This document shows, in pieces, positions 1 through 64,000 of a stretch of DNA of 64,000 nt. The number at the start of each line of letters is the position of its first letter. Position 1 is the first letter of the stretch. The DNA lies in assembly GCA_024704765.1 (NCBI GenBank), contig JAKMXF010000033.1, positions 744,001-808,000 on the forward strand, in the 5' to 3' direction. The stretch comes from Oopsacas minuta. Taxonomy: Eukaryota; Animalia; Porifera. The notes below the pieces were generated by a model, which worked only from the letters and a program-made list of their open reading frames with translations, did no database searches and was not told where the DNA came from. Both the position numbers and the translations under genes were made by a program.

Positions 1-976
1 GATTCTCTACACTCTTCGCTCTGCTAGCAAACCTTAAAGTACTATGTGTCTCTTCTATACTAGCTGTAGTCACGGTACATATTATTACTGTCTTAGCATT
101 ACCTCCCAGAGAAGATTCTAGAATACGAGTTAATTTAGAGTCACGGTACGGAACATAAGAATCTTTCTTAGCTTCAGTCAATCTTCTAATCACACTACCA
201 AGTGTGAGGAGAGATTTATTTATGAATGTTCCTTCTTTGAATCTCGCACCATCTCCAGTTGTAGCGCTAGCCCTCTCAGAGCCAGCTAGATCCACCATAT
301 TCAATTGTGACACCTTGATAGTCCCTTCATCGCCCATCTTACTCTCTAATATCAGACGTAATAGTGTGTGAGAACGAGAGCTACGTTCATTCATATTAGT
401 CTTCCCCGTGTGTCTATTCCTCTCTCCATTTATCAGACATATATCAATACTAGAATAGTCTGTAATATGTGCTTCAGTGAGGTTAGCAACATAAGGTATA
501 CGATCATCAGTTTCTCTGATGACAAGGTTTGTGTTTGATGGGTTTAGTAAATCCACAATAGCCTCATTGTATATTTCCATGTATGATAGTCGTAATACAA
601 ACTCACAATTATTAGATAATTCAATATGCTTGAATAGACCAGTGAATGTGAATGGGATAATACCAGGTAATTCAGGTGCACCCATCATTGTATAGGTTTT
701 ACCAGAAGAAGTCTGTCCGTATGCAAATACAGTACCATTGAATCCTTCTACCACTGACTGTACGATGGGAGCTACTAGCTGATCGTATAGGAGAGTAGTA
801 GGGGCTGTGTGATCATATACGTAATCAAATGAGTAGTTAGTGTTAGGTAGGACTTTACCTACTCCATTCAACTGACAGATGGTATTGTTTTGTACTCGCC
901 AATTGTTCCTACCTTCCTCTAGCTCCTCTCGTTCTATAATAGGACGTGCACGGATAGCAACTTTTATCTTTTCCAT
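1..976 (-). CDS. CENPE: Kinesin-7/CENP-E-like motor domain; 5' part of the gene, runs off the window start
   Basis: Manual translation from ATG at 976: MEKIKVAIRARP...FAYGQTSSGKTYTM (P-loop)...NERSSRSH (switch I)...DLAGSE (switch II)...PYRDSKLTRILESSLGGNAKT...LRFASRAK. Not in the ORF track because the stop lies outside the window. CENP-E subfamily call rests on the GQTSSGKTYTM motif. Confidence 0.85.
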   Translation of the reverse strand, partial: MEKIKVAIRARPIIEREELEEGRNNWRVQNNTICQLNGVGKVLPNTNYSFDYVYDHTAPTTLLYDQLVAPIVQSVVEGFNGTVFAYGQTSSGKTYTMMGAPELPGIIPFTFTGLFKHIELSNNCEFVLRLSYMEIYNEAIVDLLNPSNTNLVIRETDDRIPYVANLTEAHITDYSSIDICLINGERNRHTGKTNMNERSSRSHTLLRLILESKMGDEGTIKVSQLNMVDLAGSERASATTGDGARFKEGTFINKSLLTLGSVIRRLTEAKKDSYVPYRDSKLTRILESSLGGNAKTVIICTVTTASIEETHSTLRFASRAKSVEN

Positions 977-1172
977 ATGAAAACAAAACTAAGAGAAAAG
1001 TATTACAAATATTAGAATACCGAATCATTTATCATAGCTATGTAAGCTGAAAGACGTTGAGGATGGCTATTCTGCATGGTCAAACCAATTTGAAATTCAA
1101 TCAAGTTTATCTTCTAATATCCGTGCCAATTGTTAACTAACTAATTATAATTACGTATTTATCTCTTATACG

Positions 1173-1212
1173 TATACAGGTAAACTTCCCAAAGCGGAAG
1201 TTTACCTGTATA
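1173..1212. repeat. 40-bp palindromic mini-element (collapsed MITE-like)
   Basis: Perfect 17-bp arms TATACAGGTAAACTTCC (1173-1189) and GGAAGTTTACCTGTATA (1196-1212) around a 6-nt loop. A similar end (GGAGGTTTACTTGTA) occurs near 1595-1609. Confidence 0.6.
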
Positions 1213-1894
1213 TAAGATACAGCAATCCCATTCCACCGATTGATTTTCCTATATACAAATAGCACTTCTTGAACCTCTGAGATAGGACACCTCCAACATT
1301 TATATTCTATATTATCTAATTGTAGTAATTTAAGAAACTAGAGGTGTCCGTATTAAGGCTGGGTAGCCACAACATCCTTCATTTTATCAATTTTATGTCC
1401 ATAAAGATTATAGACAATAGATACGGAATCTCTAGGCCAAAACTTGCTCCTGGCTTAATCGGTTTTCAATAACCATTAGTAATACTTATTATTGTCAGAA
1501 TCCGATAATTCGGCCTTAAAAAATATAATAAGTGCGTATAATGGCAATCTCTGAGATACAGCACAATAGTATTGTCCCGATTATGTCGTATCTCGGAGGT
1601 TTACTTGTATTAACACTTTAGTACACCGCCGCGGCTTATAAAATGTTTCAATATCCTTCCATATATAGAAGGAAATATTGATTGTTCTACAATTATGAGC
1701 CAGATGAGTATATACGAGCATATTAGTTCCCAGAATACAGTGGTTCAAATACCAATGCAATTAGCTGGGAAGGTATTCCCTGTGGCCCATCTTTATTAAT
1801 AAATCTAATAGATGGATAAATATATTAAAATAAGAATATGAGTATCAGGATTATCGTATCATATCTCTTGAACAAACTATTATTAGATTCAGCA

Positions 1895-2420
1895 TTTGTT
1901 GAAATTCCTCAAAGTCAAGAACTATTGTATCAGCATCAACCTCATTCATTATTGCATCTACTTCTTCGTCAGTTATAACTTCCCCCAGCGTTTTCTAAAA
2001 TTTTTTAACTCATCATGATCGATATATCAGTCACCATTCTTGTCGAAAACAGCAAACATTCGTAGAATCTTAGAATCTTTTGATGTCTGCTAGTTATCAA
2101 TGGCTACCTTATGTTCCATATGCTGTATAAACTCGGCTAATTTATCTTACCATTATTGTTAACGTCTGCAGTTTTCATTAGAGGCTTTATTTCTTTGTAA
2201 TTCGTATACAAACCCATGCCTAGAAGTAGTTCTCTAATCTCTGATATAGTGACAGAACTATATCTATCCTTGTCAATAAGATAAATAGGTTTGTGAAGTA
2301 CTCTCTGTACTTGTTCTTCTGAGGGTATACAATATCTGACATTTCTTTCAAAATATACGAAGACGGATTGGAAGAATGCCAAAAATCTTCTTTCTGGATA
2401 ATTATCTTGAGTAGACTGTA
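1895..2420 (-). pseudogene. Calmodulin/centrin-like EF-hand pseudogene
   Basis: EF-hand-like loops DKDRYSSVTISE, DVNNNGKIN(fs)LAEF, FDKNGD*YIDHDE, then TLGEVITDEEVDAIMNEVDAD...DFEEF. These are spread over several frames with at least two frameshifts and in-frame stops. Confidence 0.7.
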
Positions 2421-2634
2421 CTTAGGTTGGGAAATTGATAAATCTCAAGAGTGAGAGAACTGAGAATTTCTAACAAGTACAGGCTCAGTTTGCCTATTAC
2501 CAAGTCGGATTCTGTACGAATTTCCCTTGCTAATACGCGAACTTGCTATTAGGAAAATAACACTGTATAATTTACAAGAATTAATTACTCAGCAACTTAT
2601 ATGAATAATATTACTTATAAATACATAACAAAGC

Positions 2635-3405
2635 TTATATTGTTGTGTGTATATAACTAAATTTAGGTTTAACCTTCAATGGATCATATGGTAACCAGCT
2701 GATTTCTCCTTTGATTATTTTCAGAGAAGACCAGCTTTCTGTATGCCTAGCTTGACGCCTAATATACTGCACCAGAGCTTCTACATGCAGAACACATTCA
2801 GGATCAGATTTGAAGAAGTTTCTCCACACAGCAGAAGCTAGAATAGAGTCAGTAGACATTATTCCTTCATCATATGCCATTATAAGCCCTAAGAATTGAG
2901 TACCCATCATATATAGAGTCTTTTTAACCTGCATAGAACTAAGATCACCCAGTTCTCTCATTCTATACTCCACATCTTTCCAGAAGAGAGATATCAATCC
3001 GTTATTAATTAATTTTCCATTCTCTTCTTCCTGTTTGAACCTGACTAAGCACAACCACATATGTATCTGCATAATAAGAAACCAGGATTGAAGTGTATCG
3101 GGTAGCTTCAATTGAGAGAAGAATTCTCCAAACTCTACCTCTTTCAAACATACGTCATAGATCCGTATACAAGTATTCTCCAGTTGATATTGCTTCATGC
3201 TCTCTCCATACACCCAGAGATAAGCTTTGTTATACCATTTGGCTATACGTGGTCTGAGATCGTGTGGAATAAGATGTTTGGGAGGGGATAGAGATTTGTT
3301 GGTAGTAGCAGGTTCTGGTTCTGTTGAATAATAGGGGAAATGAGAGGTAACATTTCTACTACCATTCAATATATTTACTAAGCTAATGTTAGCTCTGCGT
3401 AGCAT
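2635..3405 (-). CDS. UQCC1: Ubiquinol-cytochrome c reductase complex assembly factor 1 (CBP3 family)
   Basis: LPDTLQSWFLIMQIHMWLCLVRF and AYDEGIMSTDSILASAVWRNFF motifs; single exon. Confidence 0.9.
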   Translation of the reverse strand: MLRRANISLVNILNGSRNVTSHFPYYSTEPEPATTNKSLSPPKHLIPHDLRPRIAKWYNKAYLWVYGESMKQYQLENTCIRIYDVCLKEVEFGEFFSQLKLPDTLQSWFLIMQIHMWLCLVRFKQEEENGKLINNGLISLFWKDVEYRMRELGDLSSMQVKKTLYMMGTQFLGLIMAYDEGIMSTDSILASAVWRNFFKSDPECVLHVEALVQYIRRQARHTESWSSLKIIKGEISWLPYDPLKVKPKFSYIHTTI

Positions 3406-4073
3406 TGCGTATAACTACAAACATTGAATATCGATTAGACAAAAAACAAATGAGTAAGATTACATGAATCGCAATGAGCACCAATCGGTAACTGCTGAAG
3501 TACAATTAATTAAGATAATTCATTTAACAGTAAGTATAATATATTTACGTTATGGGATGCATGCAAAGGAATTAATTAATTGTGTATTTTGGAATTTACC
3601 TATCTCTGAGAAGATAGAAATTATACAGGAAGAAGGGGCTAGTATATTTTTACCATATAAGGCTATGCCAGGAGATTAGAATCTTTATAATAGTTCTGAT
3701 TAATGTATTTGTTGAAATTTGAGAACTTTTAAGACAATTCTCCTTTCTGAGATTATCTGGTGCAGTTCTTCCTCTTTAGTTACGCGGGTTATCAGTCCAA
3801 CTACCACTTCGTTGAGAGTATGTTTGAGTAAGTTGCTAATAGTGTAATTCCTCTCTAAATAAGGATCAGGTGGTCTGGAAATTGTTTCCCATCTTAACAA
3901 CATCTAAGAAATTTAGTTATACAGTTAAGAAATAATTTATAAATCTGAAGAACATGTTCTTAGAGAGTGAATATATAGCGCTTATATGATCAGACTGGTT
4001 ATGAGCACAATAGTCTGGAAAACGGTTCGCATATATTTTCATGTATGATTAGTTTATTTATTTATTCAGGTTA

Positions 4074-4235
4074 TACATACACTTCTGCTTATAAGAACAT
4101 ATTTGGTACTCCCAAGGGTGTTCTTATAAGAGATAGCCATTGTACTTACGACATACCAATTATAAGAAAACATGCCCGGAAATAAGGACAGTATATGCAA
4201 TCCCGATGATGTTCTTATAACCGTCATGTACTGTA
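4074..4235. mobile_element. Putative short MITE with imperfect TIRs
   Basis: Left end TACATACACTTCTGCTTATAAGAACAT resembles the reverse complement of the right end, TACAGTACATGACGGTTATAAGAACAT. Internal TTATAAGAA repeats. Confidence 0.4.
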
Positions 4236-4304
4236 CTGTATTGACAAAAATCTATGTAAGATTATGGTAAACAGTTATGAAAATAATTAGAAGATTTATA
4301 AATA

Positions 4305-5198
4305 TTAAGAAAGATACTTTAATTCGTATATATCATTCCTCTTCTGCTTTCCAATAGGAATTTGGTTACGTATCATCTCAATCCTCTCAAAATCTATATC
4401 AGAATATATTATCTCTTCTTTTGAACCTGCTTTACCAACAACCTCACCCCAAGGATCACAAACAGTAGAATTACCCCATGCTACATAGCTAGCACTATCA
4501 TCTCTAGCTTGAGAAACAGCACAGCAATAACACTGATTATCCAATGCTCTTGCACGAATTAAAAGCTCCCAATGAACGGGACCAGTAGTCATGTTAAAAC
4601 AACCAGGATATATAAGAACCTTACATCCTAGTTTGTTCATTAGCATAGCTAACTCAGGGAAACGGATGTCATAACATATACCAATACCCACACGACAATA
4701 TTTCGTATCAAAATATCCTATTTTAGATCCACTAGATAGAGTATTGGATTCGAGAAATGTAATTTTGCCAGGAATGTCAATGTCAAATAAGTGAATTTTT
4801 CTGAATTTAAGTATCATATCACCGCTAGGATTGAATACAGTGGTTGTGTTATATAGTTTATCTCCGTCTCGTTCTGGGATCGACCCCCCTATTAGATATA
4901 TTCCTAATTCTTTAGCAAGACTTTTCAATTGCTCTGTTGTGTATCCAGGGATTGTCTCAGCATACTCCCCAAAGTACTGATTACCGTAAGGGCTCTGGAA
5001 GCACTCGGGTAACGATATCATTGTAGCTCCATTCTCTCTTGCCTTCCTCACCAATGAAAATGAGTGATCGATATTTTCTTGCTTGTTTTTCCCTACCAAA
5101 TTCTGAACTAATGCTATTTTCAATCCCTGTGATACTGTCCTCATGGTAGCCATATGATAGAACCTACGTAGATTAATTCCAAGGCAAGAAAGTCGCAT
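4305..5198 (-). CDS. NIT2: Omega-amidase (nitrilase family); probable true start MATMRT at 5153
   Basis: Catalytic E-K-C motifs [15 protein letters not shown] and [10 protein letters not shown]; also [13 protein letters not shown] and RALDNQ. Confidence 0.92.
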
Positions 5199-6291
5199 AG
5201 AAAGTACACAATATTCAAGAAACTAAATAATCAAATTCAAATAATGAAAGGCAAATATATATAATAGGATTAGGTAATATGTTATAGCTGAATTCGTAAT
5301 AGACATAGGGTTGGTTAGACCATCTCGATAAGAGCGGTAATTATTAATTAATAAATCAATGATGTCTTGTGACTAAAATTGATATTTATTATATATATAC
5401 AATCGTGGTGAGATTGTATCTTAATAAAACAATTGAAATCTGAGAATATGAACCTAAAATGTAGCAACTCATAAATACCTAACTATAAGGACCGGTCCTT
5501 CCACTAGGCGAGCTATATAGTCGCTTAGGGCGGCATCAGGGTAAGAATCATACAGAGTTTTCAGAACGCGGTCCTATTCTTGATTTCTGTATCTTTTATA
5601 CGCCTAAATCAACAAAATTATGTTATGACATGGGATAAGGACCATGGATATCGCTAAATGTTTGAAAATTCGCGCTCCTTACGCAAAATCCTTTTAAAAT
5701 CGTACGGCGCTTATTCTTTTGGTGGGTATTTCGTAATACGTAATGTTTTCTACAATTTTTGAAAATTCACTGAATTTGGAAAACTAATTTATCCTAATTT
5801 GTTGCATAGTCAAATGAGGTCTGGGAGCATTTTTCTAGCCCCGATGCATTATTCAGCATTATTCAGGGAAATACGGTACGTCTATACGGAATATCCCATA
5901 AGCCGTTCAAGACTCTCCAGTTGGAGAGAATTTCCATATAACTGTATGCCTCAAAGAATAAAAGTGTTTCTAGTTTCTAGAATTATATCCCTCCAGCTGC
6001 AACTGTTGTAACTCCTACTGATAATTAATTAATCCCTAATATTATTTGATATTATTTCATTAGTGTACATCCAGTCATGTAATGACATAATATTCAACTA
6101 AATTACATCTATGATTACATAAATGATGCAGTAACCCAAATTAACTGCAATTTCCCCCAAAATAATCATCCTCGCGATGGCTATGATAATAAATGATATA
6201 TATGTATATATATATATATATATACATGTGTAGGAGACTAGCTCATGCAAATAATAGCAATACAAATACTTAGCAGAGAATTGCAGGAAAA

Positions 6292-7428
6292 ATGAATATT
6301 ATTATTGACCCATATAAGGAGATTCTTCATATATTTAATTTAATACTTGCAATAATTTGGTTACCTACATTATGCCTGAATGTACTCTGGTTAATCATAT
6401 GCATCAAACGGTGTTGTAATGTAGTTATATGTTACAGAGTTTGTAAACGGAATCCTCTTCTACATCCCATCTATAGAGATGTACAGTATTTATCTCAACA
6501 GAGGAAACTCTACAATCTGAAGACACACATTATAAAGTATGTTCTAGTAATTATGTGTCTGGGTGTTGAGATAACTGTGGGAACTTTTATGTATATTTGT
6601 GCAGCCATTGAAAAGGTTACAAGCTATAATATTGTGTTTGATCAAATCAGAAATTTCCAATCTTCCTATCCATCCTGCAATATTCATACGTTCTTTTTAC
6701 ATATATTAGCATATCCTTGGATTATTTTCATTTATCATTTTATCTTCTTCGCCTTCTACTTTAAATTCACCCTAGTATCCATCCTGACTCGTTACCTAGC
6801 AGCTAGATATATGAATCACACTTTTAAGAGAACTCTCATTAAATACATAATCTGGTTAAGTGTGCAGTTACTTATTGTATCTGTCTGTTCCACTCTCTAT
6901 ACTTTTATTCTATCTTTTCTACTCTTTCCCTTACTTGCTGTAATCAATTGGTTAGTGGTGTTGAGAGATAGTCTGATTCTCACTAGAGTCCTCCAATCAA
7001 ACTTGAGAGAACTCAAGTTTCATTCTAACAATAAGGTTCTGTATAGAGAACAACTACAGGCATATAAGTTCTATCGATTCTTTCAGATAACTCTTCTCTT
7101 CTCACTTCTTCTAATTGTTATTAGTATTGTCATAGCTAAATTTCGCACTTTGTTTATGTTGATATTTTACTCGTATTGCTCACTAAACTATATTTATGGA
7201 TATACTCATCATAATAAATTTCCGCTGAATCCTCCAATGATACACAGTACTTTAACAATTATCGAAAGATTTAGCTCTATTAACTACGGAATATCCAATT
7301 TACTTCCTCTTATTTGTGTAACCTTACTGCCACTAATTCTGGAATGTATTAAGAGATACAAATCTCGTTATATCGTGTACAGATACAATTATGATAACAT
7401 ACAGCCTCTGCTGAGAAGACCTCTCTAA
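6292..7428 (+). CDS. Seven-TM (GPCR-like) membrane protein of a lineage-specific family
   Basis: 378-aa single-exon ORF with about 7 long hydrophobic segments. Paralogous fragments at 11945-12530 and 13412-13505; similar architecture to 54123-55307. Confidence 0.6.
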   Translation: MNIIIDPYKEILHIFNLILAIIWLPTLCLNVLWLIICIKRCCNVVICYRVCKRNPLLHPIYRDVQYLSQQRKLYNLKTHIIKYVLVIMCLGVEITVGTFMYICAAIEKVTSYNIVFDQIRNFQSSYPSCNIHTFFLHILAYPWIIFIYHFIFFAFYFKFTLVSILTRYLAARYMNHTFKRTLIKYIIWLSVQLLIVSVCSTLYTFILSFLLFPLLAVINWLVVLRDSLILTRVLQSNLRELKFHSNNKVLYREQLQAYKFYRFFQITLLFSLLLIVISIVIAKFRTLFMLIFYSYCSLNYIYGYTHHNKFPLNPPMIHSTLTIIERFSSINYGISNLLPLICVTLLPLILECIKRYKSRYIVYRYNYDNIQPLLRRPL

Positions 7429-8739
7429 TCAACACTCGTTATCGCCTCCAAATTATATGTTATATCGTATAACTATAATCAGAGACGAACTGGTTCCACT
7501 GGCCATTAGCCGGCAAGACCTAAGAAATATATTAAATCGGATGTCCTTTAGATAAGAATTATTATGTATTTGCTTTATTATAAATTTATATTGACGTCAT
7601 TCATTATGTATGTATGTATACTAATACATTTAAAAACTAAATATATATGTTTCGTTACTTTGCTTAAAATGACTTTAGTTAAAGAGGCTCTAAGGGCTAC
7701 CGAGGCCGGTAGAAATTATGACCTAGTCCATCACTAAATATACTAATCGAATAGTGGCAATAAACTATATTCTGTATTCCTTAATCTATATTGAATTTGC
7801 CACAGGATTCTACTTTTCTAGGAATTTTTGGTGCAAATTTAATATAAATCAAAGAGAATGAAAACACAGTAATTTAGAATTATATAGCGTCCTACACAAA
7901 AGTATCTTGACGCTCCATGTTTTCCATCATGTTGTAATTGAGTATGTAATTTCTTATTAATTTACTAATATAAAGTAGGGACGTCGTTACGAGGGGTAAG
8001 GTTTTTTCACGGATTTAACAGGAAGTATGGCCAGAGGAGGACCAATAAATTTCATCCGCGAGTTACGAAAGCACCTTATTAGGCTTATTTTTCCTATCTT
8101 ATCAATCACATTTCCAGATCAGTTTACCTAAAATAGGCATAAAACTGAAATGGACCTAGGGCTTTAGCCCGAACAGCCCTATGGCAAATCCGTCACTAGT
8201 CTGGGGGTTTTCCACGGCTCAAAATAGTGTTTCCGGCCCTGCAAAATTTTACGGCACCCATGCTGCTACAACATTAAATAACTTTCTACTGTCACGTAGC
8301 TTGGAATCTTGAAACAATTTCTCATAACTTCGTTAAGCCCGCCAAACACGATGTAACTTTGTTGCATGCAATTTTCTTGCACGCAACAAAGTAGCATCGT
8401 GTAGGCTTAATACACACTTGGCTAATATTATTTTTTGAATGACTTTGTGTATATGCCTGTGACTATGGTGGATACATCCGCTCATCGTAAAATTGAAAAT
8501 TAATTCTTAGGTTAATAAGATATATCATTGATAATTCGGTGATATAACATATTTTGAGGGTAAGATGCAAGCGAAGCGAGCCGAAATTTTACAGTTTGCA
8601 CTTTGCTCATCATGGCGTACTAATGATAAACCGTCCAGACCATATTTGGCGCTATGGATGGACTAATATGGAACTACAAGAACTAGTACAAAGCTACAAA
8701 CTATCTATCCATTAACAACACTACCAAAAATTGTATTTA

Positions 8740-11064
8740 TTATTCTTTCACTGTCTTCTTGATCTTACTGTCTTGCTTACCCCATGTATCAACTCTATTC
8801 TGTGAAAACAAATTCCCCTTCTTGATAACAATGTCAAGTATAGTTTTATACACTTGAGATTGTTTGAGGTAAGATCTGGAGATGAAATGCAATGCAGTGA
8901 TAACCAGTATTAGAACGTAAATGATAAAATATAGAAATACCGGATGTGTCAATACGTCACAAAATGTATTCACAAAGCTGCTACTCACCGCTAGCTCAGA
9001 AATTGGCTGAAGGAAATAGGCGTATTCCACAAAGGGACCACAATTACCTGATGGCTGAAATCTTAAGAGTGCGAATAATACTCCTAACATGGATGCGAGA
9101 TAAGTTGCAATCAGGAGATAGGTGTAAAACAGGTTATTGTTGGTGACGTCATCTGAAACAGTGCCAAGAGAGGGGTCTTTGAAATATTTACAAGCAACCA
9201 GCTTTAAATAGAACAGGAGCGGGTAGGCAAGGAAGGCGAAGAGTGGAAGAACTGGACAGAAAAAGAAACCGAGGAAAATCAATGCCTGAAAGTAAATCAA
9301 ATCGAGTATATGCTTAATAACCTGGAAGGTAGGTCGAACTGTTATCAAGTTGTATACTGTATTAACCATTTTGCCAGATCTCCCCAGTCCTAGCGTATTG
9401 TGGATAGAAATTTTGTGTTTATTTATAAAATGCCTGCTAGTGTTTAGAAGTAATTCAACTGCCAAGGTAATCGCTACATATGTAACAGCTAGACGATAGA
9501 ATTCCTTTCCTATATATTCCTCCCAACACATCTCTGAATTACAATCAGGATCTGGTATGGTAGTATTATAGTATCCAAACGAATTTATCCAATCATTAAC
9601 CGTTTCATCACCGAAAAAGATTGTATTGTTCTGTGGAAATTTTGAGTTCTTATCCAATGCATTAGAAGTTGTAAATAATATTGTTGTTACTGTAAACAGT
9701 GATGCCAAGCGGATTAATATTAAGCGTATCAGCGTTACGTTAACCTCTGTTCTCTTTGACTGGTAGTACTCTAACGCTGAGAATTGAATGAAGATAATCT
9801 GTAATACTTTAATAATAACGAATACAGTAACTGTATTGATTAATCCAGGAATATTGATACCAATTAATCCAACGGTAAACCCACAACGTGCAGAATAAGC
9901 CCATATATTTGTGAATAACACAATGACAGCTGATAGTAACAGCAAGAAGATAGTCAGAGAATTGAAGAATATCCTAACCAGCACGATCTTAAGGATTCCC
10001 CTCCAAGTATCTCCAATGAATTTTCTACGTTTAATTTCGGATAGAAAACGTCTATAAATGACGTCATGATGCTTCGATGTAGCTACATCCTTAGTTATAC
10101 CGAAGTCCCAAGCTCCGAATGTCATATTTGAAACATGTAAATCAGATGAAGTGAGTAGCGGAGTCACAGATTGGTTAAACTGATATCCATACTGAATAGT
10201 CATAGACACAAGATACGTGAGTAGAACTACGAATGACGTCAGGAGGTATGCTAGTGGGATATTATGATGAAATTCAGTGATTTCGGAATCGACGTGGTAT
10301 GCTCCGTAGAAAAACTCTGTCTGTCCATACCAACCATATCCTGATATGAATCCCAACAGATCTCCTCGCAATGAGAACTTAGATCGACGAGTTAGAGTAT
10401 CATTCAGATTGTAACCGTAGTTATAGATCATTTGCGGAATAAAAATGAATGAAGCTGTCAACAGAAATGGAAGGATGCTCATGAGAAATAGGAACCTGAT
10501 GAAACGGAAGTAAGTACCGACAGTAGAACCTAATTGCTCTTCTAATGACTTTATAGCGCCACGCCATAATACCATATATGATAGTACACGAGTTAACACA
10601 ATCTGAAACACATTCCACTTCTTCTTAAACTCTACTCGATAACTTTTCTGATCCTGCTGCAGGTGTCTAGTTCTCAGGTCTCTACGTTCCCTTGCTAATT
10701 GGGGGCGGTTTATACCAAGAATAGGGAGTACAGTGATATCCCCTGGGGTTGAGGTTTTGGTATCAGTAAGCTCCTGATAACGGTTCATTTTGTTAGAATC
10801 AATGGCTATGTCTATGTCAACACCTGTTATATCTGGGCGTTGTCTTGCTTTCCTCAGAACATCATCTAATAGTTGTGATACGTATTCTTCAACCGAATTA
10901 TACGATTCAACACCTTCATCCAAATTCGATTCTACATCTCTAGGAACTAAATTCAAACGGTCTAACTCTAAGCCCAATTCTTCTGTAGCATTAGAAGTGC
11001 TTGAATGTATATTGTGCTCAAGAAGTGTATGTGTTATTTCTGCGTTAGAGCATATAGTGGCCAT
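8740..11064 (-). CDS. Transmembrane channel-like (TMC) protein
   Basis: TMC family motifs: GAIKSLEEQLGSTVGTYFRFIRFL, CWEEYIGKEFYRL, LDLIYFQALIFLGFFFCPVLP, PSGNCGPF; single exon, 774 aa. Confidence 0.9.
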   Translation of the reverse strand: MATICSNAEITHTLLEHNIHSSTSNATEELGLELDRLNLVPRDVESNLDEGVESYNSVEEYVSQLLDDVLRKARQRPDITGVDIDIAIDSNKMNRYQELTDTKTSTPGDITVLPILGINRPQLARERRDLRTRHLQQDQKSYRVEFKKKWNVFQIVLTRVLSYMVLWRGAIKSLEEQLGSTVGTYFRFIRFLFLMSILPFLLTASFIFIPQMIYNYGYNLNDTLTRRSKFSLRGDLLGFISGYGWYGQTEFFYGAYHVDSEITEFHHNIPLAYLLTSFVVLLTYLVSMTIQYGYQFNQSVTPLLTSSDLHVSNMTFGAWDFGITKDVATSKHHDVIYRRFLSEIKRRKFIGDTWRGILKIVLVRIFFNSLTIFLLLLSAVIVLFTNIWAYSARCGFTVGLIGINIPGLINTVTVFVIIKVLQIIFIQFSALEYYQSKRTEVNVTLIRLILIRLASLFTVTTILFTTSNALDKNSKFPQNNTIFFGDETVNDWINSFGYYNTTIPDPDCNSEMCWEEYIGKEFYRLAVTYVAITLAVELLLNTSRHFINKHKISIHNTLGLGRSGKMVNTVYNLITVRPTFQVIKHILDLIYFQALIFLGFFFCPVLPLFAFLAYPLLFYLKLVACKYFKDPSLGTVSDDVTNNNLFYTYLLIATYLASMLGVLFALLRFQPSGNCGPFVEYAYFLQPISELAVSSSFVNTFCDVLTHPVFLYFIIYVLILVITALHFISRSYLKQSQVYKTILDIVIKKGNLFSQNRVDTWGKQDSKIKKTVKE

Positions 11065-11944
11065 TATCGTATATGTTATATGCTATGAATTCATTATTAC
11101 TCCTATTTATCTAATAATATTTTGTGCTAGCACAAACGCACAATAGAATTTTTCCATATAGTCATATTATTAATTATCTCAAGGTAATGTTGTAGTAACT
11201 GTAGTAAACAATATAATACAATAACATGCAGACGTAGGTTAATTAATTAATCATTTAGAACCATCTGGGTTCTACGTGCTAAAGGTATTACCATTACCAT
11301 CAAGTCTATATTATGTAATTCTGAATTAACTCTCTTTCTTAAGCACATAAATATTGTATCAACAAATTAATTCAAACTTTAGTAATATTTGTGCCTGTCT
11401 AAATGGTCACTCAAAGAACTGTCTGTCCAACAGTCAACTATACCACCCTTATAAGCTACATAGTATATCTCCACGATTGTTTTGTAGACGATTAAAATGA
11501 ATTGTTCACTGAATAAATGATTGGGGGATATACTTGTAATCTAAAACTGTAGCTTGTGGTTTATGGAAGCATTGAGCCATATCACTACAGGATTTATACA
11601 AAGTTAAAGACGTATTAATATTTAAATCAGCTTCTGGTTCAATAAATTTAGTTGATTCCTTCTTACAAATATTAGTATATTCCATACAACATAACATCCT
11701 AGGATGTATTATTAATATCTAGTTGTACATACATTGACACAATTTAATATCTAAGAAAATTAGTTATCGAGGGGATTAGTCGTGTCTCCAGGCTGTTTAT
11801 TGTCATAATTTGTATCTGGAAACCATTTAAAGTGATTTGTACCTCTTAACCCACGATAGCATCTGGAATTTACAATCAATAGAAAATTTTCAATTGAAAT
11901 TCAATTTACTTTCAGTTTCAATTTCAGTTTAGGGTAAATTGGTG

Positions 11945-12530
11945 AGTTAATGCATTCCTGTATTAGAGGGAGTAAGGTTACACTAATATGAGGAAGAAAT
12001 TGGATATTGTGTAGATTGTAAAAAAACGATAACAAATTTAGAAGGGATGTATTTCAGTATCGGTGGAATTAAGAAATTGAATATCTATTCCATGTTTAAA
12101 CCCATAAGCAATTCTTAGTAAACAGAACGAGTTAAATAAGCTAGGGAGTTCACAAATATGTATATCATGACTGCGATAACAAGAAACAAAAGCGAGAAGA
12201 GAAGAGTTATCTGAAAGAATCGATAGAACTTATATGCCTGTAGTTGTTCTCTATATAGAACCTTATTGTTAGAATGAAACTTGAGTTCTCTCAAGTTTGA
12301 TTGGAGGACTCTAGTGAGAATCAGACTATCTCTCAACACCACTAACCAATTGATTACAGCAAGTAAGGGAAAGAGTAGAAAAGATAGAATAAAAGTATAG
12401 AGAGTGGAACAGACAGATGCAATAAGTAACTGCACACTTAACCAGATTATGTATTTAATGAGAGTTCTCTTAAAAGTGTGATTCACATATCTAGCAGCTA
12501 GGTAACGAGTCAGGATGGATAGGAATGTGA
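11945..12530 (-). pseudogene. 5'-truncated degenerate paralog of the 7TM gene at 6292-7428
   Basis: Near-identical to about 6776-7120 (MNHTFKRTLIKYIIWLSVQLLI...YKFYRFFQITLLFSLL). More diverged downstream, with a premature stop, and still matching about 7290-7350 near 11945-12010. Confidence 0.8.
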
Positions 12531-12564
12531 ATCGAAATAATATATTGAAAAAGATGGAATTAAA

Positions 12565-13294
12565 TATATGTCATAGGAGATGTTGTCAATCAGGAGATGT
12601 TGTCGAATAACCAACATCTCCTGCAGGAGATGTTGGCGATCTGATGGTATATGGCTTCAATACAGTTTTTAAGTGAATTGTGTGACTTCAACTAATTATA
12701 GCTGACATGCTTCAATCGTCGTACGATCGTACGATAGCACGATTCCGCAAATAAATAGTAAACCTAAAATGTTTTTTATTTATTCATACTTAAAATGACT
12801 GAAAATTACCATCGAAAGTAAGATTACCACACTCTTATGTAAAATATGCAAGCGTCAAAATGAAGTTATACAATTAATAGGAGATTTTATCCAATTGTCT
12901 CCATTACTAATTTTAAAACTCCAACACTTTAAGCTCCTTGGGTATACACTTCTTTTCAGTAATCATTTTACCTTAAAAACTGTTATTGAAAAAAATCATT
13001 ACCATTACGATGGAATGAAAACAAGAAAATAATATCTGAAGAAGATTCAAATCTACCACGAAACATGAAAGTCAATTTTGCAGTATACTTGGCTATTCCT
13101 TGTTAGTTGACCTCAAATACAAGCATTGAGGGTGTTTAGTACGTACCATTCTTAAATAAGTACATTAGATATATCGTAATATACTTGGCTAAATTATCAG
13201 TTTGCTTACTGATGGTATTAGAAACTATAAAAGTACAGTATTGAAGCCATATACTATCAAATCGCCTGATTGACAACATTTCCTATAACATATA
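12565..13294. mobile_element. About 730-bp MITE with long imperfect TIRs and TA ends
   Basis: Left TATATGTCATAGGAGATGTTGTCAATCAGG matches the reverse complement of 13265-13294. Second TIR block GGCGATCTGATGGTATATGGCTTCAATAC (from 12635) matches the reverse complement of about 13238-13266. No ORF inside. Confidence 0.7.
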
Positions 13295-13411
13295 CATGTC
13301 AACAAAATAACCATAGCAGAGCGGATAGGAAGATTGCATTTTCACAAATTCTATCTAGTTTACTTGAATCCAGTGAGAGATTATCACAGTAAAAGTAATC
13401 ATGGGAACAAA

Positions 13412-13505
13412 ATCTGTCTGCTCCACACTCTATACTTTTATTATATCTTTTCTACTCTTCCCCATACTTTCCGTAATCAATTGGTTAGTTGTGTTGAGAG
13501 ATAGT
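13412..13505 (+). pseudogene. Third, about 95-bp fragment of the 7TM family gene
   Basis: ATCTGTCTGCTCCACACTCTATACTTTT...GTGTTGAGAGATAGT matches about 6878-6972 with few substitutions. Confidence 0.7.
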
Positions 13506-14015
13506 AGAGTCCTTAATAGCACTCTGTGTATGTGTTGTCCTGAAATCTAGGAACGTAACCCCACTATTCTCATTAGGATTTAGTCTCGCCGTTCACTGCA
13601 ATTTACAGGAACGTAGCCCCCTCGAACGGAGAGAGATACCAATATTATACTAGGCAGCTGGTCAACATAGATATAAGTAATATAGGCTATTTTACTTAGG
13701 ACAACTACATTGGGAAATATAGTCAAATAGTTTAAAGTTGATAAAGTTGTTCATTACATGATTACAATTGTATGTTACCATAAATCTTATTATTCAATCT
13801 CTTGTTATTGTTTTATCTCTCAGTTACCCTATTTGAAATTTAAAACAACAATTTATACGTAAGGCCCCGGAAATTTCGCTTCGCATTTACATATTGTATA
13901 ACTAACACTGACAACATCTAAGCACAATCTTATAAATATAAGGAATTTTAATTTCCTTTCAATTAAAATTAGGCCTTCTTATTATCGGATATATAAGACT
14001 CTCTCAGGTTTCAAA

Positions 14016-14867
14016 ATGATGCTCACAATGGCTGCAATCAAATTAATTTCGGATTCACTTTCGAGTAAGAATGACCAATCGTTAATAATCCCATCTCATT
14101 TGGAACCCTTGACCAATGCACCCCTATTTGAAGAGGGGTTCGTTTCATTCAATCTTGACTCAGTAGCAGATCTCTACACTACTTCACCTCATGTATTGCA
14201 ATTCAGTTACACTGAGAAGGGTGTGGCATATGGACAGCAAGAGACTAGCTCTAAAACTATTAAATGTGAAGTTCCTCTAGCTGTACAACCCGTTACATTT
14301 GTATTGAACCTAACCAATGAGCCCGTCTATCGGTCAGGAGTTAACTACGCAGCTGTTGTACAAGTTTCTCACCAATCAGGCCTCAAATTCCAATTGCTCA
14401 TACCCGGTACTAGGACGTACGATCCCGCGGGTATCTCAGGAGACCCTCACTGCTCAGAACGTGTAGGTAATGCCTGCAGCTCTGCTATCCTAAAGGTCGT
14501 GTACGTCTCTCTCGTAGCTGCTCTAAAAGGAGCTTCCATAGAGGGAATCAATCAGATTTTCAGTGCATTCTTGCCTATCAATGAAACATACCATGGACGT
14601 ATTGTTATCATGCAGTACATGCAACATCAGCTAAATTCTGCACTGTTCCAAATAAAAGAGCCTCAGGACTATCCAGATTTCATAAAAGAATTGGATCTAC
14701 AGCTTACAGGCGGTAGGGAACATACAAAATCGTATCTAAATTCTGCTACTAAGAATTCACTGCTACAACCACCGAGACAATATTATAAGAAAGTTCAAGA
14801 TAAAGACAAGGATATTAATGAGCTGCTATCTGCTGCTGATTATCAGAGATTACTACAACTAGTATAA
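14016..14867 (+). CDS. Hypothetical protein, 283 aa, family not recognised
   Basis: Uninterrupted 852-bp ORF in AT-rich DNA, with a pyrimidine-rich acceptor-like CTCTCTCAG 8 nt before the ATG. Confidence 0.6.
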   Translation: MMLTMAAIKLISDSLSSKNDQSLIIPSHLEPLTNAPLFEEGFVSFNLDSVADLYTTSPHVLQFSYTEKGVAYGQQETSSKTIKCEVPLAVQPVTFVLNLTNEPVYRSGVNYAAVVQVSHQSGLKFQLLIPGTRTYDPAGISGDPHCSERVGNACSSAILKVVYVSLVAALKGASIEGINQIFSAFLPINETYHGRIVIMQYMQHQLNSALFQIKEPQDYPDFIKELDLQLTGGREHTKSYLNSATKNSLLQPPRQYYKKVQDKDKDINELLSAADYQRLLQLV

Positions 14868-15774
14868 TAATCTATTTGTTAACTTTATAATTACTTAGAT
14901 TGGCAAGGTAATTGTTAGTTTCGTGCTAAGAATACCATATTTATTCAGATTTAAAGTATAATGTACTAAATACATAGCATATAGCAAACAGCAACCTCAG
15001 TTATAAATGACAGAGATTTTCAATATTCCACTCAATAATAACGTGAAATTCCGGGATAACCCAGGGATCCCGAAAGGTTAGCAAGTATGTAAATATTATT
15101 CAAGCGAAGCACGCTACTTTATATAGGTATGTATAATTCCCATTGATTCTAAATGTTTAATACAATTAATACCTATTTGGATAAGATAGACTCTCGGATA
15201 GAATGCGCTAATTTTTCCATTATATTGACATTATATTGGTTTGTGAACTGAAACAGAAATTAAATTCTATTGACTAGGGGCGTAAACTTGTGGTGTGCGC
15301 CGGTGCCTATCACCCTGGCATTTTCACACCGAACTAACCCCACAAACTCAATTTAGCAGGTGGAGAGCGAAAACTAATGATCACTAAATCAGAACTAGAG
15401 TGAAACAAAATTATCAGATATTACAAACTAACGATGCAGCATCATGATCTCACACAATAAAATATTTATTCAGAAAAATATATAACTAGGGAATGAACAA
15501 AGTGTCGTGCCACCCTGTGAGTTTGGCGAAGTTTACGCGGTGCTATTGACTTCAAATAGTAATATCCAATTAATTAATAATTAAGTATATTTGGTTACTT
15601 GACTATAGAAAGCAATAAGGTGTATGAACCATACCATTGTATTAAGTATATATAATATCAGAAAAGTAGCGTTTAATTGAGCCCTGTAATACAATACAAT
15701 TCTTCCTATTATACAGAATATATATAAAATAAACTAATTGTAAAGCACTCAATATAGTAAAAGTTTAGGATAAG

Positions 15775-16866
15775 ATGGCTAAAAGTGTAGGAAAATATAA
15801 AGTACTGGCGAATCCTAACCAATCTGATAAAGACAAGCAGGAGGTTATTGGTGAGTCAGATATGTACAAAATGGAGGATTATATAGCATTGTCAGATTTC
15901 AGAGGGGTTAAGATTGAGAGCGGTAGAAATTGGGACTACAGTTTTGAAAAGAAAAGATTACATGTGAGAGGTCTTGATTGTGGGAGTAATTTCAGTGTAA
16001 CACATAAGGATTGGAATGATATAAAAATTGTTGATATTATCCTAAACGGGAACCTCGTATATCTCCTAATTGTACAGAATCAACATCCAAACACTCTATC
16101 TATCTACATATTAACATTAAACGGAGAGATAGTTACTAAAAATATAACAGAATTTGGTACAAGAAACAAAGCTTGGAAAATAAATAACGCTAGCTTCGTG
16201 ACTGACTCACAATCTGTGTGTTTATTAATTAAAACGATTTCATTGTCAGCTTCTAAAGAACTAGAAAGAGTTCGTGTTACAACTGGTAGTACACTGATCC
16301 TAATGAATGAGAGAGTTTGGTACGAATGCTGTTTGAAAGACAAACGTTTAAATATACAACCTAGCAAAGACGATAGTCCGCTCATAATAGATGATGACTT
16401 GTTTTATTTACAACAGAATGGTAATAGACCTAGAATCCTGCAACTGTACAGTTTGAAGAACAAGTCTCCTGTTGGTAGAGAAATAGTCTTACAATTAGTA
16501 AATGAATTCAAACACTCGGAAGAAATGGAAGCGAACTTAATCTCCTCGACTTACTGTATAGATTACAAACATAATAAGATACTGGTGCCTTACACTAGAT
16601 TACGTGGATTCTTCAATCACGAATTGATACTCAGAATGTTCAGCATGAACGGATTGATAGAGAGAGAAGAGATTATATGGGAGTGTGAAAAATGCCAAGA
16701 CATAGGGGACTCTAACATATTCCCTATTCATAACTTCTCTACATGGTCGTGGCCATTTGAGCCAATAAATATTGTTTTAACAGATAACGGTGGTGTATTA
16801 ATAACCTGGTTCTCTGGCTCTGCCCGGTCTGGTAGTATATTCTCTACTCTCACAAAACTTTACTAA
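15775..16866 (+). CDS. Hypothetical protein, 363 aa, probably a beta-propeller/beta-rich fold
   Basis: Long ORF with repeated short alternating hydrophobic strands (IKIVDIILNGNLVYLL, LSIYILTLNGEIV, ILRMFSMNGLIE, INIVLTDNGGVLITW). Confidence 0.55.
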   Translation: MAKSVGKYKVLANPNQSDKDKQEVIGESDMYKMEDYIALSDFRGVKIESGRNWDYSFEKKRLHVRGLDCGSNFSVTHKDWNDIKIVDIILNGNLVYLLIVQNQHPNTLSIYILTLNGEIVTKNITEFGTRNKAWKINNASFVTDSQSVCLLIKTISLSASKELERVRVTTGSTLILMNERVWYECCLKDKRLNIQPSKDDSPLIIDDDLFYLQQNGNRPRILQLYSLKNKSPVGREIVLQLVNEFKHSEEMEANLISSTYCIDYKHNKILVPYTRLRGFFNHELILRMFSMNGLIEREEIIWECEKCQDIGDSNIFPIHNFSTWSWPFEPINIVLTDNGGVLITWFSGSARSGSIFSTLTKLY

Positions 16867-17164
16867 AATATTCATTAATATGTGAGTGATTTATGAAAAT
16901 ATTTATCTTTGAAATTGTCTAATCCAGGTTCCCTACCTTGTTCACCCGTGGAGCTCTATACCATTTCAACGAATGCTGTAGACCCCCTCCAATGTACTGC
17001 AATACAAATTTGAGATCCTATAGACCCCTGATGTCGTCCGTGGGCTACCAAGGATCCATGGACCTTAAGTTGGGAACATCTGGCCTGATCACTTGAAAAA
17101 CTTTAAAATTAATAAGCTACAGAATATTAAGTAAATACAACAACACAATTAATAATTTGATAAC

Positions 17165-18295
17165 CTAGAATGCAGGATTGGTAGTTATAAGCCTTCTAAT
17201 CCTCCTTGTATTCCTGTCTTGATCTCTCATCCTCTTGTCAATCTCTGTGTCACTCAGAGCCTGTGTTACAGGACTCCATTCTTCAGACTCTTGTACACTT
17301 CTGAACGGATTCTCTATTACATTTCTAGCCTCACTGAATGGATAAGTCCTGTAGTACCAAGAGAGCTGTCCTCGTATAGAGTAGGCTATTGCTGTCATGA
17401 ATTCACCACCTAGACCTTTCTCAGCACACAGACTCTTGGAGAACTCCTCCGGACAATTATCAGGATTGGAGAGGTCCCATTCGAATTGATCCCTGAGACA
17501 CATATTACCTACATGTATGTTTAGGTTAATTAGCACACGTCTGTCATCTTGATCGTTCATTACACTGTCAATAGGATGGAGTTCACATTGAGACTGTATA
17601 GACATAGCAATAAGGGAGCAAAATGGGTGGAATGGAATGTCAAGATCATCACAGAGAATCTCAGCAAACTTCTCAGGTGTTACAATCTTCTCATTCTTAT
17701 TCCACACAAATGTATCTCTCACCCGAATACCCTCATGCTCTAAATCAAGTCGTATCGGTACCAGCACTTCCAGCTGTTCAGCAGCCTCTGCATAGCTAGT
17801 AATACTCAGATCATCAAATGCATTAGGATACGTCCTTACACGCTTAGAATTATTCCGTGTACGAGACACTACAGTAGGACAAGGCACTGCGTCCAAATGA
17901 AATGACATGTTAGGCATAGCGGATAGGAGGGAGGTACCACGTTTTGTTTTAATTTGGTGAGCGTGAGCAATTGGGAGCTTTTCAGGAAGAGGAATATCTG
18001 TTTGAGAGAGGAATTCCAACTCGGATCCGTTAATAATTTTCTCTATCTCACTAGCCTTTACTAGAGCTAGAAAAGGTGTATGTACGCTATACTCAAAACC
18101 TAGATCTCGTAGCACTTTTCGTTCATCTTGTGAGGCTCCCCGCTTCCAGAGGTTGGGGAATTTCTTGTATAGTGTACCTCTGAATATTCGGAGATAGTTA
18201 CTGACCTCTGAACCCAGCATTAGCTCACCCTCTTCAGGGTTCAAGACGAATGTCTGAGGCTTAGCTCCGTACAAATCGTAGATTTGTGAATTCAT
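17165..18295 (-). CDS. SMARCB1: SWI/SNF complex subunit SNF5/INI1
   Basis: N-terminal GSEVSNYLRIFRGTLYKKFP; repeats LVPIRLDLE...RDTFVWN and DQFEWDLS...PEEF; C-terminal DQDRNTRRIRRL. Confidence 0.95.
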   Translation of the reverse strand: MNSQIYDLYGAKPQTFVLNPEEGELMLGSEVSNYLRIFRGTLYKKFPNLWKRGASQDERKVLRDLGFEYSVHTPFLALVKASEIEKIINGSELEFLSQTDIPLPEKLPIAHAHQIKTKRGTSLLSAMPNMSFHLDAVPCPTVVSRTRNNSKRVRTYPNAFDDLSITSYAEAAEQLEVLVPIRLDLEHEGIRVRDTFVWNKNEKIVTPEKFAEILCDDLDIPFHPFCSLIAMSIQSQCELHPIDSVMNDQDDRRVLINLNIHVGNMCLRDQFEWDLSNPDNCPEEFSKSLCAEKGLGGEFMTAIAYSIRGQLSWYYRTYPFSEARNVIENPFRSVQESEEWSPVTQALSDTEIDKRMRDQDRNTRRIRRLITTNPAF

Positions 18296-18481
18296 GCTAT
18301 TTTGTTATGGAATATTCGTATTCAATTTTCTGAACATATCAAAATTTTACAATTTTTTTACACAAAAGGAACTGTCGCGTCGAAAATAGGAATTCTATGT
18401 CGGTATCTATCACACACTTTATATTAGAATCTATATTATAAGTGACAAATGAATAATAGAGATAAATTGCGTATTCAAAGT

Positions 18482-19738
18482 CTAGAAAGGTACTGAATCA
18501 ATCTGCTTCAGGATAGAGCACAGATGCTGAGCATCTTCTACAGTATTATACATAGCAAATGAAGCTCTAACCAGACCATCATCTACCTTTAATTTCATTT
18601 GATCCAGTAGACGAGTACAACAGAAATCACCACTCTTCAGTATTATCTTCAGTTCGTTAATCTTCTCAGATAATCTTTTGGGAGAAACGTATTTGTGTCT
18701 GAAACATACAATAGGTATTCTTCTGTTGTTAGAATTAGCTAGAGAGTATATCATATAGTTGGGGTTAGAATTTAGAAAAGTCATTAAGATCTTCTCTAAG
18801 GCTAACTCGTGTATAGTTATCTTGTCGAACATAGATTTTAGGGTCTCTCTAGTTAGCTCAGAATCCGGGGGTATTCCTTCTAGAGAATTGAACAGTTCTT
18901 TCATCCCGATAATGCCGGCCAGACCTTCAATCTGTAGAGTTCCGTATTCAAAGTGAGCTGGAGAATTTGCAGGAAGATTCACAAGGCCGATACGCGGTAA
19001 CTCATCAATAGCTGTATGCTTAGCGTACATACATGCAAAATGCGGACCATACATCTTATGAGTAGACACTACATAGAAGTCTACATCTAATAAAGCTGTG
19101 TCTACTAGCTTATGAGGAGCATATGCTACTCCGTCTACGAACACACGTGCATTTGGGGAATTTTCTCTGACACATTTTATGACAGCTGACAGATCAGAAA
19201 CAGCTCCTGTCATGTTACTAGCATGAGGTAACACTACGTAACGAGTTTTACTTGTGAGTAATTTCTGTAATTCTGTAATACAGCAGTAGTCATTGTCTCC
19301 GGTCAGGTTCCACTCTACTATTTTGACCCCTGTCTCACCCATATGTAGCCAGGGAGACACGTTAGCCTCGTGTGTAGCCGTGAATAATACAACTTCATCT
19401 CCTTTGATCATTTGTTTACTGATCACATTAACCATAGAGTATATCAGAGCAGTACAAGATGGTCCAAATAATATCCTCCCCTGTGGAGTAGCATTGAGGA
19501 TTATCTCCATAATCTTGCGTGCTTCTATGAGTGTATTCTCAGCACTCTTTGAGGGGCGAGAGGGATTACCGATGTTGACGTGATCATGTGTTAATTGGTG
19601 CATCATTCTAGATATGACAAATTTTGGAGGGAGTGTGCCTCCTGCATTCTCTAACATTAAGAGACCCTCTTTCTCTGACATAGGACCAATTGAGAAGCCA
19701 GGGAAAAATCCGCGGGCAGTTTTTGGATCGAAACTCAT
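18482..19738 (-). CDS. PLP-dependent class-V aminotransferase / cysteine desulfurase-like protein
   Basis: LENAGGTLPP, HEANVSPW, HASNMTG, VDGVAYAPH, STHKMYGPH (PLP lysine), FEYGT, GLVRASFAMYNT. Confidence 0.85.
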   Translation of the reverse strand: MSFDPKTARGFFPGFSIGPMSEKEGLLMLENAGGTLPPKFVISRMMHQLTHDHVNIGNPSRPSKSAENTLIEARKIMEIILNATPQGRILFGPSCTALIYSMVNVISKQMIKGDEVVLFTATHEANVSPWLHMGETGVKIVEWNLTGDNDYCCITELQKLLTSKTRYVVLPHASNMTGAVSDLSAVIKCVRENSPNARVFVDGVAYAPHKLVDTALLDVDFYVVSTHKMYGPHFACMYAKHTAIDELPRIGLVNLPANSPAHFEYGTLQIEGLAGIIGMKELFNSLEGIPPDSELTRETLKSMFDKITIHELALEKILMTFLNSNPNYMIYSLANSNNRRIPIVCFRHKYVSPKRLSEKINELKIILKSGDFCCTRLLDQMKLKVDDGLVRASFAMYNTVEDAQHLCSILKQIDSVPF

Positions 19739-19992
19739 CCTATTTTGTAATATCTACAAATCTTTCAATAAAGAGTAGAACTCGGTTAGTACGTATTTTT
19801 CTCAAAAACGGATTACCAATTCTTGTACTAATTGTATAGGAAAATATTTGGATAAGACGTGCTTCGGTTAGTAGGTACTATTTTTGTTTCCTGAGGGGAT
19901 ACGTATTATCCGAGTTCTTACTAAGAAAATGGGATATGTTAAGTTAATTATTTCTGACTCTAATTTATAGGATAATTGTGTGATAATTATCA

Positions 19993-22621
19993 CACAGTGG
20001 CACGGCATGTGGAAATAGGTGAAAATTTATAACCTCAAATTGCTTTATAATGTTGATATTTGAATTCAGCACCCCCACAAACCTCGAAAAACATTTAACA
20101 TCTCTACAATAGACTTTTCATTTATCTCCCACGTCTATTCCAATGAGAGCATAATTGAAATTCGAAAGATTGATTTATGGTTTCAATTTTTGGTCATGAT
20201 GTAATTTTGAATAATATGGATTCTCCACGTCAAATAACTGCTATTTATCGTATACCAATAGAAAGCTCTTATGTTGCTGAATAATAAATCACGTTAATCT
20301 TGGCTCCAATGAACAGATGGAATTTACTATTCTCATTTTAAACAAGCTTGTTTGTGCAAGTGCAATAAATAGAAATACGTTTCATTAAAACTCTAGTACT
20401 TTTTTTGCCTTCACTTGCGGAACTTTCCATTACGCTTTCCTAATAGCTCTTTTCGTCCTCTACAAAATACACTTTAAATTACGATGTCAGGAAGTGAAGT
20501 CATGGTGATTGAGTGTTTCTTCTAGCCAATCAACCTCTGTTTTCGAAGAAGACTTTAGTAAGCCCAACCGCAAGCCTCGGACGGAATTATCAACTAAAGG
20601 TCTTCGCAGCCGATTGTCCTCTTTACTAACACATCTTGAAAAAGTTGCTGTACAAGAGAATGTTTCCGGTAAAGAACTATCCTGTTACCTGATGATGCTA
20701 TATTCACAGACTGAATACGACTTTACTACTACCAAGTTCTGTAAAGAAATTATTGCTATGGAAAGCTTCGGTCCAGTCTGCAATAAATTAACCTCCGATA
20801 AAGCTGCGTTCTTGATGGATTCTTTAGAAATTGGAAAGAAGAAATACATCGATTTAAGACGATTATTGCTTTCAGATGTCCAGCTTCCAGGTTACAATCG
20901 ATTAGCTACCCATCGATCTCAAATTTGCTTGACTAGTGACATCTTCTCAGTTGATAGAGAACATCGGGTAGGCATTGCTGTATCTTACAAAAAGCTTCTG
21001 ACTCATACAGTAAACAGAATATTGACTGCTTCTGCCAATGAAATTCCAAGCGCCAGCAATCCTAAAAGATACGAATTTCAGATGGACTTGACGGTTCTGG
21101 CGCTTACCCAATTTATCAGCAGGCGACTCACTCCAATATATCAACAAAAAATTTTATTTTATTCGGATTTAAGGTGATTTCCATATCCGACATCGATAAC
21201 AAACTGATTTGTAAAAACCCTCTACCAAATTTTCCTTTCTCAATTAGACTCGTTGCGATACTAGCTCTACAGGAGAACGAAGACAATATTCGATATCTTA
21301 TGGATACACTAATCAATAAGGAGTCCACAGAGATAACGGTAAAGGGTTTAGAACTAACAAGCGGATTTTGTGAAGTTGAAATTCAACGTTCACAATTGGA
21401 TGGCAAAATGGCTAAGATTATTAGTGGAGCTGGGGGTGCATGTTACCAGTTCTGCACAGCGACATTCAAACAAATCCATGATCCGGATATCGTAAAAGAC
21501 GGTTTTCCAATTAATCGATCCATCACAGACCTCAAAGTAATATTTGATGAAGTTAACGAAGAGGAGTTTCTATCATTATCTTCTGACAACAGATTCAACG
21601 TTACACACAGACCAATATCTGACTTAGAAATCATACCCAGTTCGCCTTTGCATGCATATCTCCGATGTTTTGGCTGGTTTTTACATCTAATTAGCCATTT
21701 GCACGCAGGAGTATTTAAGTGGTCACCAACTTCTAAGAGAGTCTCAGATGCTAAAACTTTCGTTACAAGATTAATTAAGGACAATCTCAATATTATCATT
21801 GACATCCCTTCAACACAAGGTGGCACAACGACTACTGGTAATGTGGTAAGACGATGCTTGATAAGAAAGAATGACAACGATCAAGATTTCCTCTACTGGG
21901 TTTTGACAGTGATCCCGTCTGAGTTCAAGTCCCACATAATTGAAATTCACACATGCCTAGGAGCAATCCTACGCGTCTATAATAGTTGCAGAAGAGTGGA
22001 TACAGAAGAACTAGCGCTTGTTTGCAGTAATATCTACCAGTCAATTCTCTATGCATTTCCTTGGGCTAATGTTTCCCCGACGTTACACAAACTGTTAGCA
22101 CATGCACCGGAAATCATCTCAACGTTTAATGATGGACATGGGCTAGAGAACTTATCTGAAGAAGGACTAGAGGCTTCTAACGAATATATTCGGAGATACA
22201 GAGATCGTTTTGCTCGCAAGTTTTCATTTGAAGAAAATTTAAAGGATGTATTTGTTCGATTGATTTCTCACAGTGATCCCATGCTGTTAATGAATCGCAA
22301 GTTTTCTATTCCAAAGCCTCCATCTAGCCAAGGACTTAGAAGTAGCCAAGATATTTTAGTGAACACCCTTATTCGTGATCATGAAGATCATAATGATGAT
22401 TAAAAGTAACCTCTCAATCGATTAATAGAAAATTTGGGGAATTTTCACACCTCAGATAGGTGACAATGACGTCATAACTTTGTCACCTGAAGGGAGAGAG
22501 AAAAATTGAGTATACCATTCGATTCGTTGGGTCGAAAACCTATATGACAATAATACATTTTGAGGACCTATGTGCCATCAAAATGCCTATTTCCACATTC
22601 TGACCATTTCGTGCCACTGTG
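19993..22621 (+). mobile_element. RAG1/Transib-superfamily DNA transposon with both termini intact and a 5-bp TSD
   Basis: TATCA at 19988-19992 and 22622-22626. Left end CACAGTGGCACG-GC-ATGTGGAAATAGG (19993-20019). Right end, reverse complement, CACAGTGGCACG-AAATGGTCAGA-ATGTGGAAATAGG (22621-22586). Internal RAG1-core-like coding sequence. Confidence 0.93.
20509..22403 (+). pseudogene. RAG1-core/Transib-like DDE transposase, frameshifted near 21060-21066
   Basis: Frame 1: NBD-like KPNRKPRTELSTKGLRSRL, then LTSDKAAFLMDSLEIGKKKYIDLRR. Frame 2 (open from 21066): KIRISDGLDGSG (Asp 21090), SQLDGKM (Asp 21399), GACYQFC, SSPLHAYLR, TTTGNVVRRC, PTLHKLLAHAPEII, LSEEGLEASN (Glu 22170), DVFVRL...SDP. 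These match the RAG1 D600/D708/E962 and zinc-site layout. Confidence 0.9.
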
Positions 22622-22739
22622 TATCATAAGAGAAAACAGCGATGGACGAATTACTTAATTTGCAATGTATATGTCATGTTTGCACCAAATATAGAAATAA
22701 CAGTAGCTCCATATTACACAATATTTCCTAAAAACTATT

Positions 22740-24503
22740 TCAATTAACAGTGAATAGATTCTGCAAATGTATAGGAATCTTAGCTCTGAGTAGTGACAGA
22801 TGTTTCTGTATGCCTAATAACACAGGGTGTCCAGTAGGAAACAAATTAATTGCCTCATCAGAGACAGACTTAACTCTCAAATAAAAATCTACAATCTCTA
22901 CTTCTGTCTTTTCTCGTAACCAAAAGTTCACATCAACTTTACTTAACTTATCAAGATATATTCTATGTAAATTCAAATTAACTTCTCTTCTTCTCTCTTC
23001 AAACCAAATTCTGAAATTCGGTGACAATATAAAACTCCTATACAATCCTTCCCAGTTCCCTTTTATACCCACAATTTGTTGAGGGCCATTTGCTGCGAGA
23101 GTTTTAATAAAATCTTCAGTAATAAATTGCTTTAAAATTGGTGTAGTTAACCATGGATTAATGTCCCGACTGATAGGAATAAGAGAAACTAGGTATCTCT
23201 CTAAAGGGATCAGAAAATTAGAAGTTAAATCCTCAAAATATTTCTTGATAATAAGATTCTGTGCTTCAATAGGTCGTTTACCGTGTGACGTAGGAGGTTT
23301 ATCGATTAGTTTTATGAAACTCTTATCCTTCTGAGTGAAACATTTATATTTTGTGAATATTCCTGACTTAGATTCTTGTCCATTAGAATTGTTAGCCATG
23401 GTGCTATTCACCTTCCCTTCTATAAACTTAGGGTCTCCTATTCGTATTTGAGAGGGCCAATGTTCTAGAACTTTAGCAAAGTACGGGTTAGTCACTCCTA
23501 GAATTACACCAGGAGGTACATGAGTCTTCTTACTGTATTCAGAGAATGTAGTGTCGTGGACAGTGAAATAAGGTCTGTAATCCTCTGCGTATCTTAACGG
23601 GTGTATCAGTGATACCAAAGCCTGTACAAAGTCAGAACAGAGTTTAGGTGAAGTTCCCACAACAAATATAGGCTCGTTAGTCAGTACAAGCTCCCATAGC
23701 AAACCAGCTTGTGGTAATACACTGTGTAGTATGTATGTTAGGTTAAGCTCGTTAACTGAGGCTAGGGCAGTGATACCTGTGGGGAATTGGAATGTAGGGG
23801 CAGTGTCCTTTTTCTGCATTTTCGTTGGTAGTTTGATGGCTAGCACTTGTCCCATGACTGGAAGTTGTAACCAGGTGCTTGGCCTCATATCTTGCCAGTG
23901 ACAGATTTCTTGATAAATAACTTCCAAGAAATTGTTACCAACTTTGAATACCTCGGGTGCTACCTTACCCATGAGGGTAGAGAATAGATTAAAGAAAGGA
24001 AGCCGTGTTATCAGAATTACAGATTTCTGGAAATATCCACGACGAATACTCGCGTCTTTTGTCTGTCTGAAGTAAACAAATCCAAAATAATGATTGTTTT
24101 CCTGTCTGAGCACGAGAGGCAATGAAGAGGAGTAGGGTATTGGTTTAGGGTTACACCCCTCTCTCCTGATACCACTTGCAGGGATACGGAAATGGAACTG
24201 CACGTCTCCAATTAGGCCGGCGTTAGAATCAGGAAATGCCAGATAGCATATGTTAGTTTTCTCATCCTCAGATAGAGGAAACTCAGATGGATACACGGAC
24301 TCCAATGCCTGTCCTATCTCAAGGTCAAATGTTACTACACAAAAACAACATAGCCAGTTGCTAGACCTGCTGGATGCCATGTTAATTCTATTCCAATATT
24401 CTCTATCTGCTAATAATTGATCACATATTTGTATGAATATATATGTGAATACAACCAACACCAAATAAAATCTCAAGAATAGGAATACACAAAATGCAAC
24501 CAA
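22740..24503 (-). CDS. DENND6: DENN domain protein 6; probable true start MASSRSS near 24379
   Basis: WLCCFCVVTFDLEIGQALESVYP, NICYLAFPDSN, RRGYFQKSVIL, LWELVLTNEP, DYRPYFTVHD, ILGVTNPYF. Confidence 0.92.
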   Translation of the reverse strand: MVAFCVFLFLRFYLVLVVFTYIFIQICDQLLADREYWNRINMASSRSSNWLCCFCVVTFDLEIGQALESVYPSEFPLSEDEKTNICYLAFPDSNAGLIGDVQFHFRIPASGIRREGCNPKPIPYSSSLPLVLRQENNHYFGFVYFRQTKDASIRRGYFQKSVILITRLPFFNLFSTLMGKVAPEVFKVGNNFLEVIYQEICHWQDMRPSTWLQLPVMGQVLAIKLPTKMQKKDTAPTFQFPTGITALASVNELNLTYILHSVLPQAGLLWELVLTNEPIFVVGTSPKLCSDFVQALVSLIHPLRYAEDYRPYFTVHDTTFSEYSKKTHVPPGVILGVTNPYFAKVLEHWPSQIRIGDPKFIEGKVNSTMANNSNGQESKSGIFTKYKCFTQKDKSFIKLIDKPPTSHGKRPIEAQNLIIKKYFEDLTSNFLIPLERYLVSLIPISRDINPWLTTPILKQFITEDFIKTLAANGPQQIVGIKGNWEGLYRSFILSPNFRIWFEERRREVNLNLHRIYLDKLSKVDVNFWLREKTEVEIVDFYLRVKSVSDEAINLFPTGHPVLLGIQKHLSLLRAKIPIHLQNLFTVN

Positions 24504-24683
24504 AACTAATAAAGGAATTCAATTGCAGGGCAAAAATTGAATGCGAGGTTCTACAAATCTATTTACGTAATTGTATGGCCAAATAACGCTATATCCGATA
24601 GCTTTAATATATAGGAAGCTAATATTAAAATTATTAATTAAGCGATACTGGACGATTTCATTTTTATGATACAAATATTTTGG

Positions 24684-25121
24684 CTAATTGATAATTTGCT
24701 CATCTTTATTGTTGGTCTCTAGGGTAGTAATAATCTGGTTTGTAGTAGGTAATAGGTCAGGAGATATGTACGCTGGGAATTTAATAGAATAAGGCATTAG
24801 TCCAGCTACGCGCGATCTTATGATAGCTTTAGCAATTTCATTCTGTCTGCCAAGACATATTCCAGTCGAAAACCTAGACAGGATCCTACCTGTGACTGGA
24901 GATATGAATTGAGAGAGTAGTTCTACATTCTTGTAATCAATTACGATCTCTTTAGAACAAATGCAATTGAGAGGACATTCTAGTATCTTTCTAATAGGAA
25001 CAATTCTCTCATCAACTGTAGGTGTCAGTCCTGCTCGTATAACACGGTATCGTATGGGTATAGTTAAATGGTGTGTGTGTGATATTGAAGATCTGACTAG
25101 TGGGTACACAGTCTTAATCAT
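24684..25121 (-). CDS. MRPS18C: Mitochondrial ribosomal protein S18
   Basis: S18 motif CPLNCIC...IDYKNVELLSQFISPVTGRIL...TGICLGRQNEIAKAIIRSRVAGLMP. The S18C paralog assignment is inferred from length. Confidence 0.8.
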   Translation of the reverse strand: MIKTVYPLVRSSISHTHHLTIPIRYRVIRAGLTPTVDERIVPIRKILECPLNCICSKEIVIDYKNVELLSQFISPVTGRILSRFSTGICLGRQNEIAKAIIRSRVAGLMPYSIKFPAYISPDLLPTTNQIITTLETNNKDEQIIN

Positions 25122-25482
25122 GTGGCCAAGTCTCGATTATATGAGTATTATTATCGTTATGCTAAATATGAATATAGATTGATTACTAAAAGGATTATAG
25201 TCGAGCTTGCTATACCAGAACCCACTACGTATAATGATATCATATTTGCCCTCAAAAGATAGAATAACCCTTTGAAACATTTAATTAACATATTCCAAAG
25301 ATTACATATTTTAAGAAGACTAAAATCGAAATAGCTATTATTGCAAAACCTTATTTTATTAATGTAAAATGCAAAACTTGCATATATCATAAAAGAAACA
25401 CATTTCAACAAGCGAAATATGTATATGTATTAAAACCCATAAATATTAATTAAACAGGGAACAATATTACTCAAACTATCAA

Positions 25483-27012
25483 ATGAACATTAATATAGTT
25501 CAAGGGTATTTCTATATTATAAACTATACACTGGGTAGTGGATTCCTCAGTCTCCCTTACATATTCTACAAGGCTGGGACACTAGTAACAACTGTAAGCT
25601 ACGTGTTCTATTGTGTAGTTGGTTGTGTGTGTGCACTATATGTTGTAGAATTTCTTGGAAGGGTCAAGGTTATTGATAGGAGATCGCAATCAGATGAGTC
25701 ACAGCCATTATTAAACAATACAGAGAGCAGAGATGATTTGTTTCTACATTCTCAAAACAGGAAATATGAAATATCTGAATCTGGCCAAATATTGTTTTGT
25801 TTTTGGGCTAACATGTTAGTTGTCTTAATTATATGTTGCGAATGTGTTACGACATTATGGGCTTATAGTGCATTGGTTGCATCCACACTGGCTACCAACC
25901 TGCCTATTGACACAAATACATTCCTAAAGTGTAGCTCTTCTCAGTTTATAAAGAGATTACCCAATCAATATGGCTGTCTCAACTTGTACAGAGTTGCTGT
26001 AGCAGGATACGGAATTATTGTTCTATTCCTATCAGTTATAGGACTCAAAAAACAGAAATATTTGCAACTAATATTGGGAATAGCTCGCTTCATAATTATA
26101 GCCTCAATCATTGTATTCTCTTTTGTCAAAATCGTTTTTGATCAAATCAACCCTCAAATAATGAATATTCACACAACCAACTCAACTAATCTTACTCACG
26201 TACACACATACTCACAAACTATACTCAGATTCAATATAGCATACATCTTCTATGGCATTCCAATCTTCCTCTACAGTCTCCAGAATAATTTCTTTCTCCC
26301 TACAGCTTTGTTCACAGTTACAAATAAGAAACTTCTTAAGAGCTTGACTATAGTAGTATTTATGAGTATAGGAGTATTGGTAACAACTCTAGGTATATCT
26401 GTATCTCTTGCTTTCTTACACAATATTAATCCTAACTGTGTGTTGAATTGGATTCCTTACACACACGAGAGCTATCACATTTCTCTACGGATATTCTCCT
26501 ATATTGTCATATTCTTTCCTGTGATTGAGCTCCTTTCTTGTTATCCACTTTCAACCATCTTGCAAGCAAACCTCCTATTTCAGATTATCATGAGAACGGA
26601 CACTTCACAAATAGAAACTTTCAAACAACAAATGATCTTGGTATCATTGAGATGTCTGATAGCACTACTTCCTATATTGCTATCACTATTCGTTGCTAAC
26701 TTGATTGTAATAACAGATATAAGCGGTATTTTCTCAATATCGTTAATGTTGATATTACCTGTAGTATTTCAATGGAGATCTCAGAGATTGATAGAATTAA
26801 TGTATGATATGTCAGGATTAGCCTCATTAGTCAACAAGAAGTTATTTGATAGAATTGGATCATTTATGTTCACAACACGAGCACACACTCCATACTCAGG
26901 ATGGTACAGTGGATTTTGTGTACAGATCTCTGTTGCAGTTATTTCTGTCATTACACTACTTATTGCTATTAGTAGTGTTGTATTACAGTTGGCTAATAAT
27001 TTAGGTAATTAA
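25483..27012 (+). CDS. Amino-acid transporter (Aa_trans/APC fold, TMEM104/SLC38-like), copy A
   Basis: IINYTLGSGFLSLPY TM1 motif, KYEISE loop, about 11 hydrophobic segments; inverted near-identical copy at 33035-34567. Confidence 0.85.
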   Translation: MNINIVQGYFYIINYTLGSGFLSLPYIFYKAGTLVTTVSYVFYCVVGCVCALYVVEFLGRVKVIDRRSQSDESQPLLNNTESRDDLFLHSQNRKYEISESGQILFCFWANMLVVLIICCECVTTLWAYSALVASTLATNLPIDTNTFLKCSSSQFIKRLPNQYGCLNLYRVAVAGYGIIVLFLSVIGLKKQKYLQLILGIARFIIIASIIVFSFVKIVFDQINPQIMNIHTTNSTNLTHVHTYSQTILRFNIAYIFYGIPIFLYSLQNNFFLPTALFTVTNKKLLKSLTIVVFMSIGVLVTTLGISVSLAFLHNINPNCVLNWIPYTHESYHISLRIFSYIVIFFPVIELLSCYPLSTILQANLLFQIIMRTDTSQIETFKQQMILVSLRCLIALLPILLSLFVANLIVITDISGIFSISLMLILPVVFQWRSQRLIELMYDMSGLASLVNKKLFDRIGSFMFTTRAHTPYSGWYSGFCVQISVAVISVITLLIAISSVVLQLANNLGN

Positions 27013-27485
27013 CTATGAATCCTACAAAATATTCGCTAATTCTCCTAAGTATATTAACAATAATATTTATTCTATAAATGATTCTGAAATGCTATAGCTA
27101 TTCCCAGTTTGACAATTAAGTCAGCAAGGCGGATACATCTTTGTTGATCAAAGTGTGAACGTAGTACATACTCCAACAATATAATATGCAACAATATTGT
27201 ATCGATTGTTAACCCGGTATTCTGTGTGTGCTGTAGATAGGCAGGGGTTTTCCGTTAATAATGAAATACAGAAGACTCTGCTTAATAGAGCCACTGGTTA
27301 ATCGGGCCAACACCATTATTACGCTTAATCAGGTTAAAATAGCCTCGCCATATGTAGGTACCTGTTTTTAATACCAATACGTAATTAACACTAAGTAGGT
27401 GATATGATTAAATAATATTAACATTATTATTAAACTGATTACCACTTCGGATGCATATTCATTACACTATACGACTACATTATAG

Positions 27486-28394
27486 TTACGAAATTGGAGG
27501 TCCCTTACGAGCATACCCCGCAAACGTGTACTTCTTTCTAACAGCTGGTAGAAATGCTAGCTTTCTAGATTTCATTACACTCCATTTATGCTTCATCATG
27601 TAGAAAGCTACTAGCCATAACAGAGGCATAATTATCATTCCTTTGAACCCAATACGTTTCCTATCATCATGTGCAGGTTCAGCAGCCCAGCGTAGAAATA
27701 CAGTTACATCTTTAGCCATCTGAGATACAGTGGCTTCTGTACCATCATCATACTCTACACTGTTTGTGAATAGCTGTTGTGGCATAGCTAACTTATTACC
27801 AGGAAAATACAGGTTGTAAGCCATCTCATCATCTACAGAGTCTCCAGCTGGTGGATCTGCATATCCAGTCAGGAGGTGGAATATGTAATCTTCATTCCTC
27901 TTCCTGGCTAACACGATATAGCTCAGGTCTGGAGGCAGAGCTCCGTTGTTAGCACTCCTGGCTACATTATCGTTAGCGTAAGGAGCAGGGAGTTTATCAT
28001 ATAGCTTTCCAGGTCTCTGTGTAGGATTCCCTTCTTCATCAAGATCTCCTGCTACTAGTATTTCAGCTGCTTCCTGCTTAGCCTCCTCCTCTGTGTGTGA
28101 CACATCCACCAAATTACGATAATGAATGTATTGTAGGCTGTGACAGGCAGCACATACCTGTTTATACACTTGGTAACCACGACGTACTGAGGCGTGGTCA
28201 AAGGCAGTGTAGTACCCGCTATGAGACCAGGGGAGAGGGGGTGCCTTCATCAGTATATCAGAGGCAGAGAGGGTGAATGCTCCGGAGAGCAGACAAGCAC
28301 CTACGCCGCCTACACCCACTGCAAGAACTCCTAGTCCATACCAACGCGGATATTTTGTGAGGTTCCTGATGGACTTTACTTTTGATCGCAGCAT
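27486..28394 (-). CDS. CYC1: Cytochrome c1, mitochondrial
   Basis: DHASVRRGYQVYKQVCAACH heme motif, NNGALPPDLS, LAMPQQL, WAAEP. Confidence 0.96.
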   Translation of the reverse strand: MLRSKVKSIRNLTKYPRWYGLGVLAVGVGGVGACLLSGAFTLSASDILMKAPPLPWSHSGYYTAFDHASVRRGYQVYKQVCAACHSLQYIHYRNLVDVSHTEEEAKQEAAEILVAGDLDEEGNPTQRPGKLYDKLPAPYANDNVARSANNGALPPDLSYIVLARKRNEDYIFHLLTGYADPPAGDSVDDEMAYNLYFPGNKLAMPQQLFTNSVEYDDGTEATVSQMAKDVTVFLRWAAEPAHDDRKRIGFKGMIIMPLLWLVAFYMMKHKWSVMKSRKLAFLPAVRKKYTFAGYARKGPPIS

Positions 28395-28771
28395 ATAAGT
28401 CTATTGAGATAATATAATCACCATTACCTACATAGTACATACTAATATTCCAATAGTTATATATCTAGCAGGTAACTAGGAGAGGGTGAAGGGCAAAGCC
28501 TACCTCTGACCCTTATCTCATGATAAAAAGGCCTATTAATATGTTATCACATAACAACAGGGCTTACGCCTTATGGAGAATTGGGGAAATTATCGAGAGA
28601 GAAAGAGAAAATATAACTTTTGATTCCTGAACAATTAAATGTCACTAGATTTCCTGGGCGTTGTCCGCCTTTCGATATTATAGGCCTCTAATATCAGAAA
28701 CAATGGCCCCTCTGTAAATAAGAGTATGTAAATTTCATAAAATAATTGAATGAAGTAAATAAACCGATTAA

Positions 28772-30012
28772 TTAAAAGAAAATATGCACTCCAAATAGTG
28801 TCTTGTAAGAAACACATATTAGTTCGTTCTTCTCTGTGATAACTATGCCTCTAGGCTTGATTCTCTTCTCCTTGTCCTTACTGCCTCCTAGCGTGTGTAG
28901 GAGAGATCCCTCTTGAGAGAACACTTTGATACTCTCTGCAGAAAAGTCACAAATAAGAATATTCTTCTGTTTATCAAAACAGAAAGAATATACTTCCATG
29001 ACTTGGTCAGTAGCTTTCTCACCACAAGTTATGAAAGAGCGTAATCTCTTGCCAGATAGAGTGAACACGTGGATACAGGGATTGTCTATATAGCTCAGAG
29101 CATACACTTTATCACCTAGCAGTTTGACATCAACAGGTTGTTTCATACTTTCATGTTTAATTGAACGTTTATAATTGAGTTTAGCATCCATAACAACTAC
29201 CCTGTTGTTACTGCAGTCTGCTACAAACACAGAGCCATTTGATGCTACAGTGACTTGTTGAGGGAAAGAGAACTCTCCTTTACCACTCCCTTCCTTACCT
29301 ACTCTACTCACTAGCTGGAAGTCAGATAGTTTAAAATGGAATATGCAATGCAGCAGAGCATCGGTTAAGTATACTTTATCACCGCTCAGTGCTATTCCAA
29401 TAGGACAATGGAACTGGCCCGAAGAACAAAATGTATCCATATATTCTCCTGTAACAGTGAACACATTGATACATGCTGTGCTTTGATTAGAGTTAACTAC
29501 ATAGATTAGTTCAGTTTTGTCATCAAAAGCTAGGCCCCTAGGTAGCTTGAGTTCTCCCTCGTCTGTTCCTTCCTTCCCTATCGATAGAGTAGGCAGTAGA
29601 AGAGTAGGGTAGGTTGGAGTAGAGATAATGTCCTTCTCTACTAGCTGTCCCAATACAGAAATACTCTCTTTTAACTGTTGAGTGTCACAATCTAGCTCAA
29701 TTCCTTTAGCTACAACTTCAAGTTGTCTAATCTTGTCATCAATATCCCTAGTCATCTTCTCCTGCAGTGATAGTAGTAGATTATCCTTCAGTTGAGTTTG
29801 TAGATTGGCCTTTGTTGTATTCAGTGCTTCTAGAGTGTGTCTACGACTTCTCTGTTCTGATAACTAATCACTTCTTTATTTCTGAGCTCAGCGATCAGTT
29901 CTGCTCGTCTCGAATTGATACAGTTAACCAGTCTATCGAACTTTTCGTTAATAGAAATCTCAATATGATCTATGTCGGGATAGATAATATTTTGTGGATT
30001 ACATTCAGCCAT
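28772..30012 (-). CDS. Coiled-coil + NHL-repeat (TRIM-NHL-like) protein, split by a 1-nt frameshift near 29860
   Basis: NHL repeats (LKLPRGLA, FHCPIGIA, FSFPQQVTVASNGSVFVADCSNNRV, KPRGIVI). The N-terminal helical part (29830-30012) continues in another frame as LSEQRSRRHTLEALNTTK...QEKMTRD, joining the 28772-29755 ORF. Confidence 0.75.
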
Positions 30013-30755
30013 TTCAAATTATATTTATGAATGATATTGCATTATACTTATAGTAAGAATCGTGGACATATATAGTAAGATAATACGCTCTTACGCATGC
30101 TAATAGATTATAATTACATGACAGGTAGTTAAATACAAATAATTCTGTTAAATGATGTAATATTATTTAGTATTAAACCACTAGATAGAACCGTAGTAGA
30201 CGCATGGTTACATCCCACTAACACATCAGCATGATTAGTGCAATAATTATGGCATGACGAGCTCACTATAAAGACACTAGTATAGATATAATTATTATAA
30301 GGCAGTTTTTTGGGTGCACACACTTCACGGGTGGTTGTGTTTCTAAAAAAAGATTCAAAAAATCAGGCACTGCTTTACTATGGATACAACATTCTTAGTT
30401 TGTCCGGATGGGCCAGGATTCTGTTCTATACCACCTGAGAATGAGAAATATGCCAATGATAGACAGATTGATATTGAGGGGTATAGTACTCACGGTCCCG
30501 CACAATAACGCATCCAGGGGGTATGGAGGAGATGTAATAGCACGTTTTCCTTCTTTTAAAAACTATTTCGAAAGACTAGAAGGCTTAACTGCCGAATAAA
30601 CGGAGTTGTACGAATAACCGAGGATACATATATGTTACCCAGACGTTTCAGTCGAAAGAAGATAAGAAAAGTAAATGAGCGACCAGAATGTATTTATATA
30701 CGCATAATATGATAATGATATAAAATTTACTAAATCAAATGAGATATAAAGCAAT

Positions 30756-31694
30756 TTAACTAGACAATATTAACTTGAGTAACTTGATAAATAAAAGAAG
30801 AGGCATGTCATTTGTGAAAACTATATCAAATAGTGTCTTAAAATTTTCAAGTTTTTCCTCTACTTTGATATTCAAGAATCCAATTCGTAGTGTTTCTTGA
30901 AGATTCGGCATTCCATTAGCCATGTTAGAATCACCAGGAGAGTCTCCTAACAGAATTACAAATTTCTTCGGATCAAATTCCTTTGCAACATCAGGGTAGT
31001 TAGAGAGGATATTGTAATTCTTATTATAAGAAGTTAAAACAGGTCCTTGCATTTGTGAAATAGTACCTTCATCATCCCACACCATTTCGTTAGAAATAAC
31101 TTTCACATTTGGAGTCAAAAGTTTATTTTCTTTCAATGCAACTTTAATAATATAATCTAGGCCTGCTGAAAACACTAAACATGAAACGTTACAGCTATTA
31201 ATTATATGCATTAGTTCTCCTATTCCCTCTCTTAAAGTCAAACCGGATGTTTCAACTATTTTAGCTATAAGATCTCGATTGACTTTAGTACTAATTATTA
31301 GCTGATTGCCTTGAGACCACCACTCACTACAGACCTTGTGTTTTTCCTCTTCATTGATAGAACTTGATAACTCTAACGGATAATAGTGATTACTTAATTC
31401 TTCATCGCGCTTGTTCACTTCTTCACTCAGTAGTTTACTACCCAGCAGTATACGATAAGCAGTAGGAGATCTCTCTCCGCTGGGAAGGAAATACTTAGAC
31501 AGGGTGTAGTCAAAATCACTGATTACCAGTAAATCCTCTGATAGATTTGGAGATGATTTCAAAATTGAAATCTTCTTCTCTAGAGCATCTAAGTCACGGA
31601 TGTGTACATTAGGATTATTCGTGTATTCAAGAGCTTCAATTATCTTATCCCTCAGGCTAGTCCCTGATTCAGCCATTATACAACTAACTGGCAA
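30756..31694 (-). CDS. NT5C3: Cytosolic 5'-nucleotidase III (HAD family); probable start MAESG at 31676
   Basis: ISDFDYTLSKY (DxD motif), VFSAG, VISNEM, LLGDSPGDSNMA, LRIGFLN. Confidence 0.9.
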   Translation of the reverse strand: MPVSCIMAESGTSLRDKIIEALEYTNNPNVHIRDLDALEKKISILKSSPNLSEDLLVISDFDYTLSKYFLPSGERSPTAYRILLGSKLLSEEVNKRDEELSNHYYPLELSSSINEEEKHKVCSEWWSQGNQLIISTKVNRDLIAKIVETSGLTLREGIGELMHIINSCNVSCLVFSAGLDYIIKVALKENKLLTPNVKVISNEMVWDDEGTISQMQGPVLTSYNKNYNILSNYPDVAKEFDPKKFVILLGDSPGDSNMANGMPNLQETLRIGFLNIKVEEKLENFKTLFDIVFTNDMPLLLFIKLLKLILSS

Positions 31695-33034
31695 GAAAAA
31701 AAGAAATTTCCAAGTAGAAATTAGTACATATTTGAACTCTCAGTATATCTAATGGTTGTCAGGGTAGATAAAATATTGAAAGCATACACCCTACACACGC
31801 TAGGCCCTTTAAAATTTTTTGAGTAAGATGACTGAATAAGGTCGAATTGAATGAGACAGGGTTTCTTCTATACACTTCAAACGGTTAACTAAAATGCCCA
31901 ACTTCATCAATTACAAGCGTTAGCATTAACTAATTCAATAAAATCTCACTTCACAATTTCAGTCATTTCATTTGGCTTTATTCCAATCTTGAAATTCAGA
32001 CTTATTCCAATTTTTGCAATTTGGCCTTATTCAGATTTTCCCATAGAGTTTCTATAAGCTGATAAATCACCTAAGGTTAATTATGTAATTGAATTTAGCC
32101 AAAGAAACCGAGCCAAATTTCTATATTTACCCCAGAAGGCCTAGATTATTAAATTTATAGCCAAAACGGTCACAAACTAAGACATCTTGAAAGTTGAAAC
32201 CAATTAAGAGGTAGCAATTATTATTTATTAAATATGGAGATGACCTAATTAGACTTTATGATCAACATAAAACAAGTCTGTGGCTACAGTAACGGTACGG
32301 GGATCGGGTAAATTTACCTTCCAGTACAGGTACCGGTGTAACAGCCCAGATTATACTCCCTGCCATTATTATGTCATGTGCAAAAGTGTAGGGCGTTTGG
32401 TGTCACGTATGCATTTATAAAGCTGATTGACTTGATTAATTCTCACCTGACTAACTGATGATTTCTCAACGGATTGACTAAGAGTACAAGTGTAATTTTG
32501 CACCATTGCTGAAAGCTGTATTAGACTAATGGTATTATTAAATATGCAAGTACGCGAGGTTCGCTAAAGTTAAGCCCATATCCAAAATTTTTCAAATTTG
32601 ACAAACATTAAGCATTGAGCAACAACCACATGGCTGTCACTTGTAACTTAATAGCTTCTGTATTGTTTTAATAAATATTTCTGGTTTGTAGCCGCGGTAT
32701 GTGTATTTTGGCATCTCTATTGTTTCTATTGAGATTGGTTTGTGGGAATTGTGACACTTTAGTTTTGTGGTCTTTTTGGTTTGTGGCGATTACTTGTGTT
32801 TTATCGATTTAATATAATTTAATAGTTTAGATGTATGTAGGTGTAGTTCAAAGGAAATTGGTGTACAAATTAATTAACCTATGAAAACACAACGAACATA
32901 ATAATTATACGGAAAGCAGAATGCAATCAATATGAATAAAATACATGCATTCATTCTAAATTTAACAAAGAACCTAGTTAATAAATAAATAAATAATTAC
33001 TATCAAAAAACAAAATTGGAGAATAAAGGTTCCA

Positions 33035-34567
33035 TCAACTTGAATCAGTTTCATGCATGAACTGTAATACAACACTACTAATAGCAATAAGTAGTGTAAT
33101 GACAGAAATAACTGCAACAGAGATCTGTACACAAAATCCACTGTACCATCCTGAGTATGGAGTGTGTGCTCGTGTTGTGAACATAAATGATCCAATTCTA
33201 TCAAATAACTTCTTGTTGACTAATGAGGCTAATCCTGACATATCATACATTAATTCTATCAATCTCTGAGATCTCCATTGAAATACTACAGGTAATATCA
33301 ACATTAACGATATTGAGAAAATACCGCTTATATCTGTTATTACAATCAAGTTAGCAACGAATAGTGATAGCAATATAGGAAGTAGTGCTATCAGACATCT
33401 CAATGATACCAAGATCATTTGTTGTTTGAAAGTTTCTATTTGTGAAGTGTCCGTTCTCATGATAATCTGAAATAGGAGGTTTGCTTGCAAGATGGTTGAA
33501 AGTGGATAACAAGAAAGGAGATCAATCACAGGAAAGAATATGACAATATAGGAGAATATCCGTAGAGAAATGTGATAGCTCTCGTGTGTGTAAGGAATCC
33601 AATTCAACACACAGTTAGGATTAATATTGTGTAAGAAAGCAAGAGATACAGATATACCTAGAGTTGTTACCAATACTCCTATACTCATAAATACTACTAT
33701 AGTCAAGCTCTTAAGAAGTTTCTTATTTGTAACTGTGAACAAGGCTGTAGGGAGAAAGAAATGATTCTGGAGACTGTAGAGGAAGATTGGAATGCCATAG
33801 AAGATGTATGCTATATTGAATCTGAGTATAGTTTGTGAGTATGTGTGTACGTGAGTAAGATTAGTTGAGTTGGTTGTGTGAATATTCATTATTTGAGGGT
33901 TGATTTGATCAAAAACGATTTTGACAAAAGAGAATACAATGATTGAGGCTATAATTATGAAGCGAGCTATTCCCAATATTAGTTGCAAATATTTCTGTTT
34001 TTTGAGTCCTATAACTGATAGGAATAGAACAATAATTCCGTATCCTGCTACAGCAACTCTGTACAAGTTGAGACAGCCATATTGATTGGGTAATCTCTTT
34101 ATAAACTGAGAAGAGCTACACTTTAGGAATGTATTTGTGTCAATAGGCAGGTTGGTAGCCAGTGTGGATGCAGCCACTGCACAATAAGCCCACAATGACG
34201 TAATGTTAAAGCAGCAGAACATAAACACAATAAACAAGCTAGCAGAGAAGCCAAACAATATTTGGCCAGATTCAGATATTTCATATTTCCTGTTTTGAGA
34301 ATGTAGAAACAAATCATCTCTGCTCTCTGTATTGTTTAATAATGGCTGTGACTCATCTGATTGCGATCTCCTATCAATAACCTTGACCCTTCCAAGAAAT
34401 TCTACAACATATATTGCAGACACCAAACTAACTAGACAATAGAACACGTAGCTTACTATTATTACTAGTGTCCCAGCCTTGTAGAATATGTAAGGGAGAC
34501 TGAGGAACCCACTACCCAGTGTATAGTTTATAATATAGAAATAACAAAATACTTCTTGAAACTTCAT
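33035..34567 (-). CDS. Amino-acid transporter (TMEM104/SLC38-like), copy B, inverted duplicate of 25483-27012
   Basis: Protein identical to copy A over most of its length; differs at the termini, in two N-terminal helices and at two isolated residues. Confidence 0.85.
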   Translation of the reverse strand: MKFQEVFCYFYIINYTLGSGFLSLPYIFYKAGTLVIIVSYVFYCLVSLVSAIYVVEFLGRVKVIDRRSQSDESQPLLNNTESRDDLFLHSQNRKYEISESGQILFGFSASLFIVFMFCCFNITSLWAYCAVAASTLATNLPIDTNTFLKCSSSQFIKRLPNQYGCLNLYRVAVAGYGIIVLFLSVIGLKKQKYLQLILGIARFIIIASIIVFSFVKIVFDQINPQIMNIHTTNSTNLTHVHTYSQTILRFNIAYIFYGIPIFLYSLQNHFFLPTALFTVTNKKLLKSLTIVVFMSIGVLVTTLGISVSLAFLHNINPNCVLNWIPYTHESYHISLRIFSYIVIFFPVIDLLSCYPLSTILQANLLFQIIMRTDTSQIETFKQQMILVSLRCLIALLPILLSLFVANLIVITDISGIFSISLMLILPVVFQWRSQRLIELMYDMSGLASLVNKKLFDRIGSFMFTTRAHTPYSGWYSGFCVQISVAVISVITLLIAISSVVLQFMHETDSS

Positions 34568-37500
34568 TTTAGTATTTAATACATAAAATTCACAATATAT
34601 ATATTAGCAGATACTAATTATCATTTTATTATTTAAATAATTTTAATATAGAGAGCATATATAAATTAATCTATAGAAATAAATCTCGTGAGACAGTTTA
34701 CATTCAGGGAAAGCCTCATTAAAATAAGAATTTCTAAACCTCGAAACTAGTGTTTTCTTAATATATAACCATTGCAATTGCTAATCATACTGATAGTATA
34801 TTATTTTATTATAATAATAAAATGCAGTTTACGTCATCTCAAAATTGTACATATGTTGTTTGTGTATCATTTACTTTCATGCTTTAGGGGTAAGAATCAT
34901 TTTCGTTCTAATGAGAATAATTAATATTAGAGAACACAATATTATCCAAATTAACGAATTCTAGTATAATGATCATTAGGTATGTATTAAAGTCGTTACA
35001 TTATTCTGAATATATGTACTTCTGGTCCACTTTGATGGAGCGCTAGAGTATGGTTATTCAATAAAATACTTTCTCTAGAATAAATATCTGGAGAGTATAT
35101 CAAACTTTCCTTAAGTATGGATATGGAGATTCCATGGACGTATCCATGAATGGATATAGACGTTCTGGTCATATCCATAGATATTGTGGCTATCTATACT
35201 TTGAAAATATTTACGATAATTAGCAATGTATTACAGTCGACAATAGTTAAGAAGAATACCCGTTAATTCTAACTTTCACTAATTCGAACAAAATTTTCTC
35301 GTGAGAGTTAGAATTAACGGTTGTCAACTGTAATACTATTTCTTTTGTAATCATGACAATATCATGCAGTTCCCTAAACGTAAGTTCTGACGACAAAACT
35401 ATCAATAGAATTCTATAGCGATGTTTTTATTGGAAGATTCTGCGATAAGTCTACCCTCTACAATTCTCCTTTGATGCACAGGAATCTCGCAACAACAATC
35501 ATACGAATGTAAGTTGAAGAAAAGAAACGCGTCATACCTCTTGTGTGTGTGGATATTGTTCCAATACATTTGTATAGTAAAATATAAACTACGGAAAATG
35601 GATAGAAAAGTGGCGTGTGGATATGGATGAGAGTAATTATTCATCTCCATAGCAAGCCAGGAGTATATGTAATTATAATGTAACAGTTATAAATTTCGTG
35701 TTTGTAAATTAGCAATTTTCAAATCTATTTATTCTCAGTTGATACGAAATATTCTCGTTACGAATAAGCCAAGTTACATACATGAGTGAATGGTTAAAGA
35801 ATCATAATTATCACTACTATTTGGTAACTAGCATTTAGAGAATGGTTGACAAAATAATGGGTCTTAACAAATATGAAACCAACTAAAACGAAACATTTAC
35901 AAATACAGATTGTTGGAATTCCAACTAGTAATTCTATAAAAAATTTTCTATACAATAATATATCTGCAATTACAGCCTGTAACCCTCAAAAGGTTCTCTT
36001 TCATATCTTCATTTGGAAGATAATTAAATTAGGAAATTCAGAATCACTGGGTTACTTGAAGTGATCCATGTATTCGGGCAGTTGTCGACTACAAACTAAT
36101 ATTAATTAATAGTTATACTATAGCCAATTTGGTTACTTCACTTATATCGACATCGTAATGTAATACGCATAACACCGTAAGGGAAGCAATTAAATAAATA
36201 CATTGTTTGCTGGTAAACTAGCTCTTGTAGAAAGTACAAACAGATTGCACTGACAGGAAGTCAATAAAAAGAAACCTCATATACAAAGGTAGTGTATCGC
36301 ACTGATGTGTTTAATATCGCAGGTTAAAGGACATTTAGCCTAAACAATAAATATAATTTTCTATTCTAGCAATTGATAGCAGAAGCCGATAGCACAATTA
36401 GAGGCAGATGGTGTGGTTCAATGAGAGGAATTGTCAATTGATAATGATTTCTAATTATTATTATTTTACGGAATTTAGCTACAATATTCATGCTTGTTCA
36501 ATTGGGTATACACATAATAAACAGTGGGTATGCGGGTGTGAAAGCCCCAATGGGAGTCCATGACCCCTGGCCTGGAATATGTCATGATTATAGCGATTTG
36601 AGTATATTGAGTTCAAAAGAAATATTGTGGCCAACAAAAGTGAGAGTTTGAAAAAGGAATTCTCAATAACTGGGATAGAAAATTTGTAATTCAAATTTTT
36701 GATTAACATACTTATTTCAAATAACACGATGGAGAGTGAATGACACCCCTAAGCTTGTATACCTGTATTTCCATAGTAATATCGTATTTGCGAATTTGAA
36801 TTAAATACATTTATTATTACAGCAATCATCAGTTCCTTACATTATAATACTTATCCAATATCTAAAGGTTCCATCAATGAAATCCACAATATAATCGGAA
36901 AATAAGCCTTTCGATCACGCAAGAATGGCAATAGTGTACAATGGTGTACGTGTCCAAGAGTCAGTCATGGCATATATATACGTATTTAGCTTTTATGAGT
37001 TAAGAGATTGGTCCTATAGAATTTGACCGAATTGCTGAATAATTATTTCTAAAAATAAATAACACTCGGGTAGTACGCATCTAGAAATAAAATAAAGAAT
37101 TTCGAAATGAAGGCAGTAGTAATTTAGATAGAACTAAATTATCATTGAGTTCAATCATGACAATATTTTACACAATTTCTAGAATTCTACAAAATACTTG
37201 ATACTACTCGCGAATACCAGAAAAGAAATTAAGAGCATTGGCCTCATTGGTCGTGTTTTATGAATTCTTTATTCAGATTGCAATCCTAAGCACAATTAAA
37301 GTACTAGTTCAGTGTGAGAAGAAACCAATAATTATCATGGTAGAGCTAATCAATTATTAAACACTGTTATTATATGACAGGATTCCCTGCTGGCCAACGA
37401 AATCATAGAACGAATAACAGAACCAGTTTATTCAGTACATCTTACAATTCCAAGTAATCTCATTTATCATTTGATAGAGTATTGTACTGAGTATTATCCT

Positions 37501-38139
37501 AACTTCTAACTATCTTGCTATTCAATACACAAATTAGATAATTAGTTGCTTAATACATTGCATTTACATTCAAGGTTCTCTGTTGCAATTAAGATACCCA
37601 AAAAACATATTGTCCATATGTGAGAGAGTGAATGACGAGCCGCTATGGCAAGAATGCAAATATTATTTACAAGATACTCATTAATAAACAAGCTTTGTGA
37701 TTTAAATCATCGTATACAGTAGATAGGAGATATGGCGCAGAGTACAAAACAACACAAGTACCCATTATAATATATTACATACCAAATCAACTGTCAGCAG
37801 ATGTATCGAGCACCCCCTTTGTTAGATAATCGTTGAATATATTTGAATTTCCATAATAAAGAATAGCTATGTCGCGGTTAATAAACTCTACAGATGTTCA
37901 ATTACTACAATACTAACAGATGGATAATATGAATACTAAATGTGGCCTATTCATGCGTTCCTATTCAGAGTACACTCTGTACCTGTCAAGTTAATGAAAC
38001 CCTGATCGCAAGAGCCCATCAGAATTCTAAAGATTAACATGGTATACTTAAAAGCCTTTGTTGACTACTTGTATAAATACATCGGAAAAAACCGAGAAAT
38101 TAAATCCAAACTCAAGTATCAAAGAAATTCGTAACAAAA

Positions 38140-39222
38140 ATGAATAGCAAAATAATTGCCTTGCTACTTGTAGCGAACTTTATTAGCAGTTTCGCTAGCC
38201 CCTTACCACAAAACATACAATGGGATGAAGCAATGCTTGGATTCCCTCAACCAGACGGAAACCTACACATCTATGCTATACCAGTTGGTAACGGTGATGC
38301 TACCTTCATTCAGTGTCCAGGTGGTGAAATCATTATTCACGATATGGGACAAGAAAGTGGCAACCAATCTGGCTGGACTCCATCCATGGTCCGTAGCTAT
38401 CTACTAAGTCAGATCCACAAGGTCAGGGCTATCATCATCTCTAACCCCACTGAGGATCATTACAATTACATTTCAACGGTGCTAGCCACCAATGAAGGTG
38501 TTGGTCCAGAACTGCAACAAATAGTTGTAGCTGGAACCAAGAGTGATTATGATAACGAAGGAATCCAAGGCTTCCTCAATAGCTACTCACATATCGTAGA
38601 ATACGTCAACGGTGGAGACCCATGCATAAGTGACTGCCCTAATACACCACCTATGTGCGATAAATACGGAAACTATCAAGTTGAATTGAAATACCTGGCA
38701 GCTAACGTTGGTAACAATAAAAATTCCAAGTCAATCACCTTACAAGTTATTACCAAGAACTTTAAACTCCTTCTTCCAGGAGATTTCAAAGGTGAAGATA
38801 TCGAAAAACTTATCACACAGGAGTGGAATGCAAAAGGAGAAAGTCTAGCCTCCACCCATTACAAAATCTCCAACCATGGACAAGTTGGATCTAGCAACAG
38901 TTTAAGCTGGCTACAGGAGATCCAACCCCAGTACGCATTCAGCAGCAATGCCTATCCTACCAAATACGCTATCAATCCCACTTGTACCATTTACACCCGT
39001 CTGCTGGCAGTAGGGTCACTCGATAAGCGAAGCTCTTCAGGTGTGTACGCATGCTACAATACACAAGACGATTACCCACATGTTCAACAATATAAGAACT
39101 TTGTCTATGACCTATTCACTACAGCCCCTACATCTAGCACTACTGAGCTACTCAAGATCTCTGTATCTCTCTGTGATGATGACGTAGAGACAGAAATGAA
39201 AGCAATCCCTAATCCCTTCTAA
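38140..39222 (+). CDS. Secreted ComEC/Rec2-like metallo-beta-lactamase-fold protein with degenerate metal motifs
   Basis: Signal-peptide-like N-terminus. IYAIPVGNGDATFIQCP...IIHDMG, IIISNPTEDHYNY (HxHxDH position), LLLPGD, YKISNHG (HHG position), YAFSSN. Confidence 0.75.
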   Translation: MNSKIIALLLVANFISSFASPLPQNIQWDEAMLGFPQPDGNLHIYAIPVGNGDATFIQCPGGEIIIHDMGQESGNQSGWTPSMVRSYLLSQIHKVRAIIISNPTEDHYNYISTVLATNEGVGPELQQIVVAGTKSDYDNEGIQGFLNSYSHIVEYVNGGDPCISDCPNTPPMCDKYGNYQVELKYLAANVGNNKNSKSITLQVITKNFKLLLPGDFKGEDIEKLITQEWNAKGESLASTHYKISNHGQVGSSNSLSWLQEIQPQYAFSSNAYPTKYAINPTCTIYTRLLAVGSLDKRSSSGVYACYNTQDDYPHVQQYKNFVYDLFTTAPTSSTTELLKISVSLCDDDVETEMKAIPNPF

Positions 39223-39818
39223 AGAGGGAGGTTTTATACAAACATACTTATTCACTCATCTCTCACACTAATGCATCACTACACATCATTGAGTACTTTG
39301 ATTATATTTTTACGTGTTTAGTTTAGGCGTTATGTTATCTTGTTTATAAATAATTATCATGTAAATGAATTTATGTTAGAAATTGATTCGTGAAAGGAGT
39401 ATTTGCAAGAAATTAGTTATCAATAAAGTGAATAATCAGGTTGTAGCGGTTCTAGTAATCAATGAATCTTGGCCACTATTAGTTGGGAGCTTGTTTAGCT
39501 CCTAGGGTCATATAACCATGTCGTCTTTCTTATTCCGAAGAGAATATAACTTAATTGCTACTTGCAGTTGGCGTCATGAGGGTCTTCTAAAGAGATATAC
39601 AATAAATTCGTTTTGAACAACAAGTATATTATTAGACACATTAATCTATCGTATATTGCTGCTGCTGCTGTACTTTCGATATCTAAATCATTCAATTTAT
39701 TAATAAACTAAAAAAGAAAATTCCAAATAATACAAAATTAATTAATTTTATTTCGATAATAACTCAATTATTCCTGAACAAACAAGCAAATATCAATTGA
39801 ATAATCAGAATCAAATAA

Positions 39819-40349
39819 TTAAGATCTGATTTGAGTGCTAGTAGCTCCTGCTATGACAAGCACAATAACAGTGATAACAACAGCTAGAATAATAAATGGT
39901 AGCCATGTCTTGAGTACTCCCCCTATTCCTGTGTATTTACCTCTGAAGAACATAGAAAATCCTAGTATAAACATGTTCCAGTGAGTAGAGCTATCATAAT
40001 GCATTAGATTGAGTGACATGGCTACATGAGAATGACAGTTGTCACAACATAAGTTATGCATTCGTTTCTTGTATTCCTCAGATGCATTGTGTACAGCTTG
40101 ATCCCAGTCAGACCTAGCTTTATGAGGAGAGTACTGGAGATAGCGAGTAGGTCTTCCAAATGCCATGTTATCCTCACTAACTGTGTAAGGACCAGCGAAG
40201 TCACGTATTACACCAGCTGATGTACATATACCCATATGGCCAATGAAGGGAAATAGCCAGGTTAGGAGTGGAATAGGAGTCCATACGATGCAGAATGGGA
40301 ATCGGTCTCTTTTAAAATCTATTTGCCCCATAGTCTCAGACTCTATCAT
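39819..40349 (-). CDS. TMEM222: Transmembrane protein 222
   Basis: RFPFCIVWTPIPLLTWLFPFIGHMGICTSAGVIRDFAGPY, HNLCCDNCHSHVA. Confidence 0.93.
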   Translation of the reverse strand: MIESETMGQIDFKRDRFPFCIVWTPIPLLTWLFPFIGHMGICTSAGVIRDFAGPYTVSEDNMAFGRPTRYLQYSPHKARSDWDQAVHNASEEYKKRMHNLCCDNCHSHVAMSLNLMHYDSSTHWNMFILGFSMFFRGKYTGIGGVLKTWLPFIILAVVITVIVLVIAGATSTQIRS

Positions 40350-40984
40350 TCAATATAAGCTATATATACAAAAGATTGATGTATATTTGTGTGCAGTACT
40401 GATTGAGGAACTGGTTCGAGCAACAGATGTAAAATTAACAATATGTACGAGATTGAACTAGTTCTAGTAAACAGGATCTTTTAGTGAGAAATCGAAAATT
40501 AGTATCTTTTAAAATTTCCAAATGGCAGTGATTACTTGCAAATTGATACTAAGTGCACGATGCAGTACAAGTTCTGATCGGTTATTCGAACTCGTTGGGA
40601 TGATCCTAAATATAATTCATTTACATGCACTTATTAAGATTACGAGTGTATGTGACCATTTTCACTTGAACAAACGTGAAATACTCACTAAACTAATGCA
40701 TAATGGCATGAATTTTTTGCTCCATAGTGAACCTACAGCTAACAGCTACATATACTTTGCACAAGAATAGTCCATTCAATTAAAACTATAAAGAAAGAGC
40801 ATTATTAAGTGATTTCAATTAATAAACACAAAAAGTATATGAAATATATTAATAAAATACTAGAAATAACTAAAAAATATAAATAATTGAGTTAATATAA
40901 AAGTGCAAACGGGTCGCCTTCTGAGAATGAAGAGATTCAGAGCCTAATAAGTAGAAAATTGATTACAAATAAAACGTAGATCTA

Positions 40985-43900
40985 TTACATATAGCCGTAA
41001 GGATTGTACTGGGGAGCATACTGTGGGTATTGCTGGTACATATAAGGATTAGCTGCTGGATAGCCATACATCACCTGTTGAGGAGCAGTCATAACACGTC
41101 TATGCTGTTGTCTACTACTGTATTGATGACCATCTGCTGCACCAAAGCTAGACTGACGAACACGAATTGATTTGCCTTTCTTTTCTTTCTTGTATGACTT
41201 GCCTTTCTGCTCGGAACCCTTAAACCAGCCGAACCCTTTCTTCTTCGTTTTCTCGTTGCCAGAACCGCCGTCTCCTTGCACGTAGAAGTTATCATCTATC
41301 TGTCTCTGTGTCAGACTCTGAGTAGAGTATATTCCAGATGATCTGTTGAAGGGGAAAAAGTTTGGGCCTTGCGGTTGTCCGTATACAGGAGCCTGATTCT
41401 CAAACTCATTAAGAGGTCCCTGGTTTTCCGACATGGCGATCCGTCTCCGCTGAGCTCGCGAAAAGTCTTCATCGTACTCATCATCATAGTCATCATCCAT
41501 AATCTCTACACGGAAGGGACTACCCGGCACGTGCTCCCCTGACCAACGAATAGATATGGTATATATACCAGGAAGGGAGGGGTCATATCTCCCCAGTAAG
41601 ATACGTGGCTGTGTGTCATCTGCTGCATAAGCATCTATCTTGAATGCTCCCTTTATACCATGCACTCGGACAATCAGTGTACCGATACCAGCATTCTTAG
41701 TGTCAATAGTGAACTCTCCTGTACCGTTAGCCATACCGTCCTCTAGTCCTGGTCCGTATGCTCGTACCTTGGATGCGTCAGGCCCCTGGAACACCTTGAT
41801 TAGGAATGGACTCCCAGGGATATGTGCATCACCCCACCTAACTGCTATCTTGTATCGTCCCATCTGTGGAGCATCGAACTTCACAGAATACACTCCCGTC
41901 CCGTCATCTGCCATAAATACACGGCCAGTAGAGTTATCGGGTTGTTTAAGCTTGGTGTTCAGCTGTGAGGCACCAGCCTGCCTCGTGTCTACATTGAATT
42001 CCAAAGTCTGTCCAGTTGTGTGAGTGAAGTCTGGATCTAGAGCAGAGCCGTAAGCTCTACAGAGGTCAGCTCTAGCAGGAGGAATAGCAGTTACGTTAAA
42101 CGGAGATCCTGGTATAGGCTTCTTAGCCACTGTAATACTGATTTGATATAATCCTGGTGTAGGGACAGTGTACGTAGCTGCATAAGAGCCATCCATTTGA
42201 TCGATAATATTGAAATTACAGTCTAAAGCATGTTTATTATTGTCAGAGATTTCTACAGCTAAATGCTTGTTCTTAACCATCTCTGCTTGATTAGTTACTA
42301 CTGTGAATTGTACAGGAATAGTAGCCTGACATTTCTTTAGTCCTTCACCATAAGCACTGCACATATTGGCATTAGCAGCAGGGTTTATGTCCGCTTCAAA
42401 TGGGGAGCCTGGTATCTGAGCCTTCCCCCAGTAGATCTCTATCTCATGGAATCCTACCTCATAGGGGATAAATTGTGCTTTGAATGTTCCCTGACTTAAT
42501 TCCTCTAGCTCCACGTGAGGAGTAGTAGTAGCTCCTTTAGCAACTATGCGAGGGTGCACATTACCAGCATACCTCCCCTGTACTGTCATCTCGAAGGGTT
42601 CCCCTACTTTACCCTCCTTAGTGGATAGGTGACGTCCGTATGCACTAGCCTTAGATGCGTCACAGACTGAAAACTTGAATGGACTCTGAGGAATAGAGAG
42701 ACCTGACCAGGTGACGTTAACTTTAATATCACCAACTTCTTTAGGATGAAGTTTAAGGAAGGTCGAGCCAGATTCTGCATCGATAAAGTCAGCGTCTAAG
42801 ATACGGCCCTGAGAGGATTTAGCAATTAGATGGCCTGGACCAACACCATATGACTTGAAGAATATTTCATCGGATTCTTTCACCTGTAGAGCAGTCGGTA
42901 CCTGTCCTAACAGCTGTAGCTTGGATGGATCAGCTGCTTGTATCGTGTAGGGAGATCCCGGTATATTAGCTCCTGTATATAGACCGAATACAGTGTAGTT
43001 ACCCTGGTCAGGAGGAGTGAATTTAACAGCTACACTGTTAGCATCAAATGGTTGTATTTTCACAACTGGGTCTTTGGAAGGACCTTGAATTGTTATCTTA
43101 ACCTCTCGTACATTTTTTGCACCTGAAACGAAAAATTTACATTCTTCGCCTACTCGTACTACGGCTCCTTCTTCTACAATCTCTCCTGTCATTCTCAGAC
43201 CTTTAGCCTTACGATCTGATAGCTTGATTGACCAGAGTAGACATGCGACTACTATTTCATCTATCTCAGGATTAGTGAACTCCTTAGCAGATACCAGACA
43301 GGATATGCCTAGGTTATCTTCTGCGATCTGAAATATGCGTTTACAGTTCTCCTACAAATTAGAAGTGGTATATAATTAACAGTCACTTTCGGAATGATCA
43401 GATTTGTAAACTCAGGTCATTTCCCGAGGTTAGTTAAAAATAAAAATTTGTTGAAAAGGCTAGCTTCTTCTAAGACTGTCTACAGAGTAAATAACTTCCT
43501 TTAGAGTTTAAATATTTGAAATTAATTCAGATTAATTTGGGCCAAAATAAAAGAATACAAATATATGAAATCCTCCAATAAGAATTTCTATGAATTATGA
43601 GAATATACTCAGTAAACAGTAGGTAGTTACATGTTATTGTTAAGAGATAACTCACAACTGCATTCTCTTTCTTATAGTCTGCGAAGTCAGCCGCTAGATC
43701 GTGATATATCCTGTTGATGAGAAGAGCTAGATTAGTACCATCATTCCAGTCTGTAGTGAAATTAGTAATCTTCTTTTCAGGGAGCTTCTCTTGTAGCCAT
43801 TTCATCAGACGCTCATTTGCAGGTCCGAAGTAGTAGGATATATATGTCATTACACTAAGCTCATCTATCATAGGATTGTTTATGTCTGCTGGAGATACGA

Positions 43901-46900
43901 TCTGTGGAACCTGTATAAGGGAAAATACAATTAAAGATTGAGCTAATAATATTTTGTATTAAAATCTATATTATTAATCTCAGTTCTTGCTGCCTGTTTG
44001 TTTGGACGTTGTCAAGGATAGGATTCATGATATTCTATATGATTCTGAATTTAGCAATTCCTAGGTGCACAATTTGAATGACTCATATGTAAAATTAATT
44101 GTTGTTTATTTGTACATAAAGTAAACAAATAATTGAAATCTGATAACCTACGTAGAGACTTGCTTGTTAATATGGATTTCAAACAGAACGGAATTCGCAT
44201 AATAATAATATTTGTATATACCTTGAGATGCTTCTCAGCTAGATCCATACCAAGTATACAATTCTCCAGACCATTGGACTTGTCTAGACCCATATGGTCC
44301 GAACACACCCCTAGTTTAATTTGATCAACTAGTCCACATATTGCTTTACCGTTATTCCAGTCACTGGTGAAGTTTGTAATCCTGTACATAGGTATCTGTA
44401 TGTTGATCCAAGCCAGCATAGCTTTCTTGGTAGAAACCTTCTTCCCGGAACTCTTGATTTGATAGGTTTTGATTAGAGTCCATACTAGACCCAGGATAAG
44501 TTTCTGATTTCCGTCATACACGTCTTCAGGACCTGTTTAGGGTATAATTGTAGAGTTAATACATTCTATCGTATTATATGAGTAAGGGAGTCATCTCAAG
44601 GTATGTAATTGTTCAGTCTCGAAAGGTATATGTACTCGAGTGGAGGCTTTCCCCACAGGTGGACAATACGTAAAGACATTGTGTAGTAATATATACACAA
44701 GCAGATTTCTCACAAATCAGAGTACGTAGTTTAACATATACGTACTAGCATGTTAGTAGTTTGCAATCATGAAAATACAGTCAACTCCCGTCATATCGAA
44801 GCTCAAAGGACCGCGATAATTACTTCAATATAAGCTGAGCTCGATATAAACCGTTATAATAGCATAAAGTATACAAGATTTATTCTATTATAACGGTTTG
44901 GGATCAAATTCGTATAATTATAGACTTTGATGTAAGCTGGTATTCCGATATAGGAATTGACTATATGTATTGGGAAATTTGCGGTGTAAACATAAACAAC
45001 AACAAACGCATAATACAATTAAGAGGTTTAATCATATAGATTAGAGAGAACTCATTAGTCAGTATAGAGGGATATAATTACCTTTTAATTAACAACAGGA
45101 GTATTTCCATAATATTCTACTGCGAATACTAACAGAGATATAGCATTACCAAACATAACAGTTAGAGTAAGACACATCATACTAATAGATGCTACAATAG
45201 AAAGACGTATAGCCAAGACTCCTCTATCAGAAATAGCATAGAACATATAACAATCAGGATACAACATCCTACAGCCAATCCCTATATCTCTAGCTCTACA
45301 GAGATCAGCTGTTAGATCAGCTGTATCTATTTCAAACGTATCATAATACTTATCAGATACAATACGAGGTAGTTTCAATATAACAGGCAGAGTATAACAG
45401 ATAACGAATAAATGCTGTATATTCAATACTAACCAAATGCTCATATAGACTAGTCCTATAATCGCAGAGATAAAATGAAGGAAGATTAATACGACACAGA
45501 ATAGAAGAGATATTGTGTAAATAATAACAAGAATATTCGTGAATATACAGAACCGTAAACAGGTCTGTGGATATAATTTCTACTCTTGATTATGATTTGG
45601 TTGCTCTGTGTAAGAACATTATCTAACAAGATATCTATGTAGATAGAAACGATAGTTTTCTTCGCTTCATTTCTCACTATTTCCACAGGATTAATTTCAG
45701 ATAAGTCATCACTTTCGATAGAGTCAGCCATTATTCCAAAATTCATAAATTTAAGTATTGACTATTGCTCAATACATACAATTTTGTACAAAAGATTGGG
45801 TAAACAATAGCTAATACCTACAGTCAATGGGTCATGGGTGAATTGTGATATAACAGATATGTGTACATCCATCCTTATAGAAAATGTACGTCATAATGTA
45901 TTTCCATAAAGTATATACTTGTATATTATTGTCACTGTATATGTAGCTGATATGTATTTTCACATTACATATTTAAAGGTAATTATAGTAGCTGCATTAA
46001 TATCGTTATGGATTGTGTAATGAGGAGGCTGTCTTCTTGTGGCAGATAAGTAGGCCTATTTATTACTTATAATACCAGGAGAATATAGGAAATATGGCCC
46101 ATCATGACTACAGCAATCAACTCCAAGAATGTACTACGTGCGCAATACGGTGGAACAGATTTGACTGGGGTGAGAAAGAACCATGTAGAAGTACGAGGAA
46201 TAGGAAGGACAGTTTTCTTGAGAGATTCTTGCTATGCAAGAACAAATCATTTCATAAAGGAGACTCAGCCCTACAGTACATCTACACTACACCGTTTCTG
46301 GTACTTCCCCTGTGCTCGCTGGTTTTTCCTAGCCTGTGCTGTGGTATCTCTAGCAAGTGTTGCAACTCTGTACATAGCTGCGCCACTAGCTGTTGTCATG
46401 CTAGTATGGTTAGTAATACTATGTCAGCATTGTGTTGTTAGCTGCTGTACAATACCACGTGTATTAAGACAGCCTGTAATAGTTGGACAGCAGAAACTGA
46501 ACCAGCTGTACGAAGTGCGAGTAGAACAGCTGACAGGCGTTCTACTGCAAGCACATGAAGCAGGGATAGGTTACGTAGAGGCTAGGACAGGTATGGTTAA
46601 ACTACAGACATTCTCACCAAGAGCTGTTGGACACATGCAACGAGCTAGAGTATATTCCATGATAATGTTCATGATAGCATTCGTATTGTTCTTATACTCA
46701 GCAGGGAGTGCTGCTGGATTGGGATGGAATAAGTACTCAGACCAAATAAGTAAAAAGTATTGTGAATCACTGAAGTATGACTGTGTATCCTGTCTCAATG
46801 GTACTGCTAAGACGATTAATATATTATTCATACATTATGAGATTCAGTGTGCATTCACACTGGAATCAGGGGTTGAGTGTCTAGGGGGATGTGGAGTACT

Positions 46901-49900
46901 GGAGGATGGGTCAGAAGATTATGCTGAGAGAGCGTATACACATGTGTCTAGCTGTGAGCATGAATGTGTAAGTGATGCTAAACAATTAATGGACTGTACT
47001 AAAGATCAAGCAGATAGAGTGTGTGGGGTAGAGCAACAGTATAATTAACAGCAAAAGATTACAAGGATAAAATAACTTATGTATTGAGTAAGTGTATAAC
47101 TGATGACCTAACATATACAGGATATAGTAGTAAGATACGTATATTCCTAATTATTTGTAATACCCCATAAATTTGAAATCAGCAATCAACAGCCCATTGA
47201 AAAGTGATTACAATTATTAGATTTATAAAGTGGGATATTCAATTGGAGACATGGGAGCTTAGCATTAAAAGTAAAGCGACCAAATTTTCTCTGTATCAAT
47301 TCTAAGCATAGTGTTTGCTTTAACTTAGGTGTTCGGAGAAACCGCCCTTTTCTAGAAAAGACCGGGGCAAGTGGAAAAACCCCCGCGTTTTTCCTGGTCT
47401 TTCTGTCATAATTATGTAACATATCCTAAAGCGCATTGAAAGATGCTGGGAAAACAATAACCATGCGGTAAGATGACACATGATATTGCTTCTAAATACA
47501 CAATTGCTTTTAGGGACATACATCTATGATGCAAGACTAAAATTTCTCAAGATTTTCAGTCTCTTGGATGTGATAATATTGTCATATACGGTCATCCTTT
47601 TCCGGGAGGAAAAACCCGTTTTTTCGAGGAGACTTGCTAAAGAGCATTCTTGCTAATAGCATAGATTACAAGAAATAGGTTTCGAGATAGTCCAAACACT
47701 TGGAAAGGCATAGTCATAGATAATCTGTAGTAAATAGAGAGCAACCCTTCTACTCTTCGATCCAAATAAATCCTCAGAATAATTGTCTACTATGTCATTA
47801 GCAGGATGACTGGTAAACTATTATAAATTTAATAACTAGCCTAGAGAATTGGGTTAATATTGTCAGTATGTAATTTGAATACAACACATACAATGTGTGT
47901 AAATATCGTTAAGATAACGCTTAGGAGGTTATGTGTATTAATATTACTGTTAAAGAAGTATTAAAAATGTAAACTAGAAGGATTCCGCAGCTGTGGAGTT
48001 GGATTATACAATGGTGGTTTATTCTAATCATTGTAGAAGAAGATTAAACATAAATATTCTACGTATTTAATACGATACAAATTAGAAGGCTCTTTTGAAA
48101 TGGAAGCTGCATATTAGTTGATGTGATGCATTGATTTGATAATAGAATTGTTAAGTTAGTCAGATATAATCAGGGAATTGACTCTATTATTGATTCATAC
48201 ACACTAAGGAAATAAAGTAAGATTGATTACTTAGAATCAAGGCAAGTGTGTTAAAATAATTTCTATTCTGTAACACTAAATGCTAAACGGGTACCGGGTG
48301 ACAGAAATGCTCATTTTTATCTGCACTTTGGCCCAAGTCCATATTCGTTGTGTACTTAACTATTTCTATCGAAATTCGGATTATGATTCTAGGTTGCAGT
48401 GTATAGTACTGTATTCAACAAATGGGTGAAAATAATACAACATGTCCCATGAATTAATGCCAGATAGCATATTTGGGTATAAAAGTAATATCATTGTATG
48501 ACGTATTTCTCCGAATAAGCGCGGGTAACGAAATCGACTAAACATTCGAAAATGTGCATTAGAAATGGCTAGTATCTTTCGGTTTCCCGGTATATACGGA
48601 TTTCTATGTTACCTAAACGTCCCCATTAAATGTCTATATGAATTTAGATATTACTTTAGTAGAGAGTTAAAAACACAAAATGTAACCGTAATAATTTAGA
48701 AATCAATAAACCAGTTGATGCTTTCAAATATCTGAAATGTTACAACAACTTATTTGTTGTAACATATTAAAGATTTGTAAGCATTCCTAATACAACTTGC
48801 ATAATTCTGTAATCGAGTCAGATTACACACAAATGGGTATATAGGCAATGAACTAAAAATTAAACAACATAAAATTCGGATTATGAACAGAAAATTTTAC
48901 ATCTTACTGCTCGTATCTACACTATTAGTCGTGTTGGGGGATTCCGCGGTATGTGAGAATGAAAATGTGCATTTCATAAGGGAAAACTTTCTGGTCTACA
49001 GGAACAACATTGATGCGGTTAATGACGGTTTGAAAATATGTAGCAAGGATCCGTCTTACCTTGATTTCATAACGCTTACGATACAGAACGAAGAATTAAC
49101 AGGAGACATATCTCTGGATATAGGGGATAACATAAAGTACCTTACGATAGACAAGAGGATCAGTCAAAATATTACAATAATGGTGCCACATATTCTTCCA
49201 AGCATATTGAGGCTAGAATTGAAATCACAAGAAAACTGGTTCATACTAAAAGATGAGGAAAATAATTTCTTCAAAAATTTCCCAAAATTGCAATACCTGG
49301 ATACAGAAAATATATGGCTTCCGGATATCCCATCATTCGTAACGCATTCGGATTTAACAAGAATTCAGGCTATCAGGTCAATTTTCGGAACTGGTAATGT
49401 TGATGTTAATGTTAATGTTGATAACAATTTTGTATCAGGACTTCAGAATTTGATATTTCTGTCATGGAAGGAGAGCACTATACAGTCTCTTAGCAGAGAT
49501 GCTTTCAAAGGATTGTCTATGCTCACAGAACTGACGTTGGAAAATAACGAGATAGCAATTGTAAATAACAATCAATTTAGTGATCTCACAAATCTGATAG
49601 AACTAGATCTCAGCCATAATAAACTCACAACAGTTGGTGTTCAATCAGAAGCGTTTGTTAACTTGATAAGTTTGAGGATTCTACGAATGAATTCGAATCC
49701 ACTTTTCAGTCCTAATATCGTGTTCCACCCTATGTTTAATCTAGAAGAGATATTCCTACAAAACAACGAATATTTCTTTTTGGACTTCAGAGCCTTCCAA
49801 CAGAAATCAAATCTCAGGATTGTATACCTGATAGGGGATAATATGTTCGATTGTGAATGCGATCAAACTGGATGGATGGCGAATGTATCGGAAAGATTCA

Positions 49901-52195
49901 ATATTACGTTCATAGGTGGAATATGTGATACACCACCGGATTACACAGGGGAAGATGTGGCCGAGCTAACAGTGTATGACTATACAAGTATAAATTGCAG
50001 CGCATTATCCTATGATTGCTTTGGAGATGTGAACTGTACAACTAAACAGATGTGTATCAATACACATAACAGCTTTGCGTGTGAGTGTCTTGGAGGATTT
50101 GCTGATTTGTTAAATGTAGTGACTAACAGAACTGAGTGTTTGGATATAAACGAGTGTGCGAATTCGATTCAGTATTGTGATCAAAACTGTAAAAACCTGG
50201 AAGGAAGCTATACCTGTGGCTGTGAAGCTGGATACACATTGGAGGGTAGGAGAACCTGCTTAGATGTCGATGAGTGTACTCTAGGAACAGATGAATGTCA
50301 AGAAGATGGAAAACGAAATAAAGAACTGTGTGTAAACACTATTGGAAGCTACGACTGTAATTGTAGCTCTGGATTCGAGCTACGTAACTTAAGAAACTGC
50401 ATTGACAGAAACGAGTGTTTAGTTGCCAATGAATGCACTCAGGTATGCAATAACACAGTGGGAGATTACGAATGTTTGTGTAGTCCAGGATTCGAATTTC
50501 TGACCAATTATATCATGAATAGTACTAATGGTACAAATACTACCATGGATATCAGTGGAAACAAAGGAGTACCTTGTGTAGACACAAATGAGTGCATTAG
50601 CGATGAGCTGAACCTGTGTACACAGAACTGTACTAACACAATTGGATCTTTCTTTTGCAGCTGTGTCAAAGGTTATAACCTAACGACCAGATTCGACTGT
50701 GAGGATATTGACGAATGTACTAACACAACACTGTGTGATGGAGATAAGGGGTTACGTTGTAATAATACTTTAGGGAGCTTTGAATGTATTTGTAAAATAG
50801 GCTACATCATTAACGTCAAGAGGAATACAACTTGTATTCCTAATCCAAGTCTCTTAACACTAGAGCAAGCAATTGGGGTAGGAATAGCAGGATTTGCTAT
50901 GATCACTTTCTTCATTGTTGTAACGTTAATACTGATATTCTGTATATACAAGTATAGTAGACAGAGAGTTAAGCAGAAGACAGAAGGGAGGACAGGGTTA
51001 CTCATGAGCGGAATCAGTGTAGAACATTCTGAAGGAAAACAACCCGTTAATATAGAAGATACTGGTAGAACTTGTACTAGTAGTACTGTATTCAATCCAT
51101 ACGAAATTGAGGGTGATAATAAAGAGAAAGAGAAAGAGCACGAGTATGAGACAGTAACAGACGTGCATAAGGAAGAGACCATAGAATACGGGGTGGTTAA
51201 GTTATCAGATAGTATTGATAAGAAATTACTGGAGAAAGAGTACGAGAGAGAAGAAGACATATATCTCCCGCCTATAGAGATTACGAGTAGTGATGAGGCT
51301 GCAAAATACAGAGAGGTACAGGTTTAAGGGAACGATAGGAGCATCTGTGTGTCTGTGTGTCTGTGTTTATAAGGATTTTTAGAAGTATGCCAAAATATTA
51401 GTTACTATTTAAATATGTCAGCTGGTAAGTGGTGGATTCTTAAGTATTATGCAACTTGATAATATTTAATTGGTTAAATAAGATGTTCATATTTTGGGTT
51501 AATTAAGTTATTTTGCCTACTTTTTCAGTTACATATGTAATGAAATTTAAAGGTATTATAAATTATAATTATTTTAAATAAATCTAGTGTGTATGTGTAA
51601 TTGTGTATACTAGTACAGTCAACTCCTCGATATATTGAAATATCGAATTATGAAACTGTATAAATATGGTATCTAACCGTCAAAAGTAGCATAAATTATA
51701 TCGGTTATAGCGAAGGAATTCGCGATCCCTTGAGTTTCGATATGAACGGGAGTCGACAGTATTTTGAATATATCCTAATAAGGAGTTCCTGTATAAATAA
51801 GTACAATTACATAAATACTTAGATTGTTAAAAGAACAATCAATCACACACGAAGAGTTGAATAATAAATGAAGAATACTCACCAATGTTAACCAGTCTAA
51901 CTTTCTGCTGTGTAATGAAGTTCAGAGATGCTCCGATGTTTTCCAGACTTTGAGAATTAAATTTGGGATTTTTGTTTACTTTCTGTACAACCTTGGGAGC
52001 AGCCAACTTGTTGATAAGATCTGCTAGCATCAATCCATCCTTCAGGTCACTGAACAGATCATGTACTTGGTTCTTAGATTCTTTCAAATTCCCTCTTAGA
52101 CGGTTATTGAACCAGTTGGTGAATGTTGTTATCTGGATTTGTTTCCAAGTGTCATCCACTGCGTCTAGTTTAGTGAAGCTAGATGAACTGGCCAT
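40985..52195 (-). CDS. Filamin-like gene B: 3 CH domains, 6 filamin Ig repeats and a low-complexity tail. Exons 52195-51883, 44532-44222, 43910-43656, 43351-40985
   Basis: CH1 (WKQIQITTFTNWFN) splices in frame via GT-AG to GPEDVYDGNQKLILGLVWTLI. Two further CH domains (ITNFTSDWNNG; ITNFTTDWNDG), then six GSPF-type repeats. All three introns have canonical GT/AG ends and preserve frame. Confidence 0.88.
44776..44965. mobile_element. TACAGTCAACTC-family MITE
   Basis: Left TACAGTCAACTC, degenerate right end GAATTGACTATA; internal ATATCGAAGCTCAAAGGACC shared with the 52409 copy. Confidence 0.7.
45085..45746 (-). pseudogene. Multi-pass membrane protein gene with a probable frameshift near 45575
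   Basis: The frame of ORF 45085-45444 stays open upstream to about 45570 (LYPQTCLRFCIFTNILVIIYTISLLFCVVLIFLHFISAIIGLVYMSIW), overlapping the acidic N-terminal ORF 45486-45746. Lies within filamin B intron 1. Confidence 0.4.
46104..47048 (+). CDS. Hypothetical membrane protein with a Cys-rich C-terminal domain, nested antisense in filamin B intron 1
   Basis: 314-aa ORF with about 3 hydrophobic segments and a Cys-rich region (YCESLKYDCVSC...CLGGCG...SSCEHECV...DC...RVCG). Confidence 0.65.
   Translation: MTTAINSKNVLRAQYGGTDLTGVRKNHVEVRGIGRTVFLRDSCYARTNHFIKETQPYSTSTLHRFWYFPCARWFFLACAVVSLASVATLYIAAPLAVVMLVWLVILCQHCVVSCCTIPRVLRQPVIVGQQKLNQLYEVRVEQLTGVLLQAHEAGIGYVEARTGMVKLQTFSPRAVGHMQRARVYSMIMFMIAFVLFLYSAGSAAGLGWNKYSDQISKKYCESLKYDCVSCLNGTAKTINILFIHYEIQCAFTLESGVECLGGCGVLEDGSEDYAERAYTHVSSCEHECVSDAKQLMDCTKDQADRVCGVEQQYN
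48883..51327 (+). CDS. Type I membrane receptor: signal peptide, LRRs, LRRCT, 6 EGF (mostly Ca-binding), TM, Tyr-containing tail; nested antisense in filamin B intron 1
   Basis: LRRs (LTELTLENNEI, LIELDLSHNKL), LRRCT (NMFDCEC...CDTP), EGF repeats (DINEC...CKNLEGSYTCGC and similar), TM AIGVGIAGFAMITFFIVVTLILIFCIY. Confidence 0.88.
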   Translation: MNRKFYILLLVSTLLVVLGDSAVCENENVHFIRENFLVYRNNIDAVNDGLKICSKDPSYLDFITLTIQNEELTGDISLDIGDNIKYLTIDKRISQNITIMVPHILPSILRLELKSQENWFILKDEENNFFKNFPKLQYLDTENIWLPDIPSFVTHSDLTRIQAIRSIFGTGNVDVNVNVDNNFVSGLQNLIFLSWKESTIQSLSRDAFKGLSMLTELTLENNEIAIVNNNQFSDLTNLIELDLSHNKLTTVGVQSEAFVNLISLRILRMNSNPLFSPNIVFHPMFNLEEIFLQNNEYFFLDFRAFQQKSNLRIVYLIGDNMFDCECDQTGWMANVSERFNITFIGGICDTPPDYTGEDVAELTVYDYTSINCSALSYDCFGDVNCTTKQMCINTHNSFACECLGGFADLLNVVTNRTECLDINECANSIQYCDQNCKNLEGSYTCGCEAGYTLEGRRTCLDVDECTLGTDECQEDGKRNKELCVNTIGSYDCNCSSGFELRNLRNCIDRNECLVANECTQVCNNTVGDYECLCSPGFEFLTNYIMNSTNGTNTTMDISGNKGVPCVDTNECISDELNLCTQNCTNTIGSFFCSCVKGYNLTTRFDCEDIDECTNTTLCDGDKGLRCNNTLGSFECICKIGYIINVKRNTTCIPNPSLLTLEQAIGVGIAGFAMITFFIVVTLILIFCIYKYSRQRVKQKTEGRTGLLMSGISVEHSEGKQPVNIEDTGRTCTSSTVFNPYEIEGDNKEKEKEHEYETVTDVHKEETIEYGVVKLSDSIDKKLLEKEYEREEDIYLPPIEITSSDEAAKYREVQV
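51614..51761. mobile_element. TACAGTCAACTC-family MITE
   Basis: Left TACAGTCAACTC, right GAGTCGACAGTA; the internal CCCTTGAGTTTCGATAT motif is the reverse complement of the family subterminal motif. Confidence 0.65.
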
Positions 52196-52408
52196 GTCCT
52201 ACCCTCTCAGAATTATATAGCTAGTTATAGTATAAAGATAGGGTAAATATGGTTATGAATTATTTCGATACTCAATACATATAGCTCTGGCGAATATACC
52301 CCTTTCACTTGTAAACCAGGTACTATTGAGTCTAGTTTTACCAGTACTGTACGACACATGAGAAACTTAATGCAGTTGGGACCATGGAGACATTAATAGG
52401 AAGCAAAA

Positions 52409-52586
52409 TACAGTCAACTCCTATTATATCGAAGCTCAAAGGACCACGATAAATACTCCAAGAGAGTTCGGTATAATCGGTGTAATTTATGGTATTTTGA
52501 AGGTTGGGACCATCTTTGTACAATTTCAGATGATAAAAGCGGGTATTTCCATATATGGGTGTTCGAAATTAAGTGAGTTGACTGTA
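52409..52586. mobile_element. TACAGTCAACTC-family MITE with perfect 12-bp TIRs
   Basis: TACAGTCAACTC (52409-52420) and GAGTTGACTGTA (52575-52586); TA termini suggest Tc1/mariner-type mobilisation. Confidence 0.8.
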
Positions 52587-54122
52587 GTGTAATGAAATAT
52601 GTTAAAATCATTGATGATTATTAGTTTTTTGTATATATACAAGTTAGGACGTCCAATCTTACCCAAATCGAGTTCAAATATTCAAAATGTTACAGACGGG
52701 GCATATAATATCAACAAAATATACTTTCTGTTTATAACCGGAAATGATAGGCTGTAAACGTAAAGTATATAAAAAAGGAAATATTTAGGAAATTGAAAGA
52801 CATAAACTAATTTCAGATTATAAAAGTTACAAAAAATTATAAATAAATATGAATATAAAAATGGGCAGACACAAATGTGAATATACTAAATTCGTTAGAT
52901 AAATTATAAAAATACCATTTGCATGTAGAGTGCCTAACCTCAGCATGAATAGTATTAGCATAAGTAAGAATTAAGATAAATAGCGCACGCATTAGTACAT
53001 CATTGTAGTGTCGTATCTGCCTCCTCTTGGTGGTGGCCTGCCTGTTGGACGGCGAGATTCTTGCACCGGCATGCGAGTACGGCGTACCTAGAAATATCGC
53101 AAAGTCAACACATAATAAAATTGTTATAATAGATTGATTGCACTACATGAATAGACCGAGTTTAGGATTTTAGCCAAGCCGAGGCCGAGGCAAATGCAGG
53201 AGTATTTAAGAGAGCGAATCATTTTAACTAAAAGTTATGTGATTAGTTTCACAGCTCTTCCATACAAATCAATGCATATTAACGTTATTATTGGTCGATT
53301 ATATTCCACATGTTTTCTACACGATACCAATAAATAGTATGTAATAAGATTACAGTTTGAAAGGATTTCCACGGCTGTTTCAGTAGATCTTGCCCCAAGA
53401 ACTTCAAAGATGGTCAAAATACAGAAAACATGTCATAGGTCAATACATTAGGATCAATTCAATAGATGCGAAAAAGATTCACCTCTAGGCCAAAAGATTC
53501 AGTTTTGGGGTCTTTTGAAAACCAATAAGGTTAGATTTTACAAAAGCGAGAAAGCATACAATGTTATACCACCCTACTCCGAAGATTTGGGTATTTTGTA
53601 CCATATGTAAAGTTCTTGAAGAAATATCTACTGGAATAGTTGAGAAAATCAATTCCAATACTAATTAGTAATAACTTCAAGACTATGGGTCGAGTATGAT
53701 TGAATATTAATAAAAACTAGCGCGATACGCTTGCTAGGTCGCTGCGGGACAGCTTAGTACCTCAGGTTAGATTAAGTATTAAACAGATAAATTTATTAGT
53801 GCTTTTGGTCTCTACGCGACGGGAAATACTCTCACTTCGTGCCTTAGATGTATAATATGGCAGAAATTTAAAGATGATATTATCCATGGTCCATCCAAAT
53901 TAGACACTGGAAATGTTATGTACAGTCATGATGAGTTAGCTTTTGGTCAGAATTAGGACATTTGACTTATTGAGGGGTACCTGTGTTCAATGACGTCATA
54001 ATTTCATCATAGGTGTAGCAAAAATGAACAAATGTCACGAAGGAACTGATAATCGTACAAGATGTTATTAGTAACATGTAGACATAGATATATATATTAT
54101 ATAGGAAAGTTTGTGATGAAAA

Positions 54123-55307
54123 TCAATTATTCAGTCGCCATTGTGTTACACGATTAAGTAGAGGTTCTTTATAAGAATCCATCAACTTAGTCACTTCCTC
54201 TCTAACCTTTCTATCCCTATTAGGGCTTGTAATATAGCAACGAGTAGTAATAATGTAGATGAGATTCGAGGTTATCAAAAATAAATCAAATTGTAACATT
54301 CCAAGATTTGAGATGGAGAATATGATAGAAGATAGATTCAGTGTAACATTCAAAGTATTATTGCTAGGAACAGACATATTTAGCCTGAAATAATGTTCTA
54401 AAAACCAAGGATTAGGAGCTATCATTAAAATCCAGTTTCCGACACTATCGAGTGCGATAGAAATAGCATATAACATCAACGAAAGAATCAATGCAATACT
54501 CCAACGTTTGAAACTTAAGACATGTTTGCTTCGACTTTTGTAGGTATGTATATTTCCAAAGTATCCTCCATCAAATTGCCATTGTTTGAGTCCCATAACT
54601 AATCTGTTCCTACAACGGAATAATAGTGTGCAGTTTATGATTAGCAATAGAATCACAATGAAGCTTCCGAATAATGATGTCTGAATGATAGATACTGTTA
54701 GCATAACTATAAAGAATTGCACTAAACCGATCCCGAAGTACTTCTTTAAGATTCTATAATCCTTATGCTCTCTATAAGCTTTGTAGAGGTAAATCATTAA
54801 CATGGACAATGACATCATGAGTAGCAATACCAAGGAATTTGTCAATGCTGTCCTGATCAATGTTACTTGAAAATATCGAAAAGCTTTCACCAGACTATAT
54901 TTTTTCAGTAAACTATGTGCAATAATGCTATTATTCGCTGTTTCACGAAGATTTTCGAATATAAAGAACATCCCGAATCCTACCCCTTTGGTTATAAGAT
55001 GTAGTGCTTCTATGGATAATATACAGATTATGATTATATTACGAATCAACTCTGTATTAATGTTATATCTAACACTACGCTCTTCCAGGTCGCTGATATG
55101 CCTCTTGCTCATATCTTTTAGTTTCCTTCTTAATAACACGGTTTGAATTACTATATTGATTAGCCAACCAATCGAGGAAATAAATACAATAGAGTTGGTA
55201 ATGGCGATTGTCACTAAGAGACCGCCAAGTACCTTCATTGGTATAATAGGTTCAACATCAACGTTACTATTATTATTCATGAATGTATTGGTCCTGGATT
55301 TGTTCAT
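54123..55307 (-). CDS. Seven-TM (GPCR-like) membrane protein
   Basis: 394-aa single-exon ORF with about 7 hydrophobic segments; layout similar to 6292-7428. Confidence 0.6.
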   Translation of the reverse strand: MNKSRTNTFMNNNSNVDVEPIIPMKVLGGLLVTIAITNSIVFISSIGWLINIVIQTVLLRRKLKDMSKRHISDLEERSVRYNINTELIRNIIIICILSIEALHLITKGVGFGMFFIFENLRETANNSIIAHSLLKKYSLVKAFRYFQVTLIRTALTNSLVLLLMMSLSMLMIYLYKAYREHKDYRILKKYFGIGLVQFFIVMLTVSIIQTSLFGSFIVILLLIINCTLLFRCRNRLVMGLKQWQFDGGYFGNIHTYKSRSKHVLSFKRWSIALILSLMLYAISIALDSVGNWILMIAPNPWFLEHYFRLNMSVPSNNTLNVTLNLSSIIFSISNLGMLQFDLFLITSNLIYIITTRCYITSPNRDRKVREEVTKLMDSYKEPLLNRVTQWRLNN

Positions 55308-55955
55308 TGGAAAGTTGTGTATATCTGATACTAAGAAACTATATATTGGTATATATAATTACTCCTGCACTGGTAACAATTAGAAATCTATATTGTAATG
55401 AGTATCACATGAAAGCTTTGGAATATAAATTTCCCTCATATAAATAGAATTTGTATTATTATTATTCTCTTGATATTACAAAATGCTGAATATATTGCAA
55501 ATGCTTACCTACTTAATCTTCTAGGGAAATTACAATAGTTTATGATTTTGGTAGAAACGGATAAATAATCATATAATCATTCATATTTTTTGTATTATTC
55601 ATTTGAGGTTAATATATTCTATTGTGCAATCCATTTTTGCTATAATATGAATATTCAAATTATTTCCTCTATACATTATCACCAAATATAGACTCAAATT
55701 TCAGTCAGCAGTGTATGATATAGGATTTGTATAATGATAAACAAATATTTACTGTACAACATTCTAACATCGATACTTCGACATGATATTTCCATAATAA
55801 TTAATTATTCTCTGTACTTCCTGAGTGATAGTATCAATATAATTTAAGATAGGACTAGTTCGATTAGAGCATGATACATCTTGCAGAAATCCTTTGGTTG
55901 GGCGGATGCTCAACGTTCGCAAACCCCATAATGCAGATGGGCATTCGGCAAGAAT

Positions 55956-55990
55956 TAGCAGAGCTCCGCACGAAGGGCGGAGCTCTGCTA
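55956..55990. repeat. GC-rich hairpin with 14-bp perfect arms, ending in CTAG|T
   Basis: TAGCAGAGCTCCGC-ACGAAGG-GCGGAGCTCTGCTA, followed by GT. Confidence 0.6.
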
Positions 55991-56309
55991 GTTCAGTATA
56001 AATTACAATACATTCAAAAATTGTATGTGTATAACAAGTCATAGTGCGCTGAATATGAAATTGATGATGAGGGAATAAATGTATGTTTACAAAAGTCAAA
56101 ATGACAGATTAATATTTCTGAATAAAATTCAAAGGTACAAGGAATCGACCTGAAAATTAGTAATAATTGAGGGTTTTTAGATGTTCTGTAAAATTGTGCA
56201 TAAATTTCGTTAGAATCAAGGGATCGAAACAACACTGTTGAAATGTATGTCTAGCTCAATGAAAACCAAATGATGAAATAACCTCTATATAACAATATCA
56301 AAATGTTCA

Positions 56310-59300
56310 TCAATAATTGATTAAGTTACTGACCTGTTGCTGCTGAGACCTTCTCCTCTGCTGCATCTGTTGCTGGACAATACGACTCTGTTGCTGTCTC
56401 TGCATAAACTGTTGCTGATCAGGAGACATCAACATACCCTGAGGAGTGTATTGAGGCTGATACCCCATAGCAGTGGCAGCACTCATCTGTCTCTGTTGCA
56501 CGCGATTTTGAGACCCACCTCCAGCACGTCTGGGTTGTTGAGGGGGACGACTAGGCCAGGATGAGGAAGGAAGTTCTGGTAAGACCTCATCATCCATTCC
56601 TCCTCCAACTGCTATCGAGCTTCTGATTCCTTCTAGTCCTTCTCCACGTATCATAACCTCAAACGGGGAACCAGGGATATGCTGACCCGCCCAGTGAATA
56701 GAGATTGAGTATTTCCCTGCCTGTTTAGGCTCGTATGAAGCGATAAGTGTACGGGGGTCTTCTTCACGGATAGGAACAGCGTTTATTTTGTATGCGTCCT
56801 TCACTCCGTGAACACGGATCATCAGCATACCGTATCCAGCTGCTTTAGTTTCAATAGTAAAGTCTCCTCTGTGAGATACAGCACCGTTCTGTAGTCCAGG
56901 TCCATAAGCCTTCACTTTAGAGGCGTCAGGAGCTTGATGAACTTTGAACTTGTACGGACTCTTAGGTAGCTCCATACCTGACCACTGTACGTGAACTGTG
57001 TACTTTCCGGGTTTGGGTGTGTCTATCTTTACGGCGTAGACTCCAGGTTCCTCTTGAGCGACATAAGGCTGAATGATCTCGTTCTCAGGGCCGAATATCT
57101 GTACTTCTAACTTGCCTGCTCCTGCGTTACGAGCATCTACTTTGAACTCCTGGGCTCTCCCTGACAAGAGGACTGCTTTTTCCTTAAATACTTCTCCGAA
57201 CATACGGACTCCCTCTGCCCTGGGACCTGACAGCACGTTCAATTTGAAGGGAGAACCAGGGATATGCTCTTTACGGAACTTAACATTGATAAGATACGCG
57301 CCTGCTTGCTCAATAGTATATCTAATAGAGTAAGTACTGTTGTTATTGTCTAGTATCTCTACTGGTACTTGTGCATGTACTCCTGTAATAGAAACGTGAA
57401 GTTCTCTCTTCTGTAGTAATCCGGACTGACTGGAGACTATAGTGAATTGAGTGAGTTCATTCAGTTTAGCTACCTTCAAGCCTTCTCCTGTAGCGTTACA
57501 TAAATGAGAAGTGAGAGCAGGGTCTATCTTCATACGGAAGGGACTGCCTGGTACATGGAAACCTCCCCACAATACGTCAACTAGATGATCTCCCATTTCC
57601 CAGGGAATGAAGCTACACTTGAACTCGTGTACAGGAGACTCACGTATTTCTACGTTATAAACAGCTGAAGGGCCTTTAGGCTTCACTACAAGATCTCCTT
57701 TCCCACTGTTCTCAGTATTTACCTGGAATGAGATAGCCTCTCCTACATTCCCTTTACCCATGAACAGCTGAGTGCCTGACACTTTACATGTACTAGCATC
57801 ACATACACTTACCATTACAGGAGTACCACATATGAACTCTTCAGCCCATCTAATATGCAGAAGAGTACCAGTTATTCTGAGTGGAGTAAGCTTAACTAGA
57901 TGTGTATCTGTGTGTTGTTGTGTAATCTCTACGAACATGCTGTCGGGAGCATCTTCACAAGCAGCTGTTAATTTACCGCTACCTGCCCCTACAGACTTTA
58001 TAATGAACTCTTCTGTCTTACGTACATGCAGCACGGTGGGTATCTTACCGAGGAGGGTACATTTATGGGGATCAGATACTGGTACCTTGAACGGGCTACC
58101 ATCTACAGGAGACCCAGCACACACGACATATATTTCATGCATACCAGCTTCTGTTGGTATAAAGCTAGCCATAGAGGTACCATCAGGATTCTCAGCTAGA
58201 GACACAGATGCTTCCTTTGTAGGCCCTGATGCACTAACCTTTATATTACCCTTACTACTGTATGCTATTCCCTGTATGATGAATGATACAGGCTCGAATA
58301 TCTTGAATACTCTGTTATGTAAGAAATCACCGACTACTCCAATATCCTTTGAGTCTAGTACAAACATCTTGTATGGACTACCTGCTATATGGTGTCCTGA
58401 GAACTTAGCATGTACAATCAACTCTCCACTGGTCTCTGGAGTAAAACTACAGTCGTATAGACTTCCTTTACCTCCTGTCAATACGATATCCTGCTTCCTA
58501 CCGTTTAGGACGAAGAAAACCTCTAGGGTACCTGTACCAGCCCCGTGTGTCTCAACTGAGAACTGAATTATCTCGTTAAGCTTGCCAACCTTACCCGGGA
58601 GAGGGAGACCCATGACGTCACAAGCTTTAGGACGACACACATTGAATTCAAAAGGACTTCCTGGTATTACTGTACCCTCCCACGTAACATTAACAATATA
58701 TCGTCCCACCTGACTAGGCTCTAGTTTCACATTCAACACTTTATTATTCCCTCCACTGATATCAGCTGTGTAGTAACGAGCAGGGTTGTTATTGGGATCA
58801 GAAGCTTTAACTTTTAAGTTACCAAATCCAGCACGTGTGTAATCTACATTGAAATCAATAGGCTCTCCAACTACGATGCTTTCTGACTGCAGAGCTGGTC
58901 CGAAGGCTTTACATTTGGATGCATTAGGACCAGGGACAACACGCACAGAGAAAGGGCTCTTGGGTATAGGATTACCCTCTATACATATGTTGACTTCATA
59001 TACACCTGGATTAGGTACCAGGTATTTGACAAGATAGGTTCCATTAGCATTATCTTTAATATTAATCTTCAGCTCCAAGTCATCAGGTATGTCACCATGT
59101 GTTTGGAAATTCTCTTGAGAACTGGCTGCCTTATCCTCTGTCATTGTTACAGTGAGTATACCAGAATCAACAAGATTAGCCTCCATTGCAGTGATAGTAA
59201 ACTCAGCATATTGTCCAGCTATAGCTTTCTTGAGTCCCTCTCCTGATAGAAATACCTTCCCTCTGTCTACAGGCTTCACAACCTCAAGAACGAATGGACT

Positions 59301-62300
59301 CCCTGCTACAGGGAGGTCTCCCCAGTATATCTCTACTGTGTGGTGTCCCTGCATCCATGGTGTGAAGCTAGCCAAGTATTTGAATTCCTCCTCTTTCTCT
59401 AGTTTAACCTTATAGGTTCCTTTATCGCCTTTAGCTTCTAATCGAGGTTCACAAGCTCCACCCTCTGTTCCATCAATGAATATAAATACAGGTTCTGATA
59501 TCTTACAGGAAGCATTCTTCAGCTGCTCGCTCTTAATAATACATTTAGCAGGATTATACACCTGCATAGACAATGGAGATCCAGGAACATCAGCTCCGCA
59601 ATACTTTACTGATACTTTAGAATTTCCTACAACTCCTCCGGTGAATATGATAGAACTAGTGAAATCTGTCTCGTCTTTGACTCGTACAGAGAGATGCTGT
59701 CCTCCCTCTATTACGCGTACTATCAGCTTCCCCGCACCAGCTCCCTTGTGTTTAACTGCTAGTGTTAGTTCTTGTCCTGCTTGTATTGATGTAGGTAGTT
59801 TACCTTGGAATGATACCTTATCCATATCCACAACCTGTATATAGTATACTCAATAAAATCATTATGTTACGAATAACAGAGAGATACAGTCAATCGAAGT
59901 TCAAGGGACCGCGATAATTACGTATTTGATAAAAGCGATGAAATTTTGTTACTTTGACGGTTTGTGACCATATTTGTACAAGTTAAGACTTCTATATAAG
60001 CGGGTATTTCGATATATCCGTGTTCGGTATAAAGGGAGTTGATTGTACAGTAAATATATTCTAGAATATTCTACAAATTAAAACTCACAATGATAGAGAA
60101 CAGTCCACCAGGTAGATCCTCTCCAGCACACAGCACCTCTACATCAACCTTACCAGATTCCTTAGGCACAAACTGAGCTAGAGCAGTAGCATCTCCTGCA
60201 TCATATACCTTGACTGGTATCTTACTGCCTCCTTGCTTTACCTTTACAGCTAGACTCTGCATGTCGGGTACTCCTATTATGTGAAATTTGAATGGTTCTT
60301 TGACTGGGAATGCTTCTTCCTGAGGATACTCAACTTTGAAGGCCGAAGCATCCACGCAGTTAACACGGAAAGGAGATCCCTTTATACCTACACCTGCCAG
60401 TAGGATGTGTACGTAAAATACACCAGGACGTCTGGGCGTTAAGCTGCCTTGAAGAATGCCTTTACTTATCTACAAGATTATTAGATGTAAGTATAGAATT
60501 GTATAGTAGGTGATACATACATAGTCCATAGGGTAAACCCTAAGGGACCAATAGGAAATATACTACTTGATATTAACAATATATATGTTATGAGGAATAT
60601 TGTACCGGGACTACCAAAATTGGTTTAGAAAATCACTGGCATATTCCGAACTGTCTAACTCATATGAAATGTCCATCTGTTAGTTAAATATGTAATAATG
60701 AAATGACACACGAGTGAGTATACACAAAATAAAACTGGTCATAAAGAAACCTACTTCTTGTAGATGCATGGGGTCTTTAGGTACATTCTCTCCACTCCCT
60801 CTCTGACAGAGAACTTCTAGCTTAGTAGAGCTACCAGCCTCTGAAACGTTAACTGTAAAATCTACTGTTTTGTTAACTTTACTAAGATGACCAGTGGGTA
60901 GAGGTAGTCCACTCAGTTTAACCTAAACACATACAAATAATATTATATTGTATGCGTTTTACCTCTCAGCCTTAATATAGGGAAGCAAATTACACCTATA
61001 AATTAAAATGACACAATTAGAAAACTTATATCTGGGGCTAAATCTCGAAAATAGAGTATGGAAAAGTTGATTGAATATCTATGAACTGAAGTATCAAAGT
61101 AGTGAATAAACAAACCTTAGAAGGATCAGAAATCTCAAATATGAACGGAGACTCCAGTATAGGTGAGCCTGCCCACAACACATTGATAGTGTATATACCT
61201 TTAGACACAGCATCTATCTTAACATTATACACTCCCACCTCCTGGTCCTCAGCCATGAACACCTGAACTTTGCCTCCGTCAGGTTTCTCTCCGATAACTT
61301 TAAGCTTTCCTACTCCCCCGCGTGACGTATCTACACTGAAATCTATTGGTTTACCAACAACCAGTACTGCTTCTCTAGAGAAAGCCATTCCAAACACTTT
61401 AACAGCACCAGCATCCGGTGCAGTTATACAATGCATAACATAAGGAGATCCAGTGATATGAGTACCGTCACATACCACGGATACTGAGTATCGACCTTCT
61501 TCGTATATAGTGTATGATACGTTATATAGTCCGTTGTCCTGATCTAGTACGTCTATATTAGCACCGCTAAAGTAAGATTCATCTGTGAGATCTGTAGGGG
61601 AGGGTAAGATAGATACACTGAGTACATCTTTAACTACTAGCCCTGGCTCGTTAGTGCTGATAGTGAAGGTAGCCTTCTCGTTTATTATAGAAGTCCTGAG
61701 ACCATCACCTGAGGAAATATTGATATTATGGGATTAATGATACTTAAGTAATAATTATATAGTAGGATATAGTGTACACAGTACCGTAGTTTAATATACG
61801 AATATCATGGAAATGATTGTATCGTGTACATACAGTACACCCTCGAATATCCGAATTCGTTGGGACCGGTCAAATGCTTTAGGATTCGTACTGTACAGTT
61901 CGGATATGGGAGGTCGTTTATCCTAAATGGAATATGAACTGGGAACGGGGCATGCAATGCTTCAGATAATCGAGGTTGTATTCAATAGGTGACGTCACCA
62001 AATAAATATCCAGAATTTCTACATAGTGTAACATAGCTATTAGCACTCTACGGTCTACAGTCATGATAAACAATTCTGGTACGTACTACAAAATTACATC
62101 CATGATTCATCGCTACTTCTAAAATACCTGTACTAAGGTGGCAACAGAGGTGTTCTTACCTTTAGCTGAATAAGTTCCTGTCTCTATAGCCCGTATAACT
62201 TTCATATCGTATGGAGATGTTGGGATAGGCACGCCTCCCCACAGAATCTCCAGGGTGATATCTCCTAGCTCCCATGGAGTCACACTAGCCTGGAATGTTC

Positions 62301-63748
62301 CATCTCTGTTATCTGTTATTTCTCCTGCATAAGTATTGACAGCTCCTACTGCTCTAACCTCTGGGTTACCAGGTCCAGCTGATTTGGCTTGTATCGTGAA
62401 CTCAATAGCTTTCTGTATTTTAGCTATGTTACTGCTCAGACCAGGTCCGTATACACTGACTTGACTGGAATCAAATACTTGGCACATAAAGGGAGTTCTG
62501 GGAAGATTGTCTCCTGACCAGACCATGGATATGTCAGACTAGAAAAATGAAGATCAAATAAATCGTCAACAACAACCTAGTTAATATGAAAATGCTCAGC
62601 TAGGTCCTGGGTCTAGGGAACCTATTCGTAAATACGGAATATGTACATCAATATTTTTGTTCAATAAGTTTCAATAAGGAACGTGAAAAGTTGTATATTC
62701 GATCGATCCATTAAATTACCCAATGGTGGAAACGGGTGTCAGAGGTTCTACTGTAACAAATAATGTTAATCCACTATCCATGGTTAAATGACTAATAACA
62801 ACAATTTCAAACAAGATTTAATGTACAAATGATAACTCACCGTTCCTAGAGCTATAGGATCAAACAATACTTCTACACTGAAATTCCCTCTCTTGCTAGT
62901 CTTAGTTGCTACGATACTAGGATCAGCTGATTGTACTGTAAGGTCACCTGGTCCTGCCTGACTGATGTCTACTTGTATGGATTGCTGCTGACGAATCTGT
63001 AGCAGGTTGGGGAGAGGAGAGTTTATGATGCATAACTTCACGTCAGTTACGTTGATAGAGAGAGGTGAATTCTCTACATGGTCAAGTGGACACGTCACTG
63101 ATATCTATACAAAATAGGAAGCTAAATTTGATTCGTAAGTGGTAGTATTAACTGAGTGTAAGTCTAATACGAATTCTACTATAAAGATATAATTGGTGTT
63201 CAATATAACCAATGAAAACTATGTTACTTTGATGGCCTGGTACCATACTTGAACAATTTTAGACTTAAATATAAGCGGGTATTTGGATATAACGGGAGTA
63301 ACTGTAGATAATTAGGCATATATACCTGATAAATCCCAGCGATGAGGGGAGTGAATGAAGCAAACACCATATCATTAGGTCTAGGATCTAGCGTTACGGG
63401 AATAAGAGCATCTTTCTTCTCTCCAAGAGCAGTACACTTTAAAGCAGAAGCGTTCATCTTGTTAGCTCTTATCTGTAAGACGATTGGGTTGCCGGCTTTA
63501 GCTACTCCCTGTACATTAACAATCTCTACGCTGGATTGTCTGGGGTCTACAACACATACTTTATAAGGACTACCAGGTGTCAATTCTCCGCCTACTCTCA
63601 GCTCTATCGTATCTACTCCCACACGTACAGGTGTATAAGTGATGTCATACTTCCCGGCTGTGTAGGTCTTTACTGTAGGATCTAGTCTAGTCTTGTCAGA
63701 AGCTACTATGTCAATGTCGAGCATTCCTGCACTGCCTGGTGCTGTCAC
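56310..63748 (-). CDS. Filamin-like gene A, 5' end outside the window; at least 19 filamin Ig repeats and a Q-rich tail. Exons 63748-63326, 63104-62841, 62538-62160, 61708-61116, 60922-60755, 60469-60089, 59834-56310
   Basis: Repeated ...IPGSPF... filamin motifs; exon junctions with GT/AG ends join in frame (e.g. GIYQ|ISVTCP, ALGT|SDISMVW, DPSK|VKLSG, FSII|VVDMDK). Confidence 0.88.
59885..60047. mobile_element. TACAGTCAACTC-family MITE in a filamin A intron
   Basis: Left TACAGTCAA..CAAGGGACCGCGATAATTAC; right ATAAGCGGGTATTTCGATATATCCGTGTTCG...GAGTTGATTGTA, closely matching the 52409 copy. Confidence 0.7.
61831..61985. mobile_element. Putative MITE in a filamin A intron
   Basis: TACAGTACACCCTCGAATATCCGAA at the left; TTCAGATAATCGAGGTTGTATT at the right (imperfect inverted match); internal GGGACCG motif. 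Confidence 0.5.
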
Positions 63749-64000
63749 CTGTCAAATTAAAAGATAAAGAAATATCAACATAGATAAGACGTTTTAACGT
63801 ATGGAGTAAGAGTTTTGATAATTTAAACTATAAAATAACATACTGAGCAATACAAAATATTATACTCGTTAAACTACATAGTAGAAATATGAATTCATCA
63901 ATCCGCTTCAAAAATTTTTATGGAATATTATTCGCTATATTTCACCCTAATGTGTTAACGAGAGCCTACAGTATCTCAATACAGTAGCCCCGTTATTATC

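Follow-up and report, generated by a model that had tools for sequence, protein, structure and literature searches.

A decayed Transib transposon and its abundant single-gene family in the glass sponge Oopsacas minuta

The element described here lies in a 64,000-nucleotide stretch of Oopsacas minuta DNA (hereafter, the window) and is very probably a decayed cut-and-paste DNA transposon of the Transib superfamily, from a family of the "Subgroup I" type. Transib elements are mobile relatives of RAG1 and the presumed source both of that gene and of the recombination signals used in V(D)J joining. In O. minuta, the family is an abundant, multi-copy, single-gene Transib that displays the features by which this superfamily is recognized: a transposase homologous to the RAG1 core with D-D-E and C2H2 residues, heptamer tips, a 5-bp target-site duplication and a single gene. 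The window copy itself is dead; it cannot make transposase and could at most be mobilized in trans.

Direct reading of the window revealed CACAGTG followed by GCACG at both tips and a TATCA repeat on either side, just as an earlier note on this DNA had reported (Table 1). The tip block CACAGTGGCACG has only two matches with one or no mismatch in the 64-kb window (0.08 expected), both of which are the element tips, and a second perfect inverted block of 13 nt, ATGTGGAAATAGG, lies inside each tip. Contigs derived from other insertions part from the window copy exactly after position 22621. The insertion site is a ~370-bp spacer separating an aminotransferase class-V gene from a DENN-domain gene, and the transposon landed between these genes, duplicating TATCA. 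A search for further Transib copies within the window found none. In four runs, no contig joint across 19992/22627, as expected of an empty site, was found among the assembled contigs, a result that carries little weight. Likewise, an RNA search yielded only runs of uncertain type from the sample behind the assembly, and transcripts were not found.

Table 1. Features of the Transib element and its flanks, in window coordinates.
Feature	Position	Strand	Remarks
Left target-site duplication, TATCA	19988–19992		Read directly; identical to 22622–22626
Whole element, 2,629 bp, internally deleted, non-autonomous	19993–22621	+	Derived from a ~2,998-bp Transib transposon
5' end block 1, heptamer CACAGTG + GCACG (CACAGTGGCACG)	19993–20004	+	
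5' end block 2, ATGTGGAAATAGG	20007–20019	+	nt 15–27 from tip, preceded by 2-nt gap
Breakpoint of 363-bp internal deletion	20495–20496		Start codon and first ~83–90 transposase residues gone
2-bp deletion	20509–20510		Other copies carry two extra bases (AG/GG); frame break near the remnant N-terminus
First reading-frame piece	20542–21068	+	NBD-like helices (NRKPR...RSRLSSLLTHLEKVA), dimerization/DNA-binding and pre-RNase-H regions; from translation, tblastn and profile alignment
1-bp deletion	21063–21069		Frame shift directly ahead of first catalytic Asp
Second reading-frame piece, to stop codon	21069–22403	+	RNase-H fold, ZnC2, retained ~65-aa segment, ZnH2, C-terminal domain, QDILVNTLI tail
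First catalytic Asp (ISDGLDGSG)	21090–21092	+	From alignment with RAG1, BbRAG1L and HzTransib
Second catalytic Asp (QLDGKMA)	21399–21401	+	Aligned with RAG1 D708 (DEKMV)
Tyr codon at first zinc Cys of CxxC (CYQFC)	21444–21446	+	Second Cys kept, 21453–21455
Zinc His pair, HKLLAH	22086–22103	+	Equivalent to RAG1 H937/H942
Catalytic Glu (SEEGLEASN)	22170–22172	+	Aligned with RAG1 E962 (SEGNESGNK)
3' end block 2, ATGTGGAAATAGG	22586–22598	-	nt 24–36 from tip; the preceding 11-nt gap includes AAATGG
3' end block 1, CACAGTGGCACG	22610–22621	-	
Right target-site duplication, TATCA	22622–22626		Read directly

The profile, tree and fold analyses were based on natural intact paralogues (P0037 and P0013), and not on a repaired window frame or a consensus. 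Searched against the PDB, the family profile matched HzTransib at 2.9e-73 (250 bits), BbRAG1L at 2.1e-27 (99 bits) and RAG1 at 3e-20 to 2e-16 (75 bits or less), with an alignment that covers mouse RAG1 residues 376–992. The AF2 model of P0037 (pLDDT 90.5) has a RAG1-core fold, for which Foldseek returned TM scores, by target, of 0.85 for HzTransib, 0.74 for BbRAG1L and 0.69–0.76 for RAG1; sequence identity in the structural alignment to RAG1 is ~17%. These profile and fold searches uphold the original identification of a RAG1/Transib-family transposase. An NBD-like N-terminal region had also been proposed and is supported by the reach of the profile alignments to RAG1 residue 376, as well as by the ~640-column Foldseek alignments to RAG1 chains of 598–623 residues, which are longer than the "without NBD" chains of 547–548 residues. 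The ~70-aa folded domain at the N-terminus of the full-length proteins had no match in Pfam or the atlas. Of the solved proteins, HzTransib of Helicoverpa zea (PDB 6pqn, 6pqx and others), reportedly the subject of work by Hencken in 2012 and Liu in 2019, matches best in both sequence and structure and shares with the sponge family the D-D-E residues, C2H2 zinc site, heptamer tip, 5-bp duplication and absence of a RAG2 partner.

The transposase remnant of the window copy is split between two reading-frame pieces. The second contains 444 codons ahead of its stop, all open, and matches HzTransib at 7.5e-15 and BbRAG1L at 4.7e-6. Pfam queries with the two pieces gave a single match, to RAG1 and below threshold (19.3 bits vs. 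a cut-off of 25), and the N-terminal piece had none. The D-D-E and HxxxxH codons assigned in the earlier note were confirmed and align with the catalytic and zinc motifs of RAG1, BbRAG1L and HzTransib.

A single frameshift had been claimed for this copy. The frame break is real, but the damage was understated, as the copy contains three deletions together with Cys-to-Tyr and His-to-Tyr changes. At the largest deletion, the blastn alignment skips from position 2888 to 3252 of the full-length relative L001, tblastn of the window copy against P0001 begins at residue 101, and the contigs of other copies continue with unlike sequence past 20496. At the 1-bp deletion, tblastn switches frame at 21066–21069, and a single additional base is present in other copies at 21063 or 21067. 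The first zinc Cys, replaced by Tyr in the window copy, is Cys in all other rows listed and is invariant in alignments A1 and A2, and an otherwise invariant His located three residues past the GLDGSG motif is also Tyr (GSGAYP vs. GSGSHR). An autonomous element combines an intact ORF with a complete set of catalytic and zinc residues, a combination that the window copy lacks.

The proteins that are near-identical to this transposase carry the O. minuta label, in keeping with the earlier surmise that the host was probably a sponge, and hits were obtained to over 30 gene models of O. minuta. Contig depth was 860–2,640 in most bins inside the element vs. 83–86 in its flanks, roughly a 10- to 30-fold difference. 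Outside of the 363-bp gap, the window copy shares 95.5–97.2% identity with L001, L002 and L004, all of which are full-length. A comparison set of ten elements, consisting of the window copy and nine members fetched from four genome assemblies (ENA ERZ25072730, ERZ26869290, ERZ25069837 and ERZ20067936), was used to examine the ends. Perfect 5-bp duplications, each of different sequence, flank eight of the ten (the window copy and seven others); in one further element the duplication matches at four of five positions, and L001 has none. The tips read CACAGTG in the window copy and nine other elements, with one 5' tip reading CACAATG, and so conform to the Transib heptamer pattern 5'-CAC(A/T)(A/G)TG; the right end of L007, which comes from a 3x contig and has an off-pattern CACCGTG tip, was excluded from these counts. 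The lack of any further copy with CACAGTG ends and a 5-bp duplication had been named in advance as grounds for refutation; such copies were found, and their duplications differ in sequence. Full-length relatives are 2.9–3.4 kb in length and encode one protein of 684–724 aa, the ORF of which is intact in some lineages; in L006 of O. minuta (710 aa) and L003 (684 aa), the ORF is intact and no catalytic or zinc residue is missing. In contrast, all four copies of the window copy's own subfamily that were fetched or read are broken. The three intact-ORF elements L003, L005 and L006 each contain a single ORF of at least 100 aa, the broken copies contain transposase pieces only, and a RAG2-like gene was present in none of the elements checked. 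The O. minuta genome paper attributes 1.22% of the genome to the RepeatMasker class that includes Transib; this summary line apart, no description of Transib in Porifera was found in the papers available.

The ends of these elements are bipartite, with a 12-nt tip block followed by a second block of 10–13 nt that ends at nt 27 of the 5' end and nt 36 of the 3' end. The 3' second block is exactly 9 bp deeper than its 5' counterpart, and +9 gave the best sub-terminal match in all ten elements. The offset is fixed at 9 across lineages down to 42% amino acid identity, over which the spacer sequences have diverged. The sequence of the second block varies among lineages yet agrees between both ends of each element, and the long spacer retains a semi-conserved AAATGG/AAAA motif. 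If it works as its homologues HzTransib, ProtoRAG and RAG do, the transposase would hold both ends as a dimer and nick beside the CAC of the heptamer, after which the flanking DNA would be hairpinned and the excised element inserted with a 5-bp stagger. The second block is a putative binding site for the NBD-like region, and its fixed 9-bp offset may mean that the ends play non-equivalent parts within the synaptic complex, in a 12/23-like manner. An end-pairing rule, in which the transposase alone demands one short and one long end, could then constitute a proto-12/23 rule, a tentative proposal that we regard as rather unlikely. If true, a proto-12/23 rule would be older than the capture of RAG2, and the intact sponge elements (L006/P0037) would provide a simple single-protein system for testing it.

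The asymmetry may instead be functionless, the legacy of an ancestral 9-bp insertion in the 3' end that all descendants inherited, and this explanation is possible if somewhat unlikely. The ten elements form one clade, so a single ancestral event could account for the offset. The retention of exactly 9 bp across diverged spacers, the end-matched changes of the second block and the persistence of the long-spacer motif argue against it, as does the wider distribution of such ends, which are general in Subgroup I Transibs, also occur in RAGL elements (Tao et al., 2022; PMC9435367) and are found in some insect Transibs (Kapitonov and Jurka, 2005; PMC1131882). Transib ends composed of a heptamer and second block with 12/23-like asymmetry have been known since 2005 (PMC1131882). 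Transib5, Transib2_AG and TransibN1-3_AG have RSS12-like 5' ends and RSS23-like 3' ends (Kapitonov and Jurka, 2005), and thus place the short end 5' and the long end 3' of the transposase gene, as do the sponge elements, but differ from them in having ~12/23 spacers and an A-rich nonamer. The vertebrate recombination signal sequence (RSS) likewise has a heptamer consensus, CACAGTG, that equals the element tips, and the catalytic, CxxC and HxxxxH positions of RAG1 align with those of the sponge transposase. The 12-RSS spans 28 nt vs. 27 nt for the sponge short end, the long end 39 vs. 36 nt, and the offset is 11 vs. 9 bp; the RSS nonamer is A-rich, whereas the second block of the sponge elements is GGAAATAGG-like. 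Unlike vertebrate RAG1, the sponge element is mobile, multi-copy and without RAG2. As diverged natural elements with strictly 9-bp-offset two-block ends, the sponge Transibs offer comparative material on the origin of the 12/23 asymmetry.

Tao et al. (2022; PMC9435367) characterized Subgroup I Transibs by asymmetric bipartite ends, a retained α11–α12 segment after the CxxC motif and a CCGHC tail, CTT1; most Transibs described earlier belong to their Subgroup II. Judged by these traits, the sponge family fits Subgroup I, since it has the asymmetric ends and the α11–α12 (ZnB) segment, the latter assigned by position; the CTT1 tail is lacking in the O. minuta lineages examined. The spacing from CxxC to the His motif is 65–66 aa in the sponge clade (a label under which sponge origin is certain for O. 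minuta only) vs. 29–32 aa in an HzTransib-like group, and BbRAG1L aligns with profile positions 365–408 whereas HzTransib does not. A 70-row maximum likelihood tree (quick mode, SH-aLRT support only, midpoint-rooted) is split at SH-aLRT 100 between the HzTransib-like group, of which P0205 matches 6pqn at 8e-120, and the CCGHC-tail rows together with the sponge clade. Besides lying across this split, HzTransib is ~35 aa shorter from CxxC to the His motif and has a different C-terminal tail. Named references for Subgroup I, RAG1L and RAG1 are not among the tree rows, and the assignment to Subgroup I therefore rests on shared traits and PDB E-values. Known members of Subgroup I, i.e., MleTransib of a ctenophore, HvuTransib-9 of Hydra and bacterial Transibs, resemble the sponge family in their single gene, CAC-heptamer tip, 5-bp duplication, asymmetric bipartite ends and post-CxxC segment, and their CCGHC tail is found in sister lineages of the sponge elements; they differ in host and in that the O. 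minuta lineages are without the CCGHC knuckle.

There is a small chance that the family is a Transib outside of Subgroup I as Tao et al. defined it, representing a separate lineage that either retained its long post-CxxC segment and its asymmetric ends from an ancestor or acquired them by convergence. The CCGHC tail is absent from the window subfamily and from all O. minuta lineages examined, which keep only its terminal QD-LVNSLI motif, and the long stem of the sponge clade (0.77, support 100) and a midpoint-rooted tree without named Subgroup I sequences are compatible with this view. However, the sister lineages P0022, P0023 and P0029 carry the knuckle, C-x2-C-GE-x-GH-x4-C, inside the same clade with support of 100, the 100-supported split puts all 16 CCGHC-tail rows together with the sponge clade, and the CxxC-to-His spacing is the same as that of the CCGHC-tail group. 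The missing knuckle in the O. minuta lineages is read as a secondary loss. This placement extends the documented Transib branch to a glass sponge; sponges are not mentioned in Tao et al. (2022; PMC9435367) or its accessible supplements. It leaves the current picture unchanged, as Transibs that have one gene, asymmetric ends, the ZnB segment and a CCGHC tail have been on record since 2022.

The earlier note suggested that the element is a candidate basal relative of the RAG recombinase, and this did not withstand the analysis: it is a decayed copy of an abundant single-gene Transib, and its traits match a Transib branch that had been described previously (Tao et al., 2022; PMC9435367). That it is instead an element of the RAGL/ProtoRAG type, or a sister of RAG in a uniquely basal position that is closer to RAG1L than known Transibs are and has kept proto-RSSs, is very improbable. 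Its appeal lies in the heptamer identical to the RSS consensus, the NBD-like region, a post-CxxC segment of RAG1-like length, the extended fold alignment to RAG1, and end points that equal those computed for a pelagophyte RAGL. AanRAGL has 13-bp and 10-bp blocks with 4/13-bp spacers (PMC9435367), a layout in which the second block ends at nt 27 and 36, exactly as in the sponge elements. More generally, RAGL elements (ProtoRAG/BbRAG1L, PDB 6b40, and AanRAGL) share with the sponge family the heptamer tip, 5-bp duplication, RAG1-core fold and length of the post-CxxC segment, but their second-block sequences are unrelated to those of the sponge elements. Linked RAG1-like and RAG2-like genes between terminal repeats, which would identify an RAGL element, were not found among ORFs of at least 100 aa in the elements checked; there is no second ORF, and elements of 2.9–3.4 kb are too small for RAG2L. 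Furthermore, by profile score the family resembles HzTransib much more strongly than it does RAG1L or RAG1, its clade is nested among many non-sponge Transib-like proteins with CCGHC tails, and all of the traits in question were assigned to Subgroup I Transibs by Tao et al. (2022; PMC9435367). The reading of a domesticated host RAG1-like gene, and not a transposon, has virtually no chance of being correct, for although the locus is annotated as gene model LOD99_14138 (P0002), terminal inverted repeats and a target duplication mark its boundaries, its lesions (the deletions, the zinc-ligand change and the invariant-His change) and its copy number rule out such a gene, and the published model spans the frameshift only by means of an invented intron.

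The element at 19993-22621 (the window copy) is a real, well-bounded and dead copy of a Transib transposon. Analysis of this copy and its relatives established that the ends are bounded and flanked by a 5-bp duplication, that insertions are numerous, that the D-D-E transposase has the RAG1 fold, and that the bipartite asymmetric ends are conserved. The TATCA flanks and CACAGTG-type tips reported in the earlier note were found in the sequence as described, and the positions that it assigned to the three catalytic codons were right. The 12-nt tip block, which contains the heptamer, has only two matches in the whole 64-kb window at one mismatch or fewer (0.08 expected). The spacer separating it from a second, inner inverted block is 2 nt at one end versus 11 nt at the other.

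Features of the window copy
Feature	Position	Strand	Remark
Left target-site duplication TATCA	19988-19992		sequence read directly
Tip block CACAGTGGCACG	19993-20004	+	directly inside left TATCA
Second inverted block ATGTGGAAATAGG, 13 nt, perfect	20007-20019 and 22586-22598
Gene model LOD99_14138 (P0002)	20692-22403
D codon in ISDGLDGSG	21090		translation
D codon in QLDGKMA	21399
HKLLAH	22086-22103
E codon in SEEGLEASN	22170
Tip block CACAGTGGCACG	22610-22621	-	directly inside right TATCA
Right target-site duplication TATCA	22622-22626		sequence read directly

Both ends were located for ten elements from four assemblies, namely the window copy and nine family members in other fetched loci. The earlier note would have been refuted by a lack of other CACAGTG-ended copies with 5-bp duplications; such copies exist, and their duplications differ. 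One full-length copy of the window subfamily (L001, 2384-5381) has no duplication, which could reflect inter-copy recombination or flanking rearrangement. The element at L007 10-2999, on a low-coverage contig (3x; ERZ25072730), has the right tip CACCGTG and a second-block offset of ~4, not 9; its end may be damaged or misassembled, and it was excluded from the element counts.

Sequences flanking the ten elements
Element	Left	Right	Remark
Window copy	TATCA	TATCA
L001	AGTAC	CCAAG	no duplication
L002	CTATC	CTATT
L003	AGGTT	AGGTT
L004	CCACA	CCACA
L005	GGGCC	GGGCC
L006	TAGAG	TAGAG
L008	CTTGA	CTTGA
L009	GGTAT	GGTAT
L010	TAAAG	TAAAG

When the two ends of each element are compared, their best sub-terminal match is offset by exactly +9 in 10 of 10 elements; counted from the tip, the second block stops at ~nt 27 on the 5' side and at ~nt 36 on the 3' side. 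The sequence of this block varies by lineage (e.g., ATGTGGAAATAGG, CCTGGAA(A/G)T(T/A)GG, ATGGGGAAATAGG, GGTAATAGG, and AAAGAATAGG), yet it agrees between both ends of each element, and the long spacer contains a semi-conserved AAATGG or AAAA motif. These lineage-variable but end-matched blocks and their fixed offset argue for selection on both the second block and its spacing. The block is a putative binding site of the NBD-like N-terminal helix region, and the 9-bp offset may set the two ends apart in the synaptic complex.

Transib ends were originally described as heptamer-spacer-nonamer, some families having a 5' end that resembles RSS12 and a 3' end that resembles RSS23 (Kapitonov and Jurka, 2005; PMC1131882), and asymmetric ends characterize all Subgroup I Transibs (Tao et al., 2022; PMC9435367). 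The ends of pelagophyte RAGL elements, transposons with RAG1-like and RAG2-like genes, consist of 13-bp and 10-bp blocks with 4/13-bp spacers (Tao et al., 2022; PMC9435367), from which the second block is computed to end at nt 27 and 36, the same geometry as in the ten elements. By comparison, the vertebrate 12-RSS and 23-RSS measure 28 and 39 nt, against ~27 and ~36 nt for the ends of these elements. No reference to sponges or Porifera was found in Tao et al. (2022; PMC9435367) and supplements, Yakovenko et al. (2021), or Martin et al. (2023), and a full-text literature search with Transib and sponge terms returned nothing relevant. The value of the element lies in its sponge host and the strictly conserved 27/36-nt end geometry, which can be used for comparison in asking how the 12/23 asymmetry arose. 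By homology with HzTransib (the Helicoverpa zea Transib), ProtoRAG, and RAG, a transposase dimer would nick beside the heptamer, the flanking DNA would form hairpins, and the excised element would integrate with a 5-bp stagger.

A profile built from 11 members of the family (A1), searched against PDB sequences, matched HzTransib (E 2.9e-73, 250 bits), the ProtoRAG RAG1-like protein BbRAG1L (E 2.1e-27, 99 bits), and RAG1 (E 3e-20 to 2e-16, at most 75 bits), the RAG1 alignments running from mouse residue 376 to 992, a span that begins with the NBD and includes the C-terminal domain. The intact paralogue P0037 was modeled with AlphaFold2 (mean pLDDT 90.5; 52-row alignment), and the model was compared by Foldseek with the HzTransib hairpin-forming complex (TM 0.85 by target), BbRAG1L (TM 0.74), and RAG1 (TM 0.69-0.76, up to ~650 columns). 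No second ORF of at least 100 aa was found in L003, L005, and L006, which have one ORF each, and broken copies contain only transposase pieces; there is therefore no RAG2-like gene in the elements checked, RAGL identity was rejected, and the family is Transib. In the full-length transposases, an N-terminal domain of ~70 aa (P0037 residues 1-71; L006 2501-2713), modeled with pLDDT 87-97, is predicted to precede the NBD-like helices via a disordered linker. It had no Pfam match and no convincing atlas match, and the window copy lacks its equivalent because of the deletion at ~20495.

In an exhaustive HMM search (6,761 representative clusters), the top matches formed two groups, one matching the whole profile in a single stretch and the other in two stretches as in HzTransib, with profile positions 365-408 skipped. 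These groups were split with support 100 in a maximum-likelihood tree of 70 rows (IQ-TREE quick mode, SH-aLRT, midpoint root). The group matching in two stretches is that of HzTransib, its member P0205 matching 6pqn at 8e-120, and all 16 rows that have a C-terminal knuckle of the form C-x2-C...GH...C fall opposite it. On the knuckle side lies a sponge-type clade of ten rows (support 100), inside which the window piece is sister of the homologue P0001 (96% identity). The knuckle is present in P0022, P0023, and P0029 of this clade; a 98-supported subclade, which includes all O. minuta lineages examined, is without it and retains just the terminal QD-LVNSLI motif. The CxxC and His motifs lie 65-66 aa apart in the sponge clade versus 29-32 aa in the HzTransib group. 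Subgroup I was defined by asymmetric ends, retained alpha11-alpha12 of the zinc-binding domain, and the CTT1 tail, and was set against Subgroup II, which includes HzTransib (Tao et al., 2022; PMC9435367). Because these traits occur in the family or its sister lineages, the family was assigned to the Subgroup I type with secondary CTT1 loss, an assignment based on traits and on a tree without named reference sequences.

Lesions of the window copy were identified by reference to full-length members of its subfamily (L001, L002, and L004; 2,998-2,999 bp, 95.5-97.2% identity). A 363-bp loss at ~20495/20496, where loose contig ends lie at 20496 among contigs aligned to the window, takes the start codon and some 83-90 residues of the N-terminus. 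Further losses are of 2 bp at ~20509/20510 and of 1 bp at ~21063-21069, the latter with a frame switch. The first zinc Cys, invariant in relatives, is replaced by Tyr (CYQFC), as is an invariant His just past the first catalytic Asp (GSGAYP versus GSGSHR). The single frameshift of the earlier note understates these three deletions and two Tyr changes. Because of these lesions, the window copy is non-autonomous and decayed, and at best it could be mobilised in trans.

All four copies examined in this subfamily are broken, each differently. Elsewhere in the family, L006 (O. minuta; P0037, 710 aa) and L003 (P0013, 684 aa) have intact ORFs in which every catalytic and zinc residue is kept. Translation of L008 (654 aa), L009 (712 aa), and L010 (724 aa) gives their full-length query proteins, and for two of them, L008/P0029 and L009/P0030, the residue columns were also checked. 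L005 (P0018; 1426-4703) combines perfect ends and its GGGCC duplication with an uninterrupted 638-aa ORF in which the first catalytic Asp is Gly (GLGRSG), so that an open frame does not imply an active enzyme.

Homologues of the C-terminal frame include dozens labelled Oopsacas minuta (a hexactinellid sponge), from near-identical down to 42% identity, and proteins from ENA assemblies. P0002 (LOD99_14138) is evidently the gene model of the window locus, since it reproduces the window translation both before and after the frame break. To connect the two frames, the model leaves out sequence at the 21177 stop, which amounts to an invented intron, and it keeps the frameshifted residues. In the public O. 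minuta annotation it and many other Transib remnants are entered as host protein-coding genes, with frameshifts bridged by invented introns and some misleading UniRef cluster names (e.g., "Ras-GAP domain-containing protein").

Source-sample contig depth is 83-86 in the flanks versus a summed 860-2,640 in most bins within the element, and contigs of other insertions part from the window sequence exactly after 22621. The O. minuta genome paper lists, without discussion, a RepeatMasker class "Other (Mirage, P-element, Transib)" of 1,552 pieces, or 1.22% of the genome (PMC10280926). The family seems to be shared unevenly by related species, because interior copies (85-95% identical) occur in organisms C and D, with almost none in organism B. 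The flanking host genes (19300-19770, 22650-23300) have ~89% identity in organism D contigs and ~97% in organism B. A short repeat at 19774-19918, ~70 bp upstream of the insertion, carries inverted CGGTTAGTA(C/G)GTA motifs. It has no further copies in the window or fetched loci, shows very high contig depth (up to ~16,000) in all four runs, three of them from other coded organisms, and may be a MITE common to related sponges.
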